Shown here in pieces: positions 1 through 64,000 of a stretch of DNA of 64,000 nucleotides. A program made the position numbers and the translations under genes. The stretch lies in contig CM074520.1 of assembly GCA_037379345.1 (NCBI GenBank), forward strand, positions 6,696,001-6,760,000, written 5' to 3'. The stretch comes from Perna viridis (lineage: Eukaryota). Position 1 is the stretch's first letter, and the number at the start of each line of letters is the position of its first letter. Below the pieces are notes generated by a model. That model had not been told where the DNA came from. It saw only the letters and a list, made by a program, of their open reading frames with translations, and ran no database searches.

Positions 1-1532
1 TTTTCAATGTATCATAATACTACAAATAGAATCAAATTTTCAAATAGACTAAGTTCCACATTCAAATCAGAATGTGGTGTCAAACAAGGTGATGTTTTGA
101 GTCCTTTATTTTTAGATGATATTGTACAGGTATTAAAGTCAAATAATTGCAATCGTGTAAAAATTGGGGGTATATCAGTAAATTGTCTTTTATATGCTGA
201 TGACTTAGTTATATTATCTGAAAGTAAACAAGGTTTCCAAACTAGTTTAAATATTGTTCATGAATGTTGCTGTAATTGGAAATTATGTTAATATGTCGAA
301 ATCTAAAGTTATTGTATTTAATTCAAATGGTAGATATAAATGAGTTTACATACAATGATGATATCATTCAAACAGTACCAAAATATTGTTATCTTGGTGT
401 CATGTTACATTATAATGGTAAATTTAATTTAGCTATATCTTTGCTGATGGAAAAGGCTAGAAAAGCTTTATTCAAGATAAAAAAGTCAGTAGGGCTAGAT
501 CATTCATGTCATTTATTAGAAAAGCTGTTTGATACTTTAATTAGCCCCATTCTTTTGTACTGTAGTGAAGTCTGGGGTATAGATATTGATACATGTACTT
601 TTAATAACTCAGTTGTAGAAAAATTTCATTTAAAATTCATCAAGGAAATTCTTGGTGTACACTGCAAAGCTACAAGGGCTGCATGTCGTTCTGAACTTGG
701 ACGAATCCCACTTCACTCAAAAATTATGTTTTCCTGTGTCAAATTTTTAAATCATCTTCTTTCCTCAGAAAACACTTTGGCTTTTAAAATATTTCAAGCT
801 ACAGAAAACAATAACACTTGGACAAAGAAAATATATTCTATTATCAATAAACTTGGTTTTTCACACATAATCTATCAAAAATGTAGCTTTAAACCTATTT
901 TAACAAATATAAAACAACGAATAACCGATCAATTTATGCAAGAGCAACATTCCCAATCCAAAATTCAAATAAACTAACATTTTATCGAAATTTACACATT
1001 GGATACAAACGAGCAAGCTTTGGTGATATTTTACAAAAAAGATCAGAAAGATCCTCTCTTTGTAATATTAGAATCAGTAGCCATAATTTGGAAATAGAAA
1101 AAGGTCATCATCTATCAATTCCTGCAAACGAGAGATTATGTAAAGTTTGCAACTTTGGGGAGGTTGAAGATGAATTACATTTTTTGCTAAAATGTGAAAA
1201 ATGCCCCAGAGTTAGAAGTCAATTTATATCCAAATTATCAAATATTCTCAAAAAAGATATTGATCAATTAATTACTACACACTGAAACAATGTATACTCA
1301 GTGATTCGTATACTATACTAAAGATTATCACTAATTTTTTAGATATCATTTTTTTCTATCAGAAAAAAAAATATTTCATAACAAATATCTCTTCTCATAA
1401 CATTTGATTAATATTCTATTTACATATATACTGCTACTATATATGTTACACTTTTATGTATCAATTATATGGGCCTTTGCCAATTATTGTAATTGTGTTT
1501 GTGCCAATAAAGAATATTATTATTATTATTAT
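1..1532 (+). mobile_element. 3' part of a non-LTR retrotransposon (LINE, RTE-X-like), frameshifted, with 3' UTR and (ATT)n tail
   Basis: RT motifs GVKQGDVLSP and LLYADDLV (7-291). YCYLGV..ISPILLYCSEVWG..ELGRIPL follow in another frame (276-977). C-terminal Zn-finger-like ERLCKVC..EDELHFLLKC (1088-1285). Ends in AATAAA (~1506) plus ATT repeats to ~1532. Clade call is from recalled motif similarity. Confidence 0.88.
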
Positions 1533-4361
1533 AAAAAATGAATTTTCTTCAATACAGTGTGAAGTAAGTAGAAACGTTGATGTTCTCTGTGTATGTTATT
1601 TACTGTTCTTGCAAAATATAAATCTGTTTCTGTGAGATATTTCTCCTTTTGTAATTACCGAGTACATTTATACATGCCCAGGGTACCAATTGTGACTGAA
1701 AATCAGCATTTTTGGGAACTAAGATGTCTTTTTCATTAAAATAATGATAATTATTCAACATTTTGACCCTATTATGCCTTTGTGTAAACAAGAAATTTTG
1801 TGCAACTGGTTGTTTCAGTAAGCAGATTTTAAATTATCCCTTGTGTTAATGCTAAAAAAGGGGGGGTCCGAACTGCACTTTTGTAAATATGGGCCAAAAA
1901 AATTGAGATTTTGAAACAATTTGGTATTCATAGAATAGTTAAGGCAGTTGTCTTATCAATACAGACTACCTTTAATGTTTGAAAAGGTAATTAATTTTTT
2001 TTTTATCAAAACTTGTCTTTTTTGCAAAATTTGAGATATTTGACTTAATACTGTTAAAGGGTACCTATATGAAAATTGGAACAAAAATTCACAGGAAAGC
2101 AGGAGGACAGATATATTTTGTCTTTAAGTTGGAAATTGAACAAAGTTATAGAAAAGCAACAACATTTAAAGATATCTAAACGTTTTAGTAATAGGTATCA
2201 GTCTTGTATTACATATTCCTGAGCGGGTGTACGTCATAACATGGAGGCTGAAAATATAGTGCACTTCCTTTTTGCCTTTTCCTGTTTTTGTTTCTTGGCA
2301 AATGACTATCATTTTTCATCAAAAGTACAGGGTAAATATCAAGCTATGACACAAAAAAACTTGTTTTTGAGGAAAAAACAGTATTTTCATGAAAAATAAT
2401 GCTTCAGAAAAGGTGTCTATATTATGAGCTCAAAATAAAAGTGAAAGTAGAAAAGGACCATTTTAGTTTGACCAGTCCTGGTGTACCAAAGTTTGTGCCC
2501 TTTTTTTTCTAAAATGAACCTAAAAGTTATTTTTGACATTTCCTTATTGAAACATATGGTCAAAAGTTGAAACTCCTTGTCTATTTTTTTTTAAATCATG
2601 AAAATTTAAGGTATACTATAGAAGTCTTTGAGGCAAAGAATACAAGACTGGGACCTTTTGCTGCGTCTGTCATATTCAAATAAATACCGCCTAGGAACTT
2701 GAAATACCGTTATTTATCTAATAAACTAGATCGTCCCATTCCGGAATCGGACGGCCTGAAACGGAATAACGTGGAATCAAACTCCAAAGCAGCTCCAGTT
2801 CCGAACCGTTGACGTTCCTCCACTCTGGAATGGCAAAAGTAGTGCAGGCATGGGAGAGACCAATGCTCCGGAGTTTGACGTGGAATCTCGTGTCTTCCAA
2901 TTCAGGACGCGTCCCATTCCGGAATGGAAAAATTCCGATTTCGACCGTAACATAAGAATCATGTTGTCGCAATTGGCTAAAAGAAGGAAGTCCTGTCCTG
3001 GAAATATAAAAAATGAAATTCATAAAAACAATAATAAGAAAGAATTATACAATTGTCTACAGAATGATTATCAGGAATATCCTGTTATAAATGTATAAGT
3101 AAAACATCTGGTATCCTGCTGAAATAAATTTGTTCTTGCTGAATAAAATATTGCCTCTTAAACATATAAAGAATATACTAATGTTGAATATTTATTTCAT
3201 GAAAAAATATAACAGAAGATTTCTTTTTATTTCAAACAAATCATGAACAATTATTAAGACATGGTCATTACCAGTTTCTGTCCATTGACCTTACAAGTTG
3301 ATGTTCAGTCTGGTGGCGGGTTGCTGTTGTCTGTAAAGGGAATGACATTCAAGCAGGAAAAGTATCTTCTCAACGATTTCATGTTTTACATTTTAATTTT
3401 CATAAAATACTTAGTTTTTATTCCATTTGTTTTTTCTTTTGAAAATCTCAAAAAGTTGGAAAATTTAATCAATTTTAGCTTATTTTCGGAATAATATCCC
3501 TCAAAGTACCTGAACACCCTTGCGTATTAGGAATTCATAAAAAAGTCATTCAGTTTTGCATTTTGATGATTACCTCTTCTGATCTTTTCAACAACTTCAA
3601 CGTTAAAACATTACTTTAGATTAAATCAACTTCCATCTTACGGATTGATAGAGGTGGAAAAGGGTTTTTCTCGATAATGGTAAAAAATTTCATTCATTGG
3701 CAACCCAGGAAGAAAACGAAATTCAATACAGGTAGAATTTTGAAAACGATATACACAAAATTATAAATATTTATAATACCCAATCTATTAAAGAACAGTT
3801 AAGCATTTTCCGACAAACCGGAATCTGATTTATAACTAAACACCCATAGATGCTAACTGGTTTACAGTAATATTTAGATATAAATGTACCATTGAAAATC
3901 ATTAGTTAAAAAACTACGAATTAGTTCCTACTCCAAGAAAAATATTGCCGACAAAAAATGATAGGAATTTTAGATTATGCACTGGTTAAAATAAACTATG
4001 AAACGAAAACCATTTCAAGTTAATCTGCTAAAAATACAGATATAAGAAGATACTACGGGACATGACAAAACACTTAGAAGAGACAGGATTTTTGTTTTGT
4101 TTTGTTTTGTTTGTTTGTTTGTTTGTTTGTTTTTTGTTTCTGTTTGCTTTTTTCATGATACAAACGAATCAGGGGCAGAGAAACTGGCATTATTACAATT
4201 TTAATGGGAATAGAAAAACAAACAGAAAATATATGTTTTCTCGAGAGAAAAAAAAATATGGTCACGAACAGTAAGGGGCCTTCTATGTCCCAAGAGATGA
4301 TGGAAGCATCAAGATCACCAATGAAATAAAAAATAACTAACAACTGTCTATTTTTAAAACT

Positions 4362-5350
4362 CTATTGACTGCAAACGACACACGTTAGTTCTCTCCCCTT
4401 AACGTCTGGAGGACAACCAAGTGACCTGCAGCCATCAATCTCAACAGGGTAGACAACTCCTTCATTGTCTTCTCTATTCTTACGTGATGTTGATGACGTG
4501 GGGTACTCGTCTACACATACATATTCTGTGGCCTGGGCCACCAAGTATCCGGAGTACTCTTTGGTCCAACCGTTATGACATGTCATTTTTCCAGGAACCA
4601 TTAGGACCGCAGAATGTCCAGATGTTTTCCAGGAACCATTAGGACCGCAGAATGTCCAGATGTTTTGCATACAACACAAGACATATCTCTGTTAAGAACC
4701 CTGCGACCAAATGCCTGATTATTGTGTACTACATCGATTTCTACGCCGTATATTTTCGAAGTCAGTGAGTCAATGCCTGCTTTGTAGTTCTTCCATTCGG
4801 GGTTTTTAGGTAGACATAAAGTGTTAGCTCCGCTTCCCCACCCGCCGAAATGTTTTCCTGCCATAAATCCTGTTATAAATGTAACCGTTAAAACATCAAC
4901 AAATAAAAACACGGAAGATTGGAAATTTATTAATTTTTACAATGTAACTTTGCAATGAAAACGATACAAAATTATTAATTATTCGTAATTTAGCAGAGTT
5001 TGTCTTGAATGTTCCAGGAGCCGATCATTTTTATAGACTTAAATTGCTAGCTTACCGGCATAAACTAAACTTGAGTCGCTTACACACGTCTTTCTTCCCC
5101 AACGAGTATACGTTGTCCCACCAGCAAAGTGAAAGTAATGCATTTGCATGTTGATCATCGGATAAATCTGGAACTATTGGATCAAATAGTCTACCTTTTC
5201 CGGAACACATCTTGATGGACTGAAAGGTTTTCAGATTTGCCTGTATATTCTCAAGAACCTTTTCTATTGCTTATCGCAATCTGAACCAGCATCATAATCA
5301 CTAATAATTAGATAGATGATGACAACACAGAGTGGACACAGAGCATACAT
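4362..5350 (-). pseudogene. Short-chain collagen C4-like (C-terminal domain family) secreted protein pseudogene
   Basis: Signal-peptide-like start MYALCPLCVVIIYLII at 5350. An exon encoding AGGTTYTRWGRKTCVSDSSLVYAG ends at 5056, followed by a GT..AG phase-1 intron (5055-4870). The last exon encodes FMAGKHF..GANTLCLPKNPEW..YGVEI..CVVC..LMVPGKMTC..GWTKEYSGYL..YVCVD..YPVEI..GRELTCVVCSQ*. Disabled by a 38-bp duplication (4587-4662) and by a stop/frameshift in the 5' part. Confidence 0.85.
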
Positions 5351-5899
5351 GTTGTTTAGTCCAGATTGAAACAAATCAGTTATGGATATACAACTTTTTT
5401 TATTTAAAACTAATGGTTCTATTGCGTGCTTTGTGAAAACAATATGTACATTCTGTCATTTAAGGACGTTTTATAAAAATGAAATGGTAATTCACGTCAA
5501 GTTTTTTTTTAAATTTTGCTGATATGTTTTAAAATATAAACAGGTGAAACAACAACAAATGGTCCATTGACTGGGAGGATCAACCGTGCACCCCACCCAC
5601 TCATCAACTTTTTGATGAATTTTAGATACCTCCCATTTACAGATCAATTTGTCGGTAAAGAAAAAATCGTGTTCTTTTTTCAGTATAAGCCTACATATGT
5701 AGGAGTTATGGTATATCACACTTGAGGTAAATAATCATATATAGGTGTCATCATATAACCCCTTGTCTCATCTTTCTTATACCATCAAGAAAGTTGTTTT
5801 TCAGTTAAGTGCAAAATATGTATCCTTACCGCAACAAACATTTGCTTAAAAATAACATAATTTTCAATGTCAAAACCCACTATATAGTATTCATTCATC

Positions 5900-7850
5900 A
5901 ACAAATAGCGACTCATTTAGTATCACAATTACTACTTTTGGGTAACTTTTCGATGACTTGTAAATACTGGTGGTTGACATCCGGAAAAAATATTTTGAAG
6001 AACACTTTACGCCTTATAGAAAACATAAAAGCCGTATTTCCCGAATAAAAGACAAATTGAATGAACTGGCAAGGAATTTGGTTTTTTTTATTTTTATTTT
6101 GCTGATAAAGCTATTGTTATTTGACGCAAATTTTAAATTGATAATCTACAAAAAGGAATTACGAATTCACCTACATTCCAAGTGAATAAATTTCAGAAAG
6201 TAAAATTGTGGACCAACACAAACTCGTCTCTACCTTTTTACAAAAGGAGCCTAGTAGCATGAAAATTCCTACTGTGTAATGGCTTACCAAACTTCACAAA
6301 TTACCATATGAATAGATTTATTTTCTCTTCAAGTCATTGCTCAATCAGACGTTCTATTTTATTTACTAGTGCGCTCATACCATAAAAAATCTAATTATAA
6401 AATTTTATTACAAAGCTTATAAAAATAGTGGAATTTACTATTTGGGGGTGTTAAAAACTCGCTTGGGGTGCTTGATACATAACATGCCCATTAAACATAC
6501 AAGTTTTGTTTTTCTATACAATACAGTTCCACATAACTCATGAAACAAATATTCGAATATCTTATCAAATAATGATAATAATAATAATATATTATAAAAC
6601 TACGTTAATTGGACTTCTTTTGATATGCTTACAGCTCTCGAATTCCTGTTAGACAACATTTTCGTTCGCTTTGGCGATACCGTTTATCGTCAAGCTATTG
6701 GAATCTTCATGAGAACCAATTGTGAACCACTTATTACGGACTTCTTTCTGTTTTGTTACGAATTACAGTTAATGGATAGAATAAAGACCCTCCAAAAACA
6801 TTTGGTAAAAAAATGTAATAACACCTTCAGATTTTGCTATTAACAACGACAACTTCGATATTTATACTAAAGACTTATACCCTGCAGAACTTTATTTGAA
6901 TAAAAGTAAATATTGATAATTAAGAATATCCGTTCCTTGACTTTAATATCAATAATGTTAAACTTATTTCTGTTATTTTTCGGGTTCTAACGAAATAAAT
7001 CTATAAATAACCGAGAAATTACTACATTAATGTATTTGATATCACGAGCTCATAAAAACATTCACATTTTTTTTCAACCAATACAAGGAACTCATTCTCA
7101 AATGTACTCGTAAACGATTAATACGTGTGGTTATCCTCCATATTTTGACAAAGCACCAAAAGGTCAAACCAATAAGTTAACTTAACCATAAAATAGGCTA
7201 ATTCGTAAGGGATGTAGTATTGAAATTATTTTCAAATTAACATTGATTCGCTCATATGGTTTTTACATAGAAACTAACAAAGTATATAAAACAGTTTTCC
7301 GTTATGTCCTTATGACTTATGATATAATGTGGTTCTCAACCATGTGTGGGGAGATTTGGGATTAATATCACAGGCGTTGAGGGCATAACTTTTTGTACGG
7401 CTTAAACTGGTCTGGAGATGGTATATCAGATAACTGCTAGTAGTCCTTTGTTTGTGCATTTCAGTTTCTTAGTTTCTGTTTTAACAAAGGATTCCGATCT
7501 TTTTTATTTTTATGCGTGTTTAATTGTGTAATATGTTTTCCACATTGTCCAGATTTAAATAGGGGGACGGTTGTCATCACGCCAAAATACTTTTACTCGG
7601 CCAATTTTTTTGCGCCTGTCCCATGTCAGCAATTTCTGGTCTCTCTATGTTTTGTTTCGTTTTCACATTAAGTTTACTTTTATGTTACCAGAGTATATGG
7701 GGGCAGCTATTTCTCTGTGTTTAATAAGGTCAGCTGTAGCCTGCCTTGCGGTGTGAGGGTTTATAAAGACCCGTAGGTGGTCTTGAGCTAACATTTTTCA
7801 TCCCGATGGGTTGTTTCTTTGACAAACTCACCATATTCATTTTCGTTATA
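5900..7850 (+). mobile_element. Decayed Penelope-like retroelement (Naiad-type RT plus 3' UTR), copy A
   Basis: ADKA (~6101), KIPTV..PKLHKLPY (~6262-6310) and LEFLLDNIFVRFGDTVYRQAIGIFMRTNCEPLITDFFLFCYE (6625-6770), with many stops and frameshifts. Bases ~7000-7850 align in reverse with 11640-12600. Confidence 0.82.
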
Positions 7851-8486
7851 TTTTGTGTGATGCGGGTCAATTACATAGTACCTTAGCTTTCAAATGATCC
7901 AAAGTAATAAATATTTAACTATTCCATGTCCATTTAGACGAAAAATTGCCACTTTACCCTAAAAAGGATAACCACAATAAGAAGGGAAATGACATTTTTT
8001 ACCGTAAAAAAGACATTTAGGGTATGATCATGATTTTAGAAATTGATGTGTTCAACGTATCTGCTTATTTCAGGCGTCTCAGTTTTGAGGTGACAATGCT
8101 GTCCTTATCGTAATACGAGGATATTTCAGAATTTCCTATTTTCTTGTATTTCAGCTGTGATTGGCACCTTTTTTGCATTTCAAGAAAGCTTTTTATAAGA
8201 ATTGATGACAACGGTTGAAATATATGAAAATTTGAAATTCTAAAAATCCCTTCTTTACGATTAAATAATAATTAATAACTCCAAAACAAAATATTGAGCA
8301 GATATTATGTTGGATATATCGTAATCTTAATTCTCAATGCTCACAATATTTTTGTTGAAAAAACAATATTTCTTGGTTACTAGATTTAGAAAAAAAAGTG
8401 AAATATCTATCGAATTATAACAAATTTAAGACGTCTTCATCGAGCTATAACTTTGAGTCGAATTTATGCGACTTTTATATGGAAAA

Positions 8487-10020
8487 AGTAATCAAGGGAA
8501 CCAAAATTCTAGCGGAAATCAAAAGAATGTAATCCAGGGACAAAGACCAGACACGGAAAAAGAGAAATACACAACAAAGAACATTAAGTAACTAAAATCA
8601 TACATACAAAGTAACAAAAGCAAATGAGCAACTCAGACACCACTAAAAACTGGGAGCACGGACCAGGTGAACCGGTAGGGTAAGTGTCCTCTGCTTTTCT
8701 AGAAACACCCGAAGAGTTGCTCATAAAAAGTCAAGTCCGGGGTAGACAAACGAGGAAAGGAAAACTATGACCCGTTCAATAAATCAGTTTTCATGGTGCA
8801 GATGGATACACCATAACGGATACAGACATACACAACAGAGAACATAAAATGACCAAAATAATACATACAAAGTAACAAAAGTAAATGCGCAACTCGAACT
8901 CCACTAAAAACTGGGAGCATGGCCAGATGCACCGTTAGGATAAGCGTCCGCTGCTTTTCTTAACTTATCAGTTGTGATATGAAAACTCCATACGCAGGTG
9001 CAGAAGGGATATTGCCATAGATGAAAGTAAGTTGACAATACGGAATAAAAAGTCATCACGTTTGTCGTATAGTTTGGTCAATAGTTTTCCTTTACCATCG
9101 ATTTCTAAGTGTAGGTCAAGATATGAGGCTGACATCACAGTGTCTGTAGTATCCTTTACCTCAAATTCTTTGGGGTAGATGCAATGTATAAAATCCCCGA
9201 AACTAGGATTGTTTAACGATAATACGTCATATATGTAGCGGAAACTGAGATGAAAGGATCTAGCTAAACGATGTTCCTTCTTTTTGGATCAGATCAGCTA
9301 ACAAGTCAGCCTCACAAGAGTGAATGAATAGGTCAGCAAGTAGAGGAGAACAATTTGTTTCCATTGGAATGCCGACCGTTTGTTGAAAAAACGCGTCCAC
9401 CACACTGGACAAATAAGTTGTCGATGAAAAATCCAGCATTTTGTAAGATGATTTGGATTGATTGTTGGGATTTAACTACCGAGCAGCAGTATTTCAGCTA
9501 TATTCAGTCGATGAACATGAAATGATCATGATGAAATGAAAAAAAAGGAATGGGACACAAGGATAATAGGGTTGTTTTTACGAAGTATAAGGAATCTCTA
9601 CCAAGAACTATATAATTGTATCTAGGTGTATACCCGGTCTTGGAGTAACAACGATGTATTTGAGTCGGAATTTTAACTGAGTATGGGGAATAGAAGTATA
9701 AAGATTTGAAAAATCACAGATTTTAATGCTATCGTGTTCTGATAATAATCCTGAATTGAGGGTTTCCAAAAGATCTTTCGAATTTTTCAGGATCCACACT
9801 GAATTAATACCACTACGGGATTAACAAGTGTTGTGGTAGGACTGGAGATCCTCTTTGACAGCTGTGATTATATAAGTTAAAAGTTTTGGAAGAGGTTTGG
9901 TTGTACATTTTGCATATGCAGCTATATAGTGTTGTTTGTTGGATTCTTGTGGAGTTATATAGACGGTAGATCACAATCATGGTCTTTGGTAGAGAAACCA
10001 AAAGAGGATAAAAATAAAAA
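8487..10020 (-). mobile_element. Decayed Penelope-like retroelement (Naiad-type RT), copy B, with partly duplicated 3' end
   Basis: Minus-strand motifs LHKNP, WILKNSKDLLE, DFSNLYTSIPH, QQTVGIPMETNCSPLLADLF, FRYIYD, SYLDL, YDKRDDF and PSAPAYGVFISQLI lie in 8962-10020. A ~130-bp direct repeat occurs at 8570-8700 and 8831-8960. Confidence 0.88.
9448..9571. mobile_element. Short foreign insertion (SINE-tail-like) interrupting the RT of copy B
   Basis: RT homology stops on both sides of the segment. It begins gatttggattgattgttgggatttaac..cagtatttcagctatattcag, which resembles mollusc SINE 3' tails. Confidence 0.45.
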
Positions 10021-10574
10021 GTATTTGATGTTTGCCTCCACGAGTGGCCAAAAGTGCAAAAATGCTTCAGTTTATTTTTTGGCGACTAATAGACCCTTTT
10101 GTGGTAAGTTGGTGAGCATGCTCAATGTACACTTCCGCGAGGTAGGGCTTGGGTAGAACGAAAGAATTTTCTTCGCGGTGTATATTGAACATGCTCTACG
10201 CTCAATGCTCAAACTGGAACATTCTTGGTCATTGTGGAATTCCTTTTAAGATGATAAATAAATATTCATTTGTCAAGTCGTCAATTCAAAAACAAAACAG
10301 AATCATTCCCAGTATCAACCAGAGGAAGACCAGGATGGCCCCTGTTTCCTTTCATTATTTTGACTGTAAAAGTCTACAATGAGTCTACAGAAGACGCTTT
10401 CCACCTACGAAAAAGCGACCTTTATGGACTTTTTCGCATCTCAAAAGTAGTGTAAGATATGTTTTACCACGAAATGTGTACGGCTCATAAACAAAGAGAG
10501 AAATTTCCGGTGTCATTACTTCACTTCAAATACCTGAGGATCGTTATTTATTTGATTGTCAAGCACTCAAAGAT

Positions 10575-11072
10575 TTCCGTTCGTCCGCCCCCTGTTTTAA
10601 TCCGCAACTCCTCTGAAACCTCTGAATGGAATTTTATGAAACTTCCACAGATTCTTTATTACATGATGTCATTGTGCACTTTCTTCTTTGTATTTCCATA
10701 TGAATGATTTTTGGAGTTTCCTGATGCAAAATATTGACTTTATCATCATTTGTCGTTCTAATCCGCAACTCCTCTGAAACCGCTAAAAGAAATTTCAATG
10801 AAACTGTTACATATTCTCTATTACATAATAACATTGTTTACCTCCTATTTTTTTTTATCTGAACGATTGTTTTGTTTACTAGTGCAAAATATGGATATTC
10901 TCATTTGTCGACCAAGAGGGCACCCTCTCCTCTGAAATTGCCTTATGAAACTTTCACAGAATCTTTATTACATGATACCATTGTGCACCTCTTACTTTGA
11001 ATGCTTTTATTACTTATGGGGGTTATCCTATATGGGGAAGGAAGCGGGGGTGTTAGCCTTGCTCACAGTTTT
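10575..11072 (+). mobile_element. Helentron-associated non-autonomous element (HINE-like) with three ~160-bp core repeats
   Basis: The core (tccgcaac)tcctctgaaa..atgaaact....ttattacat recurs at ~10601, ~10761 and ~10927. A gttcgtccg microsatellite-like head precedes it and a GC-rich 3' end gcgggggtgttagccttgctcacagttt follows. Confidence 0.6.
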
Positions 11073-11639
11073 TCTATTTATTTTTTTTTCTTCAATTTTT
11101 TTTTTCATTTTTTTCCACATTTTGGGGCTCTCGCAATCGTTATTTTACGACTTTTACATTTTTATGAAAGTCGCTTTTATAAATGTTATGCAGTAAGGCT
11201 CGTCAGGTAATCACGGGTGCTTTTAAATATCAAATTTTATTTTTGCTGACTACAGGCGGGGTCAAGACAATGCTACATATATTTGTGTGTTATGAATATT
11301 TACATGAGGTACTATTGACGTAAGTCATATCTTTATAGTCACAGACAAGTCTAACACATTTTTGTTGATGAAATAAATGAGTCTACTACCCTAGGAAGCA
11401 AGTTACCCAGCCTATTAAAAGTGACACAAATCTGCAATATTAAGAAATAGTGCCTGGGTTGTCGAGGCAATATAAAAAATCAAAGGAATGAACCCAGGCT
11501 CTGTAAATAGGAAAAGCCTAAGGTTAAAGAATAGGTGGACTGAGAAATAAGCAATGGCGGATCATAACGGTCTTCTGTTGTCATTTTATACCTTTTTCAC
11601 CTTTTTTAAGAAAAAAAGGTAAAGTGATCAAAATAATTG

Positions 11640-12660
11640 TATATTAGACTAAATATCACGACAATAGGTATGGTGTATATGTCATGAGAAAACAACCCCA
11701 CCGGGATAAAAATGTAAGCCCAAGGCCACCCGTTTCTCTTCAATGAACGACGAGGAAATCCTCACACAACAGAGCAGGCTTCTAGCTAGCCCAAAAACAT
11801 CATTATACACATGTACAGCGAAAGACTTGCTCCTATCTACTCAAGTAACATAAAAAAATAACGGCAAAAACAAAACATGGCATACAGGGGCCAGAAACTC
11901 CTGACTTGGTACAGGCACAAAAAAAATGCGGCGAGGTTAAAGAACTTTAGCGTGATCACAAACCTCCCTGGTCACTGTGGAAAAAAATATTACACAGTTA
12001 AACACACCTAAAAATCAGTTCAATAAGGTCCGAGTTCCTTGTTACAACGGAATTAAAGAAACTGAATATAAATTACACATATGTACAAACTAAGGACTAC
12101 TAGCAGTTAATTGACGTGCCAGCTCCAAACCTACAAAAATTATTCCCCCATCGTATGTAGAATCAATCCCATTTCTTCTCTAACAGGGTAGAGAACCACA
12201 GTACATCACCATTCATACGATAAGGACGCAACCCATGTCATGCCAAAAACTGCTTTAAAATATAGTGTTTTAATTTCTATGTAAAGAACTCATGAGCGAA
12301 TCAATGTTTATACCAAAAAAAAAAATGCCATCCTTAACTATTTGACTACAATATCATAACTTTATCCCTTACGAATTAGCCTATAAATGTTGGGTGAGTA
12401 TCGAGCTTTCCGTGCTTTTTGTAGAATAATACCGTAAAACAAAGGGAAAGAGGTACCCGCACGTATTAATTCTTTTAAAGTACATTTGTATTTGAGAGTG
12501 AGTTCCTTGTGCTGGTTGAAAAGTTTTGTGAATGTAATTACGAGCTTGCGATATCGAAAACCTTGATGTAGTAATTTCTAGGTTATTTAAAGATTCCATT
12601 CATTAAAATCCGAAACAATCTTACGAATACGAGTAAACACCATATTAACAATACCCACGT
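11640..12660 (-). mobile_element. 5'-truncated Penelope-like element, copy C (same family as copy A, opposite orientation)
   Basis: The reverse complement encodes KLLHQGFRYRKL (RT C-terminus). It aligns with ~7005-7850, e.g. gcctgt(c/a)cca(t/a)gtcag and caaggaactca(t/c)tctcaaat. Confidence 0.75.
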
Positions 12661-27053: not shown

Positions 27054-27587
27054 TTTTTAGCTCATCTTGTCCGAAGGGTCATGTGAGCTATTGCAACCAC
27101 TTGGCGTCCGTCGTCGTCGTCGGTAATAATTTTTCAAAACTTTACTTCTCTGACTGTATCTGACCAATTTAGAACCAAATTTGTCATGAATGTTCCTCTG
27201 GGTGTTCTGCATAGAACTGAACTGGGGACTCTTGATCCGTCGAAAAACATGACTGTCGTTACTAAAATATAACAGGAGTCATAAAGAAGTTTTTCGTATA
27301 TATCTCCAAAACCGTTAGGTTTTTTAAAAAAATTCTGATTTTGTGTAAAAGTGTTCAGCATGATGAAATCTACTTATAGTTAAATTTTCGTGTAATTCTG
27401 TCCAGCCATGTTTGATTAATTGCCCTTTTCGGACGTTTTTTTTTTCGCTATTTTCAATGTTATTACTCAAAAAAATATTCTTCTGGGAAACTATTGGACA
27501 GAATGTAATGAAGATTTATAAGTTTGGTTTTTATGTGGGAGCGTAAGGAATTTATATCAATTAAGCGAAAAAACATGACCGCTTTTA

Positions 27588-27647
<60 letters not shown>

Positions 27648-27697
27648 AACGTTGCTTATCAAGCTAGGTGAGCGATTCATGCTCTATAGAGCCTCTT
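27054..27697 (+). mobile_element. Helentron-type non-autonomous element (pearl/CvA/MgE-like architecture)
   Basis: 5' end ttttagctcatcttgtccgaagggtcatgtgagcta (hairpin), then a (gtc)n microsatellite and core. 3' sub-terminal inverted motif aggtgagc and palindrome gctctatagagc. Flanks are T-rich, and there is an internal ~55-nt A tract. Confidence 0.8.
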
Positions 27698-28485
27698 TAT
27701 CCCTAATTCCATTGCTTAATCTGAGAAGAACATCACATTTTACTTGACATTATAGTAAAGTATTATAATCCTGGTGTGCAGCTATGATTTCGTAACCATA
27801 TGCGACAAGAATACAAGTTAGCAAAGTTTTTTGTTTACATGTATCAGGTGCTGCTTTAATTGTTGTGCTCACTTTAGACTCTGGATTTTTTTTCATAAGT
27901 ATTCGTGTTTTTTATTTGATTGGCGACATTCAAAGTAATGGATATATAACTTGTTTTGTTCGCTGATTTGTTCACACTCCACCCATGTCCCTGATTTGCC
28001 ATACAGTATATCTACTGCTTTACAAAAGGAATAGGAACTTACTTCCAACCGGATCAATTTCACGAGGGGTGATATAATCGCTCAGCAGACGACAATTGAG
28101 ACTGGAAATAAGGTCAGCTATTACACCCATGGTTTGTTTACCGAACTTAGTCAATGGTTTGCTAAAGTGATAAAGCATTTTCTTTTGAAAATGTAAAGTG
28201 TGGTGAAAAATAATAGAAGGAGGGAATTTTGTAAGAGATTCTAATCTAAATGATATTTTCTTTAGTAAGCCAACCACAAAATTCCTCTACGGATAAAAAA
28301 AAACTATATATATACTTCTGTTTACTTTTAATAAACTTTCATTAAGTTGTTAAATTTAGTGTCGTTTTTTTGTTGAAGTCCGAGTTAAATGACTCCGTTT
28401 AATGAGCATTTCATTAGGTAATCATAGTTTATAGTTGTTTCAGTAATTAATTGATTAAGTACTATACTACACATTGACGTACTCC

Positions 28486-28700
28486 CAAATGGTTAGAGTG
28501 GGAAAACGCTCTCGGACCCACGTGGGAGTGGGCCCAAGCGTCAACAGAGCAGCCCAGCCGCTTATAGGTAATACTCGGACTGAGTTCTTCGGTCAGGTAT
28601 ACCGGAGGCTGGGCTCCATTACCTCCAATTACTAACAGAATCCTACAAGAGGCGGTCGTACGAGATCCGTAAGGATGGTCAAGACCGTAAAAACCATCAA
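28486..28700. repeat. GC-rich, highly foldable dispersed element; its 3' ~65 bp recur at 47146-47213
   Basis: Both sites share attactaacagaatcc..gcggtcgt(a/g)cgagatccgtaaggat(g/a)gtcaagaccgtaaaaac. Several internal inverted repeats are present. Confidence 0.7.
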
Positions 28701-30112
28701 TCATTATCATATGTCAATACCTGGACTGCCTTACTTATAATTTCTTATTACCAAAGCGAATGTTCGATGATTATATGAATGGTACTGGTATGTTGATATG
28801 TTACTACTTATAGACCCGTTGCTGTCCCATAAAGGGATTCTATAATCTAAAAATCTTATATTGATTCTAAATAGCAGTCTTTGTCATGCACGTCAAAAAC
28901 TCACCAAATTTTCTATTATTTCTTCAAAAACACTGCAGACCACATAACCAGTCTTAGTTTATCGGTCATTCGGTTACTGCTCTTTTGAGATGAAAAAAAA
29001 ACATATATTGTGTAAAAAAATGGCAGTTTTATTTGGTTGATATTATTGGGAGATGGATATGTAGGTCAAGATATAGGAAGGACTATCGTTACGTAAAAAT
29101 GAACACATGTAAATTGGAAAAGTATCGTTTGTTCCGTGGGGTTTTCCACACCATGAATATCTCTGGATTTTATATGGACTGGTACTTAAGTACATGCATT
29201 ACGAATCTAACCACGTGTATATATAATTTCCTTTTTTACCCCCGTGCACTCATGCCAATTATAGCACTAAACTTTACAGTGCCCAAATTCCGCAAATCAG
29301 ATGTGTTTATTTTACCGGATTGAGGGCTAAAATATAGACTCTCAAAAATACATTCCATGTGTTGTGAGCATCATTGCAAGACAGGTTATAATACAGACAG
29401 ACAAATAGTTTCAATTATGCAGAGAAATGGAATTTAGACAGACCTGCATGTTTAAAGATAAAGCTGATGTGTCCAGCTATGTAACAGAAATAGAATAAAA
29501 TTAGGGATAGACATAAGTGTCAGTTTCTCTCGGCGGAGAAATATTGCATGCAAACAAACGGACATACTAAGTCGTGTTATTTCGGCAGATAGATGCATCT
29601 TTAACGTTACATATACACAGAAATATCCGCTATTTTACTTTTCGCATCAACCGCACATGCCAAAACCAGTTACCATTTTTTCCCTTCATATTTATCTTAA
29701 TTCAATGAGCAAAACTGACAAAAGAAAATACAAAACGAAATATTTTCTTCTTGGTAACAGAACTGTGAGAGAAGGCGGGAAGTCTGTCAATCCATCCAAC
29801 TACCACTCGATCAAGTTATCACAAGGAGATAAATAATGTAAACACATCGCCCCAGTTCCTGTGTTCACTAGATATAGCCGGGACAACTCGTCAGCTTATT
29901 CTACATTTATCATTATTCCACTGCTTTTTATTTCAACACTTAAGAAGTAGCAAGTTATGCTTTTGGAACAGTGGGCCAGGTTACGTTTTTGCCTGTTATC
30001 ATTATTATTATTTTTAAATATAGATTTGTCAGCTAGAGGTATCTGTATTGTAGTCCACAAACTTCGCATTGCATCTGAATAGGCTTGTTGGAATTTAAAA
30101 GAGGAATGATAG

Positions 30113-30358
30113 CAGGGGCGGATCCAGGATTTAAGATTAGGGGGCCCACATTTATTTCTCGCGGAACGGAGCGAGGCGAAAGGTTCATTTTTTGAAATAT
30201 GCTTCTAGAGTGGGTGCAGTGTAGATATCTTTTGTGGTAAAATTAGCGAAAAATTAAAGTTTCAACCTAAATCCGCCTAAATCTACCCCTGACAACCCAT
30301 GCTTTGCAAAGTTTAGGGGGGCGCACGCCCGCCACGCCCCCGCCTAAATCCGCACCTG
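30113..30358. mobile_element. MITE with CAGGGGCGGAT..ATCCGCACCTG termini and 5-bp TSD GATAG
   Basis: Imperfect terminal inverted repeats with GATAG at 30108-30112 and 30359-30363. Related degenerate ends occur near 18146, 26530-26660, 46830 and 47091. Confidence 0.75.
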
Positions 30359-33300
30359 GATAGGGAAGTACGAAACTTTTTTTTAAACTTTCCAATTTCA
30401 TGGCAAGTATCTAGATGTTTTGTACCACAATAAATCGTTGTATTATAGCTGGAGGGACAAAGATCCTATCCATGCTTTCAGTTTAGGTTTGTGTTTAAAG
30501 TTATTTTTTTTTAATTTGTGTATGCTGCTGTCGTCTTTGATTCGTCTCAGTCTCTTGGCGGTCGAATTCCACACTTAACTGTCCTCGATTTCATCTTTGT
30601 ACAAGTTACACATTTTCGCATGTCGTCCGGATTATGAAGGGTTTTGGTATATGATTATGTGTGCAGTAGAATATAGAAGGTAATATTAGGGTCTACTTTT
30701 TTATAACTGTAAAGGATTTCTAAAACACGAACCGTTCGTTGATTTTTTTAAAAGGGCTTCCAACTTTACCGGGCATCGATTCCTTTAATTTATAAACTGT
30801 TTATACTATTTGGGTCGTAGAACTGGTCCAGGTTTCCTGCCATTCATAAAGTCTAATTCAAGTTTAATCCCGTACTTAGTTAATTTATTCAACACCTTAA
30901 GTCCCCAGAAGTCACATGTGCAGCAACTAATCCTCTTATATACTAATAACCTAGTCATAATATCGAATAAGACCGAGGAACAGCTTCTCTGGACAGTAGC
31001 CAAGACATTTTGAACTCCTTGGTGGTCATAATGTAAGGGGCGATTTATAGAAGTACACTACATCATGACCGCAAGCTGGTTCCCCTTCTTCACAGATTAT
31101 CTGACCATACAAAGCTATGAATGTACTGCACGAACCTATAGTCCCATAGTCCCAACGTAATTTATATATGTCCGTGTACTAATTAAGCACAAGATGATAA
31201 AGGGTGGTTTGAGGTGTATCGTGTCCTTTTTGTATCCTTAATCTTATTTCATAAGTTTCACGTTTTGTAGTGTGACTGTGATGTCATCTACCTCTTTTAA
31301 TGATTTACTCGCTAAATTTTGATACTACAATTAAAAATATAGGGAATAACTGTTCTATTTTTTTTCTGTTTATTTGATTAACGCCCCGCTTACAATTAGA
31401 AAATTATATTTTCTAACATGAACTCTAATTTTTCACATATCCTACCCCACCCCTTGAAAAAATGCCCGCTTCTCTCAGCATTTAATTCTATTTAAATCTG
31501 CCTAACGCGAAATCCTGGTTCCGTTCTTGCAAATAGACTCCAAGGACCAAGGGTGATCAGCTAAAAAATTGTCTAACGTCGAATAAGAGAAAATACAAAT
31601 GTCTGTTGCCCTAATGATAAAGCTTGTTACATCACTTTTTTAATTCCTGAACTAACCTTAAAGCTTTTATTTCCAGAACGCCATTGAATTGGAAGTAGTA
31701 AAGAGTTTGTTTTGTACAGTGGAAACCTGATATAAAACAGATGCTTTCAATCAGCGTTTTTTTTTCATCTTCTGAGACTGGGGAGGAAGTGAAACCTGTT
31801 TTGCATTCAAATTAACCTGGCACACATAAACTCATATTGTAATGCAAAGAAAAGCAGTAATTTTAATGGTTTTTCTTGCCGCATTACAATGGCGACAAGA
31901 AGGCTGAAAATATTGCCGTGTTTAAGATGTCAATAAAATACTAAAATTGAACACAACACTGTCCTCATGCAGACTTTTTAAAATGAAATGTAAATCTACT
32001 TCCAAACAATTTTTCCATGCCAAAATGTCAATTGGCCTTTTTTTCTTTTTTAGGACAAGTACTGAACACATGTTTAAAGTGTGTGGGTGGGTGTCAAGAG
32101 GGGTATTATTTCATGGACATAACAAACGACGAGGGGTGAAATAAATGAAGCCGTTTTGGGATATTTGAAGACTACGGAAAACAATCAATATTACTCTAGA
32201 TTGGATGAAACATTAGGACAAGTAAAGATAATTTCTTGGTATCCAAGCTCTATTTCGTCTATGAAACCTCCTTTGTTACTCTTCCGGCTATTAATAATCA
32301 ACGTCGCATTGATGGACAACAATTTTCTGTATTGCTGATATTCATAAAAAAAAAAATCATCTTGGAACCATAAAATTAGAAAAGCTTTACGTCGTCGACG
32401 AAAAGGGAGTACAGTCACTTATACTTCTTACTTCTACCATTTAGCAAATATCCACCGTAAGTTCAACTAGGCCTTCAGAACGTATGTTCCGTGTGCACAA
32501 AATATTTTTTCCTTTCTTGTTTTAATTTAAAACACTGCCTTATTCGGATATGGCCTAGTTTTGTAAGACTGACACCTACGCAATTTACCAGGTGAGTTAT
32601 AAAATCGATGGTTGCAATCTATAAAACTTCGGAGTGGTTCAGGATGTAATTGTATCTTGTCTGTATTTATTGTTCAAAGAATTCTAACGAGGACAAGTTG
32701 CATTGATTTGTACTGTTTTTTTTTGTTTTGTTTTTGTTTTGTTTTTTTTTTAAATATTGCTGATTCGAAAGGAAATTGGGATTTCAAATTTGAACTTATA
32801 ACTATCTTCATTTCTAATTACACAAAGATTCGGGTATGCTCGCCAGTAAATCTGATTCTTTGTGGCATGAAATTGGTTTTCAGTCAAATTTTCGCTGTTG
32901 ATGCATAGACATCTTATACAACAATTACAATGTATCTTGGGTCGAAACACGTAGAATATGACAGAGGCTTGTGAGACGAGTTGAATCTCCTCGTGATTAA
33001 TACATGAACGGGTTTAGTTAAACGGACAACTCCTCGGTCAAACTTCCATCTTGATATGTGTCGAAGGGTGGAAGATAAAAACTGCATTAGAATTTTGTCC
33101 TTCGATTTTGTCGACAAGGCATGACATTACAGATACATGTACTTAACTAGATATCTTTTCGATGAGAAAACGACAGAGGTCGGACCTTACATCTTAAAAA
33201 ACTGAGTGAACACCTGCAGACTTGCTTTGTCATTGTTCGTCCAAATTAAAGGGCCATTCGTGCCAAAATTTACATGTAAACGAAACAATCCTTGCTTTCA

Positions 33301-34099
33301 TGTGATAATTAAGCACTAAAAACCTTGAATCACGGAAATACATGTAATTAAAGGAAACCCCATATGGTGCATGATAAGAAATTAAAATTACAGTCTTGCA
33401 TAATATGTTCTGCAAGGTACACTTGATAAGCATTTCATTGAGGCTTATTGTATTAATAGGTTAGCGCATGCAGGTGTCTATTCCATCCGCAGTGCAATGT
33501 GATGTTTAGGAGTAACGGTACAATGTATATTATATCCACATAAGACTGCGCATGTGTAAGAAATTGGAAGGAATTTGTGTATCCCAACTGATACATTGAA
33601 GTGCATTGCATGTATATTTTGAAGAATTCACATGTACCGTTTTATGATATTTAGATGAAAAGAAAAGGTCCAACCCCATGCAGACGAAATTTTGAGATGT
33701 GACCTTCGTACTGAGCGTAAATCCTAAGTATGTACTATGTTCCATAACATCTCACAGACCCACTCTGAAAAGTTATTTGACGGATCAGATTCCAACTTTT
33801 ACTCACATCTTCCTATTTTCCTGGCCACAACTCTTGTGGTTGTTAGCTTACCCAAGACGATTTAGCGATCGAGTGTTCTTTGTATGTAGTTAACGAGTTT
33901 ACGATGTATTTAACGATGTGTTTGTTGGGGTTTAACGTTTAGCAACCCCTCAGGCCAGTATGTACCACTTCCAAACCAAGAATCTTCAACAGAAGCAATC
34001 AGACTGTGTGTAGACTCACTGCTCATTTACCTAATAAGGGATAGATTTATCAAGCACAGGACATCCCCCTCAGGCCAGTAATAATAAGAAAATCTATAG

Positions 34100-37000
34100 A
34101 CTTTATATTCTCTTTTACATACAGCCACAATTTTCATCACATGATCTGACTGTACAACAAAGCAACACTAGTATTTACATTTCATGCTATAACAGTTTAA
34201 CAATTAATTTGATTCTAACAAGTTCTGTGGTTTTTCTGCAAGATACAGTGTAGCAGTCCTATTTATGCCAGTAATTAAAATAACAGGGCAGATCTGAGAC
34301 ATATGATAGAAATTATAGCACATTCAAAGATAGTGTTAAAGGGTTATTCTTCCCTAGATAAAGAGGCCAATCATCATTGTAGCAACTATTTAAGGTTTGT
34401 ATTTCACAATAAGAAATGTTTTCAAGATAAAGGCAATCTATAGAGGTATTAAACTTCATATAAAGCCCATGTGGCAGAAAGAATAAATGAAAATTACAAG
34501 CTACATGTACATCTTCAAATGTAGCAACCAGTATATGTAGTTTAAATTAGTAAGATTATACCTTTACAAGAGTACATGAACAAAATTCATCAGACTTGAG
34601 ATATTCACTTTATTTCATGAACATCTGAGTTTCTACCCCCAGTTAACCACAGTTTGACAATACAAAGCATTGCACTACATTGACTGCAATACAAATTTTA
34701 TTCATGTTGGTGGAGCATGATTTAAAAACATGAAATTATTTCTCATCTCAAATATAGCGTTCCTTGTCAGGTCACTCAGCAATGGTCAAATGGGACAGAT
34801 GTAAATGCACTGTATATTATATTGAGTAAAATATATTAGTTAATTGGAGTAATTCAAACTTTATCCAAGAAAAAGATGAAAATAATATATTAAAATACTG
34901 AAGTTTTAAGTATAAGAATACTTGGAAAACACCAAATCAAACAGTGGCGACAGTTAATTCATTTGTCAAGAACTAAAAAAAAAAGGAAATGGTTTCAACA
35001 TACATATACATGTATCATCAGAAAATGGCATGTACCTGAAGTGAAATATAAAAAAAAACACTACCAGTTTACGAAGTAAATGTAGTTGCTGAAAAAATCT
35101 TGCCTTTAACCATAATCAAGTGACAAGTTACTGTACACCTACAACATATCTAATACACACAAAACAGACATAACTAGTTGGTGCATTGAAAGCATTCATA
35201 AAGGGGCACAAATTGTACCCTTTATTATATCACTTTTCTTGTGATAATCATGATTTGACATTATGTACAAACTAACAGATATATTTACAAAAAAAATCTG
35301 ACACAGAATTAAATATACACCAATTGAATAATTAATCACATTTGAAACAAAAACAAAAAAGTTTACCATCATTAAAAAATAATTTATTCTGCAGATAAAT
35401 CATTAACAAAGATGGCAGTGATAAAACTAAAAACCACAAAATGAGTTAAAACAACCTGAACACAAGATTGGTCTCACAAAAATTAAAGCTAAATACAGAA
35501 TATGGACAGCATTGTGGATCATCTACATCTTTCTATCATGACAAATAATCCCAATCAACTCCTACCATCTTACAAAAAGAACTACATGCATGTGGTTTTG
35601 AATGTGATTCAAGGGCGGAAGGATGTAAATGTTACACAGAGCTGTCCATAGAAACTGTACATTTCATTCTACTAGAACAAAAACACTATACCACAGACAA
35701 TTGATCTCATGGGTCAGTCAGCTAGACAAAGAACAGAAAGAGTAGTTTTCAGATGTTGCTTGGTTTAGTATAAACAGGAGTCTTCTAGATAAAAAGCAGA
35801 TAAAAAATATACAATATTTTTTTAATTGTATTTTTTTAAACTGACAATAAACTGGAGTCTTACAACATTGTAAACGTATGGTTTTGTTTCTAGGATAAAA
35901 GCTGACTTCACATAACGTTTTTCAGTTTAAGACTTAAAACAACAATAGCTAATAATTTGCAAGTCATTCTGTCAAGTAGCTCACACAATTATTGGAGAAA
36001 ATCTTTGTTTACATGTATATCAACTGCAATGTGAGAGAAGATCACATGGTTGAAATAATGGTCTTATCTACCATTTATTTCATAACAATAAGCATATGAA
36101 AGTTACCTTACTTGATTAAATTTATTTCATAAACTATTTACTGCCATGACCAGAAGTCATAAAGGGAGATAACTTCTATGATTAGCCTTAGACTAACATG
36201 GCCATGATTGTGAAGCTTTTTGACTTATTTTATTCATTTCACCAACATCTCTTTCTGTACACACCAAGTTTGCAACGAAACAAAAGCTCTCAAAAAAGGG
36301 AAATTAAACTAACCATTCACGAAACAATATTTCCCTGAAATACTATGAGTACAGAAAGAGCAAATGATGAACTTGTAATTCATGTCATGGCAATTTATTT
36401 GTCTTTATGGATCTTGACATTCCAGTTCTAAAAAGAATCAAACTGTAACTACATCACTGTTATGAAAATTATGATCTAAAAATAATATACAAAAACTTTC
36501 ATATCCTTCCTGGATATCTATAAAAAAAAAAAAAAAAAAGATTAAAAAATCTAAAAATCATAACATTAACATCAATTACTGGTTGTCACAAACAGGATTC
36601 TTCCAACAATTAAAGATTTACTCATGAACAAACTCAAACATGTAAACATTGTAAAACGTTTTTTCCTTCTAACATTGAATTCTTATTGAAATATTAAATA
36701 TTAGTTATGAGGGAAAAAAAGAGTAAGAAAATAACAGTTACACTGAATACATAGCAAAGAGAGAAAAGTTTGTAATATGAATAAGGTCAAGAAAAATATG
36801 TGTGCTTTCACTTAATTAACTAAACACCTACATGTATCTTTTTGCTAGTAATTTTTGTATCATTATCCAATGCATATAGAAACAATAACATATACAGAAA
36901 TCTTGCCTTAAAGGATTGTTGAGCCATAATAATATAAATGAGAGATAAGGCTTGCCTTAGAATGAAAGAACTGAATTATTTTAAAAAATATTACTAGAAA

Positions 37001-37315
37001 TTACAGTAAATATTTAACTTTCTCAATGATAATAAAAGTTACATGATAATGAGATTCAATAAAGCTGAATAGATTAAAGGAATATTTCATTTTTTTAGGT
37101 GTGAACCGCACTATTGCATACAGACAGAAACTGATTCCAAATGGTCAAATGTGCATAGCTATAAACAAATCAGATTGACTTACAACAAGCAGTTAGACCA
37201 ATCAAGTTGACCCTTACAACATGCAGTTTGACCAATCAGGTTGATCCTTACAACAGACAGGTAGCACTTAAAAACAAAAATAAAAAAAACAATGGGACAA
37301 TATATCACAAATGCA
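34100..37315 (-). other. Probable long 3' UTR of sprouty (end uncertain)
   Basis: AT-rich, CpG-depleted block continuous with the stop codon. Minus-strand AATAAA at ~35383, ~35221, ~34697 and ~34609. CpG depletion ends near 34.0 kb. Confidence 0.45.
37178..37256. repeat. 34-bp tandem repeat (~2.3 copies) just downstream of the sprouty stop codon
   Basis: cttacaaca(a/t)gcagtt(a/t)gaccaatca(a/g)gttga(c/t)c is repeated. Confidence 0.8.
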
Positions 37316-38113
37316 TTATGCACTGGAGGAGTCTGATTCAATCAACAATAGTCGTCGTGACGACTGGGACCCGTTTTCTTTTTTTACTTGTTTTTTACTG
37401 TTACATGTACAGCCACGTTTCCGACACTTGTTGAAGCACATTGTACAACATTTAAGTCCACCCCTCATAGGCCAGTAACAGCAGAGACAAGGCAAACACA
37501 AAGCCATTAATGCCATACAAGTCCATCGTTTGAAACAGTTCGGCTGACTACAACAGGCACATGGATCCACCATGCAATCATAGTCTGCATCCTGTTCATC
37601 CTTCCCGCCACAATGGTAGAATAATGCCTGTACACAACAGAAGCAAGAACATGTCTCTACCACACACTGTCCACTTACGTGACATTCATCTCCACACAGC
37701 CACTTTGATGGTAAGTCCTGCGGTTCTGTACATGCACCACACCGACACTTGTGACACTTTTTACAGATAATTGATTCATCTTCCTCCTTAATAGGTTCCT
37801 TTTTCAATGGGGGAGAGATATTGTTTGATGTTGGTGCATTGATAATTGTTGTGTTTAATGGACGTAATGCACGAGTCCTATTGACCTGATTTTCCCGTAT
37901 TAAAATTGATACTGTGCTGTTGCCATTTCCGCCAGGTTGCCCTGAGCTTATAGTCTTTAAATTCCCTGTGGGTTTTTGGCGTGGTGGACTCTCTATGTAG
38001 TCATTTTGAACCCTTGGGTGAGGACGTATTTGATCTAATGTAATAAATCCTCCGCTACCCGCATCGGGAGGCGGTAATTGTTGGCGCAGCTGTCGATTAT
38101 TCGCCGATCTCAT
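37316..38113 (-). CDS. spry: Protein sprouty homolog (RTK/ERK feedback inhibitor), 265 aa, single coding exon
   Basis: N-terminal Cbl-TKB motif NDYIESP (NxYxxxP). Cys-rich SPR domain IICKKCHKCRCGAC..LPSKWLC..CVQALFYHC..DPCACC..RWTCMALMALCLPCLCCYWP..C..RGCTC. The first in-frame ATG is 38113 (in-frame TAA just upstream). Splice acceptor tttcag|A, exon starting at 38154. Confidence 0.96.
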   Translation of the reverse strand: MRSANNRQLRQQLPPPDAGSGGFITLDQIRPHPRVQNDYIESPPRQKPTGNLKTISSGQPGGNGNSTVSILIRENQVNRTRALRPLNTTIINAPTSNNISPPLKKEPIKEEDESIICKKCHKCRCGACTEPQDLPSKWLCGDECHVSGQCVVETCSCFCCVQALFYHCGGKDEQDADYDCMVDPCACCSQPNCFKRWTCMALMALCLPCLCCYWPMRGGLKCCTMCFNKCRKRGCTCNSKKQVKKENGSQSSRRLLLIESDSSSA

Positions 38114-40416
38114 ACCATCATCGCTCAAGTCATGGTTTTATTCACCTGGTATGTCTGAAATAAAAGAAATTTTTGTTTTTAATTACAGCTTAAAATTCTA
38201 AATGTCCAAAAATATAAGCATAAATGATTAATACAGACTCTTTTTATGACATGTTTTTTATTTTTTTTTATTTTTATGAATTTGAAAACATTTTTACATG
38301 AATTCTAATGTTGTTTTTTTCCAATCTGTATCCATCAATACAAGACAGTTATAAAAAGATATGTAAATAATGAAACATACAAATATACAAACTTTGCTTT
38401 TTATACATACACAGCTTAAAGTTTATTGGCAACTTTATCGTTTTTCTATTGTTCTTACTGCCTGATATTTTTTATCTCAGCCTACTGCAATGACTTAAAA
38501 AATATCAGCAATCTGCAATGACAATGTCACATCAAGTTGACGTTTCCAATGAACAGAAGAAAGTCAGCTTTGAACATCTTGACAGAACAGTACATCCTGC
38601 TCTGTCATATTCAATCTGATATTTTCTGTCTTCACTACAAAACTGTCATTATTTTGTATTTATAAATATTAGTACAAAAATAAACCCAACAAAACTATTT
38701 AATATCTGTGCCTCATGTTATAGAATTGTTATATACTTCTTATTCATGAACTAGTGACACATTTAGTTAAGACTCAAAAAAGATCCTAAATTCCATTCAC
38801 GTTTAATTTATAATTAATGATTTAACAACTTTGTTCCAGATTCTTTAAATTATAGGATAAATTTGTAATGTGACGGAGACTTTTCTGGCCTAAACAAGTT
38901 CTACTTCGTAACAAAAAAGAACTTGGTCGTAACAAAATTGTTGATACTATAGTTGTACATGTTATTTGCAAACCCAAGAAAGTGAGAAACATTTACCATA
39001 AATATAACTACATTTTTTTATAATATTGATCATGCATTTAAAAATAATCATATACAGTGACAAGCTGCCACATAAGTTCCGCTTCGATTTTCTATTATAA
39101 ATTTATATCAACATCTATATAAAGTTGGTGACTCAAACCACACGACAGATGTTTTAGTAAAATGCATTCTACTAAGGCTGGGCTCATAATACATTATATG
39201 AAGCATTAAATAGCCATTTGATAAGAACTTATAAGTACTTGTATGGGGGGTTCGTGCACCAGATAATGTTTATGTCAGCATTAATTTCAAGTCTTTATAA
39301 GTACTATTGATTTGTAAGTCATGTGTACACTTCATTAACAAACAAATTGAAGGTAATAAAACCAGGAAGTAAATCACACCTGCCTCTTATTCACTTCAAA
39401 GGTAATCAAAGACTAAAGTAGGCTGCCAAAATATCATCAATTGTAAAAGGTCAAGAATAAAATTGGTGAATTCAGTCATGACTTAGAAATGGTCTCACAA
39501 CAGGCATTCTGTACATTGCATGAATTAAGTATTGGTTTTAGCAAACCACTATAATAAATTACAGCACTGAGCAGTGTTGTGAATTAAACTGTAAGGAACT
39601 TTTAATTCAGAATGTACCCTTGTTCTTTTGGGACAAAGCCTCACTTTGAAAGCGAGGTCATGCTGAAATGAATTTCCACCTCTGTAGACAGTAGTTAAAA
39701 TTCAGTGTGTTTTTGTTTTTGAACTTACACTCCTTGTTTTTGTTTTTTTAATCAACATATGAAAAGAAGACTTAATGATGTGTATTCATTATGCAGGTTT
39801 TTCTCATAAGCACAAGTACATGTACATGTATATAAAATCTGCAATCTTCTAAATATGATGACAGACCAGTGTCACATCCATACCAATACAGTATGAAATT
39901 TTCAGTGCAATAAAGTGCTTATCAATTTTGTGACCTAAATGATGAAAGAAATATACAAGTACATGCACATGAAAACTTCTGTCTAACCCATCCACCTAAG
40001 TACATGTACATTTGTACAATAAAATCTCCTTTTAAGAAAGGATAGTTTGATATAAAACTATAAATAAACTAAGGATAAGGATCTCCCCACCACCAGTCCA
40101 TATGACAAGGATCTCCCCATCCAGCATACGAATGCCCAAACCATACCTGTACATGTGTGTGTGAACAGCAGGAAAACTGCTCTAATGCCTTAAAGTAGGG
40201 CCTAGAAAAACTTAATGAGCATACCCTAATTCATTGCATCTTGATAAATCAGAAAATGAATGCACTGAACCTGCCAAAACAATGATGTCAAAAGTTTAAC
40301 AAACACCATATTAACCAATTCAAAACAGACAGTCGAAAAACAACTATGTGTATAATAAATACTTGTGCATGTTTACTTAGGTTATTTACTGGACTACTTG
40401 CAATGCAAAGAAACAT

Positions 40417-40534
40417 AAATTGGTTTGGTTTTAGCAGGTGCTGTGTTTACCAGTGTTCAAAATTCATTTATAACATGTTATAAATGAATTTTGAACACTG
40501 GTAAACACAGCACTTGCTAAAACCAAACCAATTT
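40417..40534. repeat. 118-bp spacerless palindrome (one mismatch) in the sprouty intron
   Basis: aaattggtttggttttagcaggtg..ttataaca|tgttataa..cacttgctaaaaccaaaccaattt, centred at 40475/40476. Confidence 0.95.
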
Positions 40535-43500
40535 TACATCTTAAGTCCAAAAAGGTTTGGTTTAGACAGGATTCATTGTATGTTCAGATCATTTAACATT
40601 TTAACATTTTTTTTAATCTTTGAAATCTGCTAAAAATTTTGGAATGGGCACAGGGTAAAAGAAACCATACTTGTATTTTCAACTTAAGGTAGAATGGGAT
40701 TAAAGAAATAAGAAATGGTTTTGGATACAAAAAAAAATATCAAATGTCAAAATTTTGGAAGAAAAAATTAGATCACAATAAAAATGTTTCCAAAGTGAAT
40801 ACTAACTTTACACAATTTAGTACTTACACTTTTGGATTTGTTCTAGCACAGTACACAATATAGTTGTAATAAGGATACACTCAGAGCATACATTTGTCAT
40901 GCTACAAACATGTAATGTGACTGAAAAGTTAGTTTAAGTAGCAGGTTAACACTAAGGGTCACAAAAAAAAAGAACAAAACAAAAACAAAAGGGGCAAGGG
41001 AGAGGATTTTGTTTATTTTTAAAAATATTTCATTCTGAAACTACAAGTACATTTGTATTAACAACATACATGACTTGCTTTCCACTTTGCCACTAACAAA
41101 CCATTGTATATAAAATCCAGTCAAGGTTATTCTTCATCATGACTTCCCTCCCAATTCCCTCAAAACCATTCTATCAAAAACTTCCCTCCCCATTCCCTCA
41201 AAAACATAAAATAACAGGAAATGAAACCTTTAAGCAATTCAAGAAAATGGTTAATTTGGAAAGAACAAAAATATTTGGGAAAGAGTAGATGATTTTCAAA
41301 GAGAAAATCTACAATGTACATGTGTACATGCTAAATTAAAATACACATGTAGATATGTGAGAGCTGAAAACCACCAATAAGCAAAGTGTACATGTGTATA
41401 CATTTATACATTGTAACATTGTTTTAGAATTATTTTTTTCACACCTAATTAGCCTTCACTCAAGCATACTAAAATTCATAACTCAGAAACAAAAAAAAAA
41501 AAAAAAACAAACAAACAAAAAATTTATGGATGAAGCATGTGGCTGCATACATGTACTTGCTGACATGTACAAGAATGTCTACATCACAAATGTATATCTT
41601 TGAATTCAGTACTTGAAAACTATGAAACTGGTTTTTGCAAGGAGGAAGTACTTGTAAATTGAACATACCTGAAGGTTTTCATCAACTAATATGTTTGATA
41701 TACTATGTACAGTATTTATTTCTATGGCTATGCAAGTTAATGAATTAGTACAAGTAGAGGTTTGTAATTCTACTTAAATCTCATTACTTGTAAAAACATT
41801 TCACCTTGACCTTAATTCACTTAACCTAAATAAAACCAATTCATAGTACATGTACATGTTCAGATGCATGTAAAGATGAAGAAAAAAATTGGTAGTCCTG
41901 TAGTTTCTACCACTTAAAGTAAAAAACCCAAGTTTTGTTTAAGTGCTCGTGTAACATTGACCCTTGAGAAGATTTATGCTTGTTTCATAGATATGTTCAT
42001 AATTTACCCCCTTATTTACCACAAAGGAATACCACTAAAATCAGAGGCTCAGCTGAAGATGATCAGTTGTGGTAGTGTATTAGTAAACTGTACATGAAAC
42101 TAAATCACAAGTTTCCTGTGTACCTTTGAGAATGAAGAATCCAGTAATGTTAAGAGTGATAAAAGAAATTTTTGGGTCTCCTCGTCTGCATGGAAACTTA
42201 AATACATGTATAAAGATAGAGAACTTGAGGTTCACAATGTTTGAAGAACTTTTGGTGATCCCTGAAAGTATTTACTATTTTGCACATATATCTAGTTTCA
42301 CCATATCCCTCTAAATTCTACAATCTCCACACAGGAGATGGAGTATATGTCTCTACCCAACACAGAAGAGTCATCATTTCAGATTTCTGCACTGAATAGA
42401 ATGTACCAAATAATTCTAGCAGTTAAATAACACTTCAATTATGTAAAAAAAAACATAGAATTAAATTATTGAAAGGATTCAAGATAGCAGTTGACACTGT
42501 AGTGACTGCTGAGAGACATTAAGGTTTAGGTTGATGGTAGTGTACATTATGTACATGTACATACATAAATACTGTATATCTAAAACATTACCAAACACCT
42601 TACAAAACTTATAAATGTAAATGAGATAATGTTTACAATGTACATGTATCTTTTAAAGGTCAAAGTCAAGCCTCATGATGACAGAACTACATGTACATGT
42701 ATCTAATCCATGCCATACGTATAGTTAAATGTACATGTATTGCTAAATAAGAACTGACAGGTGTGAACTGACACACTTGTAATTTAATTAAAGCAATTTA
42801 TTACATGTACATTTAGAAAGACAACCAGATTAATGAACCACTTGTAGTTTTTTCTGCAGCTTTCCAACCTTCAGTCAAGTTCAGTTTTAAGTACATTACA
42901 TGTACAAGTAAGAGATTTCACAGGACTGAGGCCACATTTTAGTGGTCATTTCAATGTACACATGCATGTACTGCAAAAGAATTCTTAAATTTTAATTTCA
43001 AATGGAGTGAAAATTAGCCTATAGAGCAATGGACAAATCTCAAACTGTAACAAAATAATTCTCTCCTACTGCTTCCACTTGGGGCTTTGAACATGAACTA
43101 ACTTTCAATTCAGTTTATCTCCCTTTGTAAGCATACAGTTCATTGTACATGTACATATACATGTAATGTATAAGAATATTAAGTAATTATCTACATTTTG
43201 TATTTTTATGCACATTAATGTACATTGTACATGCATGACATCATTTAACTTTCAATAAATTTCATCAGACCCCCCCCTCCCCACAAAAAAAAAGAAAAAC
43301 ACACTTTAAGAGGAGTTCTATGTGTATACTAAGTAAATTGACAGAAAATCTGACAAACAAGAATGGTAATCAAGATATAAGCATATTCTAATCCTTTTTA
43401 GTTTAAAATTCTCGATACATACATGTACATGTACAAATGTACTGCAGGACAAAAAATGATGTTACAATCAACATGAAATTACTGTGTTATTTTTTTTCAT

Positions 43501-45167
43501 TTACAAGTGGGTGACAAAATGTTGTCCACAAATTCACTAATTGACATTGAATATACAGTCCATGTACATTACTATTATACTTGTACAACACATAATATTG
43601 TACATGTATACTGTATAAATTATATAGGTGTCCTTTTAAGATTTCCCATGACCAGTCATGTCAGTGAATGGTACAAGAACTTAAACAGATACATGCATTA
43701 AGGAGCCAGTCACATATTTCACTAGTAAAAATTCTTTAGGTCTTCCAAATAATATTGTTGCTATCCTCAATCCCCTCACAACTCAGCACAAATGGTAGAG
43801 CTTACAGTATTTTACTGCCATACAAATCAAATATCATTTCATATGATATTAGACTGATTGGCCTTGCTCATTGTTTTCACTTCATTAAAAATAAATTCAT
43901 TGCCCTACCTATAGAGTACACATGTACCCACACTTGGCTTTGGTTAGGTCCCGGATTTATTAATTGAAGATTCACAATGTACTCCATATATATGTACACT
44001 GTACTGTATTTATATGTACACTGTATTTTATAAATTGAGCTTATATTTTTTATCCCATAGGTGTTGTTATCTCTTCAACAAACCCATTCTTGTTATAATT
44101 GTACTTTAAATGGGAGCAGTTCATTATTCCAATTTTTTCATTGAATACAGTAAACTAGTACAATTCAGAATTGTTGTTCCGAGGTTACTAAAGAAATTTA
44201 TTGAAAGGAACCATTTTCAATTTCTGTCAAAGAAATAATATTATTTAAGAATTAGGAAGTATGTAACATACACAGAATTTTTATATAGTTCAGGACAAGA
44301 GCCCAGTTCAGATGTACATTTGTACATCTACATATGCAAGTACAAATGTATAATAGTGAAAATGGTCCCAGTAAAAGCTACATAATCTTTTATTTAAAGT
44401 TAATCAACACACAAAAACTTTATAACAGTGCTTGTATTAGTTGTTAAAGAAATCTTGAGAAAGAAATGTTTCTCTGACTCTTAAGATGTCTTAAGGCTTA
44501 TAATCTAATGTTTGATAACAAATCTGAATATGACTTCCATATCCAAGAGCAGATAGCCAATTAACTCATAAGGTTCCCATTCCCAAAAACATTGAAACAT
44601 TATTCTAGTTCACAACTTTAAAATACAAAATTGTACATAAGGTGAAATTTAAAATTTAACAGTAATTAATGTGCATGTACATTGTATATTTGTATAATTT
44701 TACACTTACTGAATAGTGAACAGTGTATAGTCAGTGCATTAATATTACCATTATAGCCTTAAACATCAGATCATCTTTTTCACATTCATATACAAGATGA
44801 TGAGTGTACACAAGTTGAATTAACAAATTAATACATGATTAATACCATTTTTCAATATATTTTCATTATAAAGGCAGTTTTTTTTGGGGGGGTGAGGGGT
44901 GTGTCTCTTTTTTTTTTTTGGGGGGGGGTGGTGTGTCACAAGCTTTACTTAATATTTCAGGATTAAGTTTGAGTAAGAGTAAATGATAATGCAGTATAGA
45001 TCTGTATATTGCCCCTTTTTGTGATTATGGGTTAATTAAGTTGAAATAAATGTTGTCATGTAGTAAATTATTCAACTTTGAAGTATTATATATTGTTTCA
45101 ATATAATTGGATATGTATTCTCATTGTGTTAAGCTCAATATAGGGAAAAATAATTGGAGACATTTAC

Positions 45168-45622
45168 CTGTATACAAGAAAAAAAACATCACAACGTGAA
45201 ATTCACTGACAAATCCATTCTTCAAAATATATTCTTGGTGTTTTGGATGGAAATTTTGTAAATCCGAACTCTGAAACACACAGAAATGTAGAATTAGTTA
45301 ATTCAAATCCGAAGTTGTAACGGAAATTAAGTGATCATAAAGTAATCCACATCTGGTTAATAGAATCACTCCTTGATCGGCCTACTTTTCCATACTCCGT
45401 ATTATAATCCGGGAAAATAAACCATCCTATTCGGAAGAGTAACACAAATCCTATCGACAATCAATCCTTAAACACGAAAAGTGCGATGTTAAACTATCAC
45501 ATGCGAAAAAAGAATCCCTTACGAAAATGTGTATTCCCGCTCAGTAAAACATCACTGCTTTCCACCAGCGATACACGACACACATAATTTTAGCCGCAGC
45601 CAGCTACAACGTAATTATGAAT
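45168..45622 (-). other. spry: Probable non-coding first exon of sprouty (intron 45167-38155)
   Basis: Strong donor CAG|GTAAAT at 45168/45167. CpG content switches from poor to rich at this point. The non-coding exon plus single coding exon layout is typical of sprouty genes. Confidence 0.6.
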
Positions 45623-46025
45623 GAAGCAGAAATGGACCGTTCTTTCCATATAAAACAAGCAATACTTCGGAATATTTTACATCCAGCAATTAGAATGCAT
45701 CATATATTTGTCACTAAGAACTGTTTCATAGTGCTATTTTGTCAAATTCTTACCTTACGCATGAAAAAATCCCTATTTGGTTTTAGTGCCGTAACCCAAC
45801 ACGTTGACCTCTGTGGAAGAATCTACTCTAATTAGCGTAGGGGTAGGCAGGTTTTAATAAAACACGTGATCCCAGAAATTCATTCATTACCTGGCGCATT
45901 AGATCCGCTGAATAAACAACCTATTTTCGCATGAATGAATATACACAGAGACGGTATTCAATGAATATTGATTCGCCCAATCGTCACAGTTATATGATAT
46001 TAGGAATAATTTATCAATGAATTCG
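45615..46025 (-). promoter_or_regulatory. Putative sprouty promoter: TATA-like box, Inr and five Capicua-type T(G/C)AATGAA sites
   Basis: Minus-strand TTTTATATGG has its TATA T at 45652, 30 nt upstream of Inr TCATTC (A at 45622). Octamers at 45618, 45879 (reverse), 45932, 45958 and 46014. E-box CACGTG at 45863. Confidence 0.6.
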
Positions 46026-46120
46026 CGGAATTTTCATTTTAACAGACCTATGTAACTACCTTAAAGAAAAAACGGGCAAAAAGTATATCATATGGTGAAG
46101 ATCTGTGCACTTCCAAACAC

Positions 46121-46352
46121 GACCGCGAACAGAGAAGGTCTGAAAAAGAGACCATTTGTAGTTGGGATATTTGGTACTATTGTCTGAATTCTCAGTATTA
46201 TGGTATAGTATGAAGGTCTGATTGACCGATAGGGTCCCGGAGACTGAGAACGGCCAACCTACCGGACCGCGGAAGTTTAAAACGAAATCATTTATAGCTG
46301 GGATATCTTGTTATATTATCTGAATTCTCAGTATTACTGTATAGTATAAAAA
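46121..46352. repeat. Diverged direct repeat, two ~90-bp copies ~137 bp apart
   Basis: gaccgcg..cattt(g/a)tag(t/c)tgggatat..tctgaattctcagtatta..gtatagtat occurs twice. Confidence 0.75.
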
Positions 46353-47699
46353 TCCGGTTTTGAGGGTTGGAATACCCCAGCATTCTCTGAGTACGAAAGG
46401 TTGGCCCAGGCTACACCACAGTGAACCACCCTTTGTTGGAAAATTTTGATAGTTTTAGATAAATATGAGTAAACAATAGCATATCTTCATCTTCTTCATT
46501 GATACAGATGCGACATCCCAAGACATCTGTGAACCTATATGATCCTCTTTAAAAAAATTGGATTGATCCTCCCGAAAAAGTTTTAAAAATTTGAAATAGC
46601 TTTGTCGAGCGCCTAAGACTAATATGTAGGACGGTTCAGGGACAAAATGCAGAGACGGATATGTCAGACACTTTGAAAAGGAGGAGTACCAGCCGGTGTT
46701 CCTCAGAAAAAGGGCGGGTGCTATAGCGTATTATTTGCAATTTATTTTTGTCAATTTTACACATGAAAATTGCAACTTTTCCAATCAATAGCGGGTGTCA
46801 ACCCCCTGCATCGCCTCTGGATCTGACACTGAAAAGATAAAATACCATCACTTTCCATCGATGATGGCCAATTACTTTAAAATACCAGTCTCTTAAATAT
46901 ATTCGTCCACTTTTCATGGGTTAATTTAAAATTCCTAAGCTGATCCAGACAGCTCGGAATAAAGGAACCCTGCATCGGCCCAACTCCGGATGCTGACATT
47001 CGCTATGCAACTGGAAGCCATGTTGTTTCGGAATGAGAATAGTATACATCACCAAAATAATGGAGTTGTGTTATTATTAAAAACATATATAGTGGTGGAT
47101 CCAGAGATTTCAGGCTATAAATTTTCCAACAAGGGGAAGAGGGACATTACTAACAGAATCCCCGTAAGGCGCGGTCGTGCGAGATCCGTAAGGATAGTCA
47201 AGACCGTAAAAACACACATTCATCAAGAGGGTCTGCCACTGAGATCTGCGTTAAGAATTCTTTGGTGATTTTATTTGAAAAAAAAAGTGAATCCTGACTT
47301 CCTGTTATTTCTTACACCTGTGTATAATTGCAACACCTGCGTACGTGTCGGATACCCTGACCCATTAGATTGAAGGGAGTGACAACAAGGGGTTACATAA
47401 TTATAATTCAAACCTTCAATTTATCACAAAACTAAAATATCCCACGATATTGTATCGAATCACAGGAAGTCGTTGCAATTTTAAACAAAAAAACTTTATT
47501 ATAATGAAAATGGCTTGCCTGTCAAAAATGTCACGCAAGATAAAATTATTGGAATTTTATTTTGACCTAGAACATTATAATGATTTTGTTAAAAAGGATA
47601 TGATCTGTACAAGCGCGGTGCATTGTCATTTAAAGTGAACTAGTCACCTTTTATTCTATAAATCTGAAATTTTAATCCGTTGCACGTGCAGTGAATACA

Positions 47700-49420
47700 A
47701 TTTCTCGGCAAGGTATGATCATTGTGTATTGCCGCCACTCATGGCCACTGTTTGTTTACGGTAATGAAAGATTCGTCCCATTTCCAATTCCGTTTGCATT
47801 TTTGACATGTAACAAATGGAGTCACTCATACTTCTGGATCTTACATTCATCGGTGCATTGGAACTCAGTCGAAATTTTTTTAGTAATAAATGGTCACACA
47901 ATAGGAGTAGCACCCCTCGCTGGACCATTTTAATCAAACACATGTTATTTTAAGAATAATGAATGAGTGAAAATTAGCCACGTTTAAAGGGTAAAAAGGA
48001 ACTACATACAAACAAAATAGAAATAAAAGGTAAAAAAAATATATAAATATACAATTAAAGAAAATTAGAATATGGGCCCCTGTTATTTTAGACTACTACT
48101 GTTTTGCTCAGCTACACCTTCATTAATTTGGATATTTTATATCTAAATCAAACCGATCGCTTTCTCTGTCCATAGGGACTTGCTCTCATGTTCAAATATG
48201 CAGCTCGACTGTTTATATGCTGCATATGTGGTCATGATACTAGTAAGACAGATAACTTCTCGGATTTGCACAACCACTGCAACTAATTTCGCCAATGTTA
48301 TTGTTCGTGTTAGTCTCTTTGGTCCGTGTTTCGTCGATCTTTGCATTATCAGTAATTTGCAACGCCTTTTACATGTTACGACTAGTCTGAGTTTAACTGC
48401 AACTGATACTATTGTGTTACTTGTACAGGATATGAGGGTATATAAAGGCTTAAAATAATGCGCAACGAGAATAAGGACATTCAGCTGTCGTGACTTAAAA
48501 CACATGAAATTGCCAATGACCGTGAAACATACACAATTTCTTCTAGTTCTATATTCCGATTATTTCGTAACACATATAGCTACTTAAGCAAATACATATA
48601 TGTCCTGATTGCATCTCTTGTCGTTTTTTTACCAAGCCTGGCGCCTTTAACGAATTATACTGAACAACAAAATCATTTGTGAAAAGAATAATATTTTCCC
48701 ACGAGTCCTGTGTTCTGTGTTGCATTGACAGAAGGCTATTTATGTTGTCAAGTTTACCTAAATCCTAAAAAATTAAAATTTGAATTTCCTATTGTGAAAA
48801 ATTGATGCGACAGGTTTTAAAAAAATTCTCAAGCATTGAATGGTCTGCTCCGGCATTGGACACCACCTGTTCGTATTGATTTTTCGTGTGACTTTTTGCC
48901 GTTTTACCTTAGTAAGAAATAACTATAATATCACTTAATAGGTAGCTGTCAAACTATTTCACCTTCGGCTGTATCCAATCATGACTTTTTCGTTGAATTG
49001 GTTCACGAGACAGGTGTTTGGTGTAGCAAAGGTCGGGGACAGTGGCGTGGGAATGGAACGTGGCAGATATATGGTGGAGTAGTTACTAAAGAAGCACGCG
49101 CGCACCTGCTCCCCACAGCAGACGATGATCGAATAGTTGATTTCTATTCGACAAAATGAGCATGAATGAAAGTACATGTTTACTATTATACCCATGGTAA
49201 TGATCAAATCTCGTGTTACAATCGTATTTTGATTTTCCCACGGTATTCAGTGACTCCTAGTGCTTTAACCAGGCGTATTCTTCGTAAGAACAACGACAGG
49301 ACTTTCACCCTTTTAAACACTGCCCCAGGATGGTTGTGTCATAATAGAATTAATGTTTTAAAGAAGTTTTGACGGCTTATTTCCTGACACGAGATACAAA
49401 TGTAGTCGCCATACTCACGA
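47700..49420 (-). pseudogene. Candidate heavily decayed tyrosinase-like pseudogene
   Basis: Colinear fragments across shifting frames: DYICI, VKAL..NTVGKSKYD..RFDH, HAHF, DHRLL, EQVR, VTTPPY, ECPYSRC..LISC..VS, SCSG, GATPIV, SDSICY/VKNA, SGHEWRQY. The order resembles bivalve tyrosinase-like proteins as I recall them. CuB is not recognisable. Confidence 0.4.
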
Positions 49421-50347
49421 ACAGAAGAATGACACGCCTTTAGGCTCACCGATTGTAACGCAAAAAACAGGATTCAGATAAGGACAAAGGGACCACGAGA
49501 AAGGGACAAGACATAATTTAGTATAATCCATACAACTGCTACTTGGCACAATTTAGCTAGCCAAAGAGAGTGGGGCAACCAAAAGCCGAAAATCAGTACG
49601 ACTGTATTGCCTTAATAATCACCACAGACATCTCAAAAACTACTGCTTGAAACGCATACAGTCGAATGAAAGTTAATGAATGGAGAGTAGTAAATCCGGG
49701 GTCCTGGAGTAAAGTTAATTCCGTGTATTTAACAGGGCCCTGAAAATGTTATTAGTAATCGATTTTACAAAGGTGATAGCTGACCTTCCTACATATATGA
49801 CTATACATCAGTTCTATAGTAATAAAGCTTAAATGCAGTAAATGTGCCTTTTCCGAGTTTTATTGTACTAACTAGAAACCGTATATATGCAAAAGATTGT
49901 ATGAAACAAAAAGTAAAGACATTCAACAAAATAGATTTATTCACGAATTTTCATTTTTCTCATAACATAGCACTTTGAAATCCATCGATCATCATAGAAA
50001 TATAGTTGTTCATCGTATAACCCCAGAGCGTTCAATTTCAAATCAATGTCATTACTGGCGTCCTCTAAATTTTTGTCAAAAAATATATGGGCATACAGAA
50101 AATTTATCTACGATTGAAATAAAGTTAATGACAGTGTATTCCTTTCTGGGTGGCCGTATTTGATGACGTCATTTTCCATAACAAAGCTAGAAAGAGCAAC
50201 CTAAAACTAAAGCTAAGTTATTATATAACATTATGCAGTGTTTATAATTTCTGTCAGTGTTTAACTGTGTTTAACTTACTTTGTCATTTATTACCCTCTT
50301 GAAATTACAGACATTAACACTATTCAAATCCATGAACTTTTAAGGGT

Positions 50348-50481
50348 CAGGTCTCGATTTCACAAAAAGTCGTAAGTTTTAAGTTGATCGTAAGTAATGA
50401 CGTCATAAACTAAAATAGCATTCTGACGCCATGATTTACGATCAATTTCACACTTACGACTTTTTGTGAAACCGACACCTG
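50348..50481. mobile_element. Fold-back MITE (~134 bp) with long terminal inverted repeats
   Basis: caggtctcgatttcacaaaaagtcgtaagt..ttgatcgtaa pairs with ttacgatcaa..acttacgactttttgtgaaaccgacacctg. Confidence 0.8.
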
Positions 50482-50959
50482 GCTCTTTCCTGTCCTATAG
50501 AGCGATTACTGAACTATAGTACATTCTACTTATAAATCATGCTCAAACATACATTGTACATCATGCACAACTCTATCTTTAGGGCCTAAAAAAACAGACA
50601 AATCCAGTGAAAAAAAACACATCACATAAATGTAAGATCAGATCCATAAACCTTAAAGAATGCAAAAGGGGCGAGGGCACAATTTTGATAAAAAAAATAC
50701 TTGAAAATTATTGAAAAAATGTTGAAAATGGCACTACACACAATTACCCCCCCCCCCGATCTGTCACAGACCATGCTGGTGTCCCTCTCCAAGTCAACAT
50801 ATGGTTAACCATGGTTAATAAGACAAAGATAGAAATACAATGTTTCTTAAACAAATGACCTAAGTCTTGTAAACATCTGATCAGTCTTCATAAATTACAC
50901 TACAAAAGATAGTTTATACAACAGTTGTTACTAAGACAGAACAAAAGGAGAAATAAATC

Positions 50960-52125
50960 AATGTGTTCTTCCTTGTAAAGAGATGACACAGTTATAATAT
51001 ACCTACAAGACCTGGGTCATTCAATGTATGTATGTTCTTCCTTGTAAAGATATGACACAGTTCTATATACCTACAAGACCTGGGTCATTCAATGTATGTA
51101 TGTTCTTCCTTGTAAAGATATGACACAGTTCTATATACCTACAAGACCAGGGTCATTCAATGTATGTATGTTCTTCCTTGTAAAAATATGACACAGTTCT
51201 ATATACCTACAAGACCAGGGTCATTCAATGTATGTATGTTCTTCCTTGTAAAGATATGACACAGTTCTATATACCTACAAGATCTGGGTCATACAATGGA
51301 TGTGTGTTCTTCCTTGTAAATATATGACACAGTTCTAATATACCTACAAGACCAGGGTCATTCAATGGATGTGTTTTCTTCCTTGTAAAGATATGACACA
51401 GTTCTATATACCTACAAGATCAGGGTCATACAATGGATGTGTTTTCTTCCTTGTAAAGATATGACACAGTTCTATATACCTACAAGATCAGGGTCATACA
51501 ATGGATGTCTGTTCTTCCTTGTAAAGATATGACAGTTCTAATATACCTACAAGACCAGGGTCATACAATGGATGTGTTTTCTTCCTTGTAAAGATATGAC
51601 ACAGTTCTATATACCTACAAGATCAGGGTCATACAATGGATGTCTGTTCTTCCTTGTAAAGATATGACACAGTTATAATATACCTACAAGACCAGGGTCA
51701 TTCAATGGATGCATGTTCTTCCTTGTAAAGATATGACACTGTTATAATATACCTACAAGACCAGGGTCATACAATGGATGTCTGTTCTTCCTTGTAAAGA
51801 GATGACACAGTTATAATATACCTACAAGACCAGGGTCATTAAATGGATGCATGTTCTTCCTTGTACAGATATGACACTGTTATAATGTACCTACAAGACC
51901 AGGTCATTAAATGGATGCATGTTCTTCCTTGTAAAGATATGACACAGTTCTAATATACCTACAAGACCAGGGTCATTAAATGGATGCATGTTCTTCCTTG
52001 TACAGATATGACAGTTCTATATACCTACAAAACCAGGGTCATTCAATGGATGTCTGTTCTTCCTTGTAAAGATATGACACAGTTCTAATATACCTACAAG
52101 ACCAGGGTCATTAAATGGATGTGTG
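50960..52125. repeat. Minisatellite, 68-69-bp unit, ~17 copies
   Basis: gttcttccttgtaaagatatgacacagttctatatacctacaagaccagggtcattcaatg starts at 50965, 51034, 51102, 51170 and onward. Confidence 0.97.
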
Positions 52126-53784
52126 TTTAGAATTTTAATCTTTATGTAAAATGACCAGTTTTTAAGGCAGTTATTATCATAAGATTCAATAAAATTCACA
52201 GAAGGTTCTTACATGAATGAAGATCAAAGATCTATAAAATTCACAGAATAGCAGTTTCTTACATAAGTGAAAATCAAAGATCTGGTTATTTTTCACAATT
52301 TTTTTTTCCCCAAGTTGAGTGAAGCGAACAAGTGAAAAGATTAAGAATTCCTCTAATGAGTGAAATCTAGCCTGATCTTTAATCTCTGAAAAATCTCCTT
52401 GAAAACATGTATATGTATTTTGTTCTCTTCTCCTAGAGAGCGACAACATTTCTGGGAACAGTGTATGGTATATAGTGACGTCAAAATTTCTCTTACCGTT
52501 GTTTTGAATGTGTCTATGATGCTGCCACTTTTAAAACTTTTCATTGGTTAAGAGAACAAGTTAAGATGACCATGCATGACCTCATCTTACATAGGTCAAA
52601 GGTCAACTTGCAAAGGGCCATTTCCTGAAGAAAAAGAAAAAAGATCTTGCAGACTGAATTATTAAGATCCTTTTATTTTCAATTGCAAATTGGGATATAT
52701 AATTAAGTAGTTTCTATGATAAAAATTTAGGGCAGCATTATAAACATAGATTGGCTGGGATTAACTTAAATATCTTCTGTGTTCATTTATCAAATATTTT
52801 CTATTGCATATGTAAGAATAACCTAATTTTGTAAGCCATTCAAAAGATATCCAAAACATATGTAAGCACTCAGATATTTCTTTCTGATTGTTTAATATTT
52901 TAATGAGAGATGTAAAATATTTTTTTTGGGGTGAAAACACCTCACATTACTGTCATTGTGTCTTGTTCATTTCCACGGGTCAAAGGGTCAGACCATTTTA
53001 CCAGCAGCATACAACTTGATATCTCCCATACTGGACTTCTGAACAAGCTGTATGTTGACAACAAATAAAAAAAATCCTTGGACAAATAAGATATGACCTC
53101 AAGAACTATAATATGATAGCATGAATATCATAAGTTTTAAAATCAGAAATAATTGAAATATTGTCATTCTAGAACACATTGTGCAAAATATTCATAAAAT
53201 TCTATTCTGCAACTTTAATTATCACAATTTAATCCCAGTAACATTTTTTGCAATTATTCCTAACCACAGGAACATACTGCTCCCTAAGCCACAATATACA
53301 ATTTGTATGGAAAACTAAAGCATTCAATTCAACATATACTAAAGGAGAAGGGACATTATGATATATTTATGTCCATAAAATGTAATGGTTGTTTGTCTTA
53401 ATCAGAAATTTTTTGCTGTAAATTAGTGTTATTTCATGCTAAGGCAACATTTTCAATGTAAAAAAAAAAATTGAGCCTTTATCTATTAATTTTATACTCA
53501 TCTTTACTTGTAAAATGCTAATTTATTAATAAAGGGGCAAAAAATGCCAACCATTTAACTCAGGCATAATTTTTTTTCCAAATGAATTTTATGTCCATTT
53601 TTGATTGTTTCTAAATTATGTCAAGCAGAAACTGTAACCAAATAACTAGTTTACAACTCAATGCCCAATTGCCTAAAGGCAGAGACATTATATTTTAACA
53701 TACTTCAAACCATTTTGGTCTTAAATCTCATAATACAACATGATAAAACACCATTAGTACAAAGCACATGAGAAATGTCTACAA

Positions 53785-53892
53785 TCATAATATTTGAAAG
53801 ACTTTTTTCAATTCAACAATTAACTGCCAGTCACTTTTCTGCATTTCATCTCTGAAATAGTCCTTCACAGCATCTATGGACGCTCTTGATAT
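53785..53892 (-). CDS. EIF5B: Eukaryotic translation initiation factor 5B, last coding exon
   Basis: After acceptor tttacag the exon reads ISRASIDAVKDYFRDEMQKSDWQLIVELKKVFQIL*, nearly identical to the animal eIF5B C-terminus. 108 nt, phase 0. AATAAA at 53527-53522. Not in the ORF track. Confidence 0.96.
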   Translation of the reverse strand: MSRASIDAVKDYFRDEMQKSDWQLIVELKKVFQIL

Positions 53893-54443
53893 CTGTAAAT
53901 AGAAATTAAATTAAGTGTTAAATTTGATATGGATAAACAAAATCCTCATTGTATGCTACATATTAAGTGTATAAATTGGAGAAAACCATGGCTACCATGT
54001 ACTGTAAATTTTAGAATGATGCTAGTTTGGGTATATTTTAGTGGTCTGTTTGAACATGCCACTTTAAAACATGCCAAAATAAATTCCATGAAATATTTAA
54101 AAAAAATAATAAATTCCATGAAATATTTACTGTGAGCTTAAATATTTATTGCACCACTAAGCATCTGCTAAAATTAGAATCTGCTAAACTTTTGCCTCAA
54201 AATTGCAAAATCTTACACCTGTCCAAAATAACATAACATATTGTATAACTGTAAACTCAGAAATAATGGCAATGTTTTGGTCTTTGTCAGTGAGTGCCAT
54301 AATGCTGAACACTGATTTAATTAATTGATTTCAATAGAGGTATTTCTCAATATCACAAAAGTAAAATTGCATTTTTCATTGAGAAACTGATCAGCATTGT
54401 TTTTTATCATTGTGAATATGACTGCTTCATTGATTGACTGTGA

Positions 54444-55436
54444 TTTAACATCTGATGCATTTCAGGTCAGAACATTTGGCTAATTGAACAGACCCTGCTT
54501 TAACATCTGATGCATTTCAGGTCAGAACATTTGGCTAATTGAACAGACCCTGCTTTATCATCTGAAGCATTTCAGGTCAGAACATTTGGCTAATTGAACA
54601 GACCCTGCTTTCACGTCTGATGCATTTCTGGACAGAACATTTGGCTAATAGAACAGACCCTGCTTTCACGTCTGATGCATTTCAGGACAGAACATTTGGC
54701 TAATAGAACAGACCCTGCTTTAACATCTGATGCATTTCAGGTCAGAACATTTGGCTAATTGAACAGACCCTGCTTTATCATCTGAAGCATTTCAGGTCAG
54801 AACATTTGGCTAATTGAACAGACCCTGCTTTAACATCTGATGCATTTCAGGACAGAACATTTGGCTAATTGAACAGACCCTGCTTTAACATCTGATGCAT
54901 TTCAGGACAGAACATTTGGCTAATTGAACAGACCCTGCTTTAACATCTGAAGCATTTCAGGTCAGAACATTTGGCTAATTGAACAGACCCTGCTTTCACG
55001 TCTGATGCATTTCAGGACAGAACATTTGGCTAATAGAACAGGCCCTGCTTTCACGTCTGATGCATTTCAGGTCAGAACATTTGGCTAATAGAACAGACCC
55101 TGCTTTAACATCTGATGCATTTCAGGTCAGAACATTTGGCTAATTGAACAGACCCTGCTTTATCATCTAAAGCATTTCAGGTCAGACCATTTGGCTAATT
55201 GAACAGACCCTGCTTTAACATCTGATGCATTTCAGGACAGAACATTTGGCTAATTGAACAGACCCTGCTTTAACATCTGATGCATTTCAGGACAGAACAT
55301 TTGGCTAACTGAACAGACCCTGCTTTAACATCTGATGCATTTCAGGTCAGAACATTTGGCTAATTGAACAGACCCTGCTTTAACATCTGATGCATTTCAG
55401 GACAGAACATTTGGCTAATTGAACAGACCCTGCTTT
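54444..55436. repeat. Minisatellite, 55-bp unit, 18 copies, in the last eIF5B intron
   Basis: tttaacatctgatgcatttcagg(t/a)cagaacatttggctaattgaacagaccctgc with an exact 55-bp period. Confidence 0.98.
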
Positions 55437-55458
55437 GTTCTAGTATGACAAACCAAGC

Positions 55459-55545
55459 CAGTGGTCCTTTTCACAAAAAATCGCATTGTGACGTTATAAC
55501 TTACAACTAATTTTACTCTTACAAATTTTTGTGAAAGGGCCACTG
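55459..55545. mobile_element. Short MITE related to the 50348-50481 element
   Basis: TIRs cagtggtccttttcacaaaaa / tttttgtgaaagggccactg share the tttcacaaaaa core. Confidence 0.65.
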
Positions 55546-57839
55546 ATTTCTAATGTGCTTGCTCACAGGAAAAAGAGCTCTCACATAGGCATATTGTAAC
55601 CTATTCTGACTCGTAGACAACTAGTGGTTTGTCTGTCTTCTATATGCTGCAAGCTTAGAAGAGAAGCAGAGACTCTTTAGTCAGCTGCAGAATTGGACAG
55701 GGATCTTTCACATGATCTCCTGAACTCCTGGTGAGCATGCTATTATAATTAATGGTCACATTACTCTGAGTTCCATTATAAGTAAGATAAGGTGAAAATG
55801 TAGATCAATAATATTTTTCATATTAATGCAAATTGAACTATAACCAATAAATAGTTGATGTCCTAATTCAAGTGAACTTGTACAAGTTCATTTGAATATG
55901 GAATATACACTGACCTAATGTTAATGAGATTTCCACAGAAAGGTTAAACTCCCCCACATATTATATTACATAGCAGTGGGGGTTGTAATAATCAAAATGA
56001 CATTAATCCCAACATGTATCAATATTGAATGATGTCAATAGAAGGCTATGAATGGAAATCTTCTAAGTTTGTTTAAACACACGCAGACAAACTTTGAGGC
56101 AACAGGCTAACATTAGAGTAATCAGAGTTTAAGTACATCCCTGTCTAAGAAACAGGCAAAATAAGTGTAAGGTGTGGCATATGAAAATTTTTTTTTTGAG
56201 ATTTAATGCATGATCTAAGTATTTATATTTCATAATCTACAAAAAACAACCATCAAAGTGTTCTTAAGATATTGATCCATCAAGTTTAGTTGAAGTGTAC
56301 TATGAAAAAAAGGTTGGAAAATGTTCCTGCACTTTTTCCGTATATAAGCAGTAAAAAAATATTCAAGTCACAGATGCTTCAGGATAAATTAAAATAGCTA
56401 ATTTCAGTTGTTTTACTAGTGTATTGAATATGTTCGAGGCAAAAAAGACCAAAATTTAGAAAAATAATGTGCCACTCACTGCCTGATTCTTACACATAAT
56501 AGTTCTTAATACTCCAACAAACATGATATGAATACACAAACAACTGAAGGATATCCCCAACGTGTATATCTGACATACCCTAAAGCTTTACTGATGGTTT
56601 TTGATTTTTACAAGGTCAAACCAAGGACAAACAACTATCAATACATAAAAATCATATATTAATGGGCTAGGGGATAATGTTTTGAACTTGTCACAGTTTT
56701 ATAAGATATGTTTTCCCAGGGCTATATTTGTGTAGGCGTTCTCTGATGTTTATATTTTATTTTTCACAAAGTATAAATATGCTCCATTTCCATATCTGTT
56801 TTAAAGTGACTTAAGCTTGAACTGAGTGTCTTTATCTAGTGTTGCAGTCAATTTTTGCAAGCTATGTAAAATGAAATTGATCAAAATAATTAGACACAGA
56901 GGAGCTCCATGGTGGAGGCACTGTGAGCATAAAACCTTATTTTGACTAAATGCAATCCTTTATACTGAGTTATTTAATAATCATAATCTACACATAGACT
57001 TTTCACTAATTGTGAACAGAAAGTCAGTACAATGTAAACTAGAACTCACAGTCATTAATGGGACTAATACTTGAAGTTTGTGTGATGCCGAAGTCCATAG
57101 CAATATTTTTCATTATGTTTTCTAAACTCCTAAACTGAAATATCTAACAACATACATTTCCAAATAGTGATAATATACCTTACAAAGTTTCATGTATATA
57201 TATAGTTTCAAGTAACAGGGGGGAAAAGTTTCAGACAATGATTTATTGTACAGCAAGTTCATAGCCTTATCGTTCACAAACTTCTTAAAACTGAAATTCC
57301 AGACTGTGAAGATTTCAATTGAAACTTAACATTTTGTCAGGAATTTAATTCATGGTTTGTCCAATCCACAAAAAATGGTACCCAACAAACACGTCACCGT
57401 AGTAAAATGTCAGATAACACCATTGAAAAGCAATATAAAAAAAAATTTGTGAACCAATAGAAAACGTCAAAAATTTAGCCACAATTCTGGAATACTCAGT
57501 TGTAACATTGGGTGGGTACCACAATATACTAATGTCCAATAAACCCCACGATGCTACACTTTACCTATGTTACGGTTCATAGGAGAAAGTACACGTATAA
57601 ACATGTGCCCACATACTATCATTATACATATTATACTTAGAAACATCACACCCTTCTTGTCAAACAAACAACTCCTAACAATATAATAGAAATAACATAA
57701 AGGTCCTAGAGTACAAGTTCTAAAAAAGAACAGATAGCATTGTAGTAAGTTCAGGTCCTATGAAATTACAGAACTTCAGATTCCTCATAATGTACTTGTA
57801 AGTCTAGGGAAACAAGGTTTGAACAGATATTCCAAAAAA

Positions 57840-58025
57840 CAAGTAAGTTCAACAGTCATCATTTCTACTATTGTTGTCCAAACATAAATACCTGATGGTA
57901 TGCACATCTCCATGTGGTTATATAACATCCCATAACAATCCTGCAAAATGCTAAGAAAAGAGTTTGGACAGACAGACGGACCAATATACCTCTCCCCTAA
58001 ACATTGTTTGCAGGGGGGTATAATG
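57840..58025 (-). mobile_element. Helentron-type element fragment (5' end with ctgt microsatellite); a similar fragment lies at ~63160-63365
   Basis: The reverse complement reads attataccccctgcaaacaatgtttaggggagaggtatattggtccgtctgtctgtcc. Confidence 0.55.
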
Positions 58026-61000
58026 TCCTGAAGAAACTGATAAAAGACAAATACCTTTAAATGGCTTCCCAGTAATGATTGTCTGAATATTTGAAAATTT
58101 CCACCAACAGTTCTCAAATTTTTGTAATATGTTACCCAGAAGTAAATTCTGCAGAATCTTGTATAATAACAAAACAATTCAGGTGAAGAATTACTTTGCT
58201 TTTTTCCCATGAATCAGTAGGGGTACCGGTCAGGTTGGGTTTAAGAATGCAAGCACACAAGCCCCAAGTAAAACACAGGGTATGAGTTACCTCCCTTTGT
58301 TATTTAAGAAATGCAGTAACACTGTTTCAACAGTTAGAAATGAAATAAGGCAAAGCTAAAAGCTTTAATTATACATCCTGTAGTATGTGTCCTTTTTTTA
58401 TTTTTTTAATTTGTTTTAGTGTCCTACATCTACTGATGCAATAAACCAGTATAATTTCTAATACTGTACCCACATAACATAACTTAATTACAATGGAAGT
58501 GGAATTACATTGTAATAACAATATGACTGTGTAGTGTCTCTGAGTGCAAGTTATAGTTATCCTCAGGACAAGTACTATAGGAGAAATGGAGTCTAAAATC
58601 CTCCAATCGTGACAACTTCTAACTCAGAAGTACTGATCATAGACTTGAATCATTATTGTGACGAACTACTACTAGACAAAAGGTTGGCTTGAAACTGGAG
58701 CAGAAATGATGTCATAGATAGTAGTTACCACATCCTTAATCCAGGTTTAGTTTAGTCTTTAGAATTTCAGTTTGAAGAAAAGCTAAAGGAACCATAAGAT
58801 AAAATTACTGTATTGTAATCTGATTAAAGGTTATGTAGTTAGGTGTAAGACTTTTATGTGCATTATCACTTATTTGTGAAGAAATTGAAATTGTGGTTTT
58901 GCCTTTCAATGGTGATGAATTTTTATATCTTTATGATATTCTTTTCAACTCCTTTTTCCAACTAATATTATTTCATCGAAAGAAACCACAATATATTTTT
59001 TACCTTGACAATTTATTGAGTATAAGACTTGATGAAGCACATGTATGTACTTTCAAACATGTAGTACATAAGTATACCAGAAACTTTTGTCTAAAAATAA
59101 TTTGGTCCAAAGTTATATTTCAGATACATTACCACTGAATGACCAAATCTGCTGTGAGAAAAATTGGGAGGATTTTATAAATTTTCTGGGGTTTAGAATG
59201 ATATAACACCAATGGATACAAATTGGAAGAAAAACTGCAGGAAGACTGATCATCTGTAGAATTTTTCAAGTTTTGGAGTCATTGGCATTGAACATGCTCA
59301 ACTAATTCAATACATCTTGACACTTTACTGCAAGAACTAAATTCCCTAAATAAAAATTTGTTGGTAAATATCTTTCAAGAAGGAGTCCCAAAAATCTTCA
59401 GTTGATTTGAAAACTAGATCTTAATTTTATTTGCAGAAATATAAGACTATCATTGAGCTGAATAATTCTCCAAAACATATTTACTGGTTATAAAAGAGGC
59501 ATTGAATGATATTAAAAGGAATTTACATATGGACTATATTTTTGTGTAGTGCTTAGAATAGTAGGTTAGTTCCTGTGACAAACTGGTCACTTAAGGTACT
59601 TTGATCCTGAAGGATCAAAAACCCAAAAAGAACAAATATAACCTGACAACCAAATTCAGTTGATACTTAAACATGGCTTGTAACAGTCTTGAGGCAGTAT
59701 GACAACTAATGCATAACACATACTAACATCACAAAGACAAGTATGATTTTTGTAACAATGGGAGACAATTTTCTAATCTAAATTCTAAATAAATTTAAAA
59801 GAAGATTGTCTCCAATTGAAAACTTCTGCATACACAGAGCTATTGATTTTATAACAAAATACCCTTAATACCTTTAACAAACAAATGTGAGACGAAAATA
59901 TTGGTGCTCGGACATAAATTATTGTATCTGGCTATGCCTATCGTACTTCTTCACCCTATAAACATGTGGGACTGTAATGCACAAACATTATCAAGTGGCT
60001 AGATGCTTCACTGCTCAAAAAAGTCAAATCTACTACTCTCTGTATGTTTACATTAAAAATACTTTAAAACTGTATTAAACTGACAAGTATCTGGAATAAT
60101 TTTTTCAATATCTCTGGTTACATCAAGTGCAGGTTTATCCAGTTGATATATATCCGATAGAGGATTTAATATAAGTAGGTGGGTGCAACTACATAAGGTA
60201 AATCATCCTCACAATTCATAAATCATATTCTGAATTCTAATGAAAGATTATTGAATGTCAAGTAGTTAGATATATGGTTTCCTGAGTACACACAGTTAGT
60301 ATTCTTCATTAATTTATGGTGCACTTCACTATTGATATTAATACCCACGTACAGATCTGTGCTGGCCTAGGTTAAATCACAACACATTTCACAAATAATG
60401 TCTTAATACGGGTACCTGGATGTGACGTTTCCCCGATGAAATATTGTACATTTAACAAATGATCCCTTTATTTCATTTTTCAGTGTTGGCGCACATCACA
60501 GCTGTCTCTTTATTTAAATTAAGGACACTATTAATTTTATGATCAATGTAAATTTGAAAAATGTCACATCCTACAAGATTTTTCCTGAAGGACAGGCAAT
60601 ACAAGTTAGTTTTTAACAATTTATGCGATAAAACCATTTTTTTTTCAGTTATAACAAAATTTTTAATGTAAATGTAAAAGTATTAATTTGTCAGTGACGT
60701 CCTATATATGTAGAATGTAAGACCAGAACTATGAATGGCTAAAAATATTCTTACGAGTGTGAAGAAATTTGTCGACATTGAGGTAGACAATTGTGCAAGT
60801 GCTGTGGTACTGTTTTGTCTAAAATACAACAGTGAGCTCTGTTCATCATAGGCATAGCCTAAAATCATATCCAAGTGAATTTTTATTTTTTTCAGAGTTT
60901 AACTCATTAAAATCAATGGACCAAATATCATTCAATATGAGAACAGAGCTCATTTACAGAAACACATAAAGCAACAGGTTGTTCCTAACAATAAAGGTTT

Positions 61001-63586
61001 ATAATAGTACATTATTATTGCTCTCTATAAATATTTTTATAGAAGTTAAATAGATATATTTCCTGATGAGATTGCATGTTTCTCTTGCACTAACAAAGGA
61101 TGGGTAGGTTATTAACAATATGTGACTTAGTTCTATTGTACTATACTACAAACAAATTGTACTTTTCAGAAGCGTACATGTGACTGTGTGGTACCTAGAA
61201 AAACAAATTCTATACATGTACATGTCTCACAGAGAAATGTGTGACATCTTACTCCTTTCCTTCACCATAAAAGTATCGTTCTTATATCATGTTTATATTT
61301 AAGTAATATGTGTGCTCATTCTAAACAAATCTGACACTTAACAATTATCCAACAGGGTAAAAAAATTGTACTTCCAATACAAGTTGTTATTTTATTGGAA
61401 TTATTACAAGTACTCAGGTTCATAACAGCTTGATCTATGTGTAGGCTAGTCACCTTAGTACAAATCTATCATAGAATTTAAGTGTCAGTATATGTAAGAA
61501 TCAGGCTTAGGGTGAAACCTGGTATGAAAAAAAAACACAATTAAGAATGTTTAATTTGACTATTTTCACCATCAGAATCAAGGAAAACAGACAAAATTTT
61601 CCATATCAAGCTGGACCATGTAGTTACAATTTCATTGAAATGCACTGAAAATGAACAGGGCAGATAACTCAGTCAAAGCCCTCATTTTTCTAAGATTCTA
61701 TTGAAAAATTTCTAAGCAAATCCAATGATGCAGAGATCAATTAAAGGTCTTTTGAAATAGAGAAAGTATCTTTGAGTGATATTTTATCATCAGATCAGTG
61801 GTGTTTTGACATGCATTTTTCTGATTTTTCCCATTTTGCATGATTCTTCCGAACACTTTCACTTAATCTACATAATTCTCTGTATCCATTCTGTTTTACA
61901 ATGAATTTCTAAAGCTGTGATGGAAGGGCTTGCTTATAGTACTACATGCAGTGTTTTTTAAGATCAACAGCTTCCACTCCTTAAAATTTGATCACAGCAT
62001 CTAAATATAGTCCACTTCAAACAGAGGACCAATAGGTTTCATGTTCATGGTTTCTGTTTTACTTTAACATTACAGTATGTAAAATATAAAAAAAATATGA
62101 GCCAGATTTTCAACCTCTACTCCTAACAGTTAAAATCAACGGTCTGCTGAAATATTGAAATAAAACATTTCAAATTTTCATCAGGCCAAATACACCTTTT
62201 TTACTAGGCAAATGACAAGTACCATAGTTGTTTAAGATGCAGGCTGTTAATTGTATAATAAAATGAAACATTGTCTGAAGTTAGGACAGTCTGGAACACA
62301 AGTGTGGAGAGATTATTGTTTCTAAATATAGTGTTGTAATAGAGGTCAGTTACAGGGTCAATGAAAAATTCTCTCCCATAGCTTCCTGAAGAATAGGTAC
62401 ATGTTGTTACTTTTATTGCGTATTCTGTCGATCACAAAATTCTGAGAATTAAAGTAAGAATTCGATCCATGGAAAGCTAATAATGCCTTTAATTTCCATG
62501 AAACATCACTAGACAGGAAAACTCATATATTGAACTTGTAAAGAAGACACCAATAATAATAACATATATACTGACAATTTGATCATCATTTCCTCATTTT
62601 AACCTGTATTTAAGTTATGCCTATGGACATGCATTGTCATCAATTTTCTTCAAACAATTAATTAACTACTCCTTTGATTAAGTCTAACATTCAATATTGT
62701 CAAATTAAGAAATAATTGTGTTTATAATGAGCTTTATAGTTCTCAATCACCTGTCAATGTTGTAATTATAAGTGGTGTAACTACATGTTTTTATTAATAT
62801 TCTGATTAGTATATATCTTAACAAATTTATTTGGCCTACAAATATTGACAGTTTTCATTAATCATTTTTTCCTCCATTTTTTTAGCCAACTAGATCTAAG
62901 TCATTCCCTCTTGTTCTTAAACATATCAAGATTTTTTAAAAATCCATGACCAATTCGTTTAAGTGTTCTAATGACAATTGCAATGTAAAACACAAAGTTT
63001 TGTTGAACTTCTTGCGCTTAAAATCTGATTTTAAGAAAGGGAGTTTTGTTTGCATACTTTTTAAAAAAGATAATTGGAGTTCATCATTGAATGAATCAAT
63101 ATAAGGAAGTATCTGGCCAAAGAACACAATTATATTTCAATACAATTTCAGTGTTCAGTCAATGAAATGAGCTATCAGTCAACATTTTATAGAAATTTGA
63201 AAAATTAAATATAAATATCCAAAGGGAGCTTACATCAATAGAAAGAAACAGTTCACCAAAATTCCACAAAAATTGGTGGCAGCATATTAGAATTATTGCG
63301 TGAACAACAGATGGACACAGGTATACCATAATATGTCCCATCTTAAAAGACAGGCATATAAAAACTCTTTTTCACTAATTATATAATCCAAAGATCACAT
63401 TTTTCATGATTCCATACATTTTCCCAAGTTTTCATATCAAATGTTCTCATATTTTCTCCACAGTTTCAAAGAATTAGATAAAAACAAGGAAGTTCCAGAT
63501 TTACTTTTTAGCATATTAAAATAGCTTACAATTTTCTGGTCCCTTAGATAAAAGTGAGCTCTATAGAGCAAGCATCAAATACCTAC

Positions 63587-63748
63587 CTTACTGTACAACA
63601 GATCTGTGTGATCAAAATGTCTGCCAAACATTTTTGGTGAGTCTCCGGAGATAGGTTCTATCTTGACACAGACTTCCTGACCTTTGCGGGCTGTGTCCAC
63701 AGGCTTGTTGTTCAGCTCCAAACTGGCTACATGTCCAATGTCCAAAAA
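63587..63748 (-). CDS. EIF5B: Eukaryotic translation initiation factor 5B, penultimate coding exon (domain IV)
   Basis: ctttcag|FLDIGHVASLELNNKPVDTARKGQEVCVKIEPISGDSPKMFGRHFDHTDLLYSK|gtaggt, 162 nt, phase 0-0, joining in frame to 53892. The next upstream donor AG|GTAAC is at 63999/63998, so the gene continues beyond the window. Confidence 0.96.
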
Positions 63749-64000
63749 CTGAAAGTATTCAATAATACAAAAATCAAAGTTGTTGTTGCCCAAGAAATAA
63801 TGATTTCCATTGTAAATTAGGGATCAACATGAGTGAGGTACTTGTTTTTTTCCCCCAGGATAAATTGTCATTCTCTGGAATTTTGTTTTCAAATTATGAC
63901 AGTGATACAAATTATTTTTACAAGTTTTATGGGTGAAAGAGGGACTGTGTGACAATATTTCTGTGGGACAATTGAAGCCATTGTCAAAGGAAAGTTACCT

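Follow-up and report, generated by a model that had tools for sequence, protein, structure and literature searches.

Five octamers of the type recognised by Capicua (CIC) flank the start of a sprouty gene in the window, i.e. the whole 64-kb stretch of DNA that was analysed, and these sites probably act as a CIC repression element that would hold sprouty down for as long as CIC has not been inactivated by RTK-ERK signalling. Established by the analysis are the sites themselves, their over-representation, their position, the identity of the gene, and the presence of a CIC ortholog in the same genome. Since the octamers cluster around exon 1 of this gene, a CIC-sprouty switch is likely to exist in molluscs too.

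The sprouty gene and its transcript

The minus-strand open reading frame at 37316-38137 encodes a Sprouty protein (Pfam PF05210, E 6e-32), as the initial annotation had proposed. PF05210 occurs alone, the upstream exon is non-coding and no PF00568 match (EVH1 domain) is found at the locus, which identifies the gene as a sprouty and not as a SPRED. The closest named relatives of the protein are scallop and pearl-oyster proteins (56–58% identity) and, because these are its nearest named relatives, the source animal is taken to be a bivalve, in agreement with the mollusc host that had been put forward. The transcript evidence consists of contigs from four of 24 sequencing runs, one run for each of four studies; none is recorded as RNA, but a GT-AG intron is skipped in the contigs of all four, which are therefore taken to derive from transcripts. 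The gene is organised as follows.

45783..45809, minus strand: likely main transcription start region, from contig ends (weak hint only)
45168..45783, minus strand: sprouty exon 1, non-coding (5' UTR), from spliced contigs
38155..45167, minus strand: intron of 7,013 bp, GT-AG, skipped by the spliced contigs
37316..38113, minus strand: sprouty coding sequence, 265 aa, one exon, PF05210
34100..37315, minus strand: probable long 3' UTR, contigs 34099-36510 and 36552-38154 with a gap at a skipped simple repeat

The 5' UTR of 657 nt (45168-45783 plus 38114-38154, minus strand) holds, as a raw count, 18 upstream ATGs with short open reading frames, two tiny ones of which lie just ahead of the main start. 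Translational control through these upstream frames is possible.

The octamer cluster

The initial annotation had listed five Capicua-type octamers in 45615..46025, and a motif scan finds all five at exactly those positions and with exactly those sequences. All are strict matches to TSAATGAA.

46014..46021, plus strand: octamer TCAATGAA, ~231 nt upstream of the contig 5' end (45783)
45958..45965, plus strand: octamer TCAATGAA, ~175 nt upstream of the contig 5' end
45932..45939, plus strand: octamer TGAATGAA, ~149 nt upstream of the contig 5' end, overlapping a TCGCATG repeat word
45879..45886, minus strand: octamer TGAATGAA, ~96 nt upstream of the contig 5' end
45618..45625, plus strand: octamer TGAATGAA, in non-coding exon 1, ~160 nt downstream of the contig 5' end
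46495..46502, minus strand: sixth strict octamer TCAATGAA, ~710 nt upstream, beyond the stretch first annotated

The five clustered octamers all lie within ~240 nt of the transcript 5' end and are thus promoter-proximal; the sixth may be background. The cluster mixes G and C at the second octamer position, both of which are permitted by the CIC consensus, and the octamer at 46014..46021 lies within 46011-46022, where all 12 positions agree with the extended A-box form TYATSAATGAAW.

Other words are present in the same stretch. The degenerate 8-mer CATGCG[A/T]A ranks first in 45400-46200, with three copies (45500-45507, 45755-45763 and 45927-45933) against 0.02 expected, and overlaps one CIC site; presumably it is similar to a paired-domain (Pax) site. 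Among the octamers an E-box CACGTG, a CCAAT word and CGGAA words (45863-45868, 45977-45981, 46026-46030) are observed, the latter of which are taken here to be ETS-like.

A Capicua ortholog in the same genome

Of the 24 HMG-box matches in the genome, one has human Capicua as its PDB match (7m5w, E 2e-37); it is located on contig C5. A C1 exon follows ~14 kb downstream of this HMG exon on the same strand (E 3.4e-11 to PDB 7m5w).

C5:43.035-43.050 Mb, HMG box and C1 on the same strand: CIC ortholog, PDB 7m5w matches

A motif upstream of the HMG exon matches the peptide of CIC that is present in PDB 4j2j (E 8e-4), presumably the Ataxin-1-binding motif. That assignment is consistent with the available part of PMC4287436. 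The sequence KRRSQSLS before the HMG exon aligns with KRRTQ(pS173)LS, the p90RSK/14-3-3 site of human CIC (PMC3025492, accessible portion). The C2 ERK-docking motif of Drosophila is not recognised in the bivalve CIC region with the sequence patterns used. Binding to the octamer needs the HMG box and C1 jointly, according to the accessible sections of PMC5344332 and PMC13152641, and the predicted product of this genome is a CIC ortholog with both DNA-binding and regulatory motifs.

It is unlikely that the cluster, although functional, is read mainly by another factor, such as the related HMG-box protein BBX, an HBP1-like protein, Grainyhead, or a POU or TEAD factor. The genome does encode a separate BBX-like HMG box, and HBP1 may bind TGAATG-like words, but the mixture of TGAATGAA and TCAATGAA fits the CIC consensus, and both genes that carry clusters, sprouty and SPRED (see below), have homologs that are CIC targets. 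HBP1 is not the best match for either of the two other HMG exons examined (the PDB comparison covered three of the 24 HMG matches), and the TEAD word CATTCC is absent from 45400-46250. The binding words of HBP1 and BBX were not confirmed in the literature checked, which included the available part of bioRxiv 10.1101/379727.

Over-representation of the octamers and repeat checks

The window has an AT content of 66.5% and contains 20 strict TSAATGAA sites outside the cluster, corresponding to 0.127 expected sites per 404 bp, close to the ~0.1 per 400 bp estimated initially; for the broad form T(G/C)AATG(A/G)A the expectation is 0.21 per 404 bp. At least five strict sites have a probability of 2.5e-7 at a fixed place and, by simulation, of 3.3e-4 anywhere in the window. 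With the broad form these values are 2.8e-6 and 2.9e-3, respectively.

The initial annotation had named membership of a repeat as grounds for rejecting the cluster. Such an origin is ruled out: the cluster stretch contains no tandem array, no direct repeat and no longer repeat common to the sites, and 45500-46120 has a single match in the 723-Mb genome. Tandem arrays are present elsewhere in the window, at 50964-52127 (68-bp unit, 17 copies) and 54444-55436 (55-bp unit, 18 copies). The word TCAATGGA in the 68-bp unit matches the broad consensus, but was rejected as a CIC site as being a repeat artefact.

Across 22 compared regions of the genome, comprising 1.32 Mb of unmasked sequence, at least three strict sites per 400 bp (repeat-masked) are found in only two, sprouty and SPRED, with none in the remaining 1.2 Mb. 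Among 300 permuted 8-mers, one attained five copies within 400 bp somewhere in the 1.32 Mb and none did so at the sprouty promoter. This permuted-motif count was repeated with repeat masking because the hits of an earlier unmasked look-elsewhere count, in which 68 of 286 motifs had five hits, sat in tandem arrays (nearly all, among the matches listed).

SPRED and other candidate targets

The Sprouty-domain genes found in the genome are one sprouty and one SPRED, the latter, on contig C2, being identified by an additional EVH1 exon (PF00568). Two of its octamer clusters are intronic.

C2:23167873-23168056: four strict octamers spanning 184 bp, within a later intron of SPRED
C2:23183738-23184122: three strict octamers in 385 bp, just 3' of the first coding exon of SPRED (exon 1 placed by eye on the sequence)

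A third cluster, also of three strict octamers, lies downstream of the gene. Three clusters compare with 0.12 expected in 60 kb (P 3e-4), for a gene that was looked at before the cluster test was fixed. The intronic clusters include three perfect 12-bp A-box forms (C allowed at the G/C position), and in one of the three SPRED clusters the flanks are poor. SPRED is likely to be wired to CIC in the same way as sprouty, via its intronic clusters.

Three further loci are taken to be Pea3, DUSP6/7 and Ets1/2 from a comparison by eye of translated domains with known sequences; the Pea3 locus has an additional weak PF04621 match. In the cluster test, for which a threshold of at least three strict octamers in 400 bp was fixed beforehand, none of Pea3, DUSP6 and Ets1/2 has a cluster (maximum two octamers), with the Pea3 and Ets1/2 promoters being unmapped. 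The looser TSAATGRR gives 0–2 sites, versus 1.0 expected, in guessed 2-kb promoter windows of these three genes. The Ets1/2 locus (C5:17968857-18018783) contains five perfect 12-bp A-box-type sites, two of which are 124 bp apart.

Flanking sequences and the extended A-box

The common 5' flank of the clustered octamers is similar to the A-box WTTCATTCATRA of the Drosophila gene ind, which is bound by both Cic and Grainyhead (PMC3245246, available part). Of the 15 clustered sites, 10 agree with it at three or more of four flank positions, versus 87 of 285 others (P 0.0055); at sprouty alone four of five sites do so (P 0.035). The 12-mer A-box occurs nine times in the 176 kb of Pea3, DUSP6 and Ets1/2, whereas 813 kb of control genes plus background also yield nine, which makes a ratio of 4.6 (P 0.002). 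In this test the loci were fixed beforehand and the motif was picked post hoc, after the flanks had been seen. None of 150 permuted 12-bp motifs does as well at these loci, the permuted motifs being rarer and the comparison therefore less powerful. The ERG pair, which contains one 12-mer in 96 kb, was shifted from the controls to an 'ambiguous' group in view of fly Ets21C, a Cic target; given that count, the shift does not favour the result. The enrichment of the A-box at Pea3, DUSP6 and Ets1/2 is suggestive only. A tentative extension, which may well prove wrong, is that molluscs retain a full ERK-CIC regulon written in TYATSAATGAAW, with sites that are dense at sprouty and SPRED and dispersed at Pea3, DUSP6 and Ets1/2.

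The flanks also bear on the notion that an AT-rich word has piled up here by accident and was noticed because it happens to neighbour sprouty. In a blind ranking over 45400-46200 the CIC motif comes third of 18,144 degenerate 8-mers, and its P of 7.7e-6 fails a blind correction over the ~393,000 possible motifs; a Poisson model predicts ~2 five-site and 62 four-site clusters in the whole genome by chance; and Pea3, DUSP6 and Ets1/2 have no clusters. The weight of the cluster rests on the outside prior that ties this motif to sprouty, not on the blind ranking. Against chance, the pairing of motif and gene is predicted by outside knowledge, the cluster lies within ~240 nt of the transcript 5' end, the pattern recurs at SPRED, and the flanks are non-random, which together make a mere pile-up quite improbable.

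The transcription start site

The initial annotation had placed one octamer directly on the start site, with transcription beginning near 45622. Exon 1 spans 45168-45783 in three runs and 45168-45809 in one, and is unbroken through 45622 in all four; contig ends give a weak hint to the start and cannot prove it. The contigs of all four studies thus reach 160–190 nt farther upstream, on which ground 45622 is rejected as the main start and this octamer is placed inside exon 1. BBCABW is an Inr motif, and a word of this type is present at 45790-45785, within the likely start region. A minor start at 45622 may exist. The 'Inr' at this position is not independent evidence, because the reverse complement of every TGAATGAA contains TCATTC, and the same Inr-like word recurs at 45880 and 45938. 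The model in which CIC would sit on an initiator at 45622, as the main start, and block initiation is very improbable: TCATTC at 45624-45619 fits the Inr consensus TCAKTY, a weak TATA-like word TATATGGA begins 30 nt upstream, at 45652, and a second start is compatible with the contigs, but against these stand the upstream reach of the contigs, the presence of the Inr match in any reversed TGAATGAA and a sole TATAWAW match that is on the other strand.

Proposed mechanism

In the favoured reading, repression by CIC from the promoter-proximal octamers, binding, repression and release by ERK are modelled on work in flies and mammals. A CIC monomer would occupy each octamer through its HMG box and C1, and CIC together with Ataxin-1 would repress sprouty. 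Upon an RTK signal, ERK and p90RSK/14-3-3 would take CIC off the DNA, so that sprouty is derepressed, and the induced Sprouty would then damp the RTK pathway in a negative feedback. By analogy with these systems, the circuit would be functionally wired into the bivalve sprouty gene, as the initial annotation had supposed.

Other features of the window

Two overlapping frames at 4362-4936 (minus strand) appear to be pieces of one cysteine-rich protein, split at a 38-bp tandem duplication (4587-4666). The protein presumably resembles the short-chain collagen C4 type; the one piece scanned gives no Pfam match. The regions 276-1285 (plus strand) and 8968-9288 (minus strand) look by eye like decayed reverse-transcriptase elements, and no Pfam match is found for 276-974.

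Significance and comparison with known systems

No report of CIC sites in a mollusc or spiralian sprouty, and no mollusc data on its derepression by ERK or by loss of CIC, were found in search listings of the open literature, exclusive of preprint supplements and subscription papers. A metagenome scan for cross-species conservation gave eight loci, none of which reaches a promoter; in the four that are sprouty-like, the sequence ahead of the coding match is no longer than 2.7 kb and contains no recognisable promoter. In the 2.7 kb that precede the sprouty coding exon of another animal (L175), two strict octamers with TTA flanks are observed, at 1162 and 2007, a number too small for a test.

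ERK1/2 is an organising signal in spiral cleavage (PMC9050690), and neither capicua nor sprouty occurs in the main text and supplements of that paper. If real, the bivalve element would fill in a third bilaterian clade for the control of sprouty by CIC, confirming the expected picture more than changing it, and would offer a compact, testable ERK-responsive element, useful in view of the role of ERK1/2 in spiral cleavage. If the A-box regulon were also true, CIC would become a candidate transcriptional effector of ERK in the spiralian D-quadrant organiser, and the 400-bp sprouty promoter could serve directly as an ERK reporter in mollusc embryos.

According to the available part of PMC4287436, the conservation of Cic extends from cnidarians to vertebrates, and sprouty of Nematostella goes down under a MEK inhibitor (PMC4968017, accessible portion). 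The deep bilaterian ancestry suggested initially for the circuit agrees with data on fly sty and mammalian SPRY4, but is not new, as it was already implied by the fact that both of these genes are CIC targets. In Drosophila, Cic DamID peaks at sty take up four rows for control guts and two for guts after infection, and the gene is up on cic-RNAi (log2 0.83, p 2.4e-8; supplements of PMC4684324); the main text of that paper does not mention sprouty (0 hits). The fly gene is thus Cic-bound and Cic-repressed.

In Xenopus, Cic sites near an ERK-induced gene were identified by a motif scan in intron 1 of fos (PMC10586617, in part). These sites are motif-inferred as in the bivalve, but are accompanied by cross-species conservation and knockdown data (same source, same part). 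The ind A-box resembles the clustered bivalve sites in its 12-bp form, to which there is one perfect match at sprouty and three at SPRED. The ind gene is a homeobox gene and its A-box a distal enhancer element, whereas the bivalve sites are promoter-proximal or intronic and belong to feedback genes.

The closest parallel in gene type is human. Promoter sites of SPRY4 and SPRED1 are CIC-bound in ChIP-qPCR, the genes are up on CIC loss, and a looser consensus yields, within -1500/+500, five putative CIC sites at SPRY4 and 13 at SPRED2 (PMC5485162; PMC10216487; both in the parts available). Human SPRY4, SPRED1 and SPRED2 are, like the bivalve gene, feedback inhibitors of the Sprouty family with several CIC sites near the start; the bivalve case, known from its DNA only, differs from them in presenting five perfect TSAATGAA octamers within 404 bp.
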